Made by a program: the position numbers and the translations under genes
The notes under the pieces: generated by a model
Database searches by the model: none
Told to the model about the DNA's origin: nothing
Seen by the model: the letters and a program-made list of their open reading frames with translations, nothing else
Assembly (NCBI GenBank): GCA_963806645.1
Contig: CAWDYQ010000002.1
Location: 11,141 to 75,140 of the forward strand
Direction: 5' to 3'
Length of the DNA: 64,000 nucleotides
Origin: Candidatus Bathyarchaeota archaeon
GTDB taxonomy: Archaea; Thermoproteota; Bathyarchaeia; Bathyarchaeales; Bathyarchaeaceae
Part shown: piece by piece, positions 1 through 64,000 of the stretch
Layout: each line of letters starts with the position of its first letter
How positions within the stretch are numbered: the first letter of the stretch is position 1

Positions 1-554
1 TTGGAGTCGGGATACCCATAATACAGAAGAGTAACGTTTTCAGATGCCCCCGTTATGGAAAATGTACCATCAGAAGAATGAGTCCAGCCGTGATTTTTTC
101 CAACCCACTCGCCATTTAATCTAGCATCCAGTGCACCAGCTTTTGGATCAAGTCCTAAGTTGAAAAATTGGGTTCCAGTACCTAAAATGGTATATCGAAG
201 TGTTGCTCTTTTTGCATTTTCCCCGTCAAATGTTCGATTGTATATTCTAAAAAAATTTATTGTAATATCACAGTTTATTGCAGATACTTTAAGGTTAAGT
301 TCTTCTTGTTCTTGTGAATTAAAAAAAATTAAATTATAAAAATTCCATGTCCCGTTTTCTAGACTAGCCATCTCATATGTGCCGTTAGTAGAAAAACTTA
401 TGGAGCTATTGTTTGATGGAATTTCAAACTTATTATCTGGTGTAAATGCTATTTCAGTTTCTGCATATACCGAAGATGTAAAACAAAAGAATATTTGAAT
501 GAATACGATAAAGATGAAAACTCCTAACAAGACAGAAGTTATCTTCCTTGACAA
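1..554 (-). CDS. secreted hypothetical protein, C-terminus cut by window edge
   Basis: Minus-strand frame is open from a TTG at 552-554 to position 1, with an in-frame stop upstream at 594-596. It is absent from the ORF track. The N-terminus SRKITSVLLGVFIFIVFIQIFFCFTSSVYA/ETE looks like a signal peptide. Confidence 0.4.
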   Translation of the reverse strand, partial: MSRKITSVLLGVFIFIVFIQIFFCFTSSVYAETEIAFTPDNKFEIPSNNSSISFSTNGTYEMASLENGTWNFYNLIFFNSQEQEELNLKVSAINCDITINFFRIYNRTFDGENAKRATLRYTILGTGTQFFNLGLDPKAGALDARLNGEWVGKNHGWTHSSDGTFSITGASENVTLLYYGYPDS

Positions 555-740
555 GACTTGTGTACCCTTAAATCCAAAGTGGTTGTGGATACGTTAAAAC
601 TCTTTCCATAATTCTTATTTAATAATTAAAAAAATGTTGTCTTCTAGAGTTAGAAACTTAATAATTAAATTCAAGCAGGGAATAATTCTTTCCAGAAAAA
701 ACTACGGGTTTCTTTCAACGATTAGCGATAATTTTGTTTT

Positions 741-920
741 GAAAGAAAATAGGGGTTTGCTGAGGTTCTGGCTGGGGTATATTTAGGAATGAAAAAATGA
801 AAAACCTAAGCATCTACTATCGCTTTGGTTAATTCTCATTTCTCATGCCAGAGACCTTTTCAGCCCCATTTCTTTCGATTAGTTTTACTCCCAAAAAAAG
901 AGGGAGGGAAATTGGTTAGA
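741..920 (-). repeat. conserved ~180-nt element directly 3' of PQQ-like paralog 1 (copy A)
   Basis: Aligns by eye with 3730-3908. Shared blocks are GGGGTTTGCTGAGG, TGAAAAAATGAAAAA, CCTTTTCAG(C/T)CCC and AGTTTTACTCCCAAAAAAAGAGGGAGGGAAATT. Confidence 0.7.
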
Positions 921-3515
921 TTATTTTTGTTTCTTAACTGTAATCAGAGTATATACTACAAGAACTGCTACTGCAACAACTGCAACAATTATGACAATGT
1001 CGATCGTAGTGTATTCTGGTATGGTTACAGCAGGCATTTCTGGAAATTCTGGCATCTGGGCTATTACTGCTTGACTAATTTGGTCGGGTGTTGGATTAAC
1101 GGGAAGACTGTTTACTACATTCTGTGCAACGTCTTGGGCCGATGGACCTTGGTATCCTGGAATTGTTGGATAAGGTGCCGGTGCTGGATCAACTGTTATA
1201 TATGTAACTGCTATTGAACCCCAGTATCCTCCTGAACCGTCGAATGACGCCATAATCATGTATTTTCCTTTGATTTGAGGTATGAAAGAATAAGCATAAT
1301 TACCAAAAGCATCAGTTGTTGCGGTTCCAATCCAAGCATATTCGTTGTTTGGATCAACTATCTCTATTTTTACTTGAATACCTTCGACATTCGTGGGACG
1401 TTCAAACTGCATGTAAACATAGCTCATCCATTCACTCATAGAAGCATCAGATACTGCTGGAACACCATCAGGGAATCTTGCAACGATTTCATCTTTTTTC
1501 GTGCCCGCCGAAACATCAGTTACCCTTCCTTCTAGAAGAACACTACTTCCAAGGTTTGTAACTTTAGGAGAAGCCATTACTGAAGTTGCACTGGGTCCTT
1601 TGCCTATTCCATATATGCGGTTGTCATAAGTATTGAAGAATCCTATTATTCCGTCGCCTATTACATTGTGTCCTCCCCAACGGTTCCCTCGCATGTTCAA
1701 TTCCCACTCTAAGTCTCCAGTGTCTGCATCAAGGCATATTGTTGGTGCACCTCGTGGCAGTGGATCAATTGGAGAATGTTCCATATGGAAGAGAACAATT
1801 TTTCTGTCAGCTGTATAGAATGCAAAAAGCATTGGCCAGTTCTCGCCCCACAATATCTCAGTATAGGGGTCGTTTACATTATACTCCCAAACGACATTGC
1901 CGTTAGCAAGATTGTATGCATAAACAATTCCAGCGAATCCAGTACAATAGAGTCTTCCTAGTCGGATATTTATACGAGCACCAAATGCGTCCAAATAATG
2001 TTGGCTTTCAGTTGTCCAACGATATGCTCCTGTTTCAGCACTAAAACCAATATGTTGTCTCGCTTCTTTATTCCACAATGTAAAAACACCGTCTTCTGCG
2101 CTCGCAACTCCCCATTGTATAGAATAGTTACCTGCTGGTGGTTGCCATTCAGTATTAAACAGCATTGTTCCTTGTTGACCTTCTTTAAGACTTATTCCCC
2201 ATAAAGAAATTGGAATATCTGTGCGACCAGTTGTTACGAGTTGATAAGTCCTACTGCTAGTACTAGTTCCGATTATTCGATCTTCCAGAACTGCATTTAC
2301 ACTTCCTGGTAAGTTTGTCGGTATTGAAACGTTCCATTCAAAACCAAGTTCATTAGCGTCTTCATAGACTCGTCCATGAGGGTTCCAGCTTCCTTCGCTA
2401 GAAACAACTCTTGATGAGTTCCATAGGGATATCCAACCATCTGCAAGGTCAATTGTGTAGATAAATATCTCACCTTTTGGTCCTCGAACTCTCGTTCCTG
2501 AAGGAACGTTCTCCATTGTATATACCCAACGTCCAGTATCATCAAATGCACGCCATGTTCTTCCAGTGGTTTCCCATAAGAAGGGGTATGCTCCATGAAG
2601 GTTATATGAGTCCCAATAGAATAGCTGACCAAAATCTAATGTTTTATTGTCCCAATTTCTAGTCCAAAGTTTTTCACCAGTACGAATGTCTACAGCAACA
2701 ACATTGTGTTCAATATTCGTACCTCCACGAGCTTCGTGATCGTTATAAAATAGTACACCATTAATTACTACTGAACCTGCAAATTTTCCTTCATAGGCAT
2801 CTCCGTGGTCATAACTATGATCGCCTAGTTCTCCTCCAACGAGTCCCCCAAATTCTAGTGGTTCTGCCCAGAGGATGTGTCCCGTGTCTGGGGCTTCGTT
2901 GTAAGGTGTGTATGGTCCTTCATAGCGGACAGATTCTAAGAAGTTTCCAGCTATTGGTGCCCATTCTCTGAGTTGTGCATCTACGGGTCGGCTCCAATAT
3001 TCGGTTGGCAACTGATGTCCAGAATAATATTCAATCGGAGTTTGTTGTACAACTAGGGTAAATTCTTCACTTACGCTAGCTTCATAATAAACATCAGCTG
3101 TATAAGCGGGGTATCTTGTCCAGTTGAACCATTGAGCCGGAAAATGTGTCTGCAATATGTATTCTCCAACCATGGTGGGTACATATATTGTACCTGTTCC
3201 TCCTGTGGAGTCGGTGTTAAATGGACCGAGAGTTTCTGTTTCTCCATCTGGTCTTCTGATTGTTGCTGTTAGTCCAATCCAGCTTTTGTCGGCTCTTTCT
3301 AGTTCATCATACATTCCTACGTGAATCAATACTTGTTGGTTAACTCCTATAGGGTTTGGAGTTGCCCCAACGTAACAATGGGTTGCTTTACTGTAAACAG
3401 GTGTTTGAGCAAAAATCACTGGCAATAATACGATGATTGAAGACATTGTTAACAATAGAATTAATGTTATTGTTGAAATTTTTGTTTTGGTTTTTGTGTT
3501 TTCCATTTTTTTCAC
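921..3515 (-). CDS. secreted PQQ-like beta-propeller repeat protein with C-terminal TM anchor (paralog 1)
   Basis: 864-aa ORF with an N-terminal signal peptide. Repeated motifs of the type VVAVDIRTGEKLW, VYAYNLANGNVVW and ICLDADTGDLEW resemble PQQ-like propeller blades. The C-terminus has a hydrophobic helix followed by KKQK. Confidence 0.75.
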   Translation of the reverse strand: MKKMENTKTKTKISTITLILLLTMSSIIVLLPVIFAQTPVYSKATHCYVGATPNPIGVNQQVLIHVGMYDELERADKSWIGLTATIRRPDGETETLGPFNTDSTGGTGTIYVPTMVGEYILQTHFPAQWFNWTRYPAYTADVYYEASVSEEFTLVVQQTPIEYYSGHQLPTEYWSRPVDAQLREWAPIAGNFLESVRYEGPYTPYNEAPDTGHILWAEPLEFGGLVGGELGDHSYDHGDAYEGKFAGSVVINGVLFYNDHEARGGTNIEHNVVAVDIRTGEKLWTRNWDNKTLDFGQLFYWDSYNLHGAYPFLWETTGRTWRAFDDTGRWVYTMENVPSGTRVRGPKGEIFIYTIDLADGWISLWNSSRVVSSEGSWNPHGRVYEDANELGFEWNVSIPTNLPGSVNAVLEDRIIGTSTSSRTYQLVTTGRTDIPISLWGISLKEGQQGTMLFNTEWQPPAGNYSIQWGVASAEDGVFTLWNKEARQHIGFSAETGAYRWTTESQHYLDAFGARINIRLGRLYCTGFAGIVYAYNLANGNVVWEYNVNDPYTEILWGENWPMLFAFYTADRKIVLFHMEHSPIDPLPRGAPTICLDADTGDLEWELNMRGNRWGGHNVIGDGIIGFFNTYDNRIYGIGKGPSATSVMASPKVTNLGSSVLLEGRVTDVSAGTKKDEIVARFPDGVPAVSDASMSEWMSYVYMQFERPTNVEGIQVKIEIVDPNNEYAWIGTATTDAFGNYAYSFIPQIKGKYMIMASFDGSGGYWGSIAVTYITVDPAPAPYPTIPGYQGPSAQDVAQNVVNSLPVNPTPDQISQAVIAQMPEFPEMPAVTIPEYTTIDIVIIVAVVAVAVLVVYTLITVKKQK

Positions 3516-3729
3516 CTTAATTTTTTATAAAGTTTCGCAGTCTATATTATTCACTATATTAGATTTAAGATGAACGATTACAAAAGAATCAAATGTAGTC
3601 ATTTGTATTCATTCAATTTATTATGGAGTCATATTTGTTTCCAAAAATGTTGGACGCACTAGTCATGACATATCATATGGGCAAAGAAAAGAAGAAGATG
3701 GGAATCCAAAAATAACATTAATTAAATCC

Positions 3730-3908
3730 GAAAGAAGAGGGGTTTGCTGAGGCTCCTGCAGGATAAACTATTAGGATGAAAAAAATGAAAAATCAAACAT
3801 ATCTACATGCTCGATTATTTTCATTTTTCCATGCATGAGCCTTTTCAGTCCCCGTTTTCTTTCTATGAGTTTTACTCCCAAAAAAAGAGGGAGGGAAATT
3901 GTTTAGGT
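3730..3908 (-). repeat. conserved ~180-nt element directly 3' of PQQ-like paralog 2 (copy B)
   Basis: Second copy of the element at 741-920. The ends are more conserved than the middle. Confidence 0.7.
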
Positions 3909-6503
3909 TTATTTCTTTTTATTGAGCACTAAGAAACTGATGATACCGATCATAATGGCTACGACAACGAGTACAGTAAGGATAATGTCGATTGTAGAAT
4001 ATTCTGGTACTACTGTAGGTTCAGGGTATTCTGGAAGTTGGCTTATAACTGCTTGACTGATTTGTTCAGGAGTTGGATTGTCAGGAAGACTGTTCACTAC
4101 ATTCTGTGCAACATCTTGTGCTGAAGGACCTTGATATCCTGGATATGGTGGAATTGTCACTTGTGCTGGTGCAGGATCAACTACAAGATAAGTTGTTGAA
4201 GTTGAACCATAATATGCTTCTGACCCATCGAAAGTTGCAATTATTGTGTAAGTGCCTTGCATTTGTGGGATAAATGAATAACCAAAGTTGCCGTATGCGT
4301 CACTAGTTGCTGTGCCAATCCATGCATATGCGCCTGAAGGATCAACTACTTGGATTCTTACGTCAACACCAACTGCATCTGCTGGTCGATCTTTTTGCAT
4401 AAACTTGTATTCCATCCATGCACTCATGTATTCATCAGAAATTGCTGGAGTACCCTTAAACTCAGAACCTGGAGACTGATCAGTTACTGTTCCTGTTACC
4501 ATTACACTGGATCCTTTTGGAACTGCGGTCATTGGAGCTGAAACAGTTAATGCGCTTGGTCCTTTACCGATACAGTATACTGAACCATCATATGCGTTCA
4601 AATAAACTAAGTTTCCGTCTGCGATAGCGATAGGTGCAATTGATGTTCCTAATCCTGAAGCAGACCATCCAAGTAGATTCCAAAGTTCTTCTCCGGTAAA
4701 TGCGTCAACAGCATATACTCTGTATCCTTTGTATAGAGGTGTATTTGGTGAATGCTCACCAGAAAATGCATAAACGACTCCGTTAGAAACTGCAGACAAT
4801 TGGATTGGAGTAAGACCCCAAGGTACTTCTGCTCCTAGGTTTGTGTCACTGAATTTCCAAAGTAGACTACCGTTTGCCATTGAATAACAGAAAATTTCTC
4901 CTCCATAACCGGCAATGTATAGGTTTCCGTATGCTGGGAAGCCTTGTCTGTTGCTGTAGTATTGAAATGCCCGTTGTTCTCCAACTGGACCCCACAATAG
5001 GTCTCCGGTGTCAATACTATAACCGGTTCGTTGGCCTGTCTGGAAGTCTGTCATTGTCCATACACGGTTGACTGGGTCTAGTGGTTGCATTGCTAACATT
5101 CGGGTAATGTTGTTTGCTGGTGCTGGATAGTCTCGGATCCAAAGTAATTGGCCTCTTGTTTCTGGTTTGTCGCTTATGGCCCACATTGTCCATGGGTCAG
5201 GATTGTTATCTCTTGCTTGTGAAGTGAGTGTTATGCCACTGCTGCGTCCAAGTATTAAGTCTCCGGGGATTATACCAACTATGGCTGGGTTTGAGTTTCC
5301 AGGCAAATCAGGGATTGAGACGTTCCAGGAATATGCTTGACTTGCGTCAATTTCTTTTTCCATTGGTCTCCAGCTGATTTCGTTGAATCCAGTTCCTGCA
5401 ACTCCTGCTGCTGCGGTGTTATTCCAGAGAAGAAGTCTACGGTCTCCATAGTTAAGCACATAACGTACTATCTCACCTTTTTCGGTGTATACTTCTGTTC
5501 CTCCAGGAACACCAGTTAAGTTGAAAACGTTGAGTCCGGTGAATGCGTCAATACCTATCCATGTGCTTCCGGCAGTTGCCCATAGGGTACCTCCTACGAC
5601 TCCATGTTGGTTTGGTGACTCGAAATTATAGAGTTGTGCAAAACTTGGGGTGATGTCGTATCTTCGCCAGAGTTCTTCGCCTGTTCGCAAATCAACAGCA
5701 ACGAATCCTCCACCGCTTCCAGCATGGTTCAAAGGTTGTCGGTAATAGAGTATTCCGCTTACGATCATTGGATTACCAAATCGTGTCTCATAAGAATAGC
5801 CAGAGTAGAAAGTTGTGTGACTATCTCCTCCTACCATACCTCCGAACTCGATTGGTTTTGACCATAGTATGTGTGAGGTAGTCGGTGAATTGCCTCCGTC
5901 TTGCCAGCGATCATCAACATCTCCTCCGTTTAGCCAATTTGATGAGATGTCACCCCATAGGTGGTTTGCTCCATCTACTGGACGGGTCCAATATTCTGTT
6001 GGAAGTGCAGCTTCGGGTATTCCTGTTACTTGTTCTTCTTGGACAGTTAGTGTAGTTGTTGCGCTGCTAGGAAGATAATAGTCGTTTTGGTATGCTCCTC
6101 CAAAATCATATACTTGTCCTGGGAAATTGAACTCTAAAGTGTATGTTCCTACTTGATCAGGAACATATACTGTATATGCTGATGATGTTGTGTCTACAAC
6201 GATTGGCCAGTTGACTGTTACTGTGTTTCCGTCAGGTTTTGTTATAGTTAGTACGTAACCCTCAAATCGGATATCGTTAGTGATACTTGCTGAGTTAATT
6301 ACTCTTTCCAACCATACCACAATGAGGGCTGGTTGGTTAACTCCGGACGGGTTGGGTGAAACGTTGATGAATGCGTGTGTTGGAAGTTGCCATGCAGGAT
6401 CATGTGCAGTGACAGATGTTAAAGTAATTAATGCGGTAGATAGAGTTAACAATAGAATTAATGATATTACAGAAATTTTTGATTTTAATTGACTTTTTTT
6501 CAT
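3909..6503 (-). CDS. secreted PQQ-like beta-propeller repeat protein with C-terminal TM anchor (paralog 2)
   Basis: 864-aa ORF, the same length as 921..3515. It has a signal peptide and the same blade motifs (FVAVDLRTGEELW, IFCYSMANGSLLW, VYAVDAFTGEELW). The C-terminal block GYQGPSAQDVAQNVVNSLP.NPTP.QISQAVI is nearly identical to paralog 1. Confidence 0.75.
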   Translation of the reverse strand: MKKSQLKSKISVISLILLLTLSTALITLTSVTAHDPAWQLPTHAFINVSPNPSGVNQPALIVVWLERVINSASITNDIRFEGYVLTITKPDGNTVTVNWPIVVDTTSSAYTVYVPDQVGTYTLEFNFPGQVYDFGGAYQNDYYLPSSATTTLTVQEEQVTGIPEAALPTEYWTRPVDGANHLWGDISSNWLNGGDVDDRWQDGGNSPTTSHILWSKPIEFGGMVGGDSHTTFYSGYSYETRFGNPMIVSGILYYRQPLNHAGSGGGFVAVDLRTGEELWRRYDITPSFAQLYNFESPNQHGVVGGTLWATAGSTWIGIDAFTGLNVFNLTGVPGGTEVYTEKGEIVRYVLNYGDRRLLLWNNTAAAGVAGTGFNEISWRPMEKEIDASQAYSWNVSIPDLPGNSNPAIVGIIPGDLILGRSSGITLTSQARDNNPDPWTMWAISDKPETRGQLLWIRDYPAPANNITRMLAMQPLDPVNRVWTMTDFQTGQRTGYSIDTGDLLWGPVGEQRAFQYYSNRQGFPAYGNLYIAGYGGEIFCYSMANGSLLWKFSDTNLGAEVPWGLTPIQLSAVSNGVVYAFSGEHSPNTPLYKGYRVYAVDAFTGEELWNLLGWSASGLGTSIAPIAIADGNLVYLNAYDGSVYCIGKGPSALTVSAPMTAVPKGSSVMVTGTVTDQSPGSEFKGTPAISDEYMSAWMEYKFMQKDRPADAVGVDVRIQVVDPSGAYAWIGTATSDAYGNFGYSFIPQMQGTYTIIATFDGSEAYYGSTSTTYLVVDPAPAQVTIPPYPGYQGPSAQDVAQNVVNSLPDNPTPEQISQAVISQLPEYPEPTVVPEYSTIDIILTVLVVVAIMIGIISFLVLNKKK

Positions 6504-6816
6504 ATTTGTTCTTTCCTAATTGTATTACATTGATAAAAACAATTAAAGAGTATTTATACTTGTCCTATAAGACCGTTATAGGCGTAAAAACCGCCCTATT
6601 TTAACATGTTTACTTTCCAATAAAATCTCGAATATTAAGTTCTTAGGAACATTTTTTTAGAACATAAAACACATAAAATCGTTAACTCGCGCGTCTATGG
6701 ACTCCTTTATATGAGTCGAAATAATAGTATAGTTGAAGAGTTTTCTTTTATTACATGGGTTTGTCCTGCGGACTAACTGAAATCTTTTCTATTCAAGTAA
6801 AATGAGGTGAGTATAC

Positions 6817-6978
6817 ATGTCCCAAAAAAGAATGTTTGAAGTTAAATGCACTGAATGTCAGAAAAATACTACTGTACCATTTGAACCAACAAAAGGCAAA
6901 CCAGTTTACTGTAAAACGTGTTTTTCGAAACACAGGACTCAGAGAACAAGAAGACCTATTGAGCCCTATAACCTTTGA
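6817..6978 (+). CDS. small CxxC-x17-CxxC zinc-ribbon protein (53 aa)
   Basis: ATG at 6817 is preceded by AGGTGA 7 nt upstream. Translation is MSQKRMFEVKCTECQKNTTVPFEPTKGKPVYCKTCFSKHRTQRTRRPIEPYNL. It is below the ORF-track length cut-off. The listed ORF 6836..7060 is an overlapping off-frame shadow. Confidence 0.6.
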   Translation: MSQKRMFEVKCTECQKNTTVPFEPTKGKPVYCKTCFSKHRTQRTRRPIEPYNL

Positions 6979-7194
6979 TATGAAAAACGCATGGGCAACA
7001 CGCGGAGAAAAACTAAGAAAAACCCCCAAAGAGCCTAAAAGTATTTTTAAAACCAATTAATGCCATAATTAGATCAGATTGTTTGGGGTTAATTTTTTGC
7101 CTCCCCAAAATCCCAATTCGTAAATACAGTATTCTTAATCTCAATATACCAATGCTGAGCTTATGACAACTCAATTCTTTTTAGTAAACAAAAA

Positions 7195-7852
7195 GTGAAA
7201 CCGAAAGCAAACAGTAAGTCATGTGAAAAATTTTTTAGGAAAATTAATTATGAAACTTTAAATTCACTTCTAATAGTATGTATGTTAGTGGTTTTTATGA
7301 CAACAAACCAAAAAAACCTAATTTTGCGCTATGAACTGTTTGGAATGCTTTTTGTTTCCATTCTTGGAGGACTACTACATTTTACTTTCGAATTGTCTGG
7401 CTTCAATCCAATTGTCGGTACATTTTCAGCAGTAAACGAAAGCGTTTGGGAACACCTAAAGTTGGGTTTCTGGCCCATCTTACTAATAACAATAATCGAA
7501 TACAGGTTTATACTAAAACAAACTAACAATTTCTTTCTAGGAAAGATGGTTAGTGCTTTTACGATAATCCTTGTTATTCCTGCAATCTTTTATTCGTATA
7601 CTAGCATTACAGGAGAAAGTATTTTCTTGATAGATATTCTCAGCTTTTTCATAGCAGTTATAATTGGTCAGGTCCTAAGTTACAAGATACTAACATACAA
7701 GCAACTACCAGAATATTCAAAATGGATTTCTTTATTCATCATTAGCAATTTTGGCGATAATATTTATTGTTTTCACGTTCTATCCACCTAATCTGCCGCC
7801 ATTTCAAGATCCAATATCCGGCGGATATGGAATCATAAACCAACCACATTAA
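7195..7852 (+). pseudogene. multi-pass membrane protein (DUF6512-like) with apparent +1 frameshift near 7735-7745
   Basis: The ORF 7195..7791 contains the motif FSAVNESVWEHLKLGFWP. The +1 frame continues from about 7742 with a TM-like LAILAIIFIVFTFYPPNLPPFQDPISGGYGIINQPH to a stop at 7850-7852. Confidence 0.45.
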
Positions 7853-7962
7853 CCATTCAATCTCTAGTTTTAGAAATCCTCAATACAAAAAATTCAAACA
7901 AAAAACATATCGCAAAAGTGGTCCGCAAATGATAAATAAACAAAAAACAGATAATATGTTTT

Positions 7963-8787
7963 ATGAATTCTAAAGAAAGACAAGAAATTATAGCTAAATC
8001 GCCGATTTCTTTTTCATATCTTAAACGGTTCAATGCAGCAGCAGGTGTTTTGCATCTAATCCAAGGACTACTAATGCTAGGATTGGGAACTCAACTAGAG
8101 TGGGAACGCAGCATTTACACATTCTACACAAAATTTACAATAATCCAAGGTCCACCATTTCAACTAGAAGTAACTCCAGATCCCCAGGTACTGTTCACCA
8201 TAGGATACTTGGGAATAATTGTAGCATCTTTTCCACTACTTTCTTCTGCAGCTCACTTTATTATTGCATTCATAAAGAATAATAAATATAACGAAAACCT
8301 GAAAAAAGGAATGAACCCCTACAGATGGTACGAGTACGCATTCTCTAGCTCAATAATGATAGCGTTGATAGCCCTCTTTTTGGGCGTATGGGATTTCTGG
8401 TCGTTAGCAATGATCTTTGTACTAAACGCAATGATGATAATGTTCGGATATTTGATGGAACTGATAAACCAAAAAACCGAAAAAACAAGCTGGTCAGCCT
8501 TTATCCTCGGAACAATTTCTGGATTCACACCGTGGGTCGTGCTATACGCATACTTCATTGGATCGTTATTATCAATAAACGCAGATGTACCAACCTTCGT
8601 TTACATGATTCTATTCATATACTTCATAGTCTTCAACATTTTTGCAATTAACATGATACTTCAATACAAAGGCGTTGGCCGCTGGAAAGACTATCTTTAC
8701 GGAGAAAGAATCTACATAATTCTTAGTTTCATCGCAAAAACAATCCTATCATGGCTAGTATTCATTGGAATATTTGCACCATTCTAA
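7963..8787 (+). CDS. heliorhodopsin
   Basis: 274 aa with seven hydrophobic segments. Blocks recalled from heliorhodopsin 48C12 match: FNAAAGVLHLIQ, NPYRWYEYAFSSSIMIALIA (counterion-position Glu124), VLNAMMIMFGYLMELINQ, and LQYKGVGRWKDYLYGERIYIILSFIAKTILSW (Schiff-base-position Lys259, codon 8737-8739). Confidence 0.85.
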   Translation: MNSKERQEIIAKSPISFSYLKRFNAAAGVLHLIQGLLMLGLGTQLEWERSIYTFYTKFTIIQGPPFQLEVTPDPQVLFTIGYLGIIVASFPLLSSAAHFIIAFIKNNKYNENLKKGMNPYRWYEYAFSSSIMIALIALFLGVWDFWSLAMIFVLNAMMIMFGYLMELINQKTEKTSWSAFILGTISGFTPWVVLYAYFIGSLLSINADVPTFVYMILFIYFIVFNIFAINMILQYKGVGRWKDYLYGERIYIILSFIAKTILSWLVFIGIFAPF

Positions 8788-8959
8788 AAACAAAAGCTTC
8801 AGGAAACTGAAGCCAACCAACTTTTTTTAAAAAAACATTTCAGAAGAAAAAATAAAAAACTAAAATTTTAGTAAATAAAAGTCGAAGTTGGATTGCACTT
8901 TCAAAAAATAATAAAAGGTTAGCATTTAATTTAATGATTATTAGTAAAATTATTTTAAA

Positions 8960-9451
8960 TTAGGGAGATTTTAATCCGATTTCCTGTTTTATATCCTCAA
9001 GTTTTACGGCAACTAGAGAAGCGTTCGTTGGAATAAGCGAAGACCATTCATCCGACTTTTTAAAACCATGCGCAGGAAGGAAGTTAGTTGAAAGTTTCTG
9101 TTCTCCATCTTCTGCAAGTTTCCGTATCGCTTTGGCTCTTTCCTGTGGATCGGTTACGACTTTTAAAGTACCTCTTAGGACAACAAAACGGTATTCACTT
9201 AGGTCTTCTCTGTATTCTTCGATTTCGACGCAGACACGTTTGTCATTCTCGATAAGTTTCATCTTTGTGCCGTAATCAGTAAAGTGAAAATATAGAGTTC
9301 CATCCAAAACAGCATATTGAAAAGGAGCAAGGTAAGGATAGTCTTTTCCTTTAAAGGCTATACGGCATAACCTCTGTCTTCGAATTAGTTTCCAAATTTC
9401 TTGCTTAGTCATCTTCGGTAATTTGAAAATAGGCAAAAGTTCCACCCACAT
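8960..9451 (-). CDS. pyridoxamine 5'-phosphate oxidase-like FMN-binding protein
   Basis: ORF with a split-barrel-like pattern (RLCRIAFKGKDYPYLAPFQYAVLDGTLYFHF...VCVEIEEY...YRFVVLRGTLKVV). The true start may be the internal ATG at 9412. Confidence 0.6.
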   Translation of the reverse strand: MWVELLPIFKLPKMTKQEIWKLIRRQRLCRIAFKGKDYPYLAPFQYAVLDGTLYFHFTDYGTKMKLIENDKRVCVEIEEYREDLSEYRFVVLRGTLKVVTDPQERAKAIRKLAEDGEQKLSTNFLPAHGFKKSDEWSSLIPTNASLVAVKLEDIKQEIGLKSP

Positions 9452-9625
9452 TAGACTGTTTAATCAATAATATTAGTTTTGAATACTTGAATTTTATGAC
9501 AGCCAAAGAACTGGTTACAAGCAATTTATGTTTTGCAATCAAGTATGTTAATCACCAAAAATAGCTTATAATCTCCAAACAATAGCATATGCGATAGTTT
9601 TTTTAGCTAAATATACTATTTTTAT

Positions 9626-10145
9626 GTGGTGTTTTTGTTGGATGTTTTTGATGTAATAAAGAAAAGAAGAAGTATACGAAAATACAAACAAAAGGTTGTA
9701 GAAAAAGAAAAACTACTAAAAGTTTTGGAAGCTGCTCGTCTTGCACCTTCTGCAATGAATCGACAACCATACGCAATTGTGGTATTATCAGACTCTGAGA
9801 CATATAGAAAAAATCAGTTCTGCCTGCAATCAAAAATGGGACGCCCCAACAATTATTGTTATTTGTGCTTTTCCAAAAAAAGCCTGGGCTAGGGATGATG
9901 GAGAAGAATATTGGAAAGTTGACGCAGCGGTTGCAATGACTAACTTATCTTTGCAGGCTTGTGCAGAAGATTTAGGAACATGTTGGATAGCTGCCTTTAA
10001 AGAAGAGGAAATTAAAGAAATTTTAGGAATAGAACAGGATGCTAGAGTTGTGGCAATGACTCCTTTAGGATATCCCGATGAGAAAAAAGGTTTGGTGACA
10101 AAAAGAAAAAGTATTGACGAATTAGTGCACTATGAAAAATGGTAA
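9626..10145 (+). pseudogene. nitroreductase family protein interrupted by a +1 frameshift near 9800-9812
   Basis: ORF 9626..9892 gives VIKKRRSIRKY...LEAARLAPSAMNRQPY. ORF 9777..10145 gives EKISSACNQKWDAPTIIVICA...DLGTCWIAAF...VVAMTPLGYP. The two join if one nucleotide is removed around ACATATAGAAAAAATC. Confidence 0.75.
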
Positions 10146-10165
10146 TACTCCTGGAGGTAACGCAC

Positions 10166-10627
10166 ATGGAAAAGAAAAATGCTCCACCCTTTTGTTTGTT
10201 AGATCAAAATGATGAAAAAGTTTGTTTGGAAGATTTTAGAGAAAAATGGGTTGTTCTCTATTTTTACCCAAAAGATAATAGCAAATCTTGTACTCTTGAA
10301 GCCTTGAGTTTTACTGATAACATAAAAATTTTCAAGGATTTAGGTGCTGTGGTTATTGGTGTAAGTCCAGATTCGGTAAAAAGCCATAAAAATTTTGCTC
10401 ACAAACACAATTTAGACTTAATACTTCTAAGTGACCCCGAACACAAAGTTTTAAATCAATACAATGTTTGGAAAATGAAAAAAATGTATGGTAAAGAGTA
10501 CATGGGTGTAGAAAGAAGCACCTTTCTGATAAACACTAAAGGGCAAATTGAAAAAGAATGGGTTAAGGTCCGCGTTAAAGGTCATGTTGAAGAAGTAAAA
10601 AAGAAATTATTAGAACTAAAAAAATGA
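10166..10627 (+). CDS. bcp: thiol peroxidase / peroxiredoxin, Bcp type
   Basis: ATG at 10166 is preceded by GGAGGT. The protein has the motif WVVLYFYPKDNSKSCTLEA and a thioredoxin-fold pattern. Confidence 0.8.
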   Translation: MEKKNAPPFCLLDQNDEKVCLEDFREKWVVLYFYPKDNSKSCTLEALSFTDNIKIFKDLGAVVIGVSPDSVKSHKNFAHKHNLDLILLSDPEHKVLNQYNVWKMKKMYGKEYMGVERSTFLINTKGQIEKEWVKVRVKGHVEEVKKKLLELKK

Positions 10628-10637
10628 AACTGAAAAA

Positions 10638-12005
10638 TTAGGAAAGGTTTGCAACCATTTTCACATAACTGTCAATATCGAATTTTCGCCTTAATCCTTT
10701 TGCATTCATGTATCGGATTTTCCCAAAAATTGCTCTTTCGTTCCAAGGTCGATCATGCTTTCCAAAACACCATGCAACCCCAGCAAAACCATTTGGATCT
10801 CTTCCATCCAACTCGTACTTGTTGTTAAGATAAAGCGCTATCTTGTAAGCCTTCACTGGGGACTTTGTCCATTCAATAATTTTTTTCCCCCAATACATTC
10901 TCATATAACCATGCATTTTACCCACAATAACCATTTCTTTTTGTGCGGCATTCCAAAACGGATCATGGGTTTCAGCAGCCTCCAATTCTTTTATGCCGTA
11001 AACATATTCTCTATCGTCCATTCTATGCTCGTTCAACGTCTTCTTTTGCCATTCATTAAGGCCTTCAAAAGAATCATAATGTTTATTGTAGAAAACAAAG
11101 TTTATGGCTAGTTCTCGTCTAATTATTAGTTCTTCAAGATACGATTCTGAACCTGGACTGTTTGATTCGATTATTTTCTGTGCAACATATATTGGTGATA
11201 TTTGTCCAAAGTGTAGGTATGGACTAATGTTTGAAACACATTGTTTTGTTGGGTCATTCTTATCTTCAAGATAGTTATCCAAATTTTTTTCAATAAAATT
11301 CTGGAGATGCTTTTTCGCTTCAGAAATACCCCCAACAAAATACTTAGCCGTTTTAACACCTATGTCAATTTCAAGTTGGGAAACTGCTCTTTTCACATTT
11401 CTAATATCGAATGAAGAAAAACTTAATCGCAACGAGTCTTTTTTCAAAACGTTATGTTCTAAGGGAACAAGAAAGGCGTCTATAACTTTTCTTATTTTTG
11501 GCCTAAACGTTGCTGCAGAATATTCTTCTTTAGGTGAAGCCACCATCACAGGAACAATTATGTTACTCTCAACCTGAATAAGAGGACATTTTATGTTTTC
11601 CTTAACATAGCTGGTCCACTTTTTCTCGATTTTCGTATATCCCTGATCTACAACAACCATCGAAGCAGATTTAGCTAATTCAACAGCTCCAAGTTCCGGT
11701 GAAATTCTCCTAATAACAATCTTTATTCCTTTTTCTTCAAGTGAGCTTTGAACTTCATTGAGTCCTTCTAACATAAAATAATAGTGCCGTTTATTTGCTT
11801 CAGGATAAGAATTTGTAATTCCAAAATAAACAAGAAGAGGAATATTCAACTTGTTTGCCTTCAAGATCGAATATTCTAAGGCATGATTATATTCTGTTCT
11901 TTGAGTTGCCTGCATCCAATAAAGCACAAAGTCGCCATCTCTAATTTTTTCTGCATTTAGCATTTTTATTCTACTTGGGTTTATCAAATCAGACAACTTT
12001 TCCAT
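10638..12005 (-). CDS. phr: deoxyribodipyrimidine photolyase, class II
   Basis: 455 aa. The C-terminal block GRDPNGFAGVAWCFGKHDRPWNERAIFGKIRYMNAKGLRRKFD is typical of class II CPD photolyases. Confidence 0.85.
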   Translation of the reverse strand: MEKLSDLINPSRIKMLNAEKIRDGDFVLYWMQATQRTEYNHALEYSILKANKLNIPLLVYFGITNSYPEANKRHYYFMLEGLNEVQSSLEEKGIKIVIRRISPELGAVELAKSASMVVVDQGYTKIEKKWTSYVKENIKCPLIQVESNIIVPVMVASPKEEYSAATFRPKIRKVIDAFLVPLEHNVLKKDSLRLSFSSFDIRNVKRAVSQLEIDIGVKTAKYFVGGISEAKKHLQNFIEKNLDNYLEDKNDPTKQCVSNISPYLHFGQISPIYVAQKIIESNSPGSESYLEELIIRRELAINFVFYNKHYDSFEGLNEWQKKTLNEHRMDDREYVYGIKELEAAETHDPFWNAAQKEMVIVGKMHGYMRMYWGKKIIEWTKSPVKAYKIALYLNNKYELDGRDPNGFAGVAWCFGKHDRPWNERAIFGKIRYMNAKGLRRKFDIDSYVKMVANLS

Positions 12006-12143
12006 GATAGATGTTGGTTTTGTAGGTGTATAACCTGCTATTATTTTAAATTTAAAGTATCAATGATTGACATATAATATAAAAAAGGATAAAAAGAGTG
12101 AACAAAAAATCCACTCCAAAAATTATGGTTTTTAAAATCAACG

Positions 12144-12242
12144 TTATGCTGGTTTGAGTTTTGCTCCACACACTGAGCATTTACCTTCGGCAGTAATCAT
12201 GGGTTGTTTAGCTACTTCTTTTCCACAAAGTCCACATTTCAT
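12144..12242 (-). CDS. 32-aa zinc-ribbon peptide
   Basis: ATG at 12242 is preceded by GGAGGTGA 8 nt upstream. Translation is MKCGLCGKEVAKQPMITAEGKCSVCGAKLKPA, with two CxxC pairs. Confidence 0.5.
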   Translation of the reverse strand: MKCGLCGKEVAKQPMITAEGKCSVCGAKLKPA

Positions 12243-12309
12243 TTTAAATTCACCTCCCCCAAACATTCCATCCAGTAATTCTTAATTGGATATATAATTT
12301 GAAACTTAC

Positions 12310-12344
12310 GTTTACACTGTCTTACAAGTGATTACAATGTAAAC
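12310..12344. promoter_or_regulatory. three helically phased TTACA repeats plus an inverted half-site
   Basis: Sequence is gTTTACActgtCTTACAagtgATTACAatgtaaac. TTACA occurs at 12312, 12322 and 12332, an exact 10-bp period. GTTTACA (12310-16) and TGTAAAC (12338-44) form an inverted repeat. The site lies in the divergent intergenic region. Confidence 0.35.
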
Positions 12345-12431
12345 ATCGACTTCATATCTAGCAGGCTTATTCAGAAAATTTCACTGATTACTTTTTTATA
12401 TCAAAACAGATTAAGTTGTGTTGATTTTGTC

Positions 12432-13420
12432 ATGAGAGAATTTGTTACACCCACAGTTGTTCTTAGCAAATGCATTGAAGTTGAACCATGTCGATATAAC
12501 GGCGGGATTGTTGTTAATGATGCGGTTAAACAACTAATTCCACATTTCCATATAATACCTGTTTGTCCTGAAGTCGAAATAGGTTTAGGAACACCCAGAG
12601 AAGTCTTACGTCATAGTTAAGAAAGAAGAAAAAATGAGACTAATTCAACCTAAAACCGGGTTAGATTTCACTGAAAAGATGAAGGCATTTGTAAGTTCAT
12701 TTTTGGAATCGTTACCAGAAGTGGATGGGTTTCATACTAAAAGGTAGATCACCGACAAGTGCAATTAAAGACGCGAAAATATATTCTGGTCCAAATCCAG
12801 GTGATGCCCTAAGGGGTAAAGGTCCAGGATTTTTCGGAATGGCTATTTTAGAAAAATTTTCTCATTTAGCACTGGAAGAAGAAGGCAGACTTAAGAATCC
12901 AAACATAAAGAGCAATTTTTTAACAAAACTCTACACCTTAGCCAAATTCAGAGAAGTAAAAAAGTCAAAATCAAGTAAAGAAATTCTAAAGTTCCATTCA
13001 GAAAATAAGCTTTTGCTTAAGGCATATAATGAAAAAGAAATGAGAATACTAGGAAAAATAGTGGCAAAAAGAGACCAATACAACCCAACCAGCCTGATTA
13101 AAGAATACGAAACACATTTTTTCCAAGCCTTAAAAACTGCTCCCAGATGCGGTTCTCAAATTAACGTTTTAATGAATAGCATGGGCTATTTTTCGAAGAA
13201 ACTGTCTGGAGAAGAAAAAGAATTTTTCTTAAAATCATTAGAGGATTATAAAGCAGGAGTTATCCCTTTAAGTGTGCTCAAAGCAATTTTCCAATCATGG
13301 CTTTTAAGGTTCAAAGATGAATATTTGTAAAGTCAATCATTTTTTGAGCCCTATCCAAAAGAACTGGTTGATATTGATTTAACTACGAGTTACTGTGATG
13401 GGAAAGATTACTGGAAATAA
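12432..13420 (+). pseudogene. DUF523-DUF1722 (YbgA-like) fusion gene, decayed: two +1 frameshifts and one in-frame TAA
   Basis: Segment 1 (frame 3) reads ...VCPEVEIGLGTPRE. Segment 2 (frame 1) reads KKEEKMRLIQPKTGLDFTEKMKAFVSSFLESLPEVDGF. Segment 3 (frame 2) reads ILKGRSPTSAIKDAKIY...DEYL, then TAA at 13328-30. The same frame continues SQSFFEPYPKELVDIDL to a stop at 13418-20. Confidence 0.75.
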
Positions 13421-13440
13421 TTACAGTTAATTTTCTTGTT

Positions 13441-13957
13441 TTATATAAAATCTATTTCTGTTGCTACTTCGTTTCTACGCATAAACCATGGTGTGAAAGG
13501 TCCACTGTAACGCATTGAAAAAACATTTCCGATTGCTTTTATGTTGGAGGTTTGAAGTTCGTCTAATAGTTGCTTTGATTTTTTTGTGAAATTTGAAGTT
13601 GTCCAACGACCAGAAAATCCTAATGCTGCCACGTATCTTTCTGGAATTTCCAGAATTTTAATACGCTCATCATTAGGTGTTGGGGCATTTTCTAGTGTAT
13701 ATTCCTCTGGCAAAACAAATGCTATCGAATCGTTTTCTGATAACACAGGTGCTGTCATTTCAATGTTTTGTGAAATTACTGGAGAAGTCATTTCTAAATT
13801 GGTTTTTGTGGTGTTATTACCTGAAATATAGTTGAAATAGAGAATTAAAGCCTCCATCACCATAACCATCAACTCGAGCTATAACCAATTTATTGTAGAG
13901 TCTGATTTCCACTTTATCCAATTTTTTTATTGGACGATACTTTGCTTCTTTTACCAT
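13441..13957 (-). pseudogene. SOUL heme-binding family protein with a +1 frameshift near 13830
   Basis: The upstream frame from ATG 13957 gives MVKEAKYRPIKKLDKVEIRLYNKLVIARVDGYGDGGFNSLFQ. The ORF 13441..13872 continues YISGNNTTKTNLEMTSPV...IEMTAPV. Removing one C in TTTCAACTA joins them. Confidence 0.65.
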
Positions 13958-14053
13958 AAAGTAATGTTAATGAACCAAAGCTATAATTCAATTTTGGTTA
14001 CCAAAAAATCTCCTATAAAATACCAGAATCTTTCTCAAAGAAATAAACAAAAT

Positions 14054-15262
14054 CTAATTGAGTAACTTGCATTCCCTGAAAACTCTACAACCAACTAAAG
14101 AAGCTATTGCTAACAATACTGCACTAATAAAAAAGGGAACAGACGAACCGGCAAAAGCGTATACAAAACCAATTATTAACGGACCTGGAATATTTCCAAC
14201 GCTTGTAACAGAACCGGCTATTCCTAATATGCTACCTTGTTGGTCAATAGAAATTCTTTTTGACAAAAAAGCTGGAATAGACGTGTTAATTATTCCAAAA
14301 CCTGCTGCAAGTAAAGCATTTGTTAAATAGAAAAGTATTACGTTTTGAAAAATTGGCATTGCAAAAATTCCCAGGGCCATCATCATTGGACCTAGGATGA
14401 TTAGCTTTTGTTCTCCTAATCTTTTGGAAAGTCGATTTATCAAGAAACCTTGCATTAAAATTTGAATTAACCCAATATAAACGAAAACTAAAGATAATTC
14501 AAAAGGACCAAAATTGAAGTATTCTATACTCAATAATGGCACAATAACAGGTATTGTACTAAACGCCAAAGTAACTATAAAAAGAATTAGAAGCGTGGAT
14601 CCAAAGAGAGGCTTTTTTATAGCAGCACGTAACCCGCTCAAATATCCTAAATTTGGACTTGTGCTTTCTATAGTTTTTTCTTTTGTTCTTTGAGGTTCTG
14701 GAAGGAAAGAAATTACAAATAATATATTTAACAAAGTAAGACCCATAGCTGCGTATCCGGCCATAGCAAAACCATACATGTCCCCCAGGACCCCACCCAT
14801 AGCTGGACCGATAATAAAACCTGCACCCAAAGCTGCACCAATTTTTCCCATCTCTTTTAGTCTTGATTGATTGTCTGTTATATCTGCAATGTAAGCTTGT
14901 GCTACAGCTCTTTCTGTGGCAATACCTGCTATTACTCGAGATAATAACAGCATTAAATATGAATTAGCAAAAGAAAATATTGTGAAACCAATTAAAGAGA
15001 TTAGAAGAGAAATAAGCAATATTGGTTTTCTTCCTTTCCTATCTGATGCTTTTCCTAATAGTGGTGAAAAGAAAAATTGCATAATAGAAAAAGAAGCAAT
15101 CAAAATTCCAAGTGCAATAGGACTTGCCTGAAATTCTTTTGTAAATTCTGGAAGAATAGGAATAATAATACCGTAGCCAGTTATGTCTATAAAAACTGTT
15201 AACACTATTACAAATATTGGAGAAAGCCCTTTACGTTTTTTATTAATCTGCATATTTAACAT
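14054..15262 (-). CDS. MFS transporter
   Basis: 402 aa with about 12 hydrophobic helices. The loop motif GKASDRKGRKPILL between TM2 and TM3 is typical of MFS_1. Confidence 0.8.
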   Translation of the reverse strand: MLNMQINKKRKGLSPIFVIVLTVFIDITGYGIIIPILPEFTKEFQASPIALGILIASFSIMQFFFSPLLGKASDRKGRKPILLISLLISLIGFTIFSFANSYLMLLLSRVIAGIATERAVAQAYIADITDNQSRLKEMGKIGAALGAGFIIGPAMGGVLGDMYGFAMAGYAAMGLTLLNILFVISFLPEPQRTKEKTIESTSPNLGYLSGLRAAIKKPLFGSTLLILFIVTLAFSTIPVIVPLLSIEYFNFGPFELSLVFVYIGLIQILMQGFLINRLSKRLGEQKLIILGPMMMALGIFAMPIFQNVILFYLTNALLAAGFGIINTSIPAFLSKRISIDQQGSILGIAGSVTSVGNIPGPLIIGFVYAFAGSSVPFFISAVLLAIASLVGCRVFRECKLLN

Positions 15263-15409
15263 TCAACTAACATTTAGATGAAATTAGCTATGTCTTAACT
15301 ATCTCAGGTAAATAAAATTACTGCAAAAAATGAGGCATACGAAAATAATAGACCAGTACCATAGCTTTTCTTGGTTACGAATAATTGCTGAACAAGATAG
15401 TAGATATAA

Positions 15410-16177
15410 TTATTTTCGTATTTTTTGTATGATGATGGTCCCAATTAAAACGACTAATACGATTATTGCACTTACTTGAGTCAAAGTGACAATGTTTTGG
15501 TATGCAGTTTGGGCTGCAGAAATACCGACAAAAGCCCAAATAATTACTAAACTATATGCAACATCTTTTCTTGTTGTTACTACTATCAAAGAAAGCAAAA
15601 GAGCAACAATAATGATTAATGAGGCCCAAGTTTCTGAATTTATTCCAAAACCATCCCAGTTGAGTGAAACCAAAGTAGTAGCAACGTTTGCGATTGAGGC
15701 AATAGTAATCCAACCTAAATATGTACTGAAAGGAAGATGAATTGCTATTCTTTCACGTAAGTCAACTTTTGATTTTCCGATATCGAGGCGCAGATAAATT
15801 GCAATTAACGATGCCAGCAACATGAACATAACAGGAACTGAAAAAATAAGATATTCAAATTGCCAAAGAAATAGCCAAACAATATTAAGTATACTACTAA
15901 GTACAAAAAGCCAGCCAATTCTATTTTGATAATCTTTATCTTTCTGGCTAGGTAACGCTTGAAAAACTACAAAAAGTCCCAACAAAATATAGATAACTCC
16001 CCATATAGAGAACACGTAACCGGCAGGAGTGATAAGGGTGAAATTTGCATCAGAAATCTCAGCCGTAACTTTTCCTCCGATCAGAGTAGAGCTCCCTGCC
16101 AATGAATTAACCAGAATTGTTAAAATAAACGCAATGATGTTTGAAAACTTTAGTAGTGTAGAATTTTTTGTCAACAT
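15410..16177 (-). CDS. TspO/MBR-related tryptophan-rich membrane protein (tentative)
   Basis: 255 aa and multi-pass. It is Trp-rich, with segments ITPAGYVFSIWGVIYILLG, NIVWLFLWQFEY and STYLGWITIASIANV. Confidence 0.45.
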   Translation of the reverse strand: MLTKNSTLLKFSNIIAFILTILVNSLAGSSTLIGGKVTAEISDANFTLITPAGYVFSIWGVIYILLGLFVVFQALPSQKDKDYQNRIGWLFVLSSILNIVWLFLWQFEYLIFSVPVMFMLLASLIAIYLRLDIGKSKVDLRERIAIHLPFSTYLGWITIASIANVATTLVSLNWDGFGINSETWASLIIIVALLLSLIVVTTRKDVAYSLVIIWAFVGISAAQTAYQNIVTLTQVSAIIVLVVLIGTIIIQKIRK

Positions 16178-16456
16178 GAAGATCCCAAGTATTTTTCAGT
16201 TGTTTTAATATATAAAACATCCTAGGATTATATTTGGCACAAATATTTTTCTTTTCCAATTAACCCCCAACAAAAAATGATAAAATAAGAAAAGAACAGA
16301 TCAAAGAAAGTCGTTGAGATTAAGAATAAGATTTCATTAGTTAAACATTTTTCTACAAACATTATTACCAGTTACAAAGATGCAATTTTCTTGAGATAAA
16401 AAATATGAGTAAAGTATAAAGATGTGTACACCTAGTCAAAGTGACGAGGGTAAACG

Positions 16457-16741
16457 TTGCCTGCAATGGAAATAGGAAGAATATGCATTAAAATCTTAGG
16501 ACGAGAAGCAGGAAAAAAATGTGTAATAGTAGATCTTGTTGACAAAAACTTCGTTCTAATCACTGGTCCTAAAGCAACCACTAGCATAAAAAGGAGACGC
16601 GCTAACATAAATCACTTACAAATTACTCAAGAAAAAATTGATATAAACCGAGGAGCAACCGACGAGGAAGTCACCGAAGCACTAAAAGCTGCGGGTAAAC
16701 TCGAAGAAATGAACGAGATAGCCAAACCTGCCCTTTCCTAA
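16457..16741 (+). CDS. rpl14e: 50S ribosomal protein L14e
   Basis: MPAMEIGRICIKILGREAGKKCVIVDLVDKNFVLITGPK...KRRRANINHL closely follows the archaeal L14e KOW pattern. The start codon is TTG. Confidence 0.9.
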   Translation: MPAMEIGRICIKILGREAGKKCVIVDLVDKNFVLITGPKATTSIKRRRANINHLQITQEKIDINRGATDEEVTEALKAAGKLEEMNEIAKPALS

Positions 16742-16778
16742 ATTCTCCTAACCCTTTTTTCCTTTTTGGAGAACCGAT

Positions 16779-17801
16779 ATGAGAAGAATCAATGAACCAT
16801 GGAAAATAAATCGAAGCATGGTAGTCAAAGCTGAGGAAGAAACCAACATGCGTTTTGGCTGCAAACCAGACGAACGTCCAATTAAAGATCACATACGATT
16901 TGGAATAATAAACGTGGACAAACCTGCTGGACCATCAAGCCATGAGGTTACAGCATGGGTTAAACGAATCCTCAGTTTCGAAAAAGCTGGTCATGGCGGG
17001 ACCCTTGAGGCCTAATCTGGCCGGGGAAATCCCAAAGTTACCGGCGTTCTACCCAATGCAATAGAGGATGCTACAAAAATAATTCAGGCTCTTCTGCTAG
17101 CAGGTAAAGAATACGTTTGTGTAATGAAACTACATTCTCAAGTTTCAGAAGATCGCGTAAAAGAAGTTTTAGATGAATTTCAGGGACCATTATACCAACG
17201 GCCCCCAGTTCGTTCTTCGGTTAAACGAAGACTTAGAACAAGAACAATCTACTATAATGATTACTATGAGATGGATGGAAAAAATGTCCTCTTCAAAGTT
17301 GGATGCGAAGCTGGAACATACATCAGAAAACTGTGCTACGACATCGGTGAGGCCCTAGGTTGCGGAGCCCACATGCAAGAGCTAAGAAGAACAAGAGTTG
17401 GACCATTTATTGAAGACGAAAGTTTAGTCACTCTACATGATATTACTTATTTGTATAGTCAATGGCAGGAAACTAAAGATGAAAACCTGCTAAGAAAATT
17501 CATTTATCCCATGGAAAAAGCCTTAGAACTGATGCCAAAAATCCATATACGAGACTCAGCGGTAGACGCCCTATGTCACGGAGCACACTTAACAGCACCA
17601 GGAGTAGTTTCACTAGATTCAGGAATAAAAATCGGCGACCAAGTAGCGGTCCTGACCCAGAAAGGAGAAGCGATAACATTATCAAAAGCCTTTGTTTCCA
17701 GCGAAAAGATACTTAACATGGATCATGGATTCGTAGCAAGAACTGAACGGGTTATGATGCCCCGCGGTATCTACCCTAAGATGTGGCACAGCAATGCTTG
17801 A
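16779..17801 (+). CDS. cbf5: tRNA/rRNA pseudouridine synthase Cbf5 (TruB + PUA domains), coding sequence interrupted by a 21-nt BHB intron
   Basis: ORFs 16779..17015 and 17124..17801 are in the same frame. Joining 16779..17007 to 17029..17801 gives 334 codons with KAGHGGTLDPKVTGVLP, AGKEYVCVMKLH, QRPPVRSSVKRRLRTR, GTYIRKLCYDIG and a PUA C-terminus. Confidence 0.9.
17008..17028 (+). other. bulge-helix-bulge intron in cbf5 pre-mRNA (predicted)
   Basis: Hand fold of 16998-17033. Outer helix GGGA/TCCC; central helix CCCT/GGGG; 3-nt bulges TGA and AAA; inner helix GGCC/GGCC with loop TAATCT. Cutting after the second nucleotide of each bulge restores the codon GAT (Asp). Confidence 0.7.
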
Positions 17802-17856
17802 AACTACTTTGTTTCGAAAAGACTAAAAACAGGTTAATTGCTATTCTACAGGTTGT

Positions 17857-17996
17857 GCCGAGGTGTCCTAGAGCATCTTGCGGGAAATCTGGTAGGGAGC
17901 AGATTCCAACAAAGGAAGCTAAAGCCTGGAATCTCTGACTACGGTAAGCCTGTGATCCATTGGGTCGCGAGGGTTCAAATCCCTCCCTCGGCGCCA
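17857..17996 (+). tRNA. intron-containing tRNA gene with encoded CCA; identity unresolved (tentatively class II Ser-GGA; alternative Trp-CCA)
   Basis: The acceptor stem is 7 bp: GCCGAGG (17857-63) with CCTCGGC (17986-92). The T arm is GAGGG-TTCAAAT-CCCTC (17969-85). The discriminator is G, followed by CCA. At 140 nt the gene carries about 50 nt more than a mature tRNA. Confidence 0.8.
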
Positions 17997-18078
17997 TAAT
18001 TAAAAATTTGTTTAAACACTTATGTAAAAGTTAGAAACATCTGATCCTAGACGGCTACTTAATATTTTTATTAAAAGT

Positions 18079-19647
18079 TTATCCAAGACTTCTTCTTAGC
18101 TTAGCAGCTTCTTCAAGATAGTTTTTGGCTTCTTCGTCATTCCTTTCAATGTAAGAGATGAGAAAATTGCTCACTGTGTTTTCATATTTTCTCTGAGTAA
18201 GAGTTCGAGGCCCAAATTTGATGCCGAGATCTTCCTTAGCAACTTTAATATCCAAAACAAGTCTTGTAAGTGCAGATCGCAAGTTATCTTCTTTCATTCC
18301 TGCTCTTTTTGCGACCTCACCATACATATTCATAAGCATATTGAGGTTTTGCCAAGACAAATACCCTGCAACCGCATTTAGATCAGATTTCAGGTTAACA
18401 TAATAATTCTTAAGGGTATTCTGCTCTTTTTCAGTTAAATCACCTAATGCTTTTAAACCAATAAACTCTGGAGGTATCCCAAGAGAATAAAGCGCCGCAG
18501 CAAAAGTTATCGCCCTAGGAAGAGCAATTCCACCTAGATTACGACTATATCCGAAGAGTCCAATATGCAATTTTCGTGCGCGTCTCTTAGGAATATACGA
18601 TACAACACTACTAACTAATGGAGCTAAATCCTCCACTACCATCTGATAATTCAACTTGAATTTTTCAATGATTTTAAGCAAAAGTTTCTCTTCATCAGCC
18701 TCCATGAGTGTTGCCTCACCATAAGGAAGCTTTTCGTTGAGAACCCCAACAAGATGTTTCACATCTTCAATAGGGAAATCATACTTTAGACCTGATTGTA
18801 TTGTTGCAGTGTAAACTCCCTTGTACTCATTGAGAAAACAATCCAAGTTGTTAGGTGACAAGTGACCTCTAAAGGGCATGGAACCTACACCAATTATGGG
18901 ATAAATCGGTATTTCTTTACGTTTCTCTAATGACCTAAGCTTAGAAAGAGCAATCTTTGAAAGAAGAGTCGCACTGACAAGACCGTAATTAAGAGCAGGA
19001 TCTGACCGAGCGATAAAGACCCGAATATAACTAGGTTTAACAGAATTTATGTAAGGTTCAACTATAGAATCTATCTTCAATAAGCTGTTCATGTCCTCTA
19101 TCAAAGGAATCAATTCGATGTAGCTTGGCTTTACTGAACCAACCCAATCCTTTACCCTAAATGAACCATCCAAAACAAATTCTTCAACCCCTACAATTGC
19201 CCGCTTATAGTAATTAAACAGGTGGACAAGCTCTTCACTATCAGTTGTAAAAGGAAGAATAACCTCAAAAATAGGAGCGATTTCGGTCTTATAGAAAGCA
19301 GAAGCCACATCCGAACTGACAGCAATATTCTGGAGAGTTTCAACCACAATTTTCCTTTCTGCAACTTCAACTCTCGGATTAGGAATACGGTAGGTAAGAA
19401 AAACGTCTTTTCCAATAACATTTTCTTTGAAATAATCTCCATGGGCAGTCAAAGATTTTCTTATAACACGAATGTCTGTGTCCTTTCCCTCGGAGTCCCA
19501 CATAACCTCTTGGCAACCAAGTTCACTGAAGGAAAAATATGCTTCAAAAACTTCAGCATCTCCCTCAATCACTTTGTTATTTTGCCACAAAGGAGCACAA
19601 GCATTGTCAGGATGTTGAGTAGACATAGTACGTGGTATCTTCCGCAT
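18079..19647 (-). CDS. ppcA: archaeal-type phosphoenolpyruvate carboxylase
   Basis: 522 aa. The N-terminus KIPRTMSTQHPDNA is the hallmark of atPEPC. Confidence 0.85.
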   Translation of the reverse strand: MRKIPRTMSTQHPDNACAPLWQNNKVIEGDAEVFEAYFSFSELGCQEVMWDSEGKDTDIRVIRKSLTAHGDYFKENVIGKDVFLTYRIPNPRVEVAERKIVVETLQNIAVSSDVASAFYKTEIAPIFEVILPFTTDSEELVHLFNYYKRAIVGVEEFVLDGSFRVKDWVGSVKPSYIELIPLIEDMNSLLKIDSIVEPYINSVKPSYIRVFIARSDPALNYGLVSATLLSKIALSKLRSLEKRKEIPIYPIIGVGSMPFRGHLSPNNLDCFLNEYKGVYTATIQSGLKYDFPIEDVKHLVGVLNEKLPYGEATLMEADEEKLLLKIIEKFKLNYQMVVEDLAPLVSSVVSYIPKRRARKLHIGLFGYSRNLGGIALPRAITFAAALYSLGIPPEFIGLKALGDLTEKEQNTLKNYYVNLKSDLNAVAGYLSWQNLNMLMNMYGEVAKRAGMKEDNLRSALTRLVLDIKVAKEDLGIKFGPRTLTQRKYENTVSNFLISYIERNDEEAKNYLEEAAKLRRSLG

Positions 19648-19789
19648 AGATCTTCACACATAAAGCGCTAATAATTAACAGGTTAAAAGCCGTTCCTCTT
19701 TGATCAATTGAGGTCTATAGACAGTTTTGTTAAGATAATCTTTTGTATTAGATTACAGTTAGGGATGGAACTATCGGAGACCACCGGCC

Positions 19790-20836
19790 ATGAATGTTGG
19801 AATAGTAGGCTGCGGATACATTTCTGGAATCCACGTCAACGCCTGGAGAGACCTAGGAATGCCCGTGGCTGCTGCTTGCGACTTGAATGAAAAAGCAGCA
19901 CTCCAATTTACAAAAGAGTGGGGCATTCCAGCTCATTATACTGACTTCTCTGAAATGCTTAAAAAAGAAAACCTCTACGCTGTTTCAATATGTGTTCCAC
20001 CCAAGTTTCACACTAATGTAGCGATAGAGGCTTTGGAATCAGGATGCAACATAGTTGTTGAAAAACCATTCACCATAAACACAGAGGAGGCAAAAAAACT
20101 GCTAGATGTTCTTCAAAAGTCAAAAGGTAAAATGACAATAATCCATAGTCAACTCTTTGAACACTCAATATTTCAAGCAATGAAGAAAGTAAAGGCAGGA
20201 GAAATAGGACAAGTCATAGGTATGGACGTAACAACTTTACATAGCCCTGACGAAATAATGGCAGCAGACAAAAACCATTGGTGCCATAAATTACCTGGAG
20301 GAAGATTCGGAGAAAATCTGCCACATCCTGTTTATCTTCTTCAAGCTTTTCTAGGAAAACTGCAAATTAAATCCGTATTAACTGACAAGCTTGGTCCTCA
20401 CTCATGGATGCCTAAAGACGAATTACGAGTGATTCTAGATGCTGAAAAAAACAGATTCGGAACAATCCACATAAGCTTTAATGCACCAGGACACGATTTA
20501 ACGGTCGTTCAAGCAAGCATCTACGGCACAGGCGGCATAATCCACGCCGACATATACCCTGTAAGCACACTATTTGTTTCAAAGCCGGGACGTGGAATAC
20601 TGCATTTCGGAAACGTATCCCAACAATTCAAAATATGGGGCGCATATTTGAAGAACATTATAACCAAAAGAAAAGGACCTAGATATTATAGCGTTTCACA
20701 TGCACGAATCATTAAAGCTTTTGTTGAAAGTCTTTCAGATAAGGGAAGCCCCCTTGTCACTCCCGAAAACGGATACGAAAACGTAAAAGTAGTCGAACAA
20801 ATATGCAAAAAAATAGACGATTCGTTAAATAAATAA
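19790..20836 (+). CDS. Gfo/Idh/MocA family oxidoreductase
   Basis: N-terminal Rossmann motif MNVGIVGCGYISGIH, followed by EKPF in IVVEKPFT. Confidence 0.75.
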   Translation: MNVGIVGCGYISGIHVNAWRDLGMPVAAACDLNEKAALQFTKEWGIPAHYTDFSEMLKKENLYAVSICVPPKFHTNVAIEALESGCNIVVEKPFTINTEEAKKLLDVLQKSKGKMTIIHSQLFEHSIFQAMKKVKAGEIGQVIGMDVTTLHSPDEIMAADKNHWCHKLPGGRFGENLPHPVYLLQAFLGKLQIKSVLTDKLGPHSWMPKDELRVILDAEKNRFGTIHISFNAPGHDLTVVQASIYGTGGIIHADIYPVSTLFVSKPGRGILHFGNVSQQFKIWGAYLKNIITKRKGPRYYSVSHARIIKAFVESLSDKGSPLVTPENGYENVKVVEQICKKIDDSLNK

Positions 20837-20851
20837 CTAAAACCATTTCTG

Positions 20852-21544
20852 TTAACGCAGCTTTCGAAGCTTATGCCTAATATTTTTCTCAGTTTCGACA
20901 TGGATTAAACGGTGTGTTTTCCCACATACAGAACATGTCAAATCCTGTCCCGTATCAGTCTCCTTCTTTGATGCTTTTTTCCTCTGCTCAGCCTGCTCTT
21001 TCTGATATAATTTCTCTTGAGGGGTTGATTCTGAAAGTCCCCATGCACGTTCAAGAACAAAAAGGGTCACGAGATCTTTTTCGTTTTCTGGTTTACTTAG
21101 CGTAACTAAGTGTTTGCCAGGTGCTTTTTTTCCTGTAGCTTCTTCATAAGATTTAATCATAAAATTTTCTTTGATTATGTCTGGAACTTCTTCGATGCTG
21201 GAAACCACATTTCTTTTTAGCTCATTATTTTCAGTCAGTTCTGACAAAGAAATAACGTCATAAAGCATACCTTCGATTTTACTTTTCTGAAACACCATAC
21301 TTTTTCCTTCCAATTGCGAAAATCGAATACCACTTGGACATTTCAATGATTTTACAGTGATTTTTTCTAGTTCTTTATCCTTACAAAGTTTGAAAAGCCA
21401 TTCTCCAGTGAGGAAGTCTTTAACAAGGTAAAAACTTACTTCTCCGTTTCTCATCTTACGCAAACTCATATCGTACCAAGTATCATCTGTCCGAGTTTCA
21501 ACTCGTTTAATTTTAAAATGATTTAGTAACTGCAAAAAGTCCAC
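20852..21544 (-). CDS. hypothetical protein
   Basis: 230-aa ORF with no recognised motifs. The C-terminus is Lys/Glu-rich with a single CxxC (CSVCGKTH). Confidence 0.5.
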   Translation of the reverse strand: MDFLQLLNHFKIKRVETRTDDTWYDMSLRKMRNGEVSFYLVKDFLTGEWLFKLCKDKELEKITVKSLKCPSGIRFSQLEGKSMVFQKSKIEGMLYDVISLSELTENNELKRNVVSSIEEVPDIIKENFMIKSYEEATGKKAPGKHLVTLSKPENEKDLVTLFVLERAWGLSESTPQEKLYQKEQAEQRKKASKKETDTGQDLTCSVCGKTHRLIHVETEKNIRHKLRKLR

Positions 21545-21632
21545 AACTCTTTACACAATCTCATTGTTACAAGATAAATATTTAACTCGAAATAAAAACT
21601 TCAGTAGAAAAAAGCTTACGCTTAATGTAATA

Positions 21633-21685
21633 AGATAAAAAAAGAAAGAGGGGTTAATACCCATTTTAGGTTGGGTATCTTAACC
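21633..21685 (-). terminator. hairpin plus oligo-T tract after the S-layer-like gene
   Basis: GGTTAATACCC (21652-62) pairs with GGGTATCTTAACC (21673-85, one bulged C). On the minus strand this is followed by TCTTTCTTTTTTTAT. The stop codon (21680-82) lies in the 5' arm. Confidence 0.35.
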
Positions 21686-24286
21686 TGCTATTTTTCTTTG
21701 GATGATGTATACTGCGAGTATTGCAGCGATTGCGGCAATCAGAGCTAACACAACGGCTACAATCACCAGTGTGTTGAGACCTCCGATTTGACCTGAAAGG
21801 TCGTCTGTTGCGGCGGTTAGATCAGCGGAAGATGCGCGTTGTACTACTTAGTGTGTTCATCTTTGTCTCAAGTGCTGCAACGTCTGCTGTCAATGAATCA
21901 ACTGCTGCTTGTACTGCTGCTACATCTGCGTCGGTTGCGGCGTTGTTTACTGCGGTGGTTAGTGCATTCACTTTTGTTTCAATGCCAGCAATGGCGCTGT
22001 TCAGCATGCTAACAGCTGTGTTTACAGCTGCTACATCAGCGTCTGTTGCTGCAGTAGCACTTAGTGAATCCACTTGTGCCTGCAAATCAGCAACTAGTTC
22101 AGCAATTGAAACAATGGACGATTGTAATGCACCAACAGTCGATTGTAAGGAGCCAACAGATGAGCCTAAGCCATTTGTATCTGCTTCTATACCATCGACT
22201 TTGTCGCTAAGAGCTTCTATTGCAGCCATTAAGCTTTCTAAGGTTACTTCTGCGGGTGTGACAGTGAAGTTTGTTGTTACTTCTTCTGCTGGACCCATGT
22301 TGCCTGCATCATCAGTCATATTCATTGCTTGAAGCGTAATTGTCCAAGCGCCAACTTGTGCTTGTGCATCAGATAGCCATATTGTTATTGCATATCTTCC
22401 ATTTACTGTATGTTCAGGGCTGTATGAAGTCATTGAATAAGTATCAGGTGCGGTTAACCAAATCTGTGACGTCTCCAGTAGTTACAGGTGTTCCGTCAGC
22501 GTATGTTGCATCGAAAAAGACAGAAAGGTATTCTCCAGGAGCATATGTTGTAGCACCAGTCATTATTGCGTCAACTATGATTTCAACTTCCAATAATTCA
22601 AAAGAATCAGTGGCGACATCGTACAACTGGTCCCATGTTTGGATTAGCTGCATCATAGACTTCCATATCGTTGATTTCAAAGAAGTAATTGCCTAAGGTT
22701 GCGTTGTATGGACTGTTCCAAATAATTGTCCATTCATCTGTTGTTGCGTTGAAGTCTTCTGCCATAAGTGTTACATTAGCAACGTTAACATTGGGTTCAC
22801 CTACAAGATAGACTCTGACAAGAATCTCGCCAAGGTCTGCATCTGTATAGAAGGTTTCGTCCGGATAAGTAATGTTGATCATTGCCATTGCATCACCTGT
22901 TCGTGTGTAGTTTGCTGCTGGTTGTTGCGTAACCATTACTGCTAAGTCTGCTTGTTCTACTGTGAATTCACCTGATTCCTCATCAACTGTTGGTCCTGTG
23001 TTATCATTAGTGTCAGCAATTGCTCCTACATCCAATGAGAAGTAGTAGCCGTCTCCAAGTGTAGCATTTCGTGGAATTTTCCATGAAACCATCCAATTGT
23101 CTGTATCTTCATCGTAATCATCTGCAGTTAACGATATTGTGTCTACAAGTGTACTATTAGCGTAGACACTTACATCTATTGAACTGAGACGTGTGTCATC
23201 TAGCATCGTAGCATCAGGATACGTGATTGTGAAGTTACCTTCAACAGTTAGTGTTCGTTGGTATGAGGCCATTGGATCGTCAACCCATGCGACAGCCAAG
23301 TTAGCTGATCCTACAGTAAATGTTTGAGTGGAATCAACATCTTTGTTGTCGCCTGTGGCATTTACAGCTGTTATTGTGTAGGTTCCTAGAGTTGCATTCC
23401 ATGGAATTACCCAATCACCCGTGACGCTTGTACCAGTAGTGGTGTTAACGTCAACCCATTCTGCAACAACTTCGTCAGATGGATCAGTTATGGTGATTGT
23501 CACGTTTTGGTTATTCGCCCAACCGTCGGTTTGAACTCCAACAGTTTCAAAACGTGCATAGCTAGTAGCGTTAACTATACCGATTACGAAACTAGCGGTA
23601 TCCCAATTGGTAATAACTCCTGGAAGAGTCCTGTCAGCAACTACATCATAAGTTCCGGTAAGAAGAGTGTTTGCACCAGTTGAAAAGTCATCTGCAAAGA
23701 GTACGGTAGTATTGCTTCCAGATCCAGCTCCGTCAGTTATGAAGCTGACTTCACCAGTGTATACTGTATCGTCTGGACCTGTTACTTCGACATCGAAACT
23801 GTTTAGTGTATTAGCTAGTGTTCCTCCGGTAACAGTGACGGTAACATTAACTGCATCACCTTCTGCTGCATAAGCAGGCACAACTTCTAGTGTTCTAGAA
23901 GTTATGACATCAAATGCTAAATACTGAACAGAAGTTGTTTGATTATCTTGTAACCAAACGCGATGGGCCATACCAGCGTCACTTCCTAAACATGCTGGGA
24001 CTACAAAAGTGTCTTCAACAGTGTAGGAGTTTGCAGGAGCATTATCAGTTACGATAGCTTCTCCTGCATCAGGAGTGTTGTTACCGTTAAGATCAAACCA
24101 GATTGTATAAGCTCCACCTTGTGTGTCAATTGCTCCAGTTAATGCAACGGTGTCTCCAACGTTCCCACTATCTGGGGTAATTGATGACAACGTGACTGCA
24201 CCGACCGGAAGTGTTGGTAGTACTGCGATAAGCATCGAGGTCATTATTATAGCTACTAAAATTTTAGATACTGTTTTGTTATGCAT
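21680..24286 (-). pseudogene. large S-layer-like surface protein (signal peptide, Ig-like repeats, coiled-coil stalk, C-terminal TM anchor) broken by three +1 frameshifts
   Basis: The start at 24286 (MHNKTVSKILVAIIMTSMLIAVLPTLPVGA) has GAGG upstream. Four successive frames join sensibly: ...ANPNMGPVV/DVATDSFELLEVE (~22625), ...TGDVTDL/LTAPDTYSMTSYSPEH (~22445) and ...KMNTLSST/QRASSADLTAATDDLSGQIGGLNTLVIVAVVLALIAAIAAILAVYIIQRKIAG (~21830). Confidence 0.7.
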
Positions 24287-24402
24287 TTTTATTTCCTCTA
24301 TATTTAACGTATCTTCAGTCATACGATATATAATATATACTTTATGTCCACACGATAATAAGAAAAAACGATTATGTGCACAAATGTTTAATAGAAATAT
24401 GT

Positions 24403-24990
24403 CTATGTGCACAACGTAAATTCTACAAGAATCAAACCTTTAATGAACTCACTTTTTTTAATTTTGCAGCTCAATCCGTCTAGAGCCCCTTCAACAAACT
24501 GCATTAGCAACTCGGTTCCCTCTTTAGTCAATGCAGTTGATGTGCACCTAAGCTTGAAGGTCCCCCCTGTTTTATTTACATTCACCTCATTTAGGTCCCA
24601 TCTTGCAGCCTGAAGAAGGTCAGCCAAAGCTTGAACTGGATCTTCAAATTTCTCAGAAATATATTTCCCATACCATTTTCCGCTTTCAAACCAAGCTTTC
24701 TGAAGCGCTTCTTTATCTGAGGCATAAACATTACTTGTCATAAAATCAAAAACAGTTAACGGTGTAAAGATCGCACCAGAAGCCTTCTGTGACTGAAGAA
24801 TTTCGAAATAACGAACCATACCCTTAAGGTTCTGACCAGACTCAAAAACCTTCACAGCCTGACACAAAGCCTCTTCGATATAACCATTAAGAGTTTTACC
24901 TTCCTTACTAGAAGCATCCATTAAACCCGCCAGAAGACGTTCAGGGATAGGAATCAGCCGTTTACCTTTACTTCGTCCCTCAGACATCAA
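24403..24990 (-). CDS. putative regulator, paralog B (C-terminal alpha/beta domain, possibly V4R-like)
   Basis: 195-aa ORF. Its ATG overlaps the upstream gene's stop (ATGA at 24987-90). The C-terminal part resembles that of the 193-aa neighbour. It lies directly upstream of the S-layer-like gene on the same strand. Confidence 0.6.
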   Translation of the reverse strand: MMSEGRSKGKRLIPIPERLLAGLMDASSKEGKTLNGYIEEALCQAVKVFESGQNLKGMVRYFEILQSQKASGAIFTPLTVFDFMTSNVYASDKEALQKAWFESGKWYGKYISEKFEDPVQALADLLQAARWDLNEVNVNKTGGTFKLRCTSTALTKEGTELLMQFVEGALDGLSCKIKKSEFIKGLILVEFTLCT

Positions 24991-25568
24991 CTCTTACTCC
25001 TATAAGCTCTCAATCTAATAGTTCCCCGTGTAACATCCTTGTTAAATCTCGTATAGCCAAAAGTTGCCAAAGCACTTTCAAGAAACGCTGCAAACAAAAA
25101 GGTGTAAGATTCAGAAAATTTCGGATTAATAATTCGAATCGAAACCTCATCTTTAATCTCCTCAACATCTAACTCAGAAACATTCCAAGTGAAAGCCTCC
25201 AAGTCGGATTTAAAAGCCGTAAATTGATCTTTAACTCCACTTGAAGCGTACCGCTTCGCCAACCAAGCTCCAGCTTCAACCCAAGCATTCAACGTCCTAC
25301 GTTTGGACTTCTCACATGCAATATCTGCCATCTCGTACCACAAGCTTTCCAAACCAAGAACAAAACTAGCTTCTTTAGCAGCTTTAAGCAACCCACGTTC
25401 TTCAATGAGGCTTCGGAGGCTTACACCCATCTCCTCAGCTTCGAGAGTCAACAGCAAAATTTCGTTCATGAAAGCATAGAAACTAAAGCCCTTTTTTTTA
25501 GCAACCTCACTTGCACGTTTGATCAGATCTTCGCGAGCAGCGAAAGTCTTTCTACTAATCGTGGGCAC
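24987..25568 (-). CDS. putative ribbon-helix-helix regulator, paralog A (C-terminal domain possibly V4R-like)
   Basis: The N-terminus ISRKTFAAREDLIKRASEVAKKKGFSFYAFMNEILLLTLEAEE fits a strand-helix-helix (CopG-like) pattern. The architecture is shared with 24403..24990. Confidence 0.6.
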   Translation of the reverse strand: MPTISRKTFAAREDLIKRASEVAKKKGFSFYAFMNEILLLTLEAEEMGVSLRSLIEERGLLKAAKEASFVLGLESLWYEMADIACEKSKRRTLNAWVEAGAWLAKRYASSGVKDQFTAFKSDLEAFTWNVSELDVEEIKDEVSIRIINPKFSESYTFLFAAFLESALATFGYTRFNKDVTRGTIRLRAYRSKS

Positions 25569-25776
25569 ACTTAACTCTCCAATAGGCTTTCAAATTATAA
25601 AAGGTATTAATCAATAGTACCTTAAATGCCTTTTAACTTCTACCCTGAAACAACCAGTCACTTAACAAGTTTCTGACTTTCATCTTTAACATTATTCACC
25701 AAATTTGGGTTTTCAAATCTTATTATGTAACTCATGTTCACGATTTCAGGATTTGCTTCTGATAGTTCGATTTCAA

Positions 25777-27862
25777 TTAATTTTTCTGATGTTTTTCCCA
25801 GAATTTTGCCATAATGTCTTCACAATCAATTGGATTCTTTACTATCTTCATTTCCTTTTGATAGTAACTTGGGAGTAAATATTTGATATTTGGCTGAGTA
25901 ATTCGTTCATCCAACATTACTATACATCCTTTGTCTTTAGCTGACCGATGAACACGTCCACAAGCTTGAACCAAACGAAAAATTGCCGGTGTCAGATAAG
26001 CGTAAGCTCTTCCATTTCCTGGAAATTGATAATCAAAATATTTTATCAACGCTTGCTGGTATACATTCCATGTTGCATAAGGCAGTCCAACGGTTACAAC
26101 ACACTTGAGAATGTTATCGGGATAATCCATTCCTTCGCTGAATTTCCCGCCCATAACTCCAAACAATGCGTTATTGTCTGATTTGGTCAGTTTCTCCATT
26201 AATTCGGTTCTTCTTGTTTTGCGTTCTTCTACAATCATTCCTCTATCGATGTCGATGTGTGAAAGAATTGTATTCATCAAGTTATAACTGGTAAAGAAGA
26301 CTCCAATGTTTCCCATTATTTGTCATTGATATGACTTCAATATATTCTGCCCATTTCTTGAGCATTTGATCTGTCCTCCTTTCAAATCTAGATGAGACAT
26401 CACAGGCAGCTAAAATAAGCCGATTTTCAGGCGGGAAAGGAGAATCGAATTCTCTGAGTCGGACATCTTCATTACTACGAAGAATCAAATCTCTATAGAC
26501 TTTAGGCGGAGAAAGAAAACCACTCATAACAATGCTACCCCTAGCCTGCCGAAGAACAGGATCAGTTATTTCCCTACCATCTAAACTTTTTACAGACAAA
26601 TATGTTCTATCGCCCCAATCCTTCTGGAGCAGGTGAACATATTTTTCTCCGACCTTCTGGAAGAAGTTATCAACAAAGTCACCCACCCTATGTGTGTAAC
26701 TAAAAATCCGGTCATGACCTAACTCTTGACGTACCTCTTTTACGTGTTCCCCGAATTCATGGAGAGTTTCTGCAGCTTCTTCGCTTGATGTTCCAGTCCA
26801 ATCGCGGAATTTATCAGATAGATCCTGTTGGTTTAGAAGTTTTAGGGTAGCATTTCCTAAACCTTTCTGGGCATATCGAAAAACGTCATCATCTATCACA
26901 TTGAGGTAATCTTGGACATCTCCCACTGTCTTGTGATCAAAATTTTCGGTTTCTTTGATAGCACTTTCAACAGTTTTTTGGGTAATCTGATCGGATAAAA
27001 GGTCACGAGCAAAGTTTGGAATATTATGAGCTTCATCTACTATTAAATAAACTTTTGATAAATCTACACCCCAACTCTGTAGAAGTGCTTTTCTAACGGG
27101 GGGGTTAAAAGTATAGTTGTATGTTCCTAAGAAAAGTTGCGCCCTGCTGAGATTTCTTTTCAGCATCTCGTATGCACAGAATCCCTGCCTAGCCATTAGT
27201 CGTGCGGCCTCTTGAGGATCCATGATTTTTCGGATACAATCAAGAGCTAGTTCTTCGGCTTGTCTCTTTCTCTTGTTCATGTTCCAATAGAAACTGCAAA
27301 AAGGCTTGTTTCCAGATTCACAATTTTCTTTGAGTCTTCTGCATTCCTCAAGAAAGTCAAAATATGATCCAGCTCTTTTTTTGGCTAAAGGGCACATGTC
27401 CTGTTTGCTGAAGAATGAAACGGTGTTAGGGGGTTTTTTGAGTCCTCTAAGTTCTTTTAGGAAGATGTGTAATTGGCTTCTAGTTCTAAAGCTAACTAGT
27501 AGCTTGTTGTTTTCGAGTTGGGGTAAAACGCTGAGAAGTGATGCTAGAGATTTCCCTATGCCACAGGGGGCGCTGCCAATGAAAACTTTGTTGGTTTCTA
27601 GGGCTTTTTTTGCTTCTTCGATAAACTCTACTTGTCCTTTCCGGACTTCGTAGCCTCTTGGGAGCAACTGGTTGTCAGATATTTCATTGTCTGGTGCTGT
27701 TTTTAGTGTAGTAATGTATTTCCTAGATGGGCTAGTTGCAGAGACTATTTTCGCCGTAAGGTAAGTTCCACAATCGAGACAGAATCTACTCTGGTTAAAC
27801 TGTTCAATGGAATGTTTTTTTCTGCATTTTCGACAAACGTAGATTCTGGTCAATTTTCTCAT
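25777..27862 (-). pseudogene. xpd: XPD/Rad3-type Fe-S DNA helicase with N-terminal zinc ribbon; +1 frameshift near 26300
   Basis: N-terminal zinc ribbon is CRKCRKK...CLDCG. Walker A is GSAPCGIGKS, with Fe-S Cys ligands (CPLAKK...ECRRLKENC...CSFYW...CAYE) and a DEAH box (VDEAHN). ORFs 26282..27862 and 25777..26316 join as ...SMTNNG/NIGVFFTSY if one A of GGGAAACA is removed. Confidence 0.8.
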
Positions 27863-27880
27863 TTATCCTACAGGATGCCA

Positions 27881-27909
27881 ATAAAAATATACTTCGGTAA
27901 ATTTCGGTA
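27881..27909 (-). promoter_or_regulatory. candidate TATA box with adjacent direct repeats upstream of xpd
   Basis: TATATTTTTAT on the minus strand (27881-91) lies about 20-30 nt from the ATG at 27862. TTCGGTA occurs at 27893-99 and 27903-09, spaced 10 bp. Confidence 0.3.
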
Positions 27910-28023
27910 CAAGCTTGACTTTAAAAATATTGAGTCAATGTTATTGCTTAACTTCTCTGGAATCATAAATGATAAAAGAGTTTAAGATTCAAATATATGT
28001 AAAATATTAGAGGGTTATACTTC

Positions 28024-28341
28024 ATGTCCTACTGTGCTAAATGTGGCGCGAAACTGGATGATGCTACACGGTTTTGTTCCTCTTGTGGTGCCTCTGTTGT
28101 GAGGATTACTAGTGAGGAGTATTCTGTTTCATCTGATAATCTAATTGAACGAGTAAAAGAGTTACTTCACGAAGGAAATATAACAAGAATAATTGTGAAG
28201 AACGAAAAGGGTGATGTGTTACTTGAGATTCCTGCAACGATCGGAGTTATCGGCGCTGTTCTTGTTCCTTGGCTTGCAGCGTTGGGGGCAATAGCTGCTT
28301 TAGCAACAAAATGTAGAGTAGTGGTTGAACGAAGAGAATAA
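28024..28341 (+). CDS. zinc-ribbon plus DUF4342-like membrane-associated protein
   Basis: The N-terminus is YCAKCGAKL...FCSSCGA. This is followed by LIERVKELLHEGNITRIIVKNEKGDVLLEIPATIGVIGAVLVPWLAALGAIAALATKCRVVVER. Confidence 0.6.
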   Translation: MSYCAKCGAKLDDATRFCSSCGASVVRITSEEYSVSSDNLIERVKELLHEGNITRIIVKNEKGDVLLEIPATIGVIGAVLVPWLAALGAIAALATKCRVVVERRE

Positions 28342-28412
28342 TCAGTAAGGGTCCAGAAATTCCAAAAAAATCAAAAATCAGTGTTTAGAATACCCTTAAA
28401 ATGATAAGCACT

Positions 28413-28802
28413 TTAGCTTTTTTCTTCAGCTTCTACTGTTTGTTGCTCAGCTTTTTCCGTAGTTGTTAGGTCTCTTGATGATGTGAGCATATAATCTGCC
28501 CAAGCTGCGAAATATCCACGGTCGAAATCTGCATTAATCTTATTTTTATATTCCTTCAAAAACTCTTTTCTAAATTTTTTCAGATTTTTATCATTCTCAA
28601 AGTCCACGTTTTTTATAAAAGAATAAGAATCACTTGATTTTTGAGCATTAAGTATACCATCAAGAGCATGTAGATATCCACTGTTCCATTCGGTTTCATT
28701 TGTTTTTAGTCTTATCCGTTCAAGTACACGTTCTGCTTCAGCAAATCGTCTTCCCTTAATAAGCTGAAAAAATCTAACTACAAAAATCTTAGAGATTGGC
28801 AT
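28413..28802 (-). CDS. hypothetical helical protein translationally coupled to radA
   Basis: The ATG at 28800-02 directly abuts the radA stop at 28803-05. The protein is 129 aa with no recognised motif. Confidence 0.55.
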   Translation of the reverse strand: MPISKIFVVRFFQLIKGRRFAEAERVLERIRLKTNETEWNSGYLHALDGILNAQKSSDSYSFIKNVDFENDKNLKKFRKEFLKEYKNKINADFDRGYFAAWADYMLTSSRDLTTTEKAEQQTVEAEEKS

Positions 28803-29792
28803 CTAATCAACTCTACCTCCATCTTCGTTAACATCCTCTATTCCTCTTTCAGAAACCATGAATATTCCTTCCCCCTCTGGCAAATGTGGACTTGAAACAA
28901 GACGTGCAATCCTAACAGGTCCACGAGCAGATTTCCTTAAAAAAACCCGAGTGTGACTAGTGTGAGCAACGATGTGACCACCTACAGGATGCACGGTGTC
29001 TCCGAAAAAGACATCCGGTTTAGACATAACCTGATTGGTTACAACAGCTACTGCATTGAATGCTCGAGCCAACCGGATTAGTCTGTGTAGGTGCTTGTTA
29101 AGTTTCTGTTGCCTTTCCTGCAACATCTCCCTGCCTAAATATTCACTTCGAAAATGAGACGTTAAGGAGTCCACAATGATCAAACGTACACCATTTTCTT
29201 TAATCACTTTATCTGCATTTTCTAATAAAAACATTTGATGCTCTGACGTAAATGCTTCAGCAAAAATAATTTTCTTAACTACCTCGTCAGGATCTAATCT
29301 CAGATTGTTTGCCATCTGAAAAATACGTTCAGTTCTAAAAGTATTCTCCGTATCAATGTATAGGGCGGAACCCCCTAAACCACCCTGCTCAGGAGGTAAC
29401 TGAGCATTTACACATAATTGGTGGCAAATCTGGCTTTTTCCACTACCAAATTCTCCGTAAAATTCGGTTATTGATTGGGATTCGATACCTCCGCCCAATA
29501 GCTTATCTAACATATTGCTTCCTGTTCTCAAACGTAAAACTGACTCCCGCATCTTTACCAGTTCATCTCCTCTGATAAACGGGAGAGGCATACATGTACG
29601 AGCCTTGTGAATAAACTCTCGAGCCTTCTTTTTGCTTATACCCGCTTGTTCCAGTTCTTTAGCTGTAGCCATTGCAAGATTTTCAACAGTATGAAACCCT
29701 AGTTCACGCAACTTCTGGGAAATAGCAGAACCTATCTCAAGGTCTTCCAAGGTCTCGTATCTCTTTTTGTCTAGGGTTGCCTCCTCATTCAT
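28803..29792 (-). CDS. radA: DNA repair and recombination protein RadA
   Basis: It has an N-terminal HhH domain, Walker [10 protein letters not shown], Walker B LIIVDS, and the typical block [15 protein letters not shown]. Confidence 0.95.
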
Positions 29793-29957
29793 TTTGGCGA
29801 CTCAAATCCCGATTTACACGGAATATTATCTGGTTATTTAAGTTAGACTATATCGCAAATAAAACGTTCGATGAGTATTCATTGAAAATAAATCGGATCT
29901 GGAGCAAAAAGTATAAGGCAATTCGTTCAAATCTGGTTTTCACGGAGAAAACACGCT

Positions 29958-30839
29958 TTGGTATCTGGGAAAGTTGTAGAAGACATCGCAGTTAGACTCC
30001 TTCAACTCGCAGTCACAGAGCTTCCTCAAGATGTAAAGGATGCTCTCCGAAAGGCGCACCATGAAGAGGACAGTACAGTCGGAAGGGCTCAGCTTAAAGC
30101 TATTTTAGATAATGTGGAGTTAGCTGAGAAAACACAGTCTCCCATTTGCCAAGACACTGGGGTAGTTATCTTCTATGTGAAAGCTGGTGCTCAGGTAAAG
30201 GGGCTTGACAAAATTGAGGATGCTCTACGAAAAGGAACTGCAAGAGCAACAAGAGAAGTACCTCTTCGTCCAAACGCGGTTAATCCGTTCACCCAAAAAA
30301 ACACGGGAGACAACACTGGAAGAAACATTCCTTACATCAATTGGGAAGTTGTGCCCGGAGATGCCATTGAAATCACAGTTTTACCGAAAGGGGGAGGATC
30401 AGAAAATGTTTCAGCACTTGGAATGCTTAGCCCAAGCCGAGGAATTAAAGGACTTAAAAAATTTGTCGTTGACACTGTGATTAAAGGTGGTGCAAAACCT
30501 TGTCCGCCCATAGTTTTGGGTGTTGCAGTTGGCGGAGGAGCTGACATAGCACTAAAGCTAGCCAAGGCAACGCTACTAAAACCTTTAGGTGAACCTAACA
30601 TTGATCCTGAGTTGGCAAAACTTGAAGAGGAGTTGCGTGAAGCCATAAACTCTACTGGAATTGGACCCATGGGTTTAGGTGGCAAAACAACGGTGTTAGA
30701 TTTAAAGGTTGATTTTGCTCATAGGCACCCTGCATCGTATCCTGTGGCAGTTGTAGTTCAGTGCTGGGCTGCCAGACGCGCTTCGGTATGTATCTACTCT
30801 GACGGAAAAGTGGACTACCTGTCTCACAAGGTGGTTTAA
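29958..30839 (+). CDS. fumA: class I (Fe-S) fumarate hydratase, alpha subunit
   Basis: Motif SPICQDTGVVIFYVKAG. 293 aa with a TTG start. Confidence 0.85.
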   Translation: MVSGKVVEDIAVRLLQLAVTELPQDVKDALRKAHHEEDSTVGRAQLKAILDNVELAEKTQSPICQDTGVVIFYVKAGAQVKGLDKIEDALRKGTARATREVPLRPNAVNPFTQKNTGDNTGRNIPYINWEVVPGDAIEITVLPKGGGSENVSALGMLSPSRGIKGLKKFVVDTVIKGGAKPCPPIVLGVAVGGGADIALKLAKATLLKPLGEPNIDPELAKLEEELREAINSTGIGPMGLGGKTTVLDLKVDFAHRHPASYPVAVVVQCWAARRASVCIYSDGKVDYLSHKVV

Positions 30840-30843
30840 CAAA

Positions 30844-31443
30844 GTGGCAGTTTACAAACTTAAGACTCCGGTTTCAGAGGAAGATGCGAGAAAACTTGGA
30901 GTGAACGACACAGTCTACATCACAGGAACTATAATCACAGCTAGAGATGCAGCCCACAGAAGAGCACTAAAACATCATGCTGAAGGAAAGAAGATGCCCA
31001 TCAACCTTGAAGGACTAGTGATTTTCCATTGTGGTCCAGTCGCAAAAAAAGATAAAGATGAATGGCACATTATGGCTGCAGGTCCAACCACAAGCTCCCG
31101 AATGAACTCGTTCGAGGGTGAATTCATCAAGAACTTCAAGGTTCGCATTATAGTTGGTAAGGGAGGCATGGATAGTAAAACCACTAATGCCATGAAAAAG
31201 TATGGAGCTGTTTACGGAGCATTCACTGGAGGAGCCGCAGTTCTAGCAGCTAAAGCCATAAAACATGTGAAAAGCGTAGAATGGATGGATTTGGGAATAC
31301 CTGAAGCCATGTGGGTACTAGAAGTCAATGACTTTGGACCATTAACTATAGCAATAGATACCCACGGAAACAACCTCTACAAAGACATCCAAACCAAAGT
31401 TGAAAAAGAGAGACCCAAAATCTACAAAAAACTTGGAGTATAA
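30844..31443 (+). CDS. fumB: class I (Fe-S) fumarate hydratase, beta subunit
   Basis: Motifs ITGTIITARDAAHRR and GPTTSSRM. It directly follows the alpha subunit. Confidence 0.85.
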   Translation: MAVYKLKTPVSEEDARKLGVNDTVYITGTIITARDAAHRRALKHHAEGKKMPINLEGLVIFHCGPVAKKDKDEWHIMAAGPTTSSRMNSFEGEFIKNFKVRIIVGKGGMDSKTTNAMKKYGAVYGAFTGGAAVLAAKAIKHVKSVEWMDLGIPEAMWVLEVNDFGPLTIAIDTHGNNLYKDIQTKVEKERPKIYKKLGV

Positions 31444-31447
31444 CCAA

Positions 31448-32656
31448 TTATTGCTTCTTGGGCGCTAAAGCTTTGATAGTCTCAGTTATCTTGCTGGCTG
31501 GAGCGTCGGTTCTGACACCTCGGCTATTGAAATGCGTTAAAACAGCCTGAAATCCCTCTTCCTTTAGTTTGTTAAGCACACTTTTTTGGGGTGGAACAGG
31601 CAAGTTCAGCTTGTCGCAAATTTTGTCCACCGCATAATAGGTAACCTGCCCCTCAGCCTCATTCTGAACCAGTTGCAACAGCTTAAAAAGTCGTTTTTCA
31701 TTTTTCAATCCTCTTCCTTCAACCTCTTTTAGCATCATTGAGCAGAAGTTTTTTTCCGTTATACTACCGAGCCACAATGGACCTGCGGCATTCAATTTTG
31801 CTCCACAGTTTGGGCAAACAGGTTTTAAGAAAGAAGCTATTCCTGAAACTGTTTCCCTGTGAAAACATGAAAAACAATGAAGAATATAGCCCATCTGTTT
31901 TACTGCATTATCTGCTACTTTGGCGCCATAACGGACAGTCGCGTAGGCTCGAACATAATGGTCAATGCTGTTGCTAAACAAAATGTCGATGCCTATGTTA
32001 TGTTTCGCTGCCATCATTGTTAAGCATCCAACAAGTAGTCGAACAGCAAGTTCGTGACAATATTCTGTGCGTAAGGGTTGTCCACCATATTTTCGAATAC
32101 ATGCTCGGGGATGAACACCACACAAAGGAGCCATATCAGTAGCGGTTAAGGCAAGCAAACCGTGGTTACGTAAAGCCCGTACTGCAGAATCAATGTAAGG
32201 TACAGGGGTTCCAAATGGGTCTATATCCACGTAATCAAATCTTTTTCTAGGCGCAGCGTTTCTACTCAAAAAAAGGTTTGCATCTTCATTGAAAACTAAA
32301 ACTCTATCTGTGACTCCATTGATTTTTGAATTGAGGCTGGCAAGCTTAGCCGATAATGGTTTAAGATCATTTAATGAAACTTGCAGAACCCCGGTAACTT
32401 CCACAGCAAATCTTGCACCGCGAAGTCCACATCCAGTCATAGGTTCGCAAACCGAGATTTCAGTTCCCAACATTTTCTGATATGATTGCAGGGCTAGAAT
32501 TGCTAGGTCTCTATTCATTTCCATGGTGGGATTATAGAATACTGGGGCTTTGGATGGTGCATAATCCGACGGATTTTCCTTGAAATCAGCAAGTTTGGGC
32601 ACAACTACGGTAACTTGACCTTCTGTTATTGTTTCTGTGGGGAAATCAAAGCTCAA
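31448..32656 (-). CDS. trm1: tRNA (guanine26-N2)-dimethyltransferase Trm1
   Basis: Motifs FYNPTMEMNRDLAI and DIDPFGTP, plus a C-terminal Cys cluster (CFSCFH...CPNCG). Confidence 0.9.
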   Translation of the reverse strand: MSFDFPTETITEGQVTVVVPKLADFKENPSDYAPSKAPVFYNPTMEMNRDLAILALQSYQKMLGTEISVCEPMTGCGLRGARFAVEVTGVLQVSLNDLKPLSAKLASLNSKINGVTDRVLVFNEDANLFLSRNAAPRKRFDYVDIDPFGTPVPYIDSAVRALRNHGLLALTATDMAPLCGVHPRACIRKYGGQPLRTEYCHELAVRLLVGCLTMMAAKHNIGIDILFSNSIDHYVRAYATVRYGAKVADNAVKQMGYILHCFSCFHRETVSGIASFLKPVCPNCGAKLNAAGPLWLGSITEKNFCSMMLKEVEGRGLKNEKRLFKLLQLVQNEAEGQVTYYAVDKICDKLNLPVPPQKSVLNKLKEEGFQAVLTHFNSRGVRTDAPASKITETIKALAPKKQ

Positions 32657-32832
32657 TCGAAACAGCTCCTATGCATGCACTGAAGGTTGTAATATAGAAA
32701 CCAGATATTAAGAATAAGCTCAAAAAACCTTGAACAAATAGGTTTGATTGCGGTTGCAGGTCGGCTTTCTAATAAAAAATTCCAAAGGCTTCATAAATGT
32801 GCCTCTCCATATTATTTTTCTTGGGAGATAAT

Positions 32833-33579
32833 ATGCCAATCCAAGGTAAACTGTATCTATGGGGAGAAAGAGCAAAAGGTGTGCCAAAAGAGACAGGTGT
32901 TTACGCACTTTACGATAAAAACCGAAAGATGATTTATGTTGGCGGGAGTTCCAACCTCAGAGAAACATTTAGCTGTTATATTGAAACAAACTTTTCGGAT
33001 GATCCGCGCAAACGTGAAACTGTATACTACCGGAGAAAGAGCACCCCAGCATGGGAAGAAACAGTTAAGAATCTTCTTGAAGAATATAGAGTTAAATGTG
33101 GGGACATACCTAAATTGAATAATGAGTTAAAAACGGAAGAAAACGTTACACCCGAATGGGGATTCTATTTTTACGAGGCTTTCAACAAACCGCTGTTTGA
33201 GGCTGCCTTTAATCTGGACGACCTTAAAAAGAAGCTAAAGAAAGTTCCAGTTTCTTCTTTAGAATTTCACCAAAACAGAGACGACTTTGCCCGATGGATC
33301 CGGGAAGTTTTCAAAGAAACCCAACTGGCTGATAGAATAGCGAAAATGAACAGTACAGGAGAAACACTTAGACTGGAACTTTTAAACGCTTTAGGTAATC
33401 CGGAAGTAGCTGAGTGCCCTGAATGCAAAAATCTATCAACACCAGTTAAAACTTGGCAGATGGCTGGAAGACCCAACAAGTCTGGTGAAAGGCTTCAATT
33501 AACAATAGCATTATACAAATGCAACAACTGTAACAAAACGTTCAGAAATGCGATCAAGAAAGAGAAAATCAAAGCATAA
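32833..33579 (+). CDS. GIY-YIG-like domain fused to a helical domain and a C-terminal zinc ribbon
   Basis: GVYALYDKNRKMIYVGGSSNLRETF fits GIY-(x10)-YVG. The middle region has FHQNRDDFARWIREVF. The C-terminus has CPECK...CNNCNK. The preferred start is the ATG at 32833, preceded by GGGAGA. Confidence 0.55.
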   Translation: MPIQGKLYLWGERAKGVPKETGVYALYDKNRKMIYVGGSSNLRETFSCYIETNFSDDPRKRETVYYRRKSTPAWEETVKNLLEEYRVKCGDIPKLNNELKTEENVTPEWGFYFYEAFNKPLFEAAFNLDDLKKKLKKVPVSSLEFHQNRDDFARWIREVFKETQLADRIAKMNSTGETLRLELLNALGNPEVAECPECKNLSTPVKTWQMAGRPNKSGERLQLTIALYKCNNCNKTFRNAIKKEKIKA

Positions 33580-33727
33580 AAACAGATTACCCCAAGAGGG
33601 GCTGAGAGCTAGCAGGTTCAACTATTCTCCTGTTTTCTTTAGATTTGACAATATCCAATAATGTGAAAAATAATATCTATGATAGAGACTGTCTTTTCTG
33701 AAGTGAAGAATGATTATAAAATGGTTT

Positions 33728-34630
33728 TCAAGATAAGAAAACTTGTTGATATGTTAAATAACCGCTCAACATCAGGTTTGTTGTATGCACCAAGGCAACA
33801 ATTACAAAATCTTTTGCGAAAATCTCTCCCAACCGAAGCATAGATTTGACATCGATCTTGGAGCCTCCAAAGAGTTCGCAGCGGTTTTGAACTAACCGCA
33901 GAGATATATAAACTGTAAGTGCACCAAGAACAACAAAATAAATCAGATTCAAATGGAATAGGACACCAACTAGAAGCATAAGTGGAATGAGTAAGTAGCC
34001 CATAACAATAGTGAGATAAAACCCTCGCTTTAACCCTAAAACAACAAGAATCGTACGTGCACGGGCATCAAAGTCTGAAGTGTAGTCCGCCAAATCTTCC
34101 CACAGACTGTTAACTGCAGTGGAGACACCAAGAAGAAGCAGTAAAACTAAGATATTGACAGAAAAAACGTTGAAGAATGCAGCAACTATCAGAACAGGAA
34201 CAGCACCAACAGAAAAATTCACCACAGGTTTGTAAACTGTTTGCCTGAGTCGGAACGGCGGGATAGAATACAAGACACCTGCAATAATTCCAACTAAAAC
34301 AAAAACAGCAACTAACGGTATCCCAGTAATTGCACCTAAACTAATAGATAACGCAAGAAAAAAAAGGGATATGTATGTTCCTAGTCTTCCAAGATTCTTA
34401 GTATATTCCGATCGTGACAGGTCGGATTTCACATCCAAGTCAACGTCATAAACATTATTTATTGCGTCAACTCCGCTCCATCCACAAAACGCGATAAAGC
34501 CGAGATAAAAAGCTATTAGCAGACCACTTTTCTCGGCTATCAGAAACGTTGCACCCATTGTTATCATAATAAGCATGATTCCTCTTTCGAAGGAAATGAA
34601 CTTGAGGAAACCGCTTAAACTATAAAGCAT
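33728..34630 (-). CDS. UbiA family prenyltransferase
   Basis: 300 aa with about 8 TM helices. Asp-rich motif NNVYDVDLDVKSD. Confidence 0.65.
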   Translation of the reverse strand: MLYSLSGFLKFISFERGIMLIMITMGATFLIAEKSGLLIAFYLGFIAFCGWSGVDAINNVYDVDLDVKSDLSRSEYTKNLGRLGTYISLFFLALSISLGAITGIPLVAVFVLVGIIAGVLYSIPPFRLRQTVYKPVVNFSVGAVPVLIVAAFFNVFSVNILVLLLLLGVSTAVNSLWEDLADYTSDFDARARTILVVLGLKRGFYLTIVMGYLLIPLMLLVGVLFHLNLIYFVVLGALTVYISLRLVQNRCELFGGSKIDVKSMLRLGEIFAKDFVIVALVHTTNLMLSGYLTYQQVFLS

Positions 34631-34766
34631 ATCGTTTCTGGATATGAGTCACCTAAAAAGTTTTTCGTGAAAAGTTTTCATTCAGATCTAAAAATGAAAG
34701 CAAGAAAAAGAGCGCAATCTAATTCAATAATAAAAATCCATTCGACATTCGAGATTGAACGTTTAT

Positions 34767-35636
34767 TCATTGAATAATCGAATTCAGTAAAGCAAGAGAG
34801 GCATACAACGCCTCTTCGGTTCTAACAGTTTGAGTTCCCTGACCCGGAATAGTGTTAACTACAAAATCTGCGACAGCTTCTAAGCCAAGTTTTTCTTGTG
34901 CTACAATTTCCTGAAGCCCACGAGATGGTGCACCAAAAGCTAAAAGAATCCTTTTGGACTTTTTCCATCGTTCCGCTAACTCATCAACCACACTCATTAA
35001 TGATGGAGCCATTCTAGATGTAGCAACCACAAAATCGTATGCTCCGGATTTTACTATTTTTCCAAAAGAAGCTTTTGAAGACGTTACTGTGTACCCCCAG
35101 TAAGCCTCTATTTCATCTCTATTGGCTAAAGATACTGTAGGGTGTTTACCAATTTTCGTAATCTTAATCGTAACTCTTGTGTTTACGGGTATCTTCTTGC
35201 CAGGAAGTAAGGCAGGACGTTCGACACCAATATCAATAATGGATCCCGAATCAGTTATGGATACTATTGCGCCTTCACGATAGTCTCCAACCTTCAGATC
35301 TTTTGTTCGTTTGGCAAGGGGATGATGTGGTGTTCTCAAGGGTGAAAGAATACCTGCATATCGCAATTCAGGTTTAATTTGGAATAAACGTTTACGCAAG
35401 TACTGTGGTGTCTCCATATACGAAAGAAGCGTAACAATCATGTCCCTATCCCTTTTCTGGTCAGCACCTGGATTATCCGAAAATATGATAATCTCGTTTA
35501 CACGAAAGATGGCTGCTGCTCTACCCACAAGACCAATTTTTAGGGTCTTCTCTCGAATATGGGGGATGTCAGAAATAATGGAAACGGGTATAGCCACAGC
35601 AAGCTTTTGTTCGCGCTTCTGCTTAATTTTTTGCAT
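34767..35636 (-). CDS. SPOUT-class RNA methyltransferase (DUF171/Methyltrn_RNA_3-like)
   Basis: LAVAIPVSIISDIPHIREKTLKIGLVGRAAAIFRVNEIIIF matches the recalled family N-terminal pattern. Confidence 0.6.
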   Translation of the reverse strand: MQKIKQKREQKLAVAIPVSIISDIPHIREKTLKIGLVGRAAAIFRVNEIIIFSDNPGADQKRDRDMIVTLLSYMETPQYLRKRLFQIKPELRYAGILSPLRTPHHPLAKRTKDLKVGDYREGAIVSITDSGSIIDIGVERPALLPGKKIPVNTRVTIKITKIGKHPTVSLANRDEIEAYWGYTVTSSKASFGKIVKSGAYDFVVATSRMAPSLMSVVDELAERWKKSKRILLAFGAPSRGLQEIVAQEKLGLEAVADFVVNTIPGQGTQTVRTEEALYASLALLNSIIQ

Positions 35637-35714
35637 CTCCTTTCGTGTATTTGGAATTTACAGATATCTCACTGTTTAGGCTGAAAATAAGTGTGACTGC
35701 AAACAGATAAGGAC

Positions 35715-38700
35715 TTATTCAATGTCTGAGGTTGCCTTTTCAAGTTTTTGTGGCTTCTGTTTCCTTTTTGACACAATAACAGTTACAGATATGGCACCAG
35801 CTAACACAATTGCCACATACAAGAGCATGTTAGAAACATGGACATTTAGCACATTTTTTTCGGCTCGTTCAAAGTCTGGATATTCAACTTCAACAAATAT
35901 GCTCTGAAGCGGGCTCCAATCGCGTATTTCACAAGCATATGTTCCGGACTCAATTTCATTGCATACGTTTCCATTAACCAAAACGGTTGCATTGAAAACC
36001 GGATTCTCTGTGTAAACATAAACGGGGAAGACCTTTATGTCAGACAATTCCAAATTCATAGTCTCAAATTTTATTTGCGGTATCCCGATTTTGTCCCATG
36101 TTATTTCAATGGATCTATCTTGATTACGAACCTTTGTGAGACCAAAAAATCCATCGCTAACCGAAGTAGCCGCATACATTTGCGGACCGATCACGTCTGA
36201 TGTTACATCCTGTTCCCATCTAGAGTTTTGGTTAGACCAGGTCATCGGTTTTCCATTAAGGAAAATTGTTCCATTTGACTCGTCAAAAAGAATAGAATCA
36301 TATTCATACTCAGCTGTCAGCCATACTGTCTGAAATGAATCTGACTGAACAATTTTGTTGATTTTGATGGAATCAGTGACGCTTATCCTGTCCCAAATTA
36401 TTTGAGGATCATCAACAGATTTCGCGAAATCAGTCAAATTACCGTATCTAATTTCTGTAACGTTCCAAACAACTCTATCAACGATATTATGGCTAACGTC
36501 GAAACTAATCCAACCTGTTTCGTTTGTCACATATTCGGTATCGTTAACGATAACATTTACCCCAGGTAAATCAGACCCGTTACGCATCCAAGCCACATGA
36601 ACGCCAACGGTTTGGACACTGCCAACATCAGCACGATCATCACTAACAATTGTACGATCTATCTCGATTTGCTTAAAGCCGAAAGACAGTTCAGCAGTTT
36701 CTGTTCTGAACGAGTAATTGGCAGATATAACCCCCGTCGAAGCGTTGTAACTCCATGTTGAAACCTCTTCACCATTGACTTTAAAGTAATAAGGCTTCAG
36801 TTCGCCAATCTGAACACGTATGAAACCTGTTTGTCCAGTGGCTGCTTTTGTGGAGATGTCTAGAAGCCCACGTGAAGTGTTCCATGAGAATTCCGTTAAT
36901 GTGGCGCTTGAGGACAACACAGAATATTCGGTTGTGTTATCCCAACCAACAGTTATGTTCGAGTTTGAAACTATGGTTAAAACTTTGTTTGATATGTCGT
37001 ATACTTGTGTCACTTCAAAGGGCACCCCAAGAATGTAGTTTGGTTGTTCATAGTCTGAGCAGAAAATTCTGGTTGTATTTTCTGCTTCTCCGGCAGCTGT
37101 AAGCCCCACTGTAAGGTGATGGTCAACAAAAAGTGGAGTTGAGGTTAAGATGGTGTCCGAGTGTATTACTTGTGGCTGGCCAGTATCTTCCAGAAAAACA
37201 AGTAGTTTGCATTCATTAGTTTGCAGGGTTAAATTCAGAGAATAAACTGGGCTTTCGGTGATACCGTAAAGTTGGTTGTTGAAGTAATCGAAAACAACAT
37301 AATTTTTGTTATAGTCTAAGCCAACCTTCAGTGGTCGAAGGTAATAAGAAAATGTTTGATTGGCTGTGGAGTTGTCGTGGCTAAGGTAGATGGCTCTGTC
37401 AAGCTGTCCCTGATTCAACCAATACTCAACTCGGGGGTATGGCGTGTATAAAATTGGTTTTACGTAGTATGCGCATAGATAATGTATGAACTCTGTTAGA
37501 ACATCGGTTAGGACACCGTCCGGAAACGAGTTTGGGTTGCGGGTATTTACAATGTAGGTGTAGCCTGCGCCTTTCCTGTTTTCGATTATGAATGCGTTAG
37601 ACTTACCCCCAACACGGTTAACCCAAGCTATTACTCGAGCATCCTCGCTGGGCCAGATGAAGTACTTGAATTTCCAGAACCAAGAAGCAAACTCCCCCTG
37701 CTCAAAGTAGTTGTAGGTTCTTCCGCTCCATTTGGACCAGAACGTGTCTTCTGTAAAAATGATTTCATGCAGATGAACATCAGCCTTTACATCCAACCCG
37801 CTTTCAGAGTAAGTAGTTACATGAATTCCGAACAGTGAACCGTAATTTTTTGTCCACGCGTACGGGTCTGTAAGGTCATCCACAGTTTCGTTAGAGTGAG
37901 TGAACGTCAACGGAGAAAGAAAAACTCCGCCATCTTGAACGTAAGCTTCAATGTTTCTGAATAGGGTGTCACTCATCACGCTCCAGCCCAAGCCGATTAT
38001 TACGTCATACTGCTTCATCACAAAGGGGGAAGCATAGACGGAGATGACGTCCACCATTCCGAAGGGTAACCCCGTAATTTGTTTGGCTACTTGTGCACTA
38101 CCTATCTGCCAGTTGTCGCCGATTCCAGGATAGAAGATGTTCAATAGTTGGTAATCAAAGTCTCCCTGCGTTGCCGACTGATTCCATAGCCCCCAATCTG
38201 ATCCTCGGCTTCCCCATCCACTTTGTCCAATCATAACCGCAATAGATGAACGATAGTCTGGTTGAGTGTAGCCTACACTTTTTTCATTTTGTAGGAAGGT
38301 GTAGAATTTTTGAATTGCTTTTCCGAACTCGGTTAGTTTGCCATCCGGGTCCAGAATGATGTGCTTACTATTGATTGGCCAGTCACGGTCAAGGGTTCCA
38401 AAGAATGTGCCTTGCTCAAAGAAGAAGTATTTTGCTCCGTAAAACCATGCTTCGTAGAGCACCCTTTCTATATCGTTGGGAGTGAAATCTGCTGGAGGTT
38501 TAGTCCATTCCTTCCATGTATCCACCCACAGTCCCCAATCTGATATGTTGTATGTGTTTACCATGCCTCGAGCTAAGCCTATCATTAACTCTACGTTTGG
38601 AGCGTTGAAGACTTTGCTTATGAAAACGTCGCAGTATGAAGTGTTAGCTGAGGCGTAGCTGACAACGTTTTCTTGAAGCATTATACGAGCGCCGTTTTCT

Positions 38701-39239
38701 TTGAATTCTGCTAACTTCATTGTGGATGTAATGTTTTCTATTACTGCCTGTTCTGCTTGAAGCCGGGTTTCGATTGTTCCGGTTGAGTTGTTTGCCCACG
38801 TGTTGTTATCTATCTGTTTTCCAGTGATTTCCTGAACCAGAATGCCTAGAAGACGCGGATATTGGTCTTTCCAAACCTCAAACTGTTCAGGTGATATTCT
38901 GACGTTATGGTCTGAAGCGTTGTAGGTTTCGAAGATTGTGTAAAGTCCCAGATTGTTTGCTTCTCTGATTGCATCCTCAATTAACGTTAGGTTCCATGCT
39001 TGATCCATGGGATGGAGGATAACCATGTTGCCGAGTTGGAGGTCTTTAACTTTTTTTATGCTTTCCAAGATTGCCTGCTGTTGGCTTTCGAGGATTAAAA
39101 TTCCCATGAAATATTCGGGTTCATCCTCATGTGTTTCTTGAGCAAAAACTGGAGAATAAATTGAAGAGAAGGAGATTGTGAAAATGAGTAATATTAACAA
39201 AAGGCCAAATAGCTTATGTGCCAGTTCCAACGGTTTCAA
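35715..39239 (-). CDS. 1174-aa extracellular protein with signal peptide and C-terminal TM anchor (possible glycoside-hydrolase-like TIM-barrel N-domain)
   Basis: Long intact ORF with a TTG start preceded by AAGGTGA. It has many N-x-S/T sequons. The C-terminus has the hydrophobic helix LLYVAIVLAGAISVTVIV followed by SKRKQK. Confidence 0.7.
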   Translation of the reverse strand: MKPLELAHKLFGLLLILLIFTISFSSIYSPVFAQETHEDEPEYFMGILILESQQQAILESIKKVKDLQLGNMVILHPMDQAWNLTLIEDAIREANNLGLYTIFETYNASDHNVRISPEQFEVWKDQYPRLLGILVQEITGKQIDNNTWANNSTGTIETRLQAEQAVIENITSTMKLAEFKENGARIMLQENVVSYASANTSYCDVFISKVFNAPNVELMIGLARGMVNTYNISDWGLWVDTWKEWTKPPADFTPNDIERVLYEAWFYGAKYFFFEQGTFFGTLDRDWPINSKHIILDPDGKLTEFGKAIQKFYTFLQNEKSVGYTQPDYRSSIAVMIGQSGWGSRGSDWGLWNQSATQGDFDYQLLNIFYPGIGDNWQIGSAQVAKQITGLPFGMVDVISVYASPFVMKQYDVIIGLGWSVMSDTLFRNIEAYVQDGGVFLSPLTFTHSNETVDDLTDPYAWTKNYGSLFGIHVTTYSESGLDVKADVHLHEIIFTEDTFWSKWSGRTYNYFEQGEFASWFWKFKYFIWPSEDARVIAWVNRVGGKSNAFIIENRKGAGYTYIVNTRNPNSFPDGVLTDVLTEFIHYLCAYYVKPILYTPYPRVEYWLNQGQLDRAIYLSHDNSTANQTFSYYLRPLKVGLDYNKNYVVFDYFNNQLYGITESPVYSLNLTLQTNECKLLVFLEDTGQPQVIHSDTILTSTPLFVDHHLTVGLTAAGEAENTTRIFCSDYEQPNYILGVPFEVTQVYDISNKVLTIVSNSNITVGWDNTTEYSVLSSSATLTEFSWNTSRGLLDISTKAATGQTGFIRVQIGELKPYYFKVNGEEVSTWSYNASTGVISANYSFRTETAELSFGFKQIEIDRTIVSDDRADVGSVQTVGVHVAWMRNGSDLPGVNVIVNDTEYVTNETGWISFDVSHNIVDRVVWNVTEIRYGNLTDFAKSVDDPQIIWDRISVTDSIKINKIVQSDSFQTVWLTAEYEYDSILFDESNGTIFLNGKPMTWSNQNSRWEQDVTSDVIGPQMYAATSVSDGFFGLTKVRNQDRSIEITWDKIGIPQIKFETMNLELSDIKVFPVYVYTENPVFNATVLVNGNVCNEIESGTYACEIRDWSPLQSIFVEVEYPDFERAEKNVLNVHVSNMLLYVAIVLAGAISVTVIVSKRKQKPQKLEKATSDIE

Positions 39240-39489
39240 GGTGATTTCACCTTAACGTAGATAGTCTATATGTGACCGTGAGGGAATTATGAAAGGTGCT
39301 GATGTATTTTACATGTCCACTCATTTTATGTAGCCTACACAAGAATTTTAGCTATTATCTTCATTAGTCTGAATAAATGTTTTTTCTTAATTGAGCCATG
39401 AGTTGAGTAAAAAAAATTTTGAAGTTTCGAAAAAAGTATCAAAGATGCTAAATAGCTATTAAGTTAAAATGAAAAAAGTCTTGTTTTTC

Positions 39490-40149
39490 TTATAAATCTG
39501 CATCGTTAGGATAACCTCTGCTTTCCCAGAATCCTTTGTAGTCAGGGTTGTCTGACAGTTCGATTGCAGTTATCCATTTTATCCATTTATATCCCCACTT
39601 ACTTTCAGCCACAAGCTGGAAGGGGTAACCTCTTTCCGTGGGGAGGGTAACATTATTCATTTTATAAGCCATCAGTATATTGTTGTCTAGTATATAGTCT
39701 AGGGGTAGAGACGTTGAGTAGCCATCATAGGCACGTAATATCACGGTGTTTGCTGCTGACGAAACTTCTGCGTCTGCCAGCATGTCCTTGAGCTTGATGC
39801 CTTCCCAAAGTATGGTTACTCTCCAACCTTCGACACAATTTAGTGTGACAACTTTCTTGTAAATCTGATAACTGTTTATAACATCTTGGTATGTGAATTG
39901 TAATTCGTTGTTTACTAGACCGGTAATGGTTAGTCTGTATGTTTCGTTGTCGATTTGTTGGGGACCCTTAATCGAGTTTTCTCTGAAATTATTGATTGAT
40001 GAGAGGTCTTTTCCTTCGTATTCCCTAATTTCTGAGTATCCGAGGTCAATGGGTTCACGTGTAGTCCACCAAATCATAATGGCAACAGAAGATGTGAGTA
40101 ATAATACGATGAATATTGAGGCGATAGCAAGTAGTTTTTTGTTGAGCAC
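39490..40149 (-). CDS. molybdopterin-dependent oxidoreductase domain protein (sulfite oxidase/YedY-like), N-terminal TM anchor
   Basis: Motifs TLNCVEGWRVTILWEGIKLKDML and ERGYPFQLVAESKWGYKWIKWITAIEL. Confidence 0.75.
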   Translation of the reverse strand: MLNKKLLAIASIFIVLLLTSSVAIMIWWTTREPIDLGYSEIREYEGKDLSSINNFRENSIKGPQQIDNETYRLTITGLVNNELQFTYQDVINSYQIYKKVVTLNCVEGWRVTILWEGIKLKDMLADAEVSSAANTVILRAYDGYSTSLPLDYILDNNILMAYKMNNVTLPTERGYPFQLVAESKWGYKWIKWITAIELSDNPDYKGFWESRGYPNDADL

Positions 40150-40309
40150 GTTTACCCCACATAAAATATGACGTATGTCATGCTTATATAGGTTTCAGAT
40201 GCCTCACTAACACAGTGTTAACTCAAAACATAAACAGGGAAAGAGCCAAAAACAGGAATAACTAAAATATCCGCCTTATGAATGATACAGAGAAGAAGAG
40301 GTCAATGTC

Positions 40310-40483
40310 ATGGACTGGGATAAAGCTCAGGATTTCTTTAAAAAATATTCTCCTATAACGATCTGTTTCATAGGCGCCATGCTTTTGTTGACTATGGGAG
40401 CGAGGGACAGAGCATCTCTTCTTTTGGTTATAGGATTTGTTATGCAGCTTTTCTGGTCATGGCGCATGCACCGTAGAGGATAG
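40310..40483 (+). CDS. 57-aa two-helix membrane peptide
   Basis: ATG at 40310 is preceded by GAGGT 8 nt upstream. Translation is MDWDKAQDFFKKYSPITICFIGAMLLLTMGARDRASLLLVIGFVMQLFWSWRMHRRG. It is more plausible than the overlapping minus ORF 40327..40530. Confidence 0.4.
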   Translation: MDWDKAQDFFKKYSPITICFIGAMLLLTMGARDRASLLLVIGFVMQLFWSWRMHRRG

Positions 40484-40552
40484 ATACAATCCCGCAGAGA
40501 TCCATAAATAGTCAATATCTTCAAACCCAATAGCCAATTTTTATGAAATAAG

Positions 40553-41104
40553 CTATTTCAGCAATAGTAGTTCAACAAGTGCTTTTTGATCGACTTCTGC
40601 ACGGGTTCTCCAGTCCAAGTAAAGTTGATTGTGCTCGTCCTCACCCAAGTATCCAGTTCTGATGTAACGGCTAATGTTAATTTCGACTCTCCAACCAGGT
40701 AGCTTACTACGAAGCAGGTCTTCTACCTCATCTCGATTCGCCTTACCCTTCTTGGAGATAATATATGAGATGGCTGTAGCTAAACCAGCAAGATCGTCTA
40801 TCCTCCACCCCATCATTTTTGCATCTTTTTCAGGTAAACCTCCCCTAACCGTAACATAGAATCGAGCCTTATTCAAATCTTCTAAAGTTGGTTGTCCAGA
40901 TGGATTTTCGACTTCAAAAACTGTTTTAATCTGCAAATCCAGCTTTTCCAGATGACTTTCCAAAACCTTCAGAATTTTAGGGTAATCAGACCCCAACGCG
41001 TTTTTCAGTTCCCAACCCTTAACGCCAGGCTTCATGTGACGTTTATAGAATAGCAATCGAGTTGCCCTTTTGATTTTGCGGTCATAATAAGCTTTTTTTG
41101 TCAT
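40553..41104 (-). CDS. tandem winged-helix 'kite'-type subunit, MAGE/Nse3-homology-like (tentative)
   Basis: 183 aa, overlapping the upstream kleisin gene by 23 nt. LLFYKRHMKPGVKGWELKNALGSDYPKILKVLESHLEKLDLQIKTV and LYLDWRTRAEVDQKALVELL resemble the recalled MAGE homology domain consensus. Confidence 0.5.
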   Translation of the reverse strand: MTKKAYYDRKIKRATRLLFYKRHMKPGVKGWELKNALGSDYPKILKVLESHLEKLDLQIKTVFEVENPSGQPTLEDLNKARFYVTVRGGLPEKDAKMMGWRIDDLAGLATAISYIISKKGKANRDEVEDLLRSKLPGWRVEINISRYIRTGYLGEDEHNQLYLDWRTRAEVDQKALVELLLLK

Positions 41105-41909
41105 TTAATTTTCCTTCTTTCCATCTAATCCATTCATCAAAACTTATAGAGATTGGAACAGAAACCAAATGTCTATCAGAAATCTCTAACCGCGGTTCTG
41201 TAAAAGGCATTATGAAAACCTCTTCATCTAGGGGATGCAGCTCTAATGTCGCATAACCGTATGTCACCAAGAAACTGGCCATGTAGGCTCTGTCCAATGT
41301 TTCATTGTAAGTGTCACAGCCAATAAAATCCCAATATAATATCTTCCTGTTTTCACCAACCTTCTGCTTCAGTTGATCCCATGATGCAACAAGTTCTTCC
41401 ATGAAAGTTTTCTCGACTAAAATTTTCTGTCTCACAAGCTCCTCTCGCGTTATGGCCCCAATCTGTGTTTCCACGGGTCCATCATTTTGCCATCGCTCAT
41501 CTATTGGAACCAAAGAGTCCCAGTATTTCATTGCTTCAGTTAAATATGGAATAGAAAGCTGCTCCATTTCGATAACTGGGGTCCAAACTTTTGTAAAAAC
41601 TTCAATAAGGTCTTCTTTTTTGAGTTTATGAATTTTCTCTTCAAGCAGGAAGGGATCAGTGTATAGTGATGTAGATCTGTATTGCACCCAATTTCCCTGA
41701 TTCTGTATTACAGACGCCAAGCATTGCACCGCTTCTGCATCAAGTGCCATCTCTTCAGGCGATTCCCACTCAGGAAAATATTGTTGAAGTGTAGCTATTA
41801 TGTCGTCGATGTTCAAGGAAAACGGATCTACTCCTCGTTCATCAACGGATTTACAGAGTTCAATGACTCGTTGAATGCGATCGCTACTTAATTTTTCTTT
41901 GTTGGACAA
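41082..41909 (-). CDS. kleisin (ScpA-like) subunit
   Basis: The TTG start directly abuts the SMC-like stop. The N-terminus GVDPFSLNIDDIIATLQQYF...LDAEAVQCLASVIQNQ resembles the ScpA N-domain. The C-terminus LDRAYMASFLVTYGYATLELHPLDEEVFIMPF resembles its winged helix. Confidence 0.55.
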   Translation of the reverse strand: MSNKEKLSSDRIQRVIELCKSVDERGVDPFSLNIDDIIATLQQYFPEWESPEEMALDAEAVQCLASVIQNQGNWVQYRSTSLYTDPFLLEEKIHKLKKEDLIEVFTKVWTPVIEMEQLSIPYLTEAMKYWDSLVPIDERWQNDGPVETQIGAITREELVRQKILVEKTFMEELVASWDQLKQKVGENRKILYWDFIGCDTYNETLDRAYMASFLVTYGYATLELHPLDEEVFIMPFTEPRLEISDRHLVSVPISISFDEWIRWKEGKLNDKKSLL

Positions 41910-43955
41910 TTAGGTTACCTCTTTTATTAGCGATGCTCCTTCAACGTTCTGAACAGTTATTAGGTGAATATTTTTTCCGTTAAATGTAAGTTGACTGGGT
42001 GTGATAGCCAAGTATTGGGAGTCTAACCCTGTTACTGAGGAAACGAGAAGATTGGCAATAATTTCCCTGTTCTTTGGATCCATGTGAACGTCATATTCGT
42101 CAACAGCTCTGAATGGAGAATGAACATACTGTTGTAAGGCTAGAAGAAAAGTCACTGTGGCGGCGCTCCTTTCTCCTCCACTCTGAGTGAAAGCGTTCAG
42201 AGGAACAGGATTTCCTCCCTTGAAACCCACAAAGATTTCGAGCCCTGCATCTTCAGTATCCTGCTCATTTATCAACTTAACTTCCCCTACTGCCTGTGCT
42301 TCGGAAAGAATCTTTCTGTATTTGATATTAACTTGATCAAGGAGTTTGTGAATAACACTTCTCCAAGCATCCATCCTTGATTTTACTTCCTCCAACGCCT
42401 TTTCACGGTTTTCTGAAACCAAACGAGCCTTTTCTTTAAGTTCTAAATATAACTTTGAATAGGATTCATACATGTGCTCTATGTTCTCAGACACATCTGC
42501 TAACGCAGTTAGGTGCCCGTCAGTTAAACGAAGCTCCTCTAGAATATCCATTGTACTTTGAAGAGGTACAAGTCTTTGTCCCACCTTCTCCGCTCTATTT
42601 ATATATCCTGTAAGATCAACCAGAGAATGCTGAAGCTCCTTGTCTAAGTGCTTCATGGTTTTATTGAACTGGCCCTTTTGAAAAATCAGCAGAGCTAGGT
42701 TGATCTTATTGTCAACCAGATCATCGGTGATTCTTTTAATTTCATGATCAAGAGAATCTACCTTGCTTTTAATATCCGAAATTTTGTCACGCAGTATTTT
42801 GAGTTGTTCATTGGAGCTTGCTACAGACTTGTTCAAGATTGCGCCTCTCATATTGAACCGTTGGGTCCAAACATCTTCCAAGGCATCGTAGCTTGCTTTT
42901 ATTTCACTAATTTGTGGTCTGAGGTCTACGGGATTTGTTTTTTCGTGGACGACTTTTTCAAGAGTTCTAATGTTGTCTAAGACTTTTTCCATACCTTTCT
43001 GGTGATTTTCTGTGAAAGTTTCCGTGTCCTTCAGGGTTTGATTTGCGGTTGAGGCTACTAAATCCAGTTTTGCCTGTTCACGTTCAAATATGATCCTGTT
43101 TTCGAAAAGGTTTCTCCATAATGTCCTAGATTCTTCAAGTTTGCTATCTAACTCAGTTATGTCTAGAGTAATGGTTTGGATCTTATCTTCAATTTTTTTA
43201 ATTTTTCTCTGTAGCTCGTGCTTCTGTTCTTCCAGTTTGGTAACGATTCTTTCCCTTTTTAACACTTCAGCCCACGATAGTTCACGTTCAAGAAATCGTC
43301 GTTTTATTATAAGCTGTTTTTTTTGTTGATAACGATCATACTGTTCTCGCCAATAGTTAAGGGTCTGTTGGGCTGATTCAAGAAGCTTCCCAACTGAATC
43401 TCCTTGACTTAAAATGCGGCTCAATTTCTTTTGAGCAGTAGTAACATTTTTTCGGTAAGATTCAAATCCTACTGCGGCCTCGACCATCCTCAACTTATCT
43501 TGAGAGGAAAGTACACTGAATTGGTTAACCATGTTTTGATGCATGATTATGAGCATGTTTTCTGGATCAACTTCAAACTTGGAAAGAAGACGATTAACCT
43601 CTATCTTATTTGCGGCGGTGTTTTCCAGTTCGAACCAGTATTTTCCATCCCGCCTCAAATTTCTTGTTAAAAAGATTTGATCCTTTTTTAGTTTGTTCAC
43701 TGGTCTTCGCCCATCTCGTGACGAATTATCCAAAACCAAGGTGACTCTGGCTTCATCTTTTCCATATCGAATTAGATCACTTAGTCTTTTAGATCGTTCA
43801 GTTGACGATTGACCTAGTGCTACTGAGATACCTAGGAGAATAGAGGATTTACCTGAGCCGTTTGGACCGCAGACTACATTGACGCCCTCTGTGAAGGGAA
43901 TTCGAGCGTATTCATAGGACATGAAATTTTCTAAGATAACCTCTCTAATTAGCAT
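41910..43955 (-). CDS. short hinge-less SMC-family ATPase with Smc5/6-like head motifs
   Basis: Walker A CGPNGSGKSS and a Q-loop region IIMHQNMVNQF. The signature and Walker B region is QSGGERSAATVTFLLALQQYVHSPFRAVDEYDVHMDPKNRE. About 350 residues of heptad-rich sequence lie between the head halves, with a Pro-containing apex (HEKTNPVDLRPQ) and no hinge domain. Confidence 0.8.
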   Translation of the reverse strand: MLIREVILENFMSYEYARIPFTEGVNVVCGPNGSGKSSILLGISVALGQSSTERSKRLSDLIRYGKDEARVTLVLDNSSRDGRRPVNKLKKDQIFLTRNLRRDGKYWFELENTAANKIEVNRLLSKFEVDPENMLIIMHQNMVNQFSVLSSQDKLRMVEAAVGFESYRKNVTTAQKKLSRILSQGDSVGKLLESAQQTLNYWREQYDRYQQKKQLIIKRRFLERELSWAEVLKRERIVTKLEEQKHELQRKIKKIEDKIQTITLDITELDSKLEESRTLWRNLFENRIIFEREQAKLDLVASTANQTLKDTETFTENHQKGMEKVLDNIRTLEKVVHEKTNPVDLRPQISEIKASYDALEDVWTQRFNMRGAILNKSVASSNEQLKILRDKISDIKSKVDSLDHEIKRITDDLVDNKINLALLIFQKGQFNKTMKHLDKELQHSLVDLTGYINRAEKVGQRLVPLQSTMDILEELRLTDGHLTALADVSENIEHMYESYSKLYLELKEKARLVSENREKALEEVKSRMDAWRSVIHKLLDQVNIKYRKILSEAQAVGEVKLINEQDTEDAGLEIFVGFKGGNPVPLNAFTQSGGERSAATVTFLLALQQYVHSPFRAVDEYDVHMDPKNREIIANLLVSSVTGLDSQYLAITPSQLTFNGKNIHLITVQNVEGASLIKEVT

Positions 43956-43969
43956 CTGCGTTCCAGCAT

Positions 43970-43981
43970 CTTTATTTAAAC
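43970..43981 (-). promoter_or_regulatory. candidate TATA box of the SMC-like operon
   Basis: GTTTAAATAAAG on the minus strand lies about 15-26 nt upstream of the ATG at 43955, which suggests a short or absent leader. Confidence 0.3.
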
Positions 43982-44162
43982 TTAGGAATTAGGAACCAAT
44001 ATTTCCTATACCGAAGAGTATGCGACATAACACAAAAAGAAGAAAATTAACCTTCCGCTTTTAAGGAAACAACAAACAAAACCAGCAATACTCCAAGATA
44101 TTAAGGATATATGATTTAAGAAACCTCAAATCTAAGTTTATGTTGAACTAGAGGTGTTTAAA

Positions 44163-44482
44163 ATGGGTTTACTTTCGTTGGAATTTAAAAAAAGAGTGGC
44201 TGAAATCTACCAGAAAAATATAACAAATTGGAGAAACTGGATCCCACTACAATGAAGACTTTTGCAATAGAAATCATAGAAACCATAGATAATGAAAAAA
44301 AGAAGCCTGAAGCTATTCATGACTTGGAAATTCTTGAATATAACATGAAACTGCTTAAAAAATACTCAGCTGCCCTCAAACAATACACACAAGATACAGA
44401 CGAATACGACTTCACCCAAAACGATTGTAAAAATTTGGTTGATTCTACAAAAAGATGGCTAAAACTAAAAAGACTTTTCTAA
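44163..44482 (+). pseudogene. hypothetical small protein with apparent -1 frameshift between 44200 and 44227
   Basis: ATG at 44163 is preceded by GAGGTG and gives MGLLSLEFKKRVAE.... The listed ORF 44228..44482 is in the -1 frame. Both frames are open across the junction. Confidence 0.35.
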
Positions 44483-44542
44483 ACTCATTAAATCTAAGGA
44501 GCAGGTTAGTCTTTTAATAATAATTAATGGATAATAGAGTTT

Positions 44543-44716
44543 TTAGGAAGTCAAAGATTTTTTTACCTGAAGATAAAGGAAAATGTCATCAAACAAACCT
44601 TTGTCTGTCATTATTGTTTTAAGGAGTTTATCGAGAGCAGCTTTGTCAACTTTAGCATTAATTAGGTTAGACTCCAAGATTTGGCGCTCATCATCAGTAA
44701 AAATTCTATTTTTCAT
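44543..44716 (-). CDS. 57-aa hypothetical ORF
   Basis: ATG at 44716, translating MKNRIFTDDERQILESNLINAKVDKAALDKLLKTIMTDKGLFDDIFLYLQVKKSLTS. It has no clear RBS and no homology signal. Confidence 0.25.
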   Translation of the reverse strand: MKNRIFTDDERQILESNLINAKVDKAALDKLLKTIMTDKGLFDDIFLYLQVKKSLTS

Positions 44717-44780
44717 AGATCCAATTTCTCGAAAGAGTAACTAAAACTTTTCTTATAAAAGAAGTATATGATTGTTGTTA

Positions 44781-45017
44781 TCAACAGGTTGTGTTAAGCA
44801 GTAACTCTATTTTTTGATAATTGCGAAGAAATCCAAGACCTTTATCGGTTGTATGGTATGAAGTACCTATTTCGAGAAGTCCAGTTTCAAGCAATAGTTC
44901 TAAATATTTTTGAACAAAATTGTAGCTGAGCCCACAAGCATACATAATACGTGTCTTTTTCGCACCATTCTTGGATATTTTCAGAATTTCGGCGATTATA
45001 TCAAAGGAACTTCTCAT
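44781..45017 (-). CDS. small winged helix-turn-helix DNA-binding protein
   Basis: 78 aa. FDIIAEILKISKNGAKKTRIMYACGLSYNFVQKYLELLLETGLLE matches the archaeal wHTH (HTH_45-like) pattern. Confidence 0.65.
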   Translation of the reverse strand: MRSSFDIIAEILKISKNGAKKTRIMYACGLSYNFVQKYLELLLETGLLEIGTSYHTTDKGLGFLRNYQKIELLLNTTC

Positions 45018-45235
45018 TTAATCACAGTCCATTAGAATGAATGAGTAATTTTTCTATAAATAGAATCCTCTACAGATTACCATATTACGGTTATCAGAAT
45101 ATTACCACACAAATCAGGCCAAAAATACATGAGACAAATTAAAAAAAATAGAAAAAATGGGATTGTTTTTTGATATTTCAGCAGTTTGATTAACAAACTA
45201 GCCTTCTTTAAATCGTCTTAACAATTTTAGTTTTC

Positions 45236-46288
45236 TTAAGATTGTTCTTTAGGTCTTAAAGATCGTACTGTTTTGCCAGCTCTCCACATCTCAGAATTTC
45301 CCATGGTTTCTAATTCTTTGGCTAATTTATTAGCATAATCGGATTCTGCACTTTTTTCAAGAACAATCTTCACTTCTTCACCTGAAGCCACCAGCTCATA
45401 AAGAGAATCAAATAGAGGTTTTGCAGCATCTCTGAATCTTTCTTTCCATCTAAGAGCTCCTATTCTTGCAGTCTCACTGCAGTTATTGTACATCCAATCC
45501 ATACCATTCTGATCAACTAATCTGATTAAACTTTGAGTTAATTCTTCTACAGTTTCATTGAAGGCTTCACTTGGACTGTGACCGTTTTCTCTTAGACAAT
45601 TGTATTGTGCTTCCATTATTCCTGCAAGTGCACCCATCAGAACCCCTCGTTCGCCAGTTAGGTCACTGTATACTTCCTTTTCAAATGTGGTTGGAAATAG
45701 GTAACCTGAACCAATAGCGATTCCGATCGCTTTGACTCTGTTTTCGGCGTTACCTGTGAAATTTTGGTGAACTGCAAAACTGCTATTTATTCCGCTACCT
45801 GCAAGAAAATTACGTCTAACCGAAGTCCCTGATCCTTTGGGCGCAACTAAAATAACATCAATATTTTGTGGGGGAACAACTCCGGTGAGGCTTCTATAAA
45901 CTATCGAGAATCCATGCGAAAAATACAGTGCATCACCCTCTTTAAAAGTGGTTTTTATTATCGGCCACAATGCTTTTTGTGCAGCATCAGTTAGCAGATA
46001 TAGTTTGATTGTTCCTTTTTCTGCAGCTTCTTTAAGGGGGAAAAGGGTCTTGCCAGGAATCCATCCATCTGCTATCGCTTGTTCCCAGTTCTTTGTGAAT
46101 TTTTTATCTTGTCCAATGATAACGCTAAGACCATTATCTCTCATGTTTAAGGATTGAGCCCGCCCTTGAATACCATATCCGAGGGTAGCAATTGTTTCCT
46201 TCTTTAGAATATTTCTCGCTTTATCTACTGGAAATTCATCTCTTGTTATTACGCTCTCTGTTATTCCGCCAAAATTTAAGTCAACCAT
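45236..46288 (-). CDS. ilvC: ketol-acid reductoisomerase
   Basis: Motif IATLGYGIQGRAQSLNMRDNG plus a class I KARI C-domain. Confidence 0.9.
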   Translation of the reverse strand: MVDLNFGGITESVITRDEFPVDKARNILKKETIATLGYGIQGRAQSLNMRDNGLSVIIGQDKKFTKNWEQAIADGWIPGKTLFPLKEAAEKGTIKLYLLTDAAQKALWPIIKTTFKEGDALYFSHGFSIVYRSLTGVVPPQNIDVILVAPKGSGTSVRRNFLAGSGINSSFAVHQNFTGNAENRVKAIGIAIGSGYLFPTTFEKEVYSDLTGERGVLMGALAGIMEAQYNCLRENGHSPSEAFNETVEELTQSLIRLVDQNGMDWMYNNCSETARIGALRWKERFRDAAKPLFDSLYELVASGEEVKIVLEKSAESDYANKLAKELETMGNSEMWRAGKTVRSLRPKEQS

Positions 46289-46381
46289 AAAGATTCCTCT
46301 ATCAGTTCTAGTATTTACATTGGAGTTAATAATAAATCCTATTAATTTGAGAATCGGAGTTGTTAAATTAGTTAAACTAAA

Positions 46382-46894
46382 TTAGTCATCGATTATAACT
46401 GATTTGGTGCCTCTCGAGAGGGCAGTTTTTCCAGTTCTAGCCACCTCTTTTACCCCAAAGGGCTTCATTAAATTGATAAAGGCATCAATCTTATCAGACG
46501 TTCCTGTTAATTCCATCATCAACGAATCAGGAGAAACGTCGACTACCCGAGCCCTGAAAATATCAGCGTAATTGATAATATCAGATCTGGCTTTAGTATT
46601 AATGGCATTCACTTTGATTAAGGCCAATTCTCTTGTTACACTATGTTCTGGATGTAAACGCGTTACTTTGATGACGTCAATCAACTTGTTCAGTTGCTTA
46701 ATCACCTGCTCAATGGTTCTGTCATCTCCCCTGACCATTATAGTCATCCTAGCTAACCCCACTTCCTCTGCAGGTCCAACTGAGATGTTGTCTATGTTAA
46801 AACCTCTGCGTCTAAAAAGATTCGAAACAGTGTAAAGAACTCCTGGCTTGTGTTCAACTATTGTAGAAATTATGTGACTGTGTTCTTTTGACAT
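46382..46894 (-). CDS. ilvN: acetolactate synthase small (regulatory) subunit
   Basis: ACT-domain pattern HIISTIVEHKPGVLYTVSNLFRRRGFNIDNISVG. Confidence 0.9.
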   Translation of the reverse strand: MSKEHSHIISTIVEHKPGVLYTVSNLFRRRGFNIDNISVGPAEEVGLARMTIMVRGDDRTIEQVIKQLNKLIDVIKVTRLHPEHSVTRELALIKVNAINTKARSDIINYADIFRARVVDVSPDSLMMELTGTSDKIDAFINLMKPFGVKEVARTGKTALSRGTKSVIIDD

Positions 46895-46897
46895 GAC

Positions 46898-48610
46898 TTA
46901 TGCCCCCGTAATTGTATCTTTTAGACCCTTACTTGGCGGAACCATAGGCCACACATCATCCTCAGGACAAATAGGAACATCAATGACCGTGGTAACTTCT
47001 GTATTTAATGCTTTTTTTATTGCCTCAGAGAACTCTTTCATTGATCCGATTCGAACACCCTCAGCACCATAAGCTTGAGCTAGTTTGGCAAAATCGGGAA
47101 CATTTCCAAGCTTCACCCCAGCATATCTTCCACCGTAGAAAAGCCGCTGCCACTGAGCCACCATTCCCAACATAGAATTGTTTAATATAACCACAATCAC
47201 AGGGATATCTTCAGTAACTGAAGTCCCAAGTTCCTGCTCAGTCATTCTGAAACTTCCATCACCAGCTATATCAACAACTGGACAGGTTGGGCATGCCACT
47301 TTGGCTCCAATGGCCGCAGGGAATCCGAAACCCATAGTTCCTAGTCCTCCAGAACTGATGAACGTTCTAGGTTTAATTGCCTGAAAATGAAGAGCAGCCC
47401 ACATTTGATTTTGACCAACCTCTGTTGTGACGATAGCATTCTCTGGAAGTAGTCTTCGAAGCTCCCTAAGCAATTTGGGAGAAGATAATTCGCATTTTCC
47501 AAGATCCATCTCACTTAGAAACTTTTCCTTGGCTTCTTTTACTTTCTTTATCCACGGAGTGTCATCTAGCTTCTTAATTTTGTGAACTAGCTGCTGTCGA
47601 ATCAAACTTAAGGTTGGTTTTGCATCAGCAACAATCGGCACATCAACTTCAACATTCTTTCCTATCTCCGCAGCATCTATATCTATGTGAATTATTTTCG
47701 CATCTGGACAGAAACTGTCCAAATTTCCTGTGCTTCTGTCCTGGAATCTTGTTCCAACCGCCAACAAAACATCAGCCTCTAAAATCATGATGTTTGCCAA
47801 CATGGTTCCGTGCATGCCAATGTTTCCCATAGAAAGAGGATGGTTTTCAGGAAAACAGCTTTTTCCCATAAAAGTTGTGGCAACAGGCATCATTAAAAGT
47901 TCTGCGAGCTGCAATAGTTCAGGTGAAGCATTCGAGATTATTACTCCCCCTCCCGCTAGAATCATTGGACGCTCTGCTCCGAGGAGTAGTTTAACAGCTT
48001 TTTTTACTTGAACTGGATGTGGCTCAGTGTTGGGTTTGTAGCCACGAATCTGCAAATTGTCTGAAAAGTCCATTTCTGCTTTTTCGGTCTGAGTGTCCTT
48101 TGGAAAGTCAATCAAGGCTGGTCCGGGCCTGCCTGTTGTGGCAATATGGAAGGTAGTTTTGACTGCCTTTGGAATCTCTGCGGCACTCTTCACTTGACAA
48201 TTGTATTTCGTAATAGGTGTGGTTATTCCAATTATGTCAGCTTCCTGAAAAGCATCCCTACCAATCATATAAGAGGTATTAGCAGACTTTGTATTAACTT
48301 GACCAGTGAGAGCTATTAATGGTGAAGAATCCAAGTACGCGTTTGCTAATCCCGTGACAATGTTTGTGGCTCCGGGACCTGAAGTTGCCATACAAACTCC
48401 CGCCCTCCCGCTTGCTCTGGCATAACCTTCTGCTGCATGGGCTGCACCTTGTTCGTGACGAGCAAGGATGTGTCGAATATTGGAGTCACATAATACCCCG
48501 TGGATTGGAAGAAGGGCTCCTCCTGATATTCCAAAAATCACCTCTACTTTTTCTTGTTCCAAAGATTCTATCAGAGCTTGTGCTCCAGTCATTATTTTTT
48601 TCATTATCAA
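46898..48610 (-). CDS. ilvB: acetolactate synthase large subunit
   Basis: ThDP enzyme motifs GISGGALLPI, ATSGPGATN and GDGSFRMTEQELGT. Confidence 0.9.
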   Translation of the reverse strand: MIMKKIMTGAQALIESLEQEKVEVIFGISGGALLPIHGVLCDSNIRHILARHEQGAAHAAEGYARASGRAGVCMATSGPGATNIVTGLANAYLDSSPLIALTGQVNTKSANTSYMIGRDAFQEADIIGITTPITKYNCQVKSAAEIPKAVKTTFHIATTGRPGPALIDFPKDTQTEKAEMDFSDNLQIRGYKPNTEPHPVQVKKAVKLLLGAERPMILAGGGVIISNASPELLQLAELLMMPVATTFMGKSCFPENHPLSMGNIGMHGTMLANIMILEADVLLAVGTRFQDRSTGNLDSFCPDAKIIHIDIDAAEIGKNVEVDVPIVADAKPTLSLIRQQLVHKIKKLDDTPWIKKVKEAKEKFLSEMDLGKCELSSPKLLRELRRLLPENAIVTTEVGQNQMWAALHFQAIKPRTFISSGGLGTMGFGFPAAIGAKVACPTCPVVDIAGDGSFRMTEQELGTSVTEDIPVIVVILNNSMLGMVAQWQRLFYGGRYAGVKLGNVPDFAKLAQAYGAEGVRIGSMKEFSEAIKKALNTEVTTVIDVPICPEDDVWPMVPPSKGLKDTITGA

Positions 48611-50172
48611 ATTTTCTCCCTTAAGTTATGATTGTTATAATTTCTCATCAAAACATTCATGCCACTTAGCATTGCTTCAACGCTTGCTATAACTATGTCC
48701 TCATTGACTCCAGCAGCCGTAGACTTTCTATCCCCTTTGCTGAGGCTAACAGCAACCTCAGTTACAGCATTGGTGCCTCCAGTGATAGCTTTAACAGAAT
48801 AATTCTCTAATTGTATTGGTTCAACTATTCCAACTGCTTTTTTTATTGCATTAATGGCAGCGTCTACTGGACCAACTCCTATTGCAGCTTCGGTGAGAAT
48901 TTTACCGTTTACGTTTAATGGTACTGAAGCCGTTGATGTAACTCTACTTCCTGTAACAACAGTTATTTCCTCAAGTTTTATTGGACGAATTGTAGGTAAA
49001 CCCATAACTACTTCGGCAATCGCTTGCAAGTCAGCATCAGCGACCCGTTTACCTTTATCTCCTATACTTTTAACTCGTAGAAAAATTTCTTTCAACTGTT
49101 CAGCATTAGGTTCAATGCCCATTTCGTTTAGAGAAGCTCTGATTCCTGTTGAGCCAGAGTGTTTCCCCGATGCTATTCTTCTTGTGCGCCCGATCATTTC
49201 AGGCATAAAAGGCTCGTATGTTGAGGGATTAGCCAGTATTCCGTGTGTGTGCATTCCTGATTCGTGAACAAAAGCGTTTTCACCTACGATGGCCTTGTTA
49301 GGCTGTAACGGAAAATCGGTTATCCGAGAAACAAGACGTGAAGTCTCGTAAATCAACTCAGTTTTTATGTCAAGATTGACTTGATATTGTGCTTTGAGGA
49401 CGACAGCTAATTCCTCTAAAGAAGCGTTGCCAGCTCGCTCACCTAACCCATTCATTGTGACGTGAGCTTGATCCGCACCAGATTTTAATGCAATTATCGA
49501 GTTTGCTAAGGCTAAACCGAAGTCATCATGGCAATGGACACTCAAAGGAACATTTGGTATTCTTTTTTTTAGCTCAAAATACAGCTCACTTGTTCGCTCG
49601 GGGATAAGAACTCCAACAGTGTCACAGGGACACAATCTGGCTGCACCAGCTGCTACACCTGCTTTGAACATTCGGGTGAGAAATTCTAAATCACTTCTTG
49701 TGGCATCCTCAGCCGAAAGCTCAACAGTAAGCCCATGATCTTTGGCATATTGGGTTGTGTCTGCCGTAATTTCCAGGACTTCTTCGCGGGTCTTTTTCAG
49801 TTTAAATTTTAGATGTAAATCTGACGAGGGAATTACAAGATGTACTCCCACTGCGCCAGTTTTTATTACAGCATCTATGTCTTTTTTTACACCCCTAGCC
49901 ATGCTATAGACTTCTGCTCTAAGCCCTGCATTAGCAATGAGTTTTATCGCTTCCAGTTCGCCCTCAGAAGCGGCGGCGAAACCAGCCTCCATGGCATCCA
50001 CCCCGAGCCGATCTAGGCTTTCAGCAATTCTAAGTTTTTTTTCGGGAGTTAACGAAACTCCAGGGGTTTGTTCGCCGTCTCTAAGGGTGGTGTCAAAAAC
50101 TCTAATTTTTTTGGGGAAGCTAGTTGATAAAGCGATCCCCCATTTTATGTCCCTCGAGAACCCAATTATCAC
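48607..50172 (-). CDS. leuA: 2-isopropylmalate synthase / (R)-citramalate synthase family
   Basis: Motifs VFDTTLRDGEQTPGV and HCHDDFGLALANS, plus a C-terminal LeuA-dimer-type domain. Its stop overlaps the ilvB start (ATGA). Confidence 0.85.
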   Translation of the reverse strand: MIIGFSRDIKWGIALSTSFPKKIRVFDTTLRDGEQTPGVSLTPEKKLRIAESLDRLGVDAMEAGFAAASEGELEAIKLIANAGLRAEVYSMARGVKKDIDAVIKTGAVGVHLVIPSSDLHLKFKLKKTREEVLEITADTTQYAKDHGLTVELSAEDATRSDLEFLTRMFKAGVAAGAARLCPCDTVGVLIPERTSELYFELKKRIPNVPLSVHCHDDFGLALANSIIALKSGADQAHVTMNGLGERAGNASLEELAVVLKAQYQVNLDIKTELIYETSRLVSRITDFPLQPNKAIVGENAFVHESGMHTHGILANPSTYEPFMPEMIGRTRRIASGKHSGSTGIRASLNEMGIEPNAEQLKEIFLRVKSIGDKGKRVADADLQAIAEVVMGLPTIRPIKLEEITVVTGSRVTSTASVPLNVNGKILTEAAIGVGPVDAAINAIKKAVGIVEPIQLENYSVKAITGGTNAVTEVAVSLSKGDRKSTAAGVNEDIVIASVEAMLSGMNVLMRNYNNHNLREKI

Positions 50173-50391
50173 TCACAATTCATTCCTCGTTTCACCTCAA
50201 CAACTTAAGGTTTAATATAAAAATTTTTCTATATCTACAATTCACATGAAAAGTTGAGTATAACAATAAATTATGTTAAAAAATATAACAGTTAAGAATG
50301 AAAAAGGATGTATCCGAATATTACAATTACAGATTAAATTCCTGCAAATAAATTAACTCAGAAAAACATCGATGAACCCAATTCAATATCA

Positions 50392-51282
50392 TTAAATGTT
50401 AAAGACTGTATAAAACCTTGATTTTTCTTCCATTATCTCGATAAGTGTATTAATGGGCAAGATTCCTTTTTCCGATACCACTCCAGTTATTAGATTCGCA
50501 GGAACAAGGTCAAAACCTTTCTTCGCCTCTACGTTTTTGCCAAGATAACTTAAAGTGTTCACTTTTGAAGTTTCGCAAACAGAATAGAAGGGTAAACCCG
50601 AATCCTCAGCCTCAACTGCAACACCATAAGTTGGACTTCCGTTTATAACAGATCCATCAACTAATACACTGTCGGCTCCTACCAGAACACAGTTGGTTTT
50701 TGGAACGTACATGTAAATCTTTTTGTCCAAGAAAACTTCGACTGGAATCTGTAGTGATTCAAGAAAACTTGCCAAAACACGACCATAACAAAACTTCCCA
50801 TCAGCAGTTCTTGACTCTGCAACCATAACTTTGAAGTTTTTTCCCTGCTGTTTCGCCAATTCAAAAGTCCTACAAATTGTAAAACTGTGACTACAAGTTG
50901 CTATATAATCCGAATCATCAATTAAGGTGGCTGCCCACTCTGCCGATTTTCTAATAGCAGTAACGGATTGATTAGATAATTCTTGTATCCGAGAAGCAGC
51001 AAACTTTTGAACCTCGACCAAATCATCTTCTTCCAAATGATTAACTTCGTAAACGATTTGGGCCACCAAATTTTGTACTGAAGCCATGTTAGGTCTTATC
51101 AAAAAAAGCTCTCTACCTAATTCGCTGAAATCTTCAACAAAGTCTTTGCAGGTCTCACTCTTATTTGTCTTAGAAAAGGATCTAAGCAGATCTAGAGCAT
51201 TGAGCGCTATTTGGATAGCTCCACTCGACATATCAAACGCGATTTTCCTGATTTTTTCAGAAAACAAAATAAAACATTCCAT
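50392..51282 (-). CDS. eIF-2B alpha/beta/delta family protein (sugar-phosphate isomerase-like)
   Basis: The C-terminal block VLVGADSVLVDGSVINGSPTYGVAVEAEDSGLPFYSVCETSK is typical of the IF-2B family. Confidence 0.7.
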   Translation of the reverse strand: MECFILFSEKIRKIAFDMSSGAIQIALNALDLLRSFSKTNKSETCKDFVEDFSELGRELFLIRPNMASVQNLVAQIVYEVNHLEEDDLVEVQKFAASRIQELSNQSVTAIRKSAEWAATLIDDSDYIATCSHSFTICRTFELAKQQGKNFKVMVAESRTADGKFCYGRVLASFLESLQIPVEVFLDKKIYMYVPKTNCVLVGADSVLVDGSVINGSPTYGVAVEAEDSGLPFYSVCETSKVNTLSYLGKNVEAKKGFDLVPANLITGVVSEKGILPINTLIEIMEEKSRFYTVFNI

Positions 51283-51291
51283 AAGTTTTCC

Positions 51292-51951
51292 TTAAAATGT
51301 ACCAAACTTAACTTCGATAGTATCGTTTATTTCTGCTAAGGCATAATTACCTTTTTTGGCGGGTCCCGGATTCACAATCAAGGTTTCTCTGATATAATCG
51401 ATTCCTGGTGCTTCATGAACGTGACCACAAAAAACTGCAAGCGGTTTCTTTTCTTCTACGAAAAGTCTTACGCTTCGACTTCCAATATGTTTATTCATAT
51501 AAGCCATGTCTATTTGTGTGTTAAATGGGGGAGTATGGGATAAAATTATCAACTTCTCAATTGAAGGACAAAGCCTAAAACCCTCATTCAATGAATTCAT
51601 TAACCAATTATCTGGAAACTCTAGAGGTGTTTTTAAGTAACTAGACGGTGCGCCTCCAACTCCGATAAATGTGTAATCTTTGATTTTTACACATGAAGCA
51701 TGAACATTTATTGCATTCTCGATTGAATCTTTAAAAAATGAGGATAGATCACAATTACCGGGCACATAAAGTAACGGCAAATTCAAGCTAATAAGTGGCA
51801 TAAACAAAGATTCTGCCTGATTTACATTTCCAAAGTTTGTTATATCACCACAGACCACAATAATTTCAGCCTCAACCCTCTTTACTGTAGTTGCTGCTTT
51901 CAGGAATGCCTCACGGTATCCATGAAAATCAGATAAAATCAACGCACGCAC
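51292..51951 (-). CDS. metallophosphoesterase
   Basis: Motifs ILSDFHG, VVCGDITN, GNCD and GHVHE. Confidence 0.8.
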   Translation of the reverse strand: MRALILSDFHGYREAFLKAATTVKRVEAEIIVVCGDITNFGNVNQAESLFMPLISLNLPLLYVPGNCDLSSFFKDSIENAINVHASCVKIKDYTFIGVGGAPSSYLKTPLEFPDNWLMNSLNEGFRLCPSIEKLIILSHTPPFNTQIDMAYMNKHIGSRSVRLFVEEKKPLAVFCGHVHEAPGIDYIRETLIVNPGPAKKGNYALAEINDTIEVKFGTF

Positions 51952-52172
51952 TTAATATAACCAACCAAACTTTTTATTGATATAAATTTTAGAATATTTT
52001 TGATTCACAATAGTTTAATATTTTTCGCATTCGAAAGTAAAATTTTGTTCTTTTCTTTGAGAAAGTAGTTCATAAATATTTTAAGACATAATGCGTCAAA
52101 TCAGTTTTTTGTTAGGGTCAAAAGACTTAACAGAATCTACTATTCTCTATTGAGACACAGAGGGTTTAGAAG

Positions 52173-53843
52173 TTGAGAAGCGATGCAATAAAAATTGGTG
52201 TTCAAAGGGCTCCTCATCGGGCCTTGCTAAAGGCACTGGGAATCACCGACAATGACATGTATAAACCATTTATTGGTGTAGTGAACAGCTTCACAAATAT
52301 TGTTCCGGGTCATATGCATCTAAATCAAGTTGCCACCGCAGTAAAAGAGGGGATAATTAGCGCAGGAGGTGTTCCCTTCGAATTCAACACTATAGGCATC
52401 TGTGACGGAATAGCCATGGGTCACAATGGTATGCGGTACTCTTTACCTTCTCGGGAATTGATCGCCGACTCGGTTGAAGTTATGGTTCAAGCTCACAGAT
52501 TTGACGGGATAGTTCTCATTAGCACTTGCGATAAGATAACCCCAGGAATGTTGATGGCCGCTGCTAGACTCAACATCCCCGCAATAATGGTAACAGGTGG
52601 TCCAATGCTTTCAGGGGTTTACAAAGGGAAAAAAGTTGGAACTGACTCGATGTTTGAAGCGATAGGTAAAGTTGCTGCAGGTAAAATGGATGAAGAAGAA
52701 CTGAAGTGTCTTGAAGATGTAGCGTGTCCCAGTTGTGGATCATGCAATGGATTGTTTACCGCTAACACTATGGCATGTGTAACTGAAGCTTTAGGAATGT
52801 CTTTGACTGGATGTGCTACTCCACTTGCTGTAAGTGCTGAAAGGTTACGAATCGCAAAGGCAACAGGAGAAAGAGTTGTTGGATTGGTAAAAGAAGATTT
52901 GAAGCCTCTGGATATTCTATCGTTGAATGCTTTTGAAAATGCCATTATGGTTGATATGGCCCTTGGAGGTTCCACTAACACGGTGTTACATGTTACAGCA
53001 ATCGCTAACGAGGCAGGAGTAAACTTGCAGTTATCACTCTTTGACAAGTTAAGTAAACGTGTTCCCCATATTTGTAGCATGATTCCAAGTGGACCATACG
53101 ATATGAAGGACTTAGGTGAAGCTGGAGGAATCCCTGCAGTAATGAAAGTTCTGGAAGATTCACTTCATCTGAACTCTGTCACTGTTACTGGAAAAAACAT
53201 TAAAGAAAACATCGAATCTGTGGTGGTTAATAACCCTGAAGTGATTCGTTCACTAGATAATCCAGTTCATCGGGAAGGAGGAATAGCAGTCTTGAAAGGA
53301 AACTTGGCACCTGATGGAGGAGTGGTTAAAGCTGCGGGCATATCAACAAACATGATGGTTCATAGTGGTCCTGCAAAAACATTTGATTCTGAAGAGGCTG
53401 CAATGCAGGCGATATTAGACAAAAAAATCTGCATCGGAGATGTAGTAGTTATCCGTTATGAAGGTCCGAAAGGCGGACCAGGAATGAGAGAGATGCTTTC
53501 TCCAACAGCCACTATAGCAGGAATGGGACTTAGCGAATCCGTTGCTCTTATCACAGATGGAAGATTTTCTGGAGCCACTAGAGGACCATGTATTGGTCAT
53601 GTGTCTCCTGAGGCTGCTGTCGGTGGACCTATAGGGTTACTTAAAGACGACGATATAATAGAAATAGACGTCCCAAAAAGAAAACTAAACGTGAAACTAA
53701 GCGAGGAAGAATTAGCGAAGAGGGCGAAAGCTTGGACGGCTAAGAAACCAAATGTTACGAAGGGTTACCTAGTACGTTACTCCCAAGTTGTTCAGTCTGC
53801 ACACAAGGGAAGTGTGCTAGAAAAATGTGAGGGCTCTCAATAA
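52173..53843 (+). CDS. ilvD: dihydroxy-acid dehydratase
   Basis: Motifs [38 protein letters not shown] and [14 protein letters not shown]. The start codon is TTG. Confidence 0.95.
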
Positions 53844-53879
53844 TCAGAAAGTTAAACACGTTAATGTTGAATGTTCAAT

Positions 53880-55046
53880 TTATTCAATTATACTGTGATA
53901 CCAATTCAAGATATATTCAGGCAAACTGAGACCTTTAACGTTGAGCTTTGCTGTCAGGAGTATAGGAAGACAACTCAATACATAAGCAGCCCTCATGTAG
54001 AATCTTCGCGGTTTTCCATGCTCAACCGCTTCCTCAAGCAAAATCTTCATGTCAGAATTAATGTCTAAACCTGTTCCTTCATGTCCAATAATCGAATATA
54101 CAGTTCCCCCTAAGCCCCTAAACCTGTTACACCAACCTACAACAGGCTTTGTCCTTCCTGAGTAGGATATTAGAATCTCTAGATCCCCAGCTCTTGGATG
54201 AGGAGTGTTGACTCCTCGTGCGATGTAAACGTTATCTCCCAAAAACTTTTTTATGTGAAACAACCGAACAGCTGTCATTTTTGCAACTTCTTCAGCTGTT
54301 CCTCTTCCACCTAAAAACACGTCACTACGTCTTTCCAGAATATTTAGGGCGGCCTCTGTAGCTTCAGAATGAATTGCATTCTCGGTAATGGTCCTCAAAA
54401 AGGGTGCTTCTTCAGTTATTAGATCAAGTACCCTATCTACAGAACTCTTTTCAGATATAGCTTCAGTAATCATTTGTAACAAAAAAAGGCTACCCAGTTC
54501 AAAGAGGTCGCCCATTATTCCTGTTTCGCTATATGGTTCTGATGAGGGTAACTGTTTTTTTTCTCTGCCCTCTACTGTAACTACATGGCCGTACTTCTTT
54601 ACAATCTTTGAAAGTGAAGAGTTGGCGTTAGAGGTTATAAGTCCCATCGTAAATTTGTTGCTACCAGTTTCTAACAAATATTTTTCCAGCTCTTCAGCAA
54701 GATGCATAGGATCATCGGATTCTCCGCTTCCAGAATTGATAAGAAGAACAATTTTTTTGTGTCTTTTTTCAAGTTTTGATGCGGCATCTAGCATACCTCT
54801 TCCTGGAAAACCGACATCTTCTCGCGTGATAACTACTTTTGGCTCCTTCATCATGGCTATTTGACTCATTGCTATGTTCAAGGAGTGAAGGGATCGTCCT
54901 GAACCACCGCAAACAATACAATCAGCAGCTTTCAGATCTTCGTACAAAGCAGACAAACTTTTCTCTTTTAATTTCAAAAGATTATCGTTGATGCGCTCAA
55001 CATATTCTACTCCAGAAATATTTTCGGTTATTTTTATCACATCCAC
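53880..55046 (-). CDS. double SIS-domain sugar-phosphate-binding protein
   Basis: There are two SIS-like halves: CGGSGRSLHSLNIAM...LLINSGSGESDD and FLGGRGTAEEVAKMTAVRL...ILISYSGRT. Confidence 0.55.
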   Translation of the reverse strand: MDVIKITENISGVEYVERINDNLLKLKEKSLSALYEDLKAADCIVCGGSGRSLHSLNIAMSQIAMMKEPKVVITREDVGFPGRGMLDAASKLEKRHKKIVLLINSGSGESDDPMHLAEELEKYLLETGSNKFTMGLITSNANSSLSKIVKKYGHVVTVEGREKKQLPSSEPYSETGIMGDLFELGSLFLLQMITEAISEKSSVDRVLDLITEEAPFLRTITENAIHSEATEAALNILERRSDVFLGGRGTAEEVAKMTAVRLFHIKKFLGDNVYIARGVNTPHPRAGDLEILISYSGRTKPVVGWCNRFRGLGGTVYSIIGHEGTGLDINSDMKILLEEAVEHGKPRRFYMRAAYVLSCLPILLTAKLNVKGLSLPEYILNWYHSIIE

Positions 55047-55232
55047 AAAGATATCGATTGTTAAATCTATACGCCCGTTAAACTCATTTGCTAAGTGAAA
55101 CAGGGTTACCGGTTATCATCTAATAACTATTACCATAATGTCGTCATAAGCTATAAGTAGTGTATTTATAGCCAAAACATGTTCACGAAACAAGAAAAAA
55201 GAGCTGCATAACATTCTAATAGTTCCAGAAGA

Positions 55233-56309
55233 GTGCAATACAAGGTAAAAATGTGTGGTGCCTCTGCAGACGATTACATTAACGAGTCTATCAAGGTGCC
55301 TTCTTTTGAAAAAATTCAGGAATTGGTTGAAACTGAATTTGAAATAGAAGAAAGTTATGTTGACCATAATATCCCAACATTCCACATAAAATATAAAGAG
55401 AACTCAAAAGAAGCTTTTCTCCGACTTATGCAAAGTCTAAAGGCTCTGGAGTCTCTTCCAGTTCTAAGACAAGAAGGAAAAAAAGTTGTTCTCCAAGTCT
55501 TGCCAAAACCAGAAATAAAGCCGAACAAAAACACGGTAAACATCGCGTTGTTTTTTGCAACACTTGGAACAGTTTTTGCTTCAGGATATCTTTACTCAGG
55601 TAATGTTATTGACGGTCTCTTGTTTACTACCGCGATCATGGCTATACTTGGTTCTCATGAAATGGGGCATAAACTATTGGCAGACAAACATGATGTTGAT
55701 GCCACGTACCCCTATTTTATTCCCGGTCTTCCACCGATTGGCACTTTCGGAGCATTAATTCGACAGAAAGCTCTTCCACCAAATAAAGATGCCCTGTTTG
55801 ACATCGGTTTCACAGGACCAATAACAGGTTTCATAATAGCTGTGATAGTTACAATCATCGGAGCTCAAATTTCAGTTGTAGTTCCACCTGACCCAAGCAT
55901 GGAAGTCATCCCCATAACTGAGCTGTACCCTTTGATTTACAGATGGATTTTCCAAATTTTCCCACCAAGCACTAGCGGAGTGATAACGCAGCATCCTGTT
56001 GCCTTTGCAGGTTGGGTTGGCATGGTCATCACAATGCTTAATCTGGTACCTTCTGGCATGTTTGATGGGGGCCATGTAGCTAGAAGCTTAATGAGCAATA
56101 GGATGCACCAAATCGTTTCATACGGAGGCATAATCTTGTTAGCTATTATATGGTGGCCAATGGCAATACTAGCTCTCTTTTTTTCTGCTGCTAAACATCC
56201 CGGTCCTCTGGATGATGTTTCTACACTAACAAAAAGCAGAAAACTTGGTGCCATAGGACTAGTTGCAGTTTTCATCCTTTCAGTGGTTCCGATGGGAATA
56301 CCATTTTAA
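55233..56309 (+). CDS. M50 family (site-2 protease-like) membrane metalloprotease
   Basis: HExxH motif in GSHEMGHKLLA, multiple TM helices, and NLVPSGMFDGGH. Confidence 0.8.
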   Translation: MQYKVKMCGASADDYINESIKVPSFEKIQELVETEFEIEESYVDHNIPTFHIKYKENSKEAFLRLMQSLKALESLPVLRQEGKKVVLQVLPKPEIKPNKNTVNIALFFATLGTVFASGYLYSGNVIDGLLFTTAIMAILGSHEMGHKLLADKHDVDATYPYFIPGLPPIGTFGALIRQKALPPNKDALFDIGFTGPITGFIIAVIVTIIGAQISVVVPPDPSMEVIPITELYPLIYRWIFQIFPPSTSGVITQHPVAFAGWVGMVITMLNLVPSGMFDGGHVARSLMSNRMHQIVSYGGIILLAIIWWPMAILALFFSAAKHPGPLDDVSTLTKSRKLGAIGLVAVFILSVVPMGIPF

Positions 56310-56350
56310 TCAGAGCATCGTAGTTTGCAGAGCATCAGACAATAGGGCAT

Positions 56351-57340
56351 CTATATGCTTTTCACAACTTTTTCAGCGAAAATCTTCAATCCTTCCAGGT
56401 TAGGTGTATCAGCGAAAAAAAGCATAAAATGTGTCACTCCAAGATTTATGTAAAAACGAATTTGTTTGAGGTAATTTTCTGGAGTACCAACAAAGTTTGT
56501 TCTCATAAAATCTTTCACCTTAATACCTTTCGGGACCCACTGAGGAACCTTTTCTTCTAGGTCTTTTTTGTCTTTTCCAATGAATATCTGTCCTACAGGC
56601 CAGCAGGACTTCTCGATGTGATCAAAAGGTCTACCCACAACTTTGCAATTGTTTTCTAAAATCTTAAGCTTATGCAAATATAATTCCGATGATTTGAGAT
56701 AGCCCCAATCGTACCTATCTGCATATTTTGCAGTTAATCTCAACATCAATTTTTCTCCGCCTCCACCTATAATGATGGGGGGATTGGGCTTCTGAATTGG
56801 CTTAGGTTCACAGACAGCATCATTTACAACGTAATATTTTCCGTTGTAGTTTGTTTTTTTCTCGGTCCATAACTTTCTTAGGATTTCAACTGCTTCATCC
56901 AAACGTTCTATTCTAACTTTTGATGAATGGAAAGGAAAACCATAGGCATTATGTTCGTTATTCTGGATACCTGCTCCTATTCCTAGCTCAAGCCTTCCAT
57001 TTGTTATATTATCGACTGTTGCCGCCATTTTGGCGAGTAAAGCCGGATTCCTGAAGTTGTTGCAGGTGACCATCGTTCCAAGCCTTATCGTTTTAGTTAC
57101 TTGTGAGAGCGCTGAGAGGGTTGTCCAGCATTCTAGAATCGGTATTTTGTTTATCATAATATGATCGTCTAGCCAAACTGAAGAATATCCTAGCAGTTCA
57201 CATTCTAAGACGACATCTTGGAGTCGATTAAATAATTGTGTTTGTTTTTCGTTTCGAAAAGCATAGAAGGGAAGAAACACGCCAAACTTGATTTTATCCA
57301 GCACTTGTATATCTCCCAGTTTAGTTAATATTCCTTTCAA
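56351..57340 (-). CDS. LLM-class (luciferase-like) flavin/F420-dependent oxidoreductase
   Basis: Motifs GYSSVWLDDH and GRLELGIGAG, with a TIM-barrel pattern. Confidence 0.75.
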   Translation of the reverse strand: MKGILTKLGDIQVLDKIKFGVFLPFYAFRNEKQTQLFNRLQDVVLECELLGYSSVWLDDHIMINKIPILECWTTLSALSQVTKTIRLGTMVTCNNFRNPALLAKMAATVDNITNGRLELGIGAGIQNNEHNAYGFPFHSSKVRIERLDEAVEILRKLWTEKKTNYNGKYYVVNDAVCEPKPIQKPNPPIIIGGGGEKLMLRLTAKYADRYDWGYLKSSELYLHKLKILENNCKVVGRPFDHIEKSCWPVGQIFIGKDKKDLEEKVPQWVPKGIKVKDFMRTNFVGTPENYLKQIRFYINLGVTHFMLFFADTPNLEGLKIFAEKVVKSI

Positions 57341-57470
57341 GTTTTTAATGAAGAAGTTGACACTAAAAACTAATATGGTTAAGTTTTCGGGCGAATATTT
57401 TTTGTAACAATGAAAAGAAGGTTCCAGAATATTGAAGTTCAGAAGATTTCTTCAACTATAGCGTTAGCTT

Positions 57471-60400
57471 CTAGTGTACTGCAACGTAAACTTTCTTTTT
57501 GTCTAGTTTGTTTTCGTGCCAATCCGTGTCTAAATCAACCCGCTTCTCAAGAACATGAACTTTTTTGGCACGAACAAGCTCCTCCATCTTTGCAAGGTAT
57601 GGTTCAAGCAGCAGTATGTCATTTGGGTCGAGCTCTGCAATGTGAACTGCTTTAACTATGTCTGTAGGTGAGAATCCCAACTCTTTCCTTAGCGCTTGAA
57701 CTCGGCGAGCTAAGTCACGCATTAAACCTTCTCCTTCTAAAGTGTTGTCACGAATCTTGTCAAGCAAAACATATATTTCACCTTCAGAAGCCACTGCCCA
57801 CTTGTTATTGTCGATCTCAGGAAGTTCATCTAAATATTCAACCATTTTTATGTTTGCAAGTTCAAGAAACAACGGTTCCAGTTTCTGGATTGCTTTGTGA
57901 ACCTTTTTAGACGCTATAACTACTGCTTTTGCCAGTGGCCAGCGTCGTTTAAGTTGGGCGTCCTGTCGAGCAGAATATAGAATAGGAAGAGTCTGTAGTA
58001 ATGTCTCGAATTCTTTTTCCAAGGAAAGGTTTTCTAGGTTTTTGTCGGGCGTAGGCCAGTTTTCCAGATTTACTGTTTCTGGGAGGGAATCATCCATTAT
58101 TTTATAGACAGTTTGAAATAATGCTTCACTCAGATATGGTGTAGCAGGGTTAATGAGGAGAACCAACGTTTTTAACGAGTACCATAGAGTTGAGTAAACA
58201 GCTAGTCTACGGTTCAATGTTTCGGGGTCGTCACTCCACAGATCTTTTCTAATCATTGGTACATATTCGCGGCTCAAAATGTTAACTATGAAATCTTCCA
58301 GTTTAGATAAGGCGAAATTGAATTCGCATTCCTCTGCCATTTCCGTAAACTCTCGTACTAATCCTTGGAGTTTTGATAGTAACCACATGTCTGGTGGGTT
58401 CAATGCATCCTCTTTGATAGCCGATTGAAGTGTATGTTTTTTTGGATCAAAGTTGTCATATTTGGCATTTTGCATGAAAAAGTTGTGAAGATAATATAGA
58501 GTGCTCAAAACTTGGTATGGTCGTCCCTTCAGTTCGTTAGGATCGAAGTTCATGGAATCAATTGGCGAGCATTTCCACATAAAATAGAAACGTGTAATGT
58601 CTGCTGAGCGTTCATGCAATAGTTTATTTATTTCTAAGACGTTTCCAAGGCTCTTGCTCATTTTTCTACCTTTTGCGTCCAAAACAAAGCCTTGAAACAG
58701 GAACTCTTCGTATGGTGCTTCAGGTTTACCCGTATATATAATGTGTTCGAGAAGAAGCGAGTTTGCCCAACCTCTAGTCTGATCTACTGCTTCAGTTAGA
58801 AAGTGGGTTGGAACCAAATCTTTGAATTCCTGGTCTGTGAAACGCGCGTAAGGTGAAGCTCCGCTGTTATGCCAGACATCCAAAACAAAGGACTCTCTGA
58901 TCATTCTGCCACCGCATTTGTCGCATTTCAAGACTATACGATCAATCCAAGGTTTGTGGAGCTCAAAATCGTGGTTTGGAAGTTCTAAAGCTTTTTCACG
59001 AAGTTCTTTTTTACTTGCCACCAACGTTTTTTCGCCACATTTCTCACACACCCATATGGGCAAGGGTGAACCCCAGACGCGATCTCTGGAGATGCACCAG
59101 GGTTTTCCTTCTTTTAGGAAGGAAAAAAATCTATTTTTTGGACTTTCGTAGAAGTATTTTACTTTTTGTGCAGCTTCCATTACTTTGTCGTTTATTTTGT
59201 TTGTCCAGATAAAATATTCTCTGCGTGCCAGCCACACAAGTTTATGGTGAGATCGCCAGCAGGTTGGGTACTCATGCTTGACTGTACCGATTTTTAGTAA
59301 TAACCCCCTATTCTTTAGTTCCTCCACAACCATGCTATCTGTTTTTCTGACAAAATAACCTGAGAATTTACCTGCGTCTTCTGAGAATAATGCCTGTTCA
59401 TCGAAGGGCGCAAACATTGGTAAATCGCGTTTTTGTGCTGCTGCGTAATCGTCTTCCCCGTTTGCTGGGGCAAGGTGAACTATACCTGTAGCAGTGGTTA
59501 CATCCACAAAGTCTTCAGCAACAACACTATGGATTAATGGGTACTGGTCCAGTTCTGCCTGTTTGGGAATAATGTCCTTAAATGGGTAATCATATTTTGT
59601 GCCAACAAGGTCTTTTCCTTTAAAAGTCTCGTCAATTTTGAAGTTGTCTATTTCAAGTTCTTGCATTATTGGTTCGACGCGGGCTTTCGCTAGAATCCAT
59701 GTCTCAGATCCAACTTTTACTCGAGAATAGTCTTCTTTTGGATTAACACCTATGATCAAATCTGTAATTAGAGTGAAGGGCATGGTGGTCCAAACTACGA
59801 AATAATCGCTTTCTTTTCCACATATTTTAAACTTAAAGTACATGGATGGATCTTCTACTTCTTTATATCCGAGGCCCACTTCGGCGTTGCTAAGGGACGT
59901 TTGACAATGAGGACAATAAGCAACAACATAATGTCCCTCTCCTAACATGTTCTGTTCCCATGCTCGCTTAAGGTACTGCCATTCACGTTCGATGTAGCGA
60001 TCTTGATGGGTGAAATATGCTTTGTCATGGTCTATGAACATGCCAAGCAGTGTATCAGCCTCAACCCAAAGGCGGTGATACTTCATGATGCTTTTCTTGC
60101 ATTCTTCAACAAATCGTTCTTCGCCTACCCTTTCAATGAGTTCTTTTTTGTTTTTTGCGCCTAAAGTTTTTTCTACTTCAAGTTCTACAGGCAAGCCTTG
60201 TGTGTCCCAACCTGCCCAGAATGAAACCGCGTAGTTTTGCATAGTTTTGAGGCGAAAGTGGAAATCTTTTATGACTCTACCTCGGGCATGACCAACATGA
60301 GGGATTCCATTTAATGTTGGGGGTCCTTCAACATACCCTAAGTTTTTTTTGTTATTTTTTTCTCGATATTCTGAAATTGTTTTAAGTGTTTTATTTTTTT

Positions 60401-60491
60401 CCCAAAATGCACGAACTTCATTTTCAAGCTCTAGTGGGTTATATTTTTGGGCCAACGATAAGTTAGAATTAGCCTTGAATTTCGCGGTCAC
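57471..60491 (-). CDS. ileS: isoleucyl-tRNA synthetase
   Basis: 1006 aa. HIGH-type motif PPTLNGIPHVGHARGR, KMSKS motif GRKMSKSLGN, and editing-domain and Zn-Cys motifs (CPHC, CEKCG, CDKCG). Confidence 0.9.
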   Translation of the reverse strand: MTAKFKANSNLSLAQKYNPLELENEVRAFWEKNKTLKTISEYREKNNKKNLGYVEGPPTLNGIPHVGHARGRVIKDFHFRLKTMQNYAVSFWAGWDTQGLPVELEVEKTLGAKNKKELIERVGEERFVEECKKSIMKYHRLWVEADTLLGMFIDHDKAYFTHQDRYIEREWQYLKRAWEQNMLGEGHYVVAYCPHCQTSLSNAEVGLGYKEVEDPSMYFKFKICGKESDYFVVWTTMPFTLITDLIIGVNPKEDYSRVKVGSETWILAKARVEPIMQELEIDNFKIDETFKGKDLVGTKYDYPFKDIIPKQAELDQYPLIHSVVAEDFVDVTTATGIVHLAPANGEDDYAAAQKRDLPMFAPFDEQALFSEDAGKFSGYFVRKTDSMVVEELKNRGLLLKIGTVKHEYPTCWRSHHKLVWLARREYFIWTNKINDKVMEAAQKVKYFYESPKNRFFSFLKEGKPWCISRDRVWGSPLPIWVCEKCGEKTLVASKKELREKALELPNHDFELHKPWIDRIVLKCDKCGGRMIRESFVLDVWHNSGASPYARFTDQEFKDLVPTHFLTEAVDQTRGWANSLLLEHIIYTGKPEAPYEEFLFQGFVLDAKGRKMSKSLGNVLEINKLLHERSADITRFYFMWKCSPIDSMNFDPNELKGRPYQVLSTLYYLHNFFMQNAKYDNFDPKKHTLQSAIKEDALNPPDMWLLSKLQGLVREFTEMAEECEFNFALSKLEDFIVNILSREYVPMIRKDLWSDDPETLNRRLAVYSTLWYSLKTLVLLINPATPYLSEALFQTVYKIMDDSLPETVNLENWPTPDKNLENLSLEKEFETLLQTLPILYSARQDAQLKRRWPLAKAVVIASKKVHKAIQKLEPLFLELANIKMVEYLDELPEIDNNKWAVASEGEIYVLLDKIRDNTLEGEGLMRDLARRVQALRKELGFSPTDIVKAVHIAELDPNDILLLEPYLAKMEELVRAKKVHVLEKRVDLDTDWHENKLDKKKVYVAVH

Positions 60492-60562
60492 CGCTCATCC
60501 ACGACACCAGATTAAACCCTTGAACGTAAACCATAAATATAAAGCTTTAAGGAGTCATTTTT

Positions 60563-61618
60563 CTACTTGTACCAATCTAGGCTTTGTTCGATGTATTGGA
60601 TCAAGCTGTTAAAGAATTCTTTAACGTCCTCAGCTAAACATGTTTGAGTTATGAGTTCTCTTGCCTGTTGTGCGTGTTTTTTTGAGGCTTGTTTTGCGGC
60701 ATCTAGTCCTCCACTTTCCCTAAGCAGTTGTCTAGCTAGGTCTTTTTCTCCATAGCTTAGAAATTGTTTACCGAGAAGACATTTTAAGGCTTCAGCTTTT
60801 TTGGGATTTTCTGATTTTAGGGCGTAGATTATATGAAGGGCTTTCTTGTTTTTTGAGATATCTAGGCATGTTGATCTTCCATATTCTTCTTTCTTGGCGA
60901 AACTGTCTATGATGTCGTCTTGTATATCAAAGGAGTAGCCCATGTTCTCTGCTGCTTTGTTTAGCAGTTGCAAATCAACTTCTGAGGCACCACCTAAGAT
61001 CGCGCCTGTAAGAAGAGTGACTTTGAAGAGTGTAGCTGCTCGTTTGCTTGCCATAACCTTCCACTCGTTCACAGATACGTCCTTCTGCTCAAACAGCAGG
61101 TCAAGGATTTGGCTCTCGTTAACGTCTTTGTAGCCCTCAGAGGTTAAACGTAATACCTTGTTGATAGTCTCCTGTGGGAAACCCGAGTCTATTATACTGC
61201 GGAAAGCCAGTGCATACGCGATGTTTCCTGCGAAGATCGCAACTCCGTCTCCGAATCTATTGTCGTATGGGCTGTATTTGTTCACAAACTTCTTGTGCAA
61301 TGTGCTTCCGCCTCTTCTTTGGTTATCCAAGTCAACCATATCATCGTGAACGAGTATGGCGTGTCGATACAATTCGATACCGATGCAGACACACAAGATT
61401 TTCTCGTCAATCTTCCCCGTATAGCCCTTGTATGTGAGAAGCGTACTGCATGAAGCCAATCGTTTACCTTTTCGGAGAACAAACTCTCGAAGGTCATCAT
61501 AAACATTACCGATAAAAGGATGATATGAAGAAGCTTCTTTGGTTGCATTATCCAGAATCGTTTTTAGGTTCTCGTCAATAAGTGCGCCATAAGTGTCTAA
61601 CGTTTTTTCCCAACTCAT
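60563..61618 (-). CDS. idsA: polyprenyl (geranylgeranyl-type) diphosphate synthase
   Basis: The first Asp-rich motif is LVHDDMVDLD and the second is FDIQDDIID. Confidence 0.85.
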   Translation of the reverse strand: MSWEKTLDTYGALIDENLKTILDNATKEASSYHPFIGNVYDDLREFVLRKGKRLASCSTLLTYKGYTGKIDEKILCVCIGIELYRHAILVHDDMVDLDNQRRGGSTLHKKFVNKYSPYDNRFGDGVAIFAGNIAYALAFRSIIDSGFPQETINKVLRLTSEGYKDVNESQILDLLFEQKDVSVNEWKVMASKRAATLFKVTLLTGAILGGASEVDLQLLNKAAENMGYSFDIQDDIIDSFAKKEEYGRSTCLDISKNKKALHIIYALKSENPKKAEALKCLLGKQFLSYGEKDLARQLLRESGGLDAAKQASKKHAQQARELITQTCLAEDVKEFFNSLIQYIEQSLDWYK

Positions 61619-61669
61619 ATTTCACTCAACCAACAACAAATGTTACTTGAACCAAAAGAGTTTTGTAAT

Positions 61670-62344
61670 TTATTGCTGAAAATTTCCTGTTTTCTTTTTA
61701 TGTCGTTGGTCCAGCTCTTCGAATATATTGTTAAGGTCGTAACCTTTTTGGGCAAACGACACTAAAATGTGGAAAATCAAATCTGCGGCTTCTAAAGTAG
61801 CTTCTTTGGAGTTATCTGATTTTATTGCCAGAATAAGCTCTGTTGCTTCTTCACCTATTTTCTGGAGAACAGCATCTTCACCTTTAGAGGTTAAACGAGA
61901 GACATAAGATGCTTCACTTGGATTACGAATTCGCTCTTTTATGATTTCAAAAAGTCTTTCAAGCATCCTAGCATCAACCAATTTTTCGTCATTGGCTTTT
62001 AGGGACTTGAAGAAGCAGGTTTCTTCTCCAGTGTGACATACCACTCCTACCTGCTGAACCTTAAACAGTATCGCGTCATCGTCACAATCCAAAATCACAT
62101 TCTGCACCAAAGAGTAATTTTTAGATTCTTCGCCTTTCATCCAGATTCTGCCTTTAGTTCTACTCCAGAAATGCATCCTACCACTTGACAAAGTCAAACG
62201 CAAAGCCTCCTCATTCATGTAAGCCTGCATCAGAATACGATTGTTAGACGTGTCCTGAACAATAACGGGAACAAGACCAGCCTCTTTGGTAAAATTCACT
62301 TTTACCACGAAATTATCAATCTCTTTTTTGTTCAACCTCAACAA
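61670..62344 (-). CDS. hisIE: bifunctional phosphoribosyl-AMP cyclohydrolase / phosphoribosyl-ATP pyrophosphatase
   Basis: The HisI part has GLVPVIVQD...YMNEEAL...HFWSRTKGRIWMKGEESKN...DCDDDAILFKV...CHTG. The HisE part has KIGEEATELILA...EAADLIFHILV. Confidence 0.9.
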   Translation of the reverse strand: MLRLNKKEIDNFVVKVNFTKEAGLVPVIVQDTSNNRILMQAYMNEEALRLTLSSGRMHFWSRTKGRIWMKGEESKNYSLVQNVILDCDDDAILFKVQQVGVVCHTGEETCFFKSLKANDEKLVDARMLERLFEIIKERIRNPSEASYVSRLTSKGEDAVLQKIGEEATELILAIKSDNSKEATLEAADLIFHILVSFAQKGYDLNNIFEELDQRHKKKTGNFQQ

Positions 62345-62358
62345 TATTTCATTCTCCC

Positions 62359-63168
62359 TTAGACTAGACGCATTGGCACCCCTTTCTTGGAAAGGTAACT
62401 CTTAACTTCTCCCACAGAAAACTGAGAACGATGAAAGATAGAAGCAGCCAAAGCAGCGTCCGCTTCTCCAGCTGTTAATACATCGTAGATGTGCTCAAGA
62501 TTTCCAGCACCTCCACTAGCAATAATCGGTAATTTTGTTGCCCTACTCATCGCTTGCGTCAATTCTAGGTCATAACCGTCCTGTGTTCCATCGCAGTCCA
62601 TACTTGTTGGCAAAAGTTCCCCTGCACCCAACTCTTTAACCGTTCTAGCCCAAACCAACGCATCAATTCCTGTAGACATTCTTCCACCCTCAAGGTATAC
62701 CTCCCACCAGCACTTTCCCCTAGAAGTGTCCAACACAATCTTGTCAGGTAAATCTCCGTTCACGTAAACCCTTTTGGCATCTATAGCAACAACAATACAT
62801 TGGCTACCAAAAATCGCGGCAGATTCTTCTATAAGTTTAGGCTTATTCACTGCTGCAGTATTAACAGAAACTTTGTCTGCTCCGCTAGAAAGTGCATTCT
62901 GTATATCAGTGATATTTCTGATACCGCCACCCACGGTAAAGGGAATAGATATCATGTCCGCTGTTCGCTTCACAACTTCCAATGTAGTGTCTCTTTTTTC
63001 ATGAGATGCAGTTATGTCCAGAAAAACTACCTCATCGGCGCCCTGCTCTGCATAATCTGCAGCAAGCTCTGCAGGGTCACCTTCTATTTTCAGGTTGACG
63101 AACTGTACTCCTTTAACTACTTGTCCGTCTTTTACATCCAAACAAGGTACTATACGTTTAGTTAACAT
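62359..63168 (-). CDS. hisF: imidazole glycerol phosphate synthase, cyclase subunit
   Basis: Motifs [25 protein letters not shown] and GGGIRNI. Confidence 0.95.
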
Positions 63169-63880
63169 TCTTTACAGTCTCCAATGCTTCTTTAATCGTA
63201 AACTTTCGTTCATAAATGGCAGTACCAATAACTACTCCTTCCACACCAGTCTTGGTCAACGCCACCAAATCCTCAAGCTTGGCTACTCCACCCGATGCAA
63301 TAACTGGAACCTCCACCGCTTCAACCAGGTTCAAAGTTTTTTCTATCTGCGGTCCTTTCAAGGTTCCATCAACGCTGATTGGAGTAAAGATCAAGGCACC
63401 AACATCCATGCTTTCAAAAGACTGGGCAAGCTCCAAATAATCTAAATCAGACGTATTCTTCCAACCATGAACTGCCACTTTACCATCTCTCTCGTCTATA
63501 GCAATGGCAATGGTCTCAGACCCAAAACAACGAACAGCCTCCTTAACCACTCTAGGGTTCTTTACTGCTGCAGTCCCAAAGATTATCCGGTATGCACCAA
63601 TTTTCAGCAACTGGTCAGCTTTTTGGATGCTTCGGATTCCTCCACCAATCTGCACCTTCACACTTATGTTATCTAAGATTCTTGTGATTTCTTCGATGTT
63701 CTGTCCAGAGCCTAATGCTGCATCTAAGTCAATTATATGGATTAGTTCTGCTCCTTGCTTCTCAAGCAATTGAGCTGCATCTAAAGGGTCGTCATAATAG
63801 ATTTTGTTTCGATTTGGATCTCCACGAAAAAGCCGAACACATTTTCCTCCCAAAATGTCAACAGCAGGAATAACCAGCAT
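63158..63880 (-). CDS. hisA: ProFAR isomerase
   Basis: Motifs [24 protein letters not shown] and QIGGGIRS. Confidence 0.9.
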
Positions 63881-63885
63881 CTCTA

Positions 63886-64000
63886 TTACCTCTTCACAAT
63901 CTTAACAAAGTTATTTAACAGCATTAATCCTGTTTTGCTGCTTTTCTCTGGGTGAAACTGAGTTGCAAACAGATTCTTCTTCGTTACCATTGAAGGAAAT
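63886..64000 (-). CDS. hisH: imidazole glycerol phosphate synthase, glutaminase subunit (C-terminal fragment, N-terminus outside window)
   Basis: The minus frame reads ...[31 protein letters not shown], with a stop at 63886-88. Confidence 0.8.

Follow-up and report, generated by a model that had tools for sequence, protein, structure and literature searches.

A candidate photoprotection neighbourhood containing heliorhodopsin in Candidatus Bathyarchaeum

Analysis of a 64-kb window (the whole stretch of DNA considered here) on contig CAWDYQ010000002.1 of a 1.69-Mb genome (GCA_963806645.1) of the sediment archaeon Candidatus Bathyarchaeum revealed an archaeal version of the published heliorhodopsin (HeR) photoprotection neighbourhoods. 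Across Bathyarchaeia, its gene families were shown to re-associate repeatedly, both with HeR and among themselves, with varying order and orientation, and HeR and photolyase do not form a recurrent pair in Bathyarchaeia. Taken as a whole, the island is best explained as an accessory photoprotection neighbourhood in which HeR would tune a partner encoded by one of its neighbours, a reading that we consider fairly probable. Using Pfam and NCBIfam profile searches as well as PDB sequence searches, all eleven genes that a preliminary description had named within 9 kb were confirmed at their coordinates. Nine of the eleven have no paralogue in the 1.69-Mb genome, and the cluster is therefore not a product of chance. 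The island occupies a variable slot of low GC content (33.8% versus 38.0%, which places it among the lowest 4.6% of 9-kb windows), with a surface-protein gene on one side and L14e-cbf5 genes on the other. In genome G022 the flanks are the same and the content is shorter and lacks HeR, and in G019 a PQQ-type surface-protein gene directly adjoins L14e. The split cbf5 gene beside the island carries a 21-nt in-frame mini-intron and not a frameshift. The island genes occupy both strands and fall into about six transcription units. No operator common to these units was found, the repeat scan being uninformative, and relatives lack the TTACA array present at 12309-12343.

The HeR gene (7963..8787, forward strand) is intact and encodes a protein of 274 amino acids matching PF18761 (300 bits) and NF038020 (344.8 bits, cut-off 100). 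Its best solved relative is heliorhodopsin chain 6IS6 (E 3e-56, PDB sequence search). Lys259 and Glu124, which we take to be the Schiff-base lysine and the counterion, respectively, correspond in the alignment to conserved Lys and Glu residues of 6IS6 and are invariant across 20 HeR orthologues. A search for the retinal-forming dioxygenase PF15461 in 25 genomes returned no match, but as the control was silent as well, this absence carries little weight. Transcription of HeR has been reported for Bathy-6 and Bathy-8 (PMC7110647).

Recurrence of the neighbouring families was assessed in 80 species-level HeR loci which, being centred on HeR, are a biased sample. SOUL proteins occur in 23 of these loci, PNPOx/Nim-like proteins in 19, zinc-ribbon microproteins in 16 and RudS-like proteins in 14, compared with a chance expectation of about 0.5 loci per single-copy family. 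Bcp, TspO-like and DUF6512 proteins rank lower with 9 loci each, and at least one of all these families is present in 50 of the 80 loci. The recurring neighbours are located within about 2 kb of HeR at median gaps of 160-280 nt, their order and orientation being shuffled among Bathyarchaeia. Other light-damage genes adjoin HeR in other species, specifically UvdE (7 loci) and Stay-Green (6 loci). Phyletic association was analysed in 61 relatives, 24 HeR-positive and 37 HeR-negative, via one-sided Fisher tests. SOUL is found in 8/24 HeR-positive versus 0/37 HeR-negative relatives (p 2e-4), the RudS-like protein in 9/24 versus 1/37 (p 6e-4) and PNPOx in 16/24 versus 6/37 (p 8e-5). Within-genus tests are weak (p 0.03-0.15), and many PNPOx-HeR adjacencies are confined to one genus and may represent inherited synteny.

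The neighbouring families also form clusters from which HeR is missing: G022 and G008 encode a DUF6512-Bcp-photolyase-RudS-MFS(-TspO) cluster, while PNPOx-UvdE and Stay-Green-RudS pairs are found in G026 and G025, respectively. HeR is thus a frequent member and not a proven hub, and may be a passenger among these genes. The preliminary description had proposed a photoprotection module with HeR as its organising light sensor. The coherent, recurrent theme of light and photo-oxidative stress supports the first part; given the HeR-free clusters in these four genomes, the second is not supported.

Five small proteins make up the HeR-associated set. The PNPOx/Nim-like split-barrel flavoprotein (8960..9451, reverse strand; Pyridox_ox_2, E 7.6e-25; weak NimABCDEF match) is encoded convergently with HeR; within the genus no other neighbour of HeR is as common, with a spacing of about 1 kb or less in at least 12 of 16 sampled genomes containing both. 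The zinc-ribbon microprotein (12144..12266, reverse strand) is a 40-aa ORF with a CxxC-x15-CxxC motif, whose orthologues are 68-94% identical and whose conserved core of about 32 aa starts at Met9 (12242). It is located 138 nt upstream of the photolyase gene, its orthologues beside HeR show a median gap of 161 nt, and its likeness to RNA polymerase subunit P is that of a generic zinc ribbon only. The SOUL/HEBP-type protein (13441..13957, reverse strand; PF04832, E 8e-31) is predicted to bind haem or other tetrapyrroles; an intact orthologue spans positions 2-172 of 173 of the model. The DUF6512 membrane protein (7297..7852, forward strand; PF20122, E 7e-26) likely starts at ATG 7297, although the listed ORF begins at GTG 7195. 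Intact orthologues from G022 and G008 span the complete model (1-181/181), and a permissive Pfam scan (E<=10) detected no other family above noise.

The fifth protein, a divergent membrane protein of the TspO/MBR-like type (255 aa; 15410..16177, reverse strand), was assigned via its homologue P0002 and source names, and its identity as a TspO-like protein is borderline. P0002 is 93% identical and barely passes PF03073 (26.9 versus 24 bits), and close homologues are labelled 'tryptophan-rich sensory protein' by NCBI; for the window copy itself, no TspO match came from Foldseek, from a profile search of PDB, from NCBIfam or from Pfam, the last even with the limit relaxed to E<=10. Its AF2 model (pLDDT 80) consists of several long, mainly hydrophobic helices. 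Like TspO/MBR proteins, it is a tryptophan-rich membrane protein, and in close homologues the stretch of residues ~20-167 meets the Pfam threshold for TspO_MBR. Unlike them, it is about 100 residues longer due to a C-terminal extension with extra helices, and the window copy passed none of the sequence and fold tests applied.

The remaining genes encode UV repair, redox and transport proteins. The class II CPD photolyase (10638..12005, reverse strand) is intact, comprises 455 aa and matches TIGR00591 with 542 bits (positions 3-451/453), its best solved relatives being chains 8OET and 2XRY (E ~1e-110), followed by 3UMV (PDB sequence search). Its gene converges with bcp and follows the zinc-ribbon gene on the same strand. 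A nitroreductase (9626..10145, forward strand; two fragments, both matching PF00881; intact orthologue E 2.6e-31) overlaps the start of bcp, so that the two likely form one operon; the pair is seen again in loci L036 and L051. The intact Bcp/PrxQ-type thiol peroxidase (10139..10627, forward strand; AhpC-TSA, 122 bits) reaches 133.7 bits for NF006960 (cut-off 140) and E 1.4e-40 for PrxQ NF053650. An intact DHA1, Tet(A)-like MFS efflux transporter (14054..15262, reverse strand) matches MFS_1 with 195 bits, its tet_MFS family matches falling far below their cut-offs. Finally, a RudS-like TudS/DUF523-DUF1722 probable pseudogene (12432..13420, forward strand) was identified through Pfam matches on its fragments; an intact orthologue has both domains complete. 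RudS (TudS-DUF1722) is a tRNA 4-thiouridine desulfidase, its bacterial genes are found in light-responsive operons with photolyase, and E. coli ybgA adjoins phr (PMC11417400). The bathyarchaeal gene shares this two-domain architecture and adjoins photolyase in this genome as well as in G008, G022 and locus L062, matching the bacterial operons (PMC11417400). However, Ser replaces the third Fe-S cluster-binding Cys in 11/11 bathyarchaeal orthologues, and the copy found here is a probable pseudogene.

Four genes had been described as frameshifted and the island as possibly decaying. The frameshifts are present in DUF6512 (one, ~7735-7741, mapped by tblastn), the nitroreductase (one, ~9797-9803), the RudS-like gene (two, ~12600 and ~12735) and SOUL (one, ~13832-13842), to which a TAA nonsense codon in the RudS-like gene (13328-13330) has to be added. 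It is possible, if somewhat doubtful, that all four are true pseudogenes and that the island has been decaying since the organism left the light. Five frameshifts and one nonsense codon in ~8 kb of coding sequence exceed the genome-wide rate of ~1 frameshift per 10 kb, none lies in a long homopolymer, with the nitroreductase as a possible exception, and the RudS-like gene carries independent lesions in G008 (a frameshift and a small deletion) and G022 (a 57-codon in-frame deletion). However, 17 of 187 sampled orthologues genome-wide (~9%) are also frameshifted, including carA, feoB, nucS and NFACT, so that decay is mostly unproven. Breaks also cluster elsewhere, with 3-4 in 4/20 sampled blocks, and HeR, photolyase, Bcp, PNPOx, MFS and the TspO-like gene are all intact. 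Most island frameshifts are probably consensus errors; only the RudS-like gene, for whose decay there is independent support, is probably dead.

Alternatively, the island may be a flexible niche-adaptation region of a lit, micro-oxic sediment surface whose genes were gained, lost and shuffled together without any regulation or binding by HeR. The patchy distribution of HeR (35/301 genomes of the class), the mosaic gene order, the low GC content and the HeR-free sub-clusters are in line with this, as is a PNPOx protein kept at 82-85% identity in the HeR-negative congeners G006 and G011. We nevertheless regard this explanation as unlikely: SOUL is absent from HeR-negative relatives and located near HeR in 7 of the 8 that carry it, several loci have the zinc-ribbon gene immediately upstream of a co-directional HeR gene, and intergenic gaps are very short. 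Further, the available part of Bulzu et al. 2021 (PMC8612252) describes Thermoplasmatales HeRs fused to zinc-ribbon domains and flanked by photolyase and UvdE.

The report of an HeR stimulating a photolyase that the preliminary description mentioned does exist: TfHeR of Trichococcus flocculiformis binds TfPHR, a photolyase of class II, and stimulates it, and both are encoded with an uncharacterised membrane protein in one operon common to the three Trichococcus species shown (PMC9769723). The island resembles this system in combining HeR, a class II CPD photolyase and an uncharacterised membrane protein in one short neighbourhood, the latter being DUF6512 here and DUF2238 in Trichococcus. In contrast to the single operon, HeR and photolyase are 1.85 kb apart here; they lie on opposite strands, belong to separate transcription units and have three intervening genes. 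The expected recurrent linkage was not found: the two genes lie within 10 kb of each other in 2/15 searched Bathyarchaeia genomes with both and in 3/81 HeR loci (this genome, L087 in G263, and L062), whereas in the complete genome of Ca. B. tardum they are separated by 410 kb, and on a single contig in G269 by 270 kb. It is thus improbable that HeR directly boosts photorepair and that the island is organised around this pair, even though L087 encodes HeR, PNPOx and photolyase co-directionally with short gaps, photolyase is nearly confined to HeR-positive relatives (9/24 versus 1/37, one-sided Fisher p 6e-4) and two adjacencies in 80 loci are slightly more than expected (Poisson p 0.02-0.1), given that the nearest relatives, G022 and G008, retain photolyase but no HeR at the island slot.

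Published HeR neighbourhoods are in line with an accessory photoprotection neighbourhood. The available part of PMC8612252 links HeR to peroxiredoxin and catalase, and the bathyarchaeal loci likewise combine HeR with peroxiredoxin-type and UV-repair genes (photolyase, UvdE) and a zinc-ribbon element. The last is a free-standing 32-aa microprotein here versus an N-terminal HeR fusion in Thermoplasmatales, the two being likened by zinc-ribbon type; the lineage here is Bathyarchaeia, and SOUL, PNPOx-like and RudS-like neighbours do not appear in that part of the study. Cho et al. 2024 defined ten HeR neighbour groups, one of them 'Photolyase', with whom we share the logic that proteins encoded beside HeR are its candidate clients; SOUL, Pyridox_ox_2, RudS, the zinc-ribbon peptide, TspO-like, DUF6512 and Bcp proteins fall outside these ten groups (PMC11109279).

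We hypothesize that the neighbourhood combines the UV module known from bacteria, with photolyase beside a RudS/YbgA-type gene, peroxide and redox detoxification by the nitroreductase-Bcp operon, and a bathyarchaeal HeR set of predicted handlers of light-reactive cofactors, comprising the SOUL tetrapyrrole binder, the PNPOx/Nim-like flavoprotein, the TspO-like and DUF6512 proteins and the zinc-ribbon microprotein. These genes may be co-selected as all would act when surface-sediment cells meet light and oxygen, with cyclobutane dimers, photosensitised tetrapyrroles and flavins, and peroxides as the expected damage. By analogy with the experimentally studied HeR-photolyase, HeR-glutamine synthetase and HeR-ABC transporter pairs, HeR may serve as a slow-cycling sensor, binding a partner protein encoded nearby and tuning it. 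As pairing with photolyase is rare and the cluster theme is repeated, other small proteins are likelier partners, the best candidates in Bathyarchaeia being SOUL, the PNPOx-like protein and the zinc-ribbon microprotein, while photolyase would be an occasional, indirect associate of HeR.

All genes that the preliminary description placed at 7195-16177 were found in the sequence, from DUF6512 through to the 255-amino-acid membrane protein, with the stop codon of the nitroreductase gene overlapped by the Bcp/PrxQ gene. The window corresponds to positions 11141-75140 of contig 2 in a 7-contig, 1.69-Mb archaeal assembly, and a complete genome is available from the same genus (Candidatus Bathyarchaeum tardum M17C-01). 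The region has the character of a genomic island: its flanks are kept in relatives, the content between them is variable and its base composition deviates, with a GC content of 33.8% against 38.0% for the genome (among the lowest 4.6% of 9-kb windows). To the left lie a PQQ/Ig surface-protein gene and a treble-clef zinc-finger ORF, to the right L14e, cbf5 and an archaeal PEP carboxylase gene. One of the two nearest relatives (G022) carries a shorter content between the same flanks, and in the single-cell genome G019 (SAG AM-311-L02) L14e and the PQQ-type gene are about 370 nt apart, essentially an empty form of the site. Nine of the 11 island genes have no second copy in the genome. Neither an integrase nor flanking repeats were seen at the island. 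A scan of 6500-16600 for repeats that might form a shared regulatory motif yielded matches at chance level only, and the two inverted ones located at the borders of the island are not colinear. Three TTACA boxes with 10-bp phasing lie inside a 7-bp inverted repeat between the zinc-ribbon and RudS-like genes (GTTTACACTGTCTTACAAGTGATTACAATGTAAAC, 12309-12343). This triple array is unique in the window; it was rejected as a shared regulatory motif because its one-mismatch pattern is no commoner than in shuffled sequence (7 vs 8.1) and the equivalent regions of relatives do not contain it.

The heliorhodopsin (HeR, 7963-8787, + strand) is full-length with an intact reading frame and scores far above threshold in both PF18761 (300 bits, cut-off 26.7) and NF038020 (344.8 bits, cut-off 100). 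Aligned with the solved heliorhodopsin 6IS6, Lys259 and Glu124 fall on its conserved Lys and Glu; we take them to be the Schiff-base lysine of TM7 and the counterion glutamate of TM3, and both are invariant in 20 orthologues. Regarding retinal supply, no match to the retinal dioxygenase family PF15461 was detected in 25 genomes, control genomes being equally silent. The N-terminal tail MNxxERQEIIAKSPISF (HeR residues 1-19, window 7963-8020) is nearly invariant among 20 bathyarchaeal HeRs that are otherwise 70-93% identical. According to the topology published for the family, HeR N-termini face the cytoplasm, and the conserved tail is therefore a candidate docking site for partners.

The photolyase (10638-12005, - strand) is a class II CPD photolyase. 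It matches the class II model TIGR00591 over positions 3-451 of 453 with 542 bits, slightly below the cut-off of 550, and its closest PDB entries are 8OET and 2XRY (E ~1e-110) followed by 3UMV, all of them class II enzymes. A SOUL orthologue covers PF04832 from 2 to 172 of 173 (E 5e-40), representing a full-length domain, while the window copy (13441-13957, - strand) matches 48-172, its N-terminal part being located in another frame. The zinc-ribbon microprotein is encoded by a CxxC-x15-CxxC mini-ORF with a core of about 32 residues (MKCGLCGKEV..QP.IT.EGKCSVCGAKL) and is 68-94% identical across genera; compared with PDB entries, it shows only an unspecific resemblance to subunit P of RNA polymerase. 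A permissive Pfam scan gave no link between DUF6512 and other families, DUF2238 included. The TspO-like label of the 255-residue membrane protein (15410-16177, - strand) is borderline. Of five scanned homologues 73-93% identical to the window copy, three pass PF03073 (27-31 bits, cut-off 24), including the one at 93% identity (26.9 bits), and two give no match; at NCBI, close homologues are named tryptophan-rich sensory proteins. The window copy has no match at all in Pfam at E<=10, in NCBIfam or in a PDB-sequence profile search. A TspO fold was not recovered from its AF2 model (pLDDT 80) either, the best Foldseek match in the PDB having an E-value of 0.76 and none of the 44 entries listed being described as TspO.

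The linkage of HeR and photolyase, on which the preliminary description had leaned, does not recur in relatives to any great extent. In the window itself the two genes do not form an operon, being encoded on opposite strands with three genes in between. Among the congeners within a set of 60 relatives, 18 of 24 encode HeR and seven of those 18 a photolyase orthologue; in each of these seven, the two genes either occupy different contigs or, where the genome is a single contig, lie far apart (410 kb in the complete Ca. B. tardum genome). A class-wide sample, with HeR in 35 of 301 genomes, adds six genomes with both genes, only one of which (G263) shows adjacency, with HeR, PNPOx and photolyase on one strand at locus L087; in another (G269) they share a contig at a distance of 270 kb. 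Likewise, photolyase lies near HeR in two of the best 80 species-level HeR loci, at 7.3 kb (L062) and 0.6 kb (L087). Taken over all searched genomes with both genes, closeness is found in 2 of 15, or in 3 of 81 loci, a marginal excess over chance (Poisson p 0.02-0.1). Photolyase presence does track HeR (9/24 HeR-positive vs 1/37 HeR-negative genomes, p 6e-4, uncorrected for kinship; p 0.07 within the genus). In Bathyarchaeia, the often-cited photolyase link to HeR is the exception.

Other island genes cluster with HeR repeatedly. In the best 80 HeR loci from species-level genomes, chosen from 348 candidates, SOUL was found at 23 loci, the PNPOx-like flavoprotein (a Pyridox_ox_2 protein at 8960-9451, - strand, in the window) at 19, the zinc-ribbon peptide at 16 and the RudS-like gene at 14, followed by Bcp, TspO-like and DUF6512 (nine each), the MFS exporter (five) and nitroreductase (four), with a chance expectation of about 0.5 of 80 loci per family. 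At least one of these families is present at 50 of the 80 loci, and the median distance to HeR is 160-280 nt for the four most frequent. SOUL occurs in 8 of 24 HeR-positive and 0 of 37 HeR-negative genomes and lies near HeR in seven of the eight, and at several loci the zinc-ribbon gene is co-directional with HeR and immediately precedes it. Neighbours are variously convergent, divergent and co-directional and their order is shuffled, which favors repeated re-association over one inherited arrangement; inside the genus, the PNPOx-HeR pairing may be largely inherited.

Unbiased clustering of every ORF within 4 kb of HeR returned the same families again, together with a P-type ATPase, a Trm5/Tyw2 methyltransferase, an ABC ATPase and three further sets of adjoining genes. 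UvdE UV-damage endonucleases (PF03851, E 7e-64) adjoin HeR at seven loci (L119:10927-11901, L101, L080, L129, L085, L074 and L082). Stay-Green homologues of the Mg-dechelatase family (PF12638) do so at six (L055:9343-9975, L054:868-1329, L076:7734-8216, L081, L087 and L096); they also adjoin RudS-like genes in genomes G025 and G008, and none is present in the window's own genome. Small fasciclin (FAS1) proteins are found at five loci (L103:9463-9906, L081, L091, L104 and L124). A fasciclin homologue is also encoded in the window's genome, away from the island (contig 3, 120533-120937). The single-cell genome G019 contains three HeR copies (L054, L055 and L063), each beside a different subset of island genes.

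RudS was described in 2024 as a DUF523-DUF1722 tRNA 4-thiouridine desulfidase encoded in light-responsive operons with photolyase (PMC11417400). Both domains are complete in the RudS-like orthologue at L036 (PF04463 1-141/141 and PF08349 1-117/117), and the window copy (12432-13420, + strand) has the same domain order. The three cysteines of a [4Fe-4S] site are not all present. The first two align with those of TudS 6Z92, albeit in a weak alignment (19 bits), and at the third site SP[ST]S replaces SPSC in the window copy (12725-12760) and in all 11 bathyarchaeal orthologues compared (L056, L061, L074, L076, L082, L094, L108, L111, L116, L122 and L129). With serine in place of the third ligand, even intact RudS-like proteins may not be canonical desulfidases. 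An extra cysteine six residues past the first ligand is found in the window copy and its nearest sequences, L056 and L061.

Mapping lesions against intact orthologues located one frameshift each in DUF6512, nitroreductase and SOUL; in the RudS-like gene it located two, as well as a TAA nonsense codon (13328-13330). The suggestion that the island is decaying is probably right for the last of these genes and is not supported for the other three. As a baseline, the Ca. B. tardum genome was sampled in twenty 20-kb stretches and the ORFs in them were placed on the window's genome; 17 of 187 orthologues (9%) were split across frames, at a rate of about one frameshift for every 10 kb of coding DNA, including carA (contig 1, 449822-449837), feoB (contig 7, 58700-60624), nucS (contig 5, 26962-27826) and an NFACT protein; single frameshifts are thus no evidence of decay here. 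Frameshift density in the island is about 6-fold above the mean, with a naive Poisson p of 0.0014 that is too optimistic since breaks cluster regionally (3-4 in 4 of the 20 blocks). Long homopolymers are not enriched at frameshift sites, in the island or genome-wide, so that a simple homopolymer error is not supported. Consensus error is likely behind the frameshifts, and with the consensus quality of the assembly suspect, pseudogene calls in this genome depend on read support. The RudS-like gene is excepted because its three lesions include a substitution and its orthologues are independently damaged in the two nearest relatives, by a frameshift and a small deletion in G008 and by a 57-codon in-frame deletion in G022; G004, G010 and G028 have intact copies. 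A fifth broken gene, cbf5, was considered and rejected. Its interruption is an in-frame 21-nt insert (GGCCTAATCTGGCCGGGGAAA, 17009-17029) inside the catalytic GTLD|PKVTG motif, with a GGCC...GGCC helix, and looks, from sequence, like a splicing-endonuclease mini-intron. The same insert is present in cbf5 of G019 with wobble-compatible changes (GGTT...AGCC). More generally, frameshifts in an assembly with about 9% of its sampled genes split should not be taken as a sign of pseudogenisation.

Clustering and recurrence agree with the proposed photoprotection module; the central place given to HeR in it does not follow as readily. G022 and G008 contain a DUF6512-Bcp-photolyase-RudS-MFS(-TspO) cluster that lacks HeR, in G022 between the window's own flanks, while the HeR of G022 is found on another contig together with SOUL and the zinc-ribbon gene. 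Genome G004 has the order MFS-SOUL-RudS-zinc ribbon-Bcp-nitroreductase-HeR and no photolyase, and HeR-negative genomes carry adjacent pairs (PNPOx-UvdE in G026, Stay-Green-RudS in G025). The window island unites these sub-clusters most completely, and HeR is not obviously its hub. The HeR-free clusters and pairs speak for the main rival explanation, in which the region is a flexible niche island independent of HeR; against it stand the confinement of SOUL to HeR-positive genomes and the place of the zinc-ribbon gene beside HeR at several loci, and we consider it unlikely.

We hypothesize that the island serves as an accessory kit for cells exposed to light and oxygen. Its predicted tasks are to repair CPDs, remove peroxides, deal with photosensitising tetrapyrroles and flavins, and clear photoreactive s4U. 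HeR would be a slow sensor tuning a client protein encoded nearby, by analogy with bacteria, in which this has been shown by experiment (PMC9769723, PMC11109279). The likeliest clients would be SOUL, the PNPOx-like protein and the zinc-ribbon peptide rather than photolyase. A more specific proposal, to which we assign a distinctly low probability, is that bathyarchaeal HeRs act via small cytosolic proteins that are dedicated to them and encoded by adjacent genes (the 32-residue zinc-ribbon microprotein, SOUL and the Nim/PNPOx-like protein) in a light-gated sequestration or detoxification of photosensitising tetrapyrroles and flavins. The zinc-ribbon microprotein may represent a free-standing counterpart of the domain fused to Thermoplasmatales HeRs, and given the Stay-Green neighbours, detritus-derived products of chlorophyll breakdown might be among the targets. 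Heliorhodopsins are widespread and, to our knowledge, only a few partners have been tested so far, namely glutamine synthetase, photolyase and an ABC exporter. If true, the proposal would identify the long-sought archaeal HeR transducers or clients.

The coupling of HeR and photolyase (PMC9769723), the presence of HeR in Bathyarchaeota (PMC7110647) and a linkage of HeR to oxidative stress (PMC8612252) have been published before. SOUL, Pyridox_ox_2, RudS and the zinc-ribbon peptide are not listed in the consulted passages of published HeR neighbour surveys, including PMC8612252 and PMC11109279, and the bathyarchaeal partner set appears to be previously unreported. The candidates named here are SOUL, a flavoprotein of the PNPOx/Nim type, a strongly conserved zinc-ribbon microprotein and a RudS-like protein with a Cys-to-Ser exchange. 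Bathyarchaeia are a dominant group among sediment archaea, and these findings suggest that such nominally anaerobic organisms possess an accessory kit against light and oxygen, which bears on their actual habitat.

Follow-up and report, generated by a model that had tools for sequence, protein, structure and literature searches.

The cbf5 pre-mRNA of a bathyarchaeon very probably contains a genuine bulge-helix-bulge (BHB) intron of the archaeal type, whose splicing we infer from sequence comparison. The gene lies in a 64-kb stretch of DNA, which we call the window. The organism is related to Ca. Bathyarchaeum, and the closest genomes are those of Ca. Bathyarchaeum and Bathyarchaeia, with 79-86% amino acid identity. 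Since this host is a bathyarchaeon and not a classical crenarchaeon, the finding extends the known distribution of the cbf5 intron rather than sighting it once more. The features of the locus are collected in Table 1. The order of the L14e and cbf5 genes is kept in relatives, with the L14e neighbour present in contigs L201-L204, and a tRNA-Ser gene follows 55 nt downstream of cbf5.

Table 1. Features of the cbf5 locus, with positions in the window
Feature	Positions	Strand	Remarks
Ribosomal protein L14e gene	16457..16741	+	directly upstream of cbf5; matches NCBIfam NF003320 at 124 bits (cutoff 87)
cbf5 exon 1	16779..17007	+	Met1 to G (first letter) of the catalytic Asp codon; from ORF list and translation; DKCLD domain
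hBHBh' motif	16998..17033	+	MFE structure identical to the model
Predicted BHB intron, 21 nt, AGGCCTAATCTGGCCGGGGAA	17008..17028	+	in-frame TAA at 17013-17015
cbf5 exon 2	17029..17801	+	from AT of the Asp codon through the stop; TruB_N, TruB_C_2 and PUA domains
tRNA-Ser(GGA) gene with three BHB-type introns	17857..17996	+	introns 17872-17887, 17903-17923 and 17932-17946; from conservation blocks

The initial annotation had folded the interruption by hand into an hBHBh' motif, and all of its coordinates and letters hold when checked against the sequence and the minimum free energy (MFE) fold. An outer helix (GGGA at 16998-17001 with TCCC at 17030-33) is followed by a central 4-bp helix (CCCT at 17002-05 with GGGG at 17023-26) and an inner helix (GGCC at 17009-12 with GGCC at 17019-22) that is closed by the loop TAATCT (17013-18). 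The 3-nt bulges, TGA at 17006-08 and AAA at 17027-29, lie on opposite strands with the central helix between them. The ViennaRNA MFE fold of 16990-17041 is exactly this model (-18.5 kcal/mol), and the structure is retained on folding with 151-nt context. Both flanking helices (h and h') have 4 bp in the window, at least 2 bp being the criterion; in some relatives the outer helix is down to 0-1 bp, which is the relaxed form. Compared with shuffled sequence, the stability of the fold is not significant (z = -1.14 for the 52-nt region 16990-17041 and -0.70 with the 151-nt context), so we dropped it as an argument for an intron. Similarly, BHB-like geometry is frequent by chance, with 251 strict and more than 6,300 relaxed cases in the 64-kb window, and thus has no discriminating power alone. 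Chance falls far short of explaining an insertion in the catalytic codon whose removal exactly restores a conserved protein and whose arrangement is kept in relatives.

As previously noted, the two cbf5 open reading frames are in the same frame, one at 16779-17015 and the other in a frame running to 17801, with ...GGTLEA*SGRGNPKV... between them. Excision of 17008..17028 in silico gives ...GHGGTLDPKVTG..., of 333 codons plus stop, in which G and AT are rejoined as the Asp codon GAT. The predicted exon junction reads ...GGGACCCTTG/ATCCCAAAG..., that is, ACCCTTG/ATCCCAAAG. Because excision of 17009..17029 yields the identical product, the junction carries an ambiguity of 1 nt. The spliced product scores 464.6 bits against the NCBIfam equivalog NF003280 (cutoff 242) and aligns with the Pyrococcus Cbf5 structures in the PDB without gaps across GHGGTLDPKV (E = 5.5e-126). 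These two results identify it as a full-length Cbf5 and uphold the earlier proposal that cutting after the second nucleotide of each bulge gives Leu-Asp-Pro and a 334-codon ORF. The 78-aa fragment that the unspliced frame encodes matches positions 2-67 of the Cbf5 model.

In the mechanism that we propose, the exon codons GGG-ACC-CTT-G and AT-CCC would base-pair both with one another and with the intron's 3' end, presenting the two 3-nt bulges with the 4-bp helix between them. The tRNA-splicing endonuclease (EndA) would then cut after the second nucleotide of each bulge, and an RtcB-type ligase would join CTT-G to AT-CCC, recreating the catalytic GAT codon and a Cbf5 of 333 aa, the enzyme that acts as pseudouridine synthase in H/ACA RNPs. 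Translation of the unspliced mRNA would stop at the in-frame TAA six nucleotides into the intron, leaving a fragment that lacks the active site, in agreement with the truncated protein foreseen by the initial annotation. Active Cbf5 would thus depend on the tRNA-splicing machinery. Cleavage and ligation in vivo, as well as any regulatory role of the intron, are part of this inferred scheme. Neither endA nor rtcB is among the 20 window ORFs scanned, and we assume that both are present elsewhere in the genome.

The neighbouring tRNA-Ser gene is a predicted second substrate of the same splicing machinery. Its exon and intron blocks were set by conservation in 14 relatives, and the 88-nt spliced product is a clean class-II cloverleaf tRNA-Ser(gga). 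This tRNA matures only if three BHB introns are excised, two of which sit at non-canonical positions; the organism must therefore possess a functional splicing endonuclease that tolerates such sites. The region was missed by ARAGORN, with and without its intron option, and by Rfam; excising segments by brute force and running ARAGORN on the products was too permissive to settle the matter. A screen of the window for further BHB excisions that would join ORFs gave about 100 candidates, of which cbf5 alone was convincing. A split XPD/Rad3 helicase gene (25777-27862, minus strand) was considered as a second coding intron and rejected: it has no BHB and carries a 1-nt frame shift at about 26303-26320.

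The comparison of homologues, and not the motif by itself, is decisive, and it strongly supports a functional BHB in these predicted introns. An insertion of 18-39 nt is found at the identical cbf5 nucleotide in 43 of 80 Bathyarchaeia genome loci, sampled from species-level genomes, and a scan of metagenomes with a frame-blind, unbiased DNA pattern added 117 cbf5 contigs with an insertion of 14-40 nt at that nucleotide. The length is not a multiple of three in 88 of these 117, so the insertions must be removed for the protein to be made. An apparent preference for lengths divisible by three in the genome set (41 of 44), for which we suspect a bias of tblastn ranking, was discarded as an artefact because the metagenomic lengths fall 29/35/53 over the three residues modulo 3. 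The sequences are diverse (148 distinct introns among 161), and the central helix is paired in all 44 genomic and in 110 of 117 metagenomic homologues. In a count over 34 distinct homologues, paired cells make up 94.9%, whereas sliding the register leaves 58% at best; pairing of the central helix is complete (100%), and double changes have turned C-G into U-A in 15 and 2 of these sequences. Compensatory changes occur at five pairs, three of which belong to the inner helix, and the covariation score was reached by none of 500 shuffles, the homologues being related so that counts of covarying cells overstate the independent events. These changes link the exon codons with the 3' end of the intron, while the two bulges are conserved; a central helix of CTCT/AGAG in place of CCCT/GGGG is also found in nature.

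The exons carry a signature of their own. The Gly codon is GGG in 39 of 44 intron-containing genes, whereas only 5 of 37 intronless ones use it; the corresponding counts are 40/44 and 8/37 for the Asp codon GAT and 41/44 and 9/37 for the Pro codon CCC. Conversely, the Thr codon ACA is used by 14 of the 37 intronless genes and by none of the 44 with an intron. The constraint on these synonymous exon sites is confined to intron-bearing cbf5. In-frame stops in the insertions and a contig that lacks exactly the 21 nt, both described below, also speak for an intron.

An intron in cbf5 is known from Aeropyrum pernix, Sulfolobus spp. and other Desulfurococcales and Sulfolobales (Watanabe et al. 2002; Yokobori et al. 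2009, PMC2738675), where it measures 16-44 nt and its splicing was shown experimentally (PMC2738675). The initial annotation was unsure whether the insertion site is shared; it is identical, after letter one and before letter two in the catalytic Asp codon (17007/17029 here). The two introns also share their size class (21 nt here and 14-40 nt in relatives), the lack of an ORF and of a homing endonuclease, a predicted cut between the second and third bulge residues, and a patchy presence among relatives that suggests both gain and loss. In contrast, the host here falls outside the reported range of Desulfurococcales and Sulfolobales, and splicing, predicted here, was demonstrated by experiment in the crenarchaeal case. 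In addition, most crenarchaeal examples are described as unconventional or relaxed BHBs, whereas this one is a strict hBHBh' with 4-bp flanking helices. Our literature search, which covered papers open without subscription, found no report of a cbf5 intron in Bathyarchaeota, Thaumarchaeota, Aigarchaeota, Korarchaeota or Verstraetearchaeota. The predicted cbf5 BHB intron also occurs in Bathyarchaeia and in metagenome-assembled genomes (MAGs) deposited as Thaumarchaeota, contrary to the view that it is limited to Sulfolobales and Desulfurococcales.

How this distribution arose is a separate matter. We could speculate, tentatively, that the intron is an ancient and selectively maintained Thermoproteota (TACK) element, held at one phosphodiester bond in Bathyarchaeia, in the MAGs deposited as Thaumarchaeota and in Thermoprotei, and repeatedly lost by precise deletion. 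Its function would be that of a checkpoint: the H/ACA pseudouridine synthase would be made only when the tRNA-splicing endonuclease and ligase are active, and no catalytically dead, possibly dominant-negative Cbf5 would be translated from unspliced mRNA. The checkpoint is suggested by the strict BHB and by the excess of in-frame stops at the 5' end of the intron: all 44 genomic copies contain one, and over all 161 sequences 134 were observed against 47.6 expected from shuffled introns. Precise loss may be represented by contig L204 (Ga0316588_1018302, JGI 3300033528), which has 95% identity to a relative with the intron, is missing precisely these 21 nt and retains the GGG ACC CTT GAT CCC signature. 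Its 3' end is exactly the tRNA discriminator base, and its 5' end starts directly after a TATA-like box and lies upstream of the expected transcript start; the contig may represent genomic DNA from which the intron was precisely lost, and not cDNA.

It is unlikely, to our mind, that the bathyarchaeal intron, a real BHB intron in this reading too, arose independently of the crenarchaeal one, by convergence at a site whose conserved codons (GGN-ACN-CTN-GAY-CCN) are prone to form half of a BHB. Such an origin competes with common descent, not with the splicing mechanism. One argument for it is that conserved amino acids fix the exon strand of the central helix, and any intron there must therefore end in a sequence like GGGG or AGAG; what the crenarchaeal and bathyarchaeal introns have in common is largely dictated by pairing with conserved codons. 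Convergence also fits a single-protein neighbour-joining tree of Cbf5, in which intron-bearing and intronless clades are interleaved, and the lack of a cbf5 intron in Thermoproteales, Korarchaeum and ammonia-oxidising Thaumarchaeota (Yokobori et al., PMC2738675). However, both the MAGs deposited as Thaumarchaeota and the metagenomic loci nearest to Sulfolobales or Desulfurococcales references have the same nucleotide, bulge sequences and layout (A, hairpin, GGGG, A-N) as the bathyarchaeal introns, the nearest-reference assignment being coarse because the reference Cbf5 sequences came from a machine-read supplement with reading errors. Moreover, retention with loss, or lateral transfer, is a more parsimonious account than repeated independent gain at a single phosphodiester bond.

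Other readings would dispense with splicing altogether. The 21 nt could be handled during translation, by ribosomal bypassing or hopping, by read-through of the stop codon or by two polypeptides that assemble, and a stable hairpin that begins with an in-frame stop does resemble the layout of bypass elements such as that of T4 gene 60. We regard this as highly improbable. None of these routes can produce the invariant catalytic Asp, whose codon GAT arises only once G joins AT; matched take-off and landing codons are absent; most homologous insertions, with their varying lengths, shift the frame by 1 or 2 nt; and conservation falls exactly on the 3-4-3 bulge-helix-bulge geometry instead of a codon pair. 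After the intron stop, the next start codon in frame is at 17124, 3' of the conserved active-site motifs.

It is no more credible that cbf5 is a pseudogene here, inactivated by a stop-bearing 21-nt insertion with an incidental hairpin, even if the TAA breaks the unspliced frame, gene callers give pieces of 78 and 225 aa, and the energy of the fold is unremarkable. Both exon halves are open, with 81-86% amino acid identity to relatives, and the exons show neither elevated non-synonymous change nor further disabling mutations across dozens of lineages. The same interruption, with its covarying structure and exon codon constraints, recurs in the genomes and contigs counted above; in addition, Cbf5 is universal in archaea, and the 64-kb window holds no second copy. 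An artefact of assembly or sequencing, for which nothing specific speaks beyond the fact that mis-assembly can create short insertions, has a negligible chance, as the identical 21 nt occur in three independent assemblies of near-identical strains (ENA ERZ27251119, ENA ERZ27251069 and JGI 3300032276; 0-2 mismatches over about 500 nt) and homologous insertions occur in the complete genomes CP070820.1 and CP122380.1.

The predicted intron invites comparison with other RNAs spliced outside the spliceosome. It has the identical geometry (3-nt bulge, 4-bp helix, 3-nt bulge) of the archaeal tRNA and rRNA BHB introns that EndA removes, and, as in the canonical tRNA intron at 37/38, the exon supplies the 5' strand of the central helix. 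Unlike these, it lies in coding sequence, so that its excision has to re-establish a reading frame and a codon as well, and no tRNA body aids its recognition. In the cytoplasm of eukaryotes, an intron of the HAC1/XBP1 mRNA is likewise excised without a spliceosome, by the dedicated endonuclease Ire1 followed by a tRNA-type ligase, in a regulated stress response. Both cases involve a short mRNA intron and an active protein whose production depends on splicing, here by prediction; however, Ire1 recognises paired stem-loops instead of a BHB, and regulation is a feature of that system. Finally, HVO_1309 of Haloferax volcanii is another mRNA processed by the tRNA-splicing endonuclease, but its BHB intron sits in the 5' UTR, the untranslated leader of a euryarchaeal gene (PMC7714728), whereas the cbf5 intron splits an active-site codon.

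These predicted introns overturn the range stated for the one intron in archaeal coding sequence that has been well studied. They are common in Bathyarchaeia, which are among the most abundant sediment archaeal groups, and reach other non-crenarchaeal lineages, which reopens the questions of the age of mRNA splicing by the tRNA endonuclease and of the reason for keeping this one site. The hundreds of natural variants constitute a ready mutational map of what EndA requires in an mRNA context. Testable material exists in the enrichment culture of Ca. Bathyarchaeum tardum M17C-01, whose genome (CP122380.1) has at this site a homologous insertion of 21 nt, AGGCTTAATTTAGCCGGGGAA. There is also a practical consequence for annotation. 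Gene callers split or truncate cbf5 in all intron-bearing genomes and the truncated fragments still score above the Cbf5 model cutoff, so a universal archaeal marker is mis-annotated in many MAGs. Multi-intron tRNAs such as the neighbouring tRNA-Ser escape tRNA finders as well.

The initial annotation had described a bulge-helix-bulge (BHB) intron interrupting the catalytic Asp codon of cbf5, the gene for the H/ACA RNP pseudouridine synthase. All the sub-elements it listed are found in the sequence exactly where it had placed them, and the minimum-free-energy fold of 16990-17041 is the proposed helix-bulge-helix-bulge-helix, ((((((((...((((......))))))))...)))), at -18.5 kcal/mol; this strict hBHBh' fold is retained when 151 nt are folded. 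From 5' to 3', the outer helix is followed by the 5' strand of the central helix, which is exonic, a bulge, the inner hairpin, the 3' strand of the central helix, which is intronic, the second bulge and the outer helix again, the same arrangement as in the canonical tRNA 37/38 intron. If each bulge is cut behind its second base, 21 nt are excised and CTT-G is joined to AT-CCC, giving a 333-codon ORF that reads ...GHGGTLDPKVTGVLP...; excising 17009..17029 gives the identical product, since A is the first base of the intron and of exon 2 alike.

Coordinates of the cbf5 locus and of other features in the window
Feature	Position	Strand	Details
cbf5 exon 1	16779-17007	+	
hBHBh' motif	16998-17033	+	GGGACCCTTGAGGCCTAATCTGGCCGGGGAAATCCC
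Predicted cbf5 intron	17008-17028	+	AGGCCTAATCTGGCCGGGGAA
In-frame stop of unspliced cbf5	17013-17015	+	TAA
cbf5 exon 2	17029-17801	+	
tRNA-Ser(GGA) gene	17857-17996	+	140 nt, starts 55 nt downstream of cbf5
tRNA-Ser intron 1	17872-17887	+	16 nt, D-loop
tRNA-Ser intron 2	17903-17923	+	21 nt, position 29/30
tRNA-Ser intron 3	17932-17946	+	15 nt, canonical 37/38
XPD/Rad3-type helicase	25777-27862	-	split in a 526-aa ORF (DEAD_2, HBB) and a 179-aa ORF (Helicase_C_2)
864-aa ORF	921-3515	-	
864-aa ORF	3909-6503	-	

The structure alone is not more than chance would give, and the non-random part is its context. The stability of the fold does not exceed that of dinucleotide shuffles (z = -1.14 and -0.70), and a scan of the 64-kb window for BHB-like geometries returned 251 under strict and more than 6,300 under relaxed criteria. 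The insertion, however, splits the catalytic Asp codon, and cutting the bonds predicted by the rule restores Cbf5: the joined product aligns end to end with the solved Pyrococcus Cbf5 structures, gap-free at the junction (E = 5.5e-126), has the complete DKCLD/TruB_N/TruB_C_2/PUA architecture and reaches 464.6 bits with the Cbf5 equivalog model, whose cutoff is 242. No second cbf5 copy was found in the 64-kb window by tblastn.

Comparison with relatives shows that the exons and the intron change together. Each of the 44 genomic sequences has all 4 bp of the central helix paired, in the versions CCCT/GGGG, CCCT/AGGG, CTCT/AGAG, CTCT/GGAG and CCTT/AAGG, so that changes at the 3' end of the intron match synonymous changes of the Thr and Leu codons. 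In a formal count on the fixed-register alignment A1, 94.9% of the cells are paired, a figure that never exceeds 58% once the 3' partners are shifted out of register, with compensatory double changes in five pairs and a covariation score reached by none of 500 shuffles; the sequences are related, and the covarying cells are not independent events. The introns themselves are diverse, with 148 distinct sequences among 161. Synonymous sites near the junction are likewise kept in the pairing state in intron-bearing genes: Gly is GGG in 39/44 of these and in 5/37 intronless genes, Asp is GAT in 40/44 and 8/37, Pro is CCC in 41/44 and 9/37, and Thr is ACA in 0/44 and 14/37, respectively.

The length of the insertions was at first sight puzzling. 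Among the 44 genomic insertions, from loci ranked by tblastn, 41 have lengths divisible by three, which would be odd if splicing were obligatory, and we suspected a ranking bias towards in-frame insertions. Searching metagenome contigs with a DNA pattern that ignores the reading frame (CACGGNGGNACNYTNG-N14-44-AYCCNNNNGTNWSNGG) gave at least 120 loci, at least 117 of them cbf5 with an insertion of 14-40 nt at the same site; among the matches listed, the central helix is intact in 110/117 and lengths modulo three are distributed 29/35/53. The preference for multiples of three is therefore spurious, and most copies shift the frame, which would not be tolerable in a translated mRNA. All 44 genomic copies carry an in-frame stop within the insertion, and overall such stops occur in 134/161 introns (the window, the genome loci L001-L080 and the metagenome loci L081-L200, among the matches listed), compared with 47.6 expected from shuffled introns. 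Most of these stops are a TAA or TAG where the hairpin loop begins, and they are in excess despite most introns also shifting the frame; this excess may reflect selection for ending the translation of unspliced mRNA at once.

Taken on its sequence, the locus is best explained, we believe with high confidence, by splicing in which the tRNA-splicing endonuclease EndA would cut both bulges of the cbf5 pre-mRNA and the RNA ligase RtcB would ligate the exons, recreating GAT and hence an active Cbf5; translation of the unspliced mRNA would stop at the intronic TAA. The Asp codon can be obtained only by joining G to AT, which contradicts translational bypass, read-through and a protein made in two pieces. 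A pseudogene is contradicted by the conservation of the exons across dozens of lineages. An assembly artefact is excluded by the identical 21 nt in three independent assemblies of near-identical strains, in which cbf5 is called as two genes of 78 and 225 aa. The interpretation of the segment as a 21-nt cbf5 intron, predicted to be spliced, is thus supported by ORF restoration, relatives, covariation and exon codons. As for a possible role, the intron could act in negative regulation, as proposed by Watanabe and Yokobori (PMC2738675), or as a checkpoint with a fail-safe stop, the latter suggested by the excess of in-frame stops.

Neither endA nor rtcB was found among the 20 window ORFs scanned. 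The tRNA-Ser(GGA) gene downstream of cbf5, missed by ARAGORN and the Rfam tRNA model, contains three introns, delimited by conservation blocks in 14 relatives and by BHB geometry; their removal leaves an 88-nt class-II cloverleaf. Since this tRNA needs three excisions, the organism presumably possesses a splicing endonuclease able to act at non-canonical positions. In at least 14 related genomes the gene likewise follows cbf5, and its intron loops vary. Its intron 1 ends in ...TTGC GGGA AA/T and the cbf5 intron in ...GGCC GGGG AA/A, so that in both the central-helix strand is rich in G and an AA bulge comes after it, which could be coincidence or a local preference of the endonuclease.

Whether the site is that of the crenarchaeal cbf5 intron could not be verified in the initial annotation; according to Yokobori et al. 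2009 (PMC2738675) it is the same, and the published introns, of 16-44 bp, belong to the same size class. Those authors found the intron in Desulfurococcales and Sulfolobales only; Thermoproteales, Cenarchaeum, Nitrosopumilus and Korarchaeum lacked it (PMC2738675). Later reviews say the same, one of them naming the cbf5 mRNA of crenarchaeota as the sole example (PMC7714728). Crenarchaeal cbf5 introns are mostly described as unconventional or relaxed BHBs needing a heterotetrameric endonuclease, whereas the motif in the window is a strict hBHBh'.

The nearest proteins and genome loci are all from Bathyarchaeia, the best being Ca. Bathyarchaeum and Bathyarchaeota MAGs (79-86% amino-acid identity). 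An insertion occurs at the identical nucleotide in 43/80 species-representative loci (18, 20, 21, 24, 30, 33, 36 or 39 nt), the remaining 37 having an uninterrupted GAC or GAT. In a neighbour-joining Cbf5 tree, which as a single-protein tree is only indicative, the clades with the intron branch deeply and those without it lie nested between them; the same picture of gain and loss has been described for the crenarchaeal intron (PMC2738675).

Matches beyond Bathyarchaeia indicate that the intron is spread over several Thermoproteota classes. Some metagenome loci are nearest to Sulfolobales/Desulfurococcales reference fragments (L166, 76% to S. tokodaii; L087, 76% to D. mucosus; L176, 72% to I. 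aggregans), an assignment that is only coarse, as the fragments come from a machine-read supplement; their layout (A, hairpin, GGGG, A-N) is that of the bathyarchaeal introns. Two others (L165, L199) match exon-2-only fragments named 'Cbf5' by NCBI from 'Thaumarchaeota archaeon' MAGs. In two MAGs deposited under that name (GCA_025058225.1, JANXEE010000030.1; GCA_033581515.1, JAVQTC010000002.1; about 1455-1510), cbf5 has at this bond a 22-nt intron whose hBHBh' is perfect, GGGA CCCT GGA GGCC-GGAGGGA-GGCC GGGG AGA TCCC; the gene is called there as overlapping ORFs of 112 and 255 aa, the truncated 255-aa one bearing the name Cbf5 at NCBI. This wide spread may be due to an ancient origin followed by losses, to lateral spread, or to convergence at a site predisposed by its structure. 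No report of a cbf5 intron in Bathyarchaeota or other TACK lineages was found in the full-text literature searched, whose coverage is incomplete. The intron is the known cbf5 BHB intron at the known site, whose lineage and breadth are new relative to that literature, and is of interest both to the RNA biology of archaea and to the annotation of genomes.

Two variants from JGI data sets differ at the junction. Locus L204 (JGI 3300033528, Ga0316588_1018302) shares 95% identity with L010, a bearer of the 21-nt intron, across 1.59 kb, and its junction (581-613) lacks exactly the 21 nt and keeps the structure-supporting codons GGG ACC CTT GAT CCC. Its contig runs from upstream of the expected transcription start to exactly the tRNA discriminator base. 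Two origins come into question, genomic DNA from which the intron was lost precisely and very recently, and cDNA made from a spliced mRNA; we lean towards DNA because the downstream tRNA-Ser retains its introns and the 5' end lies upstream of the expected start. Whichever its origin, what is missing from it matches the predicted intron. Locus L205 (JGI 3300057026, gene 91-1086) encodes a 'full-length' Cbf5 homologue (P0002, 76% identity) reading ...LVRAGRGNPKVTG..., which lacks HGGTLD and the catalytic Asp and has residues corresponding to read-through of the intron 3' end; it has a deletion across the end of exon 1 and the 5' part of the intron, the mark either of an allele that is defective or of a mis-assembly.

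Elsewhere in the window, the two helicase ORFs overlap by 35 nt in different frames, with the shift at about 26303-26320, where no BHB is present. A single-nucleotide shift in AATAATGGGAAACATTGG would link ...SMTNN and GNIGVFFTSY..., and the split is due to an error in sequencing, to a genuine frameshift or to programmed frameshifting. The two 864-aa ORFs, adjacent and on the same strand, are possibly tandem paralogues.

Follow-up and report, generated by a model that had tools for sequence, protein, structure and literature searches.

A bathyarchaeal tRNA-Ser(GGA) gene with three predicted BHB introns downstream of cbf5

A locus of 140 nt directly downstream of cbf5, contained in a window of 64,000 nt (the whole stretch of DNA that was analysed), is by its sequence a real tRNA gene, as had been observed before, and one for serine. 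It is very probably the only tRNA-Ser(GGA) gene of its genome, with a promoter of its own and with three protein-spliced introns that would be processed by EndA and RtcB. The host assembly comprises 7 contigs with 1.69 Mb in total and a G+C content of 36-40% per contig, and the nearest neighbour of the host by Cbf5 similarity is Candidatus Bathyarchaeum, within Bathyarchaeia. The original prediction, which had been made from the window sequence, is partly supported by the present analysis.

The locus and its detection by standard finders

The features of the locus are given in window coordinates, and for the gene also on contig C2.

17857-17996 (C2:28997-29136), plus strand: tRNA-Ser(GGA) gene with three predicted BHB introns, 140 nt
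17812-17829, plus strand: promoter-like BRE/TATA box TTTCGAAAAGACTAAAAA, 28-45 nt upstream of the tRNA 5' end
18007-18013, plus strand: T-rich stretch TTTGTTT, 11 nt past CCA, read from the sequence

The ends of the gene were found where the original prediction had placed them. The acceptor stem is formed by GCCGAGG (17857-63) and CCTCGGC (17986-92), the T arm GAGGG-TTCAAAT-CCCTC (17969-85) lies directly 5' of the acceptor 3' strand, and G73 (17993) is followed by an encoded CCA (17994-96). The surplus sequence within the gene was measured as 52 nt, in agreement with the about 50 extra nucleotides claimed previously.

The unspliced gene escaped the standard finders. No tRNA was reported in it by ARAGORN with or without intron mode, zero tRNAs were reported in the whole 64-kb window, and the gene was also missed when ARAGORN was run in intron mode on the whole genome. 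Rfam gave no match in the unspliced gene at the gathering threshold, and at E<=10 the T arm alone was matched, to unrelated families. Our own covariance model, trained on 28 spliced single-intron orthologues, matched the variable arm, the T arm and the acceptor 3' strand with 29.9 bits through a local end; it failed to bridge the three inserts and thus gave no independent placement of the introns. By a SPLITS-like search, in which BHB candidates were removed and ARAGORN was run afterwards, introns 1 and 2 were recovered, while wrong variants of intron 3 were ranked first, so that the motif score alone is not specific.

The box TTTCGAAAAGACTAAAAA sits right behind the cbf5 stop codon. In the close relatives L001-L014 the box CGAAAAGACTAAAAA is nearly invariant and is found at the same distance from the tRNA start, and distant relatives carry a related AAAAAG-(N)2-TAAAAA box. 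From this we infer that the box at 17812-29 serves as promoter. Archaea are known to terminate transcription at oligo-T tracts, and TTTGTTT at 18007-18013 is likely to be the stop signal.

Two further observations concern the surroundings of the gene. A 73-aa ORF on the minus strand (17776-17997), antisense to the tRNA gene, is an artefact of the ORF listing. The upstream cbf5 gene is itself interrupted; when 21 nt (17008-17028 or 17009-17029) are taken out, the sequence GHGGTLDPKV with the catalytic Asp is regained.

Gene model and spliced product

The first gene model was obtained by aligning the target by eye to the genome's own tRNA-Ser(GCU) gene, which reads GCGGGGT-TC-TCCT-AGCCTGGTA-GGGA-G-CAGGC-CTGCTAA-GTCTG-T-GGTCC... 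The model consists of four exons.

17857-17871, plus strand: exon 1, positions 1-15; acceptor GCCGAGG, U8, G9, D-stem 5' strand UCCU, A14, G15
17888-17902, plus strand: exon 2, positions 16-29; UCUGGUA, D-stem 3' strand GGGA, G26, C27 A28 G29
17924-17931, plus strand: exon 3, positions 30-37, 8 nt, GCCUGGAA; G30 C31, C32 U33 G34 G35 A36 A37
17947-17996, plus strand: exon 4, positions 38-76; A38, anticodon-stem 3' strand GCCUG, U44, variable arm GAUCC-AUU-GGGUC, GC, T arm GAGGG-UUCAAAU-CCCUC, acceptor CCUCGGC, G73, CCA

The anticodon GGA is carried by the 8-nt exon 3. The spliced 88-mer, GCCGAGGTGTCCTAGTCTGGTAGGGAGCAGGCCTGGAAAGCCTGTGATCCATTGGGTCGCGAGGGTTCAAATCCCTCCCTCGGCGCCA, was identified by ARAGORN as tRNA-Ser(gga) over bases 1-88 with every stem paired, and its fold contains a 4-bp D stem, a full anticodon stem, the 7-nt loop CUGGAAA and a 5-bp variable arm. 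As expected of a BHB-spliced tRNA gene, removal of the introns yields a canonical cloverleaf with an anticodon loop of 7 nt in the ARAGORN fold. The long variable arm of 5 bp, G73 and the anticodon GGA characterize the product as a class II tRNA-Ser. Its D arm corresponds almost base for base to that of the genome's Ser(GCU), TCCT-AGCCTGGTA-GGGA-G-CAGGC, and its variable arm resembles those of both Ser(GCU) and Ser(UGA).

A scan based on the acceptor stem and the T arm revealed just four class II genes with G73 in the genome, namely Ser GCU, UGA, CGA and GGA. A second Ser(GGA) gene was not found in the 7 contigs, with 8% of the genome being unassembled. Of the codons in 427 long ORFs, 21.4 per 1000 are UCU or UCC.

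Introns and their splicing motifs

Splice sites were assigned according to the BHB rule, by which two bulges flank a 4-bp helix and the cut is placed after the second base of the 3-nt bulge; the rule was checked on the canonical Lys(UUU) intron of the same genome. A BHB motif, in the full or in a relaxed form (hBH or HBh'), was found for all three introns.

17872-17887, plus strand: intron 1, 16 nt, between positions 15 and 16 (D-loop), relaxed BHB (HBh')
17903-17923, plus strand: intron 2, 21 nt, between positions 29 and 30 (anticodon stem), full hBHBh'
17932-17946, plus strand: intron 3, 15 nt, canonical position 37/38, relaxed BHB (hBH)

Intron 1 has a complete central helix (4/4) of UCCU (17866-69) and GGGA (17882-85), the bulges AGA and AAU, an inner hairpin GCA-UCU-UGC of 3 bp and an outer helix of 1 bp. 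Its excision gives the D arm TCCT-AGTCTGGTA-GGGA. Among the three-intron genes every position of the central helix is paired (100%), and A-U pairs of the inner helix are exchanged for C-G. The intron is present in 30 genes including that of the window and is missing at the exact junction in 35 orthologues, which read TCCT-AG-TCAGGTA-GGGA across it. Together with the Ser(gga) call for the spliced 88-mer, this lies well beyond coincidence.

Intron 2 is bounded by an outer helix of 4 bp, UAGG (17893-96) with CCUG (17925-28), and by the bulges AGA and AAG. The central helix (G)AGC (17897-900)/GCU(A) (17918-21) has three of four pairs and a G.A mismatch in the host genome, versus 4/4 in relatives (GCUC, GCUU or GUUC), and the inner hairpin UUCC-AACAAA-GGAA contributes 4 bp. 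Compensatory double changes were seen at all four pairs of the inner helix; the outer helix is invariant exon sequence and lies outside the reach of covariation. Intron 2 is present in 29 genes including that of the window, and 34 orthologues lack it at the exact junction.

The motif of intron 3 is weak. Its central helix CUG(G) (17926-29)/(A)CGG (17941-44) has 3/4 pairs (three pairs and a G.A), the 3' bulge is UAA, the 5' splice site lies in a loop, and there is no inner (intron-side) helix. The exon-side helix is the anticodon stem, with 2 bp as long as intron 2 is in place and with 5 bp plus G26.U44 afterwards. One-sided changes preserve three of the central pairs across the 27 three-intron genes, and the fourth is unpaired in 23 of them. 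Intron 3 was detected in 59 parsed genes and by eye in two more (L013, L051), and it is absent from L032 and L036, which read CUGGAGAGCCUG.

Pairs were counted in a MAFFT alignment of the 27 three-intron genes, with the tRNA stems and the motifs of introns 1 and 2 as the structure. In this alignment 97.5% of the cells are paired, versus 37-55% after a shift of the 3' partners by 1-3 columns, figures that constitute support and not proof, since the sequences share ancestry and one of them was the source of the structure. Changes on both sides occurred at 8 pairs, including all four of the intron 2 inner helix.

Orthologues downstream of cbf5

In a search with the C-terminal exon of Cbf5 against one genome per species, 80 bathyarchaeal loci were collected. 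The tRNA gene is located downstream of cbf5 in 62 of them, which gives 63 genes together with that of the window. Intron 3 (37/38) alone is carried by 31 of the 63 genes, and these single-intron orthologues read ...TCCT-AG-TCAGGTA-GGGA-G-CAGGC-CTGGAG[intron]A-GCCTG... All three introns are present in 27 genes, the window's among them. The remaining genes have two: introns 1 and 3 in two genes (L033, L050), introns 2 and 3 in one (L063), and introns 1 and 2 without intron 3 in two (L032, L036; CTGGAGAGCCTG). Each of the three introns thus shows presence and absence among the 63 syntenic genes. The exon junctions are identical in all 63, with spliced products of 88-90 nt, and these shared junctions fix the intron boundaries independently of any splicing motif. 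Exons are nearly invariant across the 63 genomes, while intron loops are free to vary and intron helices covary.

For the single-intron orthologues L060 and L034 the Rfam tRNA model gave 45.0 and 43.3 bits (threshold 29), and the D arm, anticodon stem and variable arm that it assigned coincide with those of the present model; it misses orthologues bearing non-canonical introns. A Cbf5 tree places the genome of the window in a clade (SH-aLRT 96) of at least 20 genomes, throughout which the three-intron state is fixed. The minimum number of state changes on this tree is 4 for intron 1, 3 for intron 2 and 1 for intron 3, counts that are rough since the tree is based on a single gene with 224 columns.

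Splicing enzymes

Two genes with the tRNA-intron endonuclease catalytic domain (PF01974) were found in the genome, with 96.5 and 77.4 bits, and both EndA paralogues also bear the N-terminal domain.

C5:19736-20293: EndA paralogue of the crenarchaeal alpha type, 185 aa; closest PDB entries 2cv8 and 3p1z_B
C2:289370-289891: EndA paralogue, 173 aa; closest to the Methanocaldococcus jannaschii enzyme

The beta subunit of the crenarchaeal alpha2beta2 EndA has lost the catalytic residues. The paralogue on C2 retains the residues aligned with Tyr, His and Lys of the M. jannaschii enzyme, which we take to be its catalytic triad, and the corresponding residues are kept in the C5 paralogue as well. By its sequence the C2 protein looks like the homotetramer type of M. 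jannaschii and not like a crenarchaeal beta subunit.

The paralogue on C5 is nearest to the catalytic subunits of Sulfolobus tokodaii (E = 7e-39) and Aeropyrum pernix (E = 6e-37). Its segment GYYGKPLGIPKPK aligns to the Aeropyrum loop GYYGQPLDVEKPR, with K and K opposite K44 and R46. This Crenarchaea-specific loop with K44 and R46 confers broad specificity on EndA, cleavage of a D-loop intron included, and the broad-specificity enzyme also cleaves bulge-helix-loop substrates (PMC3241643). The expectation that the lineage has an endonuclease of the broad-specificity type is thereby borne out by an EndA alpha with both basic residues in the loop (PMC3241643). The RtcB ligase is present with 576 bits, so the genome encodes a splicing endonuclease predicted to act at non-canonical sites as well as an RNA ligase.

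Proposed maturation and order of splicing

EndA cuts BHB motifs, RtcB ligates the halves, and RNase P and 3' trimming finish the ends. For the present gene, transcription from its own promoter downstream of cbf5 would give a precursor with a body of 140 nt and three introns. EndA would cut the splice sites in the 3-nt bulges, or in bulge and loop, flanking the 4-bp helix, and the exons would be joined by RtcB to an 85-nt class II tRNA plus the encoded CCA.

Formation of the D stem would be blocked in the primary transcript. The 5' strand of this stem would be paired with a GGGA decoy (17882-85) inside intron 1, and its 3' strand would be taken up in the motif of intron 2 (U20-C27), by the outer and the central helix. 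Because the former motif uses the 5' strand and the latter the 3' strand, both can coexist, and together they would keep the D stem open.

Introns 2 and 3 are predicted to have mutually exclusive motifs. The outer helix of intron 2 (U20-G23 with C31-G34) would compete with the central helix of intron 3 (C32-G35), C32-G34 being shared, and the full exon-side helix would be acquired by the intron 3 motif solely after removal of intron 2. With both introns cut and ligation still to come, two base pairs would be all that keeps the 8-nt exon 3 in place. The overlapping motifs and the 8-nt exon between the two introns argue that excision of intron 2 and religation probably precede the cutting of intron 3, the basis of this order being only the overlap of predicted helices. 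Cases in other archaea in which one intron must leave before the next motif forms have been described by the tRNAscan-SE 2.0 authors (PMC8450103).

It is also conceivable, though less likely, that the introns of this same gene are removed in no fixed order or with intron 3 first. With intron 2 in place the intron 3 motif would still have two exon-side G-C pairs, which is the published minimum (PMC7714728), and bulge-helix-loop substrates are within the range of a broad-specificity EndA (PMC3241643). However, C32-G34 would be needed by the intron 2 outer helix and the intron 3 central helix alike, the 8-nt exon would depend on just 2 bp once both introns were cut, and the dependency reported for other archaea (PMC8450103) speaks for intron 2 leaving first.

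The MFE fold of the precursor contains the BHB of intron 1. The intron 2 motif is absent from it and the region of introns 2 and 3 is occupied by a long AGAUUCC/GGAAUCU helix, with -52.3 kcal/mol for the MFE fold versus -38.0 for the structure with the motifs of introns 1 and 2. Beyond UUCC/GGAA this helix is unconserved among the relatives in the 27-gene alignment, and it was therefore treated as incidental.

Alternative readings of the locus

A decaying pseudogene or relic, in which the inserts would represent damage and not introns, is highly improbable. The blindness of the standard finders to the gene would fit such a relic, but it is at odds with the nearly invariant exons in 63 genomes, the covarying intron helices, the conserved promoter box upstream and the fixation of the three-intron form in a clade of at least 20 genomes. 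In addition, UCU and UCC are frequent codons, and a Ser(GGA) gene was found nowhere else in the 7 contigs. The pseudogene reading was rejected.

The original prediction of a three-intron tRNA was borne out by the Ser(gga) fold of the 88-mer and by the orthologue junctions, and its identity as a class II Ser(GGA) with G73 by the ARAGORN call and by the orthologues, all of which are Ser(GGA). ARAGORN, which had been named as a check, missed the unspliced gene and accepted the spliced 88-mer as tRNA-Ser(gga). The first intron was correctly drawn at 17872-17887 (15/16) with the BHB geometry described above; its removal restores AGUCUGGUA, and it is at this place that 35 orthologues lack it.

The remainder of that Ser model has to be replaced. 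It had paired CAGA plus G with CUCUG (17933-37) around an 8-nt loop, with a second intron of about 20 nt at 30/31, a third in the variable region and a 1-nt insertion or error at 17925-26, and in this form it can practically be discarded. CAGA (17900-03) and UCUG (17934-37) are able to pair, and the region lies in a helix of the MFE fold. The splice product of the model, however, came out of ARAGORN as a poor Gln(ctg)-like fold with one more intron, of 8 nt, and orthologues without introns 2 and 3 read CAGGC-CUGGAGA-GCCUG, by which 17933-37 is intronic; these junctions refute the 8-nt-loop model. The anticodon-stem 3' strand is instead GCCUG (17948-52), the second intron is that of 21 nt at 29/30 (17903-17923), the third is canonical at 37/38 (17932-46), and no insertion is required, the loop CUGGAAA having its normal 7 nt.

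Least credible of all is a tRNA-Trp(CCA) with the loop UUCCAAC (17904-09 plus 17933) and a 23-nt intron at 37/38: UUCC (17904-07) and GGAA (17928-31) could form a 4-bp helix, and with intron 1 alone removed ARAGORN gave a forced Trp(cca) with a 38-nt intron and a mismatched stem, but G73 and the 5-bp variable arm are class II Ser features, the anticodon is GGA in 62 of 62 orthologues, UUCC and the CCA triplet lie inside intron 2, which is missing in 34 orthologues, and the true tRNA-Trp of the genome (A73, anticodon loop CUCCAGA), located at C7:43054-43278, splices to a perfect Trp(cca). The splice products of both earlier models were poor Tyr- or Gln-like folds in ARAGORN that needed more introns.

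Other interrupted tRNA genes in the genome

At least 17 other tRNA genes with introns were found, so that 18 genes are interrupted including Ser(GGA). As a rough lower bound, at least about 26 introns are present in about 39 detected tRNA genes, with provisional boundaries for Met, Leu(UAA) and Tyr; several isoacceptors, His among them, were not found among these about 39 genes. For the over-long tRNA candidates that were worked through, each spliced product was accepted by ARAGORN. One non-canonical intron, with a central helix of 4 bp, is present in each of Val(CAC), Phe(GAA), Gly(UCC), Lys(CUU) and Arg(UCG). The tRNA-Arg(CCU) gene (C2:293972-294115, minus strand) has introns of 27 nt at 9/10, 22 nt at 29/30 and 17 nt at 37/38, and in its unspliced form it was miscalled by ARAGORN as Ser(tga) with a 70-nt intron.

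Introns at 29/30 are found in four tRNAs, namely Ser(GGA), Gly(UCC), Arg(UCG) and Arg(CCU).

C1:405835-405924: tRNA-Gly(UCC) gene with a 29/30 intron
C2:452119-452221, minus strand: tRNA-Arg(UCG) gene with a 29/30 intron
C2:293972-294115, minus strand: tRNA-Arg(CCU) gene with a 29/30 intron
Window 17903-17923: the 29/30 intron of tRNA-Ser(GGA)

In all four the 3' part of the intron pairs with the host's own positions 24-27, and G22 G23 and C31 C32 U33, which are common to the four hosts, supply the exon-side helix. No similarity of the transposition type was seen among the four introns beyond a shared 5'-terminal A and the host-specific pairing strand.

The tRNA-Trp(CCA) gene (C7:43054-43278, minus strand; locus L083) has a length of 225 nt and four BHB introns, of 29 nt in the D-loop, 31 nt at 28/29, 60 nt at 37/38 and 28 nt at 43/44, each with a 4/4 central helix. 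Its spliced 77-mer is a perfect Trp(cca) for ARAGORN, and its orthologues carry the 37/38 intron alone or varied subsets of the four. Euryarchaeal tRNA-Trp introns carry a box C/D guide. The 60-nt intron resembles such a guide by analogy, with ATGACGA and CTGA boxes and an element TTCTGGAG complementary to the gene's own anticodon loop CTCCAGAA; no Rfam family matching this intron was found. A 5S rRNA gene (Rfam 71.9 bits; L083 1816-1935, plus strand) is located about 90 nt from tRNA-Trp on the opposite strand.

The tRNA-Tyr(GUA) gene (C1:380767-380925, 159 nt) was recognized by C1-G72, A73 and the anticodon arm AGATG-CTGTAGA-CGTCT. The intervening sequence of about 82 nt is divided over two or more sites, one following position 26 and one within the variable region, and the boundaries as drawn are not BHB-consistent.

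Significance and comparison with known systems

The main value of the Ser(GGA) gene lies in annotation, and the ordered splicing is a side question. The gene fills a decoding gap, as the genome is otherwise apparently without a tRNA for UCU and UCC. Since genes of this kind are missed by routine annotation with ARAGORN and Rfam, the tRNA complement and completeness estimates for Bathyarchaeia come out too low. The series of one-, two- and three-intron orthologues offers a clean natural experiment on the gain and loss of archaeal tRNA introns, and the overlapping motifs around the 8-nt exon provide a concrete substrate for the question of a fixed order in multi-intron pre-tRNAs.

A wider reading is put forward tentatively, as quite possible but short of probable: that the Bathyarchaeum tRNA set is among the most interrupted outside Thermoproteales and Asgard archaea (three introns in Ser(GGA) and Arg(CCU), four in Trp, recurrent 29/30 introns in four tRNAs), and that it includes a fixed folding pathway in which intron decoys hold the D stem open and mutually exclusive motifs force intron 2 out before intron 3, protecting the 8-nt anticodon exon.

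The three-intron Ser(GGA) gene is a known archaeal oddity, with no new type of element or mechanism. Among archaea, two or three introns per tRNA gene are well documented for Thermoproteales and have been noted in Thaumarchaeota (PMC4033280, PMC8450103, PMC4090602); the Thermoproteales cases include Pyrobaculum calidifontis, Thermofilum pendens and others (Sugahara et al. 2007/2008, as reviewed in PMC4033280 and PMC8450103). A full-text search of a limited literature collection found no papers on tRNA introns in Bathyarchaeia. The present gene is like those of Thermoproteales in having at most three short BHB or relaxed-BHB introns at canonical and non-canonical positions, in neighbouring motifs that may form one after the other and in a host EndA of the crenarchaeal type. 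It differs from them in lineage, the host being a mesophile-type organism with 38% G+C and a Bathyarchaeum-like genome.

A D-loop BHB intron is likewise found in pre-tRNA-Thr2(UGU) of Aeropyrum pernix, where it is removed by the alpha2beta2 EndA whose alpha subunit has the K44, R46 loop (PMC3241643). That pre-tRNA has a single intron and its cleavage was shown biochemically (PMC3241643), whereas the splicing of Ser(GGA) is predicted from sequence. The BHB intron of crenarchaeal cbf5 pre-mRNA is a substrate of the same enzyme and has its counterpart here in the neighbouring upstream gene; it lies within a protein-coding gene and is separate from the Ser(GGA) tRNA. In Asgard archaea up to five intervening sequences per tRNA gene have been reported (bioRxiv 10.64898/2026.10.13.758758). 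As in that group, many tRNA genes of the present genome are interrupted and missed by annotation tools, and gain and loss can be traced via orthologues (10.64898/2026.10.13.758758); in contrast to it, the host belongs to another phylum and has a lower intron density, on the rough count of introns given above.

Follow-up and report, generated by a model that had tools for sequence, protein, structure and literature searches.

The operon examined here, which lies on the minus strand of the window (the whole stretch of 64,000 nt that was analyzed), encodes an SMC-type ATPase, a kleisin, and a double winged-helix kite, and is very probably the form that the archaeal SMC5/6-related SMC complex takes in Bathyarchaeia, with a chromosomal housekeeping role rather than a mobile or defensive one. 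An Smc5/6-like complex with a single kite gene had been proposed in the first-pass annotation of this DNA, and the proposal is supported, with all three assignments surviving profile, Pfam, and fold tests.

Gene organization

The three ORFs are closely packed, and all coordinates given here refer to the minus strand. The ATPase gene (41910..43955; 681 aa, ATG start) matches Pfam SMC_N at 2e-35, and its TAA stop is followed immediately by the TTG start of the kleisin gene (41082..41909; 275 aa), which overlaps the kite gene (40553..41104; 183 aa) by 23 nt, the kite ATG lying inside the kleisin ORF. The tight coupling of three minus-strand genes described in the first-pass annotation is confirmed by these ORF coordinates. 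A TATA-box-like element, TTTAAATA, can be read from the sequence at 43973..43980, where it precedes the ATPase ATG by approximately 22 nt; it is a putative archaeal promoter, from which the operon transcript would be leaderless. At the thresholds used, homologs numbered 4264 for the ATPase (E ≤ 1e-10), 2488 for the kleisin, and 3993 for the kite, and because each protein has thousands of homologs these are real genes rather than chance ORFs.

Assignment of the three proteins

The ATPase consists of an N-terminal head (residues ~1-170), a coiled-coil hairpin (~187-555), and a C-terminal head (~560-681), and the ATPase motifs quoted in the first-pass annotation are present and conserved family-wide. 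In the Walker A motif or P-loop, GPNGSGKSS (residues 30-38; 43842..43868), six of the nine residues are invariant (G30, P31, N32, G33, K36, and S37), as also is G35, in two family alignments. The region from the signature QSGGERS (residues 591-597) to the Walker B motif FRAVDEYD (615-622) occupies 42090..42185 and, when aligned residue by residue with human and yeast SMC5, belongs to an Smc5-like stretch, QSGGERS...PFRxVDE...MDPxN...QY..ITP; the equivalent place in the canonical Smc of Pyrococcus reads SGGEKA...PFYLFDEIDAHLD. With a full-length family profile searched against the PDB, the top match was human SMC6 (1.9e-60, 208 bits), with 177 bits for yeast SMC6, 169 each for yeast SMC5 and Pyrococcus Smc, 124 for SMC2, and 46 for Rad50, which came last; these SMC6 and SMC5 matches equal or exceed Pyrococcus Smc and leave SMC1-4 and Rad50 far behind in this ranking, which is possibly inflated by coiled-coil matches. 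The C-terminal head alone gave 97 and 93 bits for SMC5 versus 68 for Pyrococcus Smc, and the N-terminal head alone is weakly discriminating (yeast SMC6 best with 91 bits, SMC2 84, SMC5 83, and archaeal Smc 78). The ranking of profile scores, the shared motifs, and published trees support a nearer kinship of the ATPase with Smc5/Smc6 than with canonical Smc or SMC1-4, and the Smc5/6-like character claimed earlier is borne out by a family profile headed by SMC6 and SMC5 together with SMC5-type motifs.

Family profiles were needed for the kleisin and the kite, for which single-sequence searches matched nothing, and the sequence matches obtained are weak in absolute terms (E 1e-4 to 2e-2). The only PDB protein matched by the kleisin profile was Nse4 (yeast Nse4 at 1.1e-4 and human NSE4/EID3 at 3e-3), over the C-terminal winged-helix part only and with an SFL..G motif in common; Pfam Nse4_C was found in nine of 13 kleisin members. 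Searches of Pfam, NCBIfam, and PDB sequences gave no ScpA match, and the N-terminal domain had no significant match to any kleisin. An Nse4-like kleisin with a C-terminal winged helix of Nse4 type is supported by these profiles, and the ScpA/kleisin-like patterns noted earlier at both ends hold in part: the kleisin identity stands and the C-terminal part is Nse4-like, but the ScpA likeness and the N-terminal pattern found no match.

The AlphaFold model of the kite (pLDDT 90.3, pTM 0.77) comprises two winged helices only, with no RING domain, and its top five Foldseek matches were NSE1, MAGE-G1, Nse3, Nse1, and MAGE-A4 (E 3e-5 to 4e-4, TM up to 0.66), with JetB sixth (2.3e-3), MukE seventh, and ScpB at ranks 20 and 46. 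The kite family profile matches Nse3/MAGE and NSE1, Pfam SMC_Nse1 was found in eight of 36 members, and ScpB had no match among Pfam, NCBIfam, or PDB sequences. Profile and model together support an unduplicated Nse1/3-like kite to which Nse1 and Nse3 are equally close. The double winged helix and the Nse3/MAGE matches anticipated in the first-pass annotation are retained, but not the restriction to Nse3, and the protein is not an ordinary ScpB, which first appears in the fold search only at rank 20. The accompanying premise that the MAGE/Nse3 fold is generally eukaryotic is outdated; archaeal Nse1/3-like kites have been published.

The same searches bear on the reading of the operon as a divergent canonical Smc-ScpAB, the ordinary prokaryotic condensin, in which ScpA and ScpB would evolve fast and Smc would be truncated. 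The best NCBIfam models for the ATPase are SMC_prok_A and SMC_prok_B (8e-53 and 6e-42), the best PDB match of the single ATPase sequence is the Pyrococcus Smc head (3.4e-26), and ScpB and MukE do appear among the fold matches of the kite. However, the SMC_prok scores are far under the cut-off (179 versus 729 bits) with partial coverage of the model, no member has a Pfam match to SMC_hinge, ScpA, or ScpB, and the family profiles put SMC6/SMC5, Nse4, and Nse1/Nse3 first. A separate ScpB-like kite is also usual in Bathyarchaeia, and a genome of the order B26-1 has a separate canonical operon (bioRxiv 10.1101/2024.01.07.573240), all of which leaves a divergent Smc-ScpAB very unlikely.

Conservation and genomic surroundings

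Of the best 80 Bathyarchaeia loci, across which kite identity is 67-87%, nearly all that have enough flank keep the order SMC-kleisin-kite, and the same triad is found in five distant relatives with kite identity of 31-40%, in agreement with the expectation that it is conserved as an operon elsewhere. From these sequences the three genes are predicted to be co-transcribed in that order, and the arrangement is conserved across the class. The kite is encoded in at least 586 species-level genomes; in some genomes (five loci) the kleisin-kite pair occurs without an adjoining SMC gene. A Bathyarchaeia (TACK) origin was shown, and the named sources among the best 120 of the 4264 ATPase homologs, which are 670-683 aa long, are Bathyarchaeota or Bathyarchaeum; the best 120 of the 2488 kleisin homologs are 268-275 aa long. 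The flanking genes are ilvB/N/C, a leuA-like gene, and genes for a molybdopterin oxidoreductase and an aminoacyl-tRNA synthetase. The operon and the genes adjoining it include no nuclease, no Toprim, and no other effector, the operon and its flanks no Nse2, Nse5/6, or other conserved extra gene, and the window no canonical Smc.

An anti-phage or anti-plasmid defense system built on an SMC-like ATPase, of the Wadjet/JetABCD, Lamassu LmuB, or MADS type, is less likely still. Lamassu LmuB is likewise an SMC-like ATPase with short arms and no hinge, the kite has JetB as its sixth structural match, and PADLOC models for mad3 (2.3e-27), LmuB (4.4e-20), and JetC (5e-11) match the ATPase; these matches are, however, generic to SMC heads and coiled coils, JetC, which in Wadjet is long and has a hinge, covering only a coiled-coil stretch, and no PADLOC model matches the kleisin or the kite. 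The neighbors are biosynthetic housekeeping genes, and no JetD or LmuA-type effector is among them; the first-pass annotation had noted the lack of an adjacent JetD-like nuclease or Toprim gene. Its view that Wadjet-type defense is not indicated also agrees with the distribution, since the number of species, the kite identity across the Bathyarchaeia loci, and the kept gene order point to the behavior of a core gene rather than to patchy, fast-turnover defense islands.

The coiled-coil arm

The AlphaFold model of the ATPase is unreliable in the heads (pLDDT <50, shallow alignment) but confident in the arm, an antiparallel coiled coil (residues 187-458; 42582..43397) in which a helix of residues 187-338, a seven-residue turn at 339-345, and a helix of residues 346-458 form a continuous hairpin with pLDDT mostly 84-95 and approximately 76-77 around the turn. 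The turn, KTNPVDL (42921..42941), occupies the place of a hinge domain; the tip sequence at residues 337-348 is HEKTNPVDLRPQ. The calculated arm length is ~22 nm (152 residues x 0.15 nm), about half that of a canonical Smc arm, as the first-pass annotation had estimated. Pfam SMC_hinge was not matched in the ATPase even at E ≤ 1 and is absent from the recorded Pfam families of the closest 120 of the 4264 homologs, as the hinge domain is from the AlphaFold model and the family alignment; among 61 family members, none has the CxxC of a zinc hook in its middle region. The protein is an SMC without hinge or zinc hook, as had been claimed, and its arm forms a simple coiled-coil hairpin with an indel-tolerant tip. 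This tip is the least conserved part (column identity 0.21-0.39 across residues 311-360), and the length variation of the family maps entirely to it, in the form of deletions that span roughly 12 to 60 residues; wherever a locus has the complete gene, the SMC is 555-697 aa long. Strong conservation is seen in the heads and in the first 40-50 arm residues of each strand.

A short hairpin without a hinge between two ABC head halves is also found in Rad50, RecN, ASRP/ClsN, and Lamassu LmuB, whose dimers are joined by a zinc hook or by a dedicated interface at the tip and which are not known to work with a kleisin and kite; the present protein, by contrast, lacks a CxxC, has a tip of low conservation, and comes with a kleisin and kite. 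The least likely reading of all is that the ATPase is a member of a hinge-less archaeal SMC-related family (ASRP/ClsN/Sph, arcadin-4) or a Rad50 paralog beside two unrelated small genes, for although its size of ~600-700 aa resembles that of ASRPs and NCBIfam gave matches to Rad50 models (down to 6e-21), ASRP (1.8e-14), and arcadin-4 (2.4e-11), all these scores lie far under the cut-off (ASRP 53 versus 300 bits; Rad50 models at most 74 bits versus cut-offs of 700-1087), Rad50 is last among the PDB matches, the coiled coil of ASRPs and Rad50 is tipped by a zinc hook (PMC9389158), and ASRP genes have no conserved neighbors (PMC9389158), while this ATPase is translationally coupled to kleisin and kite class-wide.

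Comparison with known systems

Operons of the kind described here have been published before. An "SMC5/6-related archaeal SMC" was defined by Yoshinaga & Inagaki (2021) for TACK archaea, with Bathyarchaeota among the sources and Bathyarchaeota homologs in the trees (PMC8665677), and van Hooff et al. (2024/2025) described SMC5/6-related operons of archaea in which an SMC is encoded together with an Nse4-related kleisin and an Nse1/3-like kite (bioRxiv 10.1101/2024.01.07.573240). The family is found in TACK and Asgard archaea, often accompanied by a second, canonical SMC complex. In Supplementary Table 3 of the latter, most Bathyarchaeia have an Nse1/3-related kite, often beside an Nse4-related kleisin, and in most such rows a ScpB-like kite is present as well. 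Both SMC5/6-related and canonical Smc-ScpAB-type operons occur in one listed example, Bathyarchaeota archaeon E29_bin60 (order B26-1). The present locus has the same three components, gene order, and TACK range, nothing separates it from this family, and it is a member; the published treatment is phylogenetic, and no experimental study of the archaeal complex was found in the literature searched. The architecture was described in the first-pass annotation as not known to be characterized; the complex as such has been published, but short arms and a missing hinge are apparently unmentioned in the searchable text and supplements of PMC8665677 and bioRxiv 10.1101/2024.01.07.573240, and a hinge-less, short-armed SMC in an SMC5/6-related complex may be unreported.

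Eukaryotic Smc5/6 is alike in its head motifs (QSGGERS, PFRxVDE, MDPxN, and ITP), in the C-terminal winged helix of its Nse4-type kleisin, and in its Nse1/Nse3 (MAGE)-type kite. However, it has a pair of Smc5 and Smc6 joined by hinges where there is one SMC gene and no hinge here, it has Nse1 (with a RING) and Nse3 where there is one kite gene and no RING, and it has the SUMO ligase Nse2 and the loader subunits Nse5 and Nse6, which the present operon is without; the present arms are about half as long and show no sign of an elbow. Smc-ScpAB shares the three-gene logic of SMC, kleisin, and kite, and probably a 2:1:2 composition with a homodimeric SMC and homodimeric kite. In that complex the hinge is conserved and the arms measure ~47-50 nm (PMC5344682), neither feature being found here, and ScpA and ScpB belong to other sequence families than this kleisin and kite; in related Bathyarchaeia Smc-ScpAB is a separate operon.

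Proposed workings

By analogy with Smc-ScpAB, MukBEF, and Smc5/6-Nse1/3/4, the heads of two SMC subunits would engage around two ATP molecules, the SMC being presumably homodimeric because the operon has a single SMC gene. A single kleisin would link the two SMCs, binding one at its neck and the other at its cap, with a kite homodimer on the middle of the kleisin, and DNA would be clamped atop the engaged heads, in the space that separates the kites from the head-proximal coiled coils. The same analogy suggests that the job of the complex may be chromosome maintenance, for example repair or the handling of junctions or replication stress, and that it may work alongside a separate canonical Smc-ScpAB. 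The arms may pair at their tips, zip up along their sides, or leave the ring open. With its heads and proximal arm conserved and its tip variable, the complex has its conserved business end in the module of head, neck, kleisin, and kite, and the usual models of a ring or of segment capture may not hold for an SMC that has no hinge.

Operon structure and genomic setting

The operon consists of three minus-strand ORFs, and the ORF calls agree with the layout described in the first-pass annotation: an SMC-type ATPase (41910..43955, 681 aa, ATG start), a kleisin (41082..41909, 275 aa, TTG start), and a kite (40553..41104, 183 aa, ATG start). The kleisin TTG follows immediately after the TAA stop of the ATPase, and the kite ATG lies 23 nt within the kleisin ORF, giving an overlap of the two genes. 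All three ORFs are real genes; 4264, 2488, and 3993 homologues were found for the ATPase, kleisin, and kite, respectively, at the thresholds used, and the closest homologues with a named source are from Candidatus Bathyarchaeota or Bathyarchaeum in each case. The element TTTAAATA, located ~22 nt 5' of the ATPase ATG, is a putative archaeal TATA box, and the transcript of the operon would be leaderless.

The genes around the operon are housekeeping genes. By translation, the neighbors include ORFs resembling the large and small subunits of acetolactate synthase, ketol-acid reductoisomerase, and leuA, while a small HTH_45 regulator (Pfam), a molybdopterin oxidoreductase, a class I aminoacyl-tRNA synthetase, and histidine biosynthesis genes are also present. 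No nuclease, Toprim, transposase, or other defense or mobile gene adjoins the operon, and canonical Smc, ScpA, and ScpB are absent from the 64-kb window. The window has a G+C content of ~39%, and its large ORFs encode an aminoacyl-tRNA synthetase, PQQ-type beta-propellers, and one protein without a Pfam match. The last of these is a 1174-aa protein (35715-39239, minus strand) with two hydrophobic segments, one N-terminal and the other C-terminal, and a lysine-rich tail after the second. Twelve close relatives have kept it at a position downstream of the operon. The propellers are a tandem pair of 864-aa paralogues (921-3515 and 3909-6503, minus strand), in each of which the sole recognizable region is PQQ_2 (BamB-like beta-propeller).

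Two small ORFs flank the operon. An 84-aa ORF without a Pfam match (44228-44482, plus strand) is divergent from the SMC gene and is probably a real small gene, since 7 related loci have it at the corresponding position, with 52-72% identity. Just 3' of the kite, a 67-aa ORF with a TTG start (40327-40530, minus strand) was considered as a fourth subunit, but its conservation is weak and limited to 3 close loci, and it matches no family, so it is probably not one.

Affinity of the SMC ATPase

The ATPase matches Pfam SMC_N (E 2e-35), with no match to SMC_hinge even at E<=1. Among NCBIfam models, those for SMC, Rad50, ASRP, and arcadin-4 match, all far under their cut-offs. As a single sequence searched against PDB chains, the ATPase is roughly equally similar to the Pyrococcus Smc head (3.4e-26), human SMC5 (2.5e-24), and human SMC6 (1.1e-23), while its C-terminal half scores 67 bits with SMC5 versus 51 with Pyrococcus Smc. 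The alignment with SMC5 has the common stretch QSGGERS..T...L.ALQ....PFR.VDE....MDP.N...QY..ITP, whereas canonical Smc has SGGEKA...PFYLFDEIDAHLD...QFIVIT at the corresponding place.

A family profile that takes in relatives down to 33% identity ranks the PDB chains by similarity, not by a tree, in the order human SMC6 (208 bits, E 1.9e-60), yeast SMC6 (177), yeast SMC5 and Pyrococcus Smc (169 each), human SMC5 (150), SMC2 (124), SMC3 (103), and Rad50 (46). This ranking agrees with published phylogenies, in which Bathyarchaeota homologues are placed with Smc5/6 (PMC8665677). Because matches in the coiled coil can inflate full-length scores, the head halves were also searched separately. The N-head profile discriminates only weakly between SMC classes, with 91 bits for yeast SMC6, 84 for SMC2, 83 for yeast SMC5, and 78 for Pyrococcus Smc; for the C-head profile, the ranking points clearly toward SMC5 (97 and 93 bits, compared to 68 for Pyrococcus Smc, and 66 for human SMC6 with 55 for a second SMC6). 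The two head halves are nearest to different paralogues, which may reflect only the unequal divergence of Smc5 and Smc6 after duplication.

Identity of the kleisin and kite

Neither the kleisin nor the kite, as a single sequence, has a match in Pfam, NCBIfam, PADLOC, or PDB, and an exact-sequence look-up of the window's kite gave no record; family profiles were needed for both. The kleisin profile has 13 members from Bathyarchaeia loci and three distant loci. In PDB it significantly matches two proteins only, Nse4 from yeast (1.1e-4) and NSE4/EID3 from human (3e-3); both matches span the C-terminal winged-helix region, share the motif SFL..G, and leave the N-terminal domain uncovered. Pfam Nse4_C is found in 9 of the 13 members (best E 2.9e-4), and Pfam ScpA in none of them.

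When 1.84 billion cluster representatives were searched exhaustively with phmmer, relatives of the kite formed a small family of 121 clusters, and a 36-member alignment of this family underlies the profile, Pfam count, and AlphaFold model. The profile matches Xenopus Nse3/MAGE (4.8e-4), MAGE-G1 (0.005), and human NSE3 (0.019) in PDB, as well as NSE1 (E 0.016 and 0.021), with no match to ScpB or MukE. Pfam SMC_Nse1 is found in 8 of the 36 members (best E 4.7e-6) and MAGE in 2. The predicted structure is a confident pair of winged helices (pLDDT 90.3, pTM 0.77), for which the top five Foldseek matches in PDB are NSE1, MAGE-G1, Nse3, Nse1, and MAGE-A4 (E 3e-5 to 4e-4, TM up to 0.66); JetB and MukE come next, with E of ~2-5e-3, and ScpB appears only at ranks 20 and 46. 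The kite is equally close to eukaryotic Nse1 and Nse3 but has no RING, and is best called an unduplicated Nse1/3-like kite.

Relation to described archaeal systems

Yoshinaga and Inagaki (2021) divided archaeal SMCs into canonical and "SMC5/6-related" types, the latter mostly from TACK archaea, including Bathyarchaeota; both types are carried by 44 of the 80 genomes that have an SMC5/6-related archaeal SMC (PMC8665677). According to van Hooff et al. [quoted passage not shown]

The system is thus already known, both as a kind and within the Bathyarchaeia lineage. The first-pass annotation had proposed a Smc5/6-like holocomplex, and while its observation is confirmed and this interpretation is supported, the proposal is not new; its premise that the MAGE/Nse3 fold is generally treated as eukaryotic is outdated. 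Neither arm length nor the absence of a hinge is mentioned in the portions of text and supplements searched for these two studies (PMC8665677; bioRxiv 10.1101/2024.01.07.573240).

Conservation of the operon

One genome was scanned for each GTDB species, using a kite alignment narrower than the 36-member one, and at least 586 genomes encode a kite relative. The best 80 loci were retained, and all are from Bathyarchaeia, several on complete chromosomes; Asgard, Korarchaeia, and Caldarchaeales fall outside this best-80 sample, and eight further loci were reached via distant kite representatives. Where there is sufficient upstream sequence, nearly all loci retain the gene order SMC-kleisin-kite, and the same triad is found in five loci with distant kites of 31-40% identity (L081, L085, L089, L090, and L091). 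Kite identity is 67-87% over the 80 best Bathyarchaeia loci. This breadth, stability, and identity are the behavior of a core gene and argue against a defense system; the PADLOC matches of the ATPase (mad3, LmuB, JetC, PtuA, and GajA) reflect generic P-loop, SMC-head, or coiled-coil similarity.

The exceptions are few. Inserted DNA separates the SMC gene from the kleisin gene by 2.5-4.7 kb in two genomes: locus L012, where a PaREP1 gene intervenes, and L013, with a similar gap of ~4.7 kb. An extra subunit in the L012 gap was considered and rejected, as the insert (3654-6188) holds the PaREP1-family gene together with an oppositely oriented ORF of 143 aa. The kite is ~3.7 kb away from the kleisin in L039, and has neither partner gene in its flank in L038. 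In five loci (L026, L054, L052, L032, and L083), the flank upstream of the kleisin-kite pair lacks an SMC gene, and the SMC gene of these genomes must lie elsewhere or have been lost. Upstream of the L026 pair (6186-7558) are genes for a methyltransferase, a glycosyltransferase, and UDP-glucose dehydrogenase, and upstream of the L083 pair (7300-8567) is a cysteinyl-tRNA synthetase gene.

In 8 of 91 loci, a gene for a DNA helicase of the Lhr type (DEAD / Helicase_C / WHD_Lhr / DEAD_assoc) converges on the kite gene, either directly after it or within ~5 kb: L088 (1037-3545), L089 (8569-11406), L090 (8466-11174), L091 (4864-6678), L063 (4425-7241), L073 (4738-7557), L022 (8706-10340), and L083 (1-942). 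Four of these loci are distant ones, the helicase has 836-945 aa where complete, and the window has no Lhr gene. The proximity could be lineage synteny or hint at a link with repair.

A short arm without a hinge

Complete SMC genes encode 639-697 aa in the Bathyarchaeia loci; in the distant loci, the lengths are 623, 630, 629, 555, and 566 aa. Pfam PF06470 (hinge) is in none of the complete SMC genes of these loci. The AlphaFold run on the ATPase used a shallow alignment (>=75% identity) with a head pLDDT <50, and only the coiled coil was considered. The middle of the protein is predicted with high confidence as one hairpin, in which a helix (187-338) and a second helix (346-458) are joined by the seven-residue turn KTNPVDL (339-345); a break (459-481) follows the hairpin, and then helices running into the C-head. 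Within the middle, prolines occur solely at the tip (P342 and P347) and in the break (P464). No CxxC occurs in this region in 61 family members, which excludes a zinc hook of the Rad50/ASRP type (PMC9389158). With ~152 residues, the calculated arm length is roughly 22 nm, compared to ~47-50 nm for Smc-ScpAB (PMC5344682). The first-pass annotation was therefore correct in describing half-length arms with neither hinge nor zinc hook.

Column identity is ~0.8-0.95 in the heads and the first 40-50 head-proximal residues of each arm strand, but falls to 0.21-0.39 at the arm tip (residues about 311-360), and every length difference in the family is a deletion of roughly 12 to roughly 60 residues at the tip. 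Conserved heads and necks with a loose tip are the opposite of the pattern in a hinge-bearing SMC. The absent hinge, variable tip, and range of 555-697 aa over the clade are solid as features of the sequences. A full-text literature search for hinge-less archaeal SMCs gave nothing relevant. To our knowledge, a hinge-less, half-length architecture has been described for no kleisin-binding SMC, and Smc, MukB, JetC, and Smc1-6 all have a hinge. We tentatively suggest, with confidence falling slightly short of even, that the SMC5/6-related SMC of Bathyarchaeia is naturally hinge-less and half-length, yet works with a kleisin and kite.

Proposed mechanism and significance

The operon demonstrably encodes three coupled components. 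By analogy with Smc-ScpAB, MukBEF, and Smc5/6-Nse1/3/4, two copies of the SMC would form a homodimer whose heads engage on ATP, a single kleisin would bridge neck and cap and carry a kite homodimer, and the engaged heads would clamp DNA. The strong conservation of heads and necks and the loose tip suggest that the functional core lies in the head/neck/kleisin/kite clamp. The two arms might pair at their tips, zip side by side, or not join at all, and the mode of joining determines whether DNA can be topologically entrapped. The same analogy makes a chromosome-maintenance role alongside canonical condensin likely.

The operon belongs to an archaeal lineage thought to be ancestral to eukaryotic Smc5/6-Nse1/3/4, and so bears on the origin of eukaryotic chromosome-maintenance machines. 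This point is already in print with Bathyarchaeia, and the locus is one further case, not a discovery. Its potential importance is architectural, and the remaining interest is in a short, hinge-less SMC of ~22 nm arms and evolutionarily loose tip that acts with a kleisin and kite. It allows direct tests of whether a closed hinge is required for DNA clamping or entrapment of the Smc5/6 type, and of which arm segments are tuned for function. With ~1140 residues for one copy of each subunit, the complex is a compact object for reconstituting an ancestral-type Smc5/6 core and studying it by cryo-EM. If the hinge-less architecture is true, it would provide a compact model for that core and, for mechanistic studies, a minimal SMC complex that is possibly non-topological. 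The head/neck/kleisin/kite clamp would then be the functional core of the Smc5/6 lineage, leaving two options: a dispensable hinge that this clade has lost, or a hinge and long arms that eukaryotic Smc5/6 gained later.
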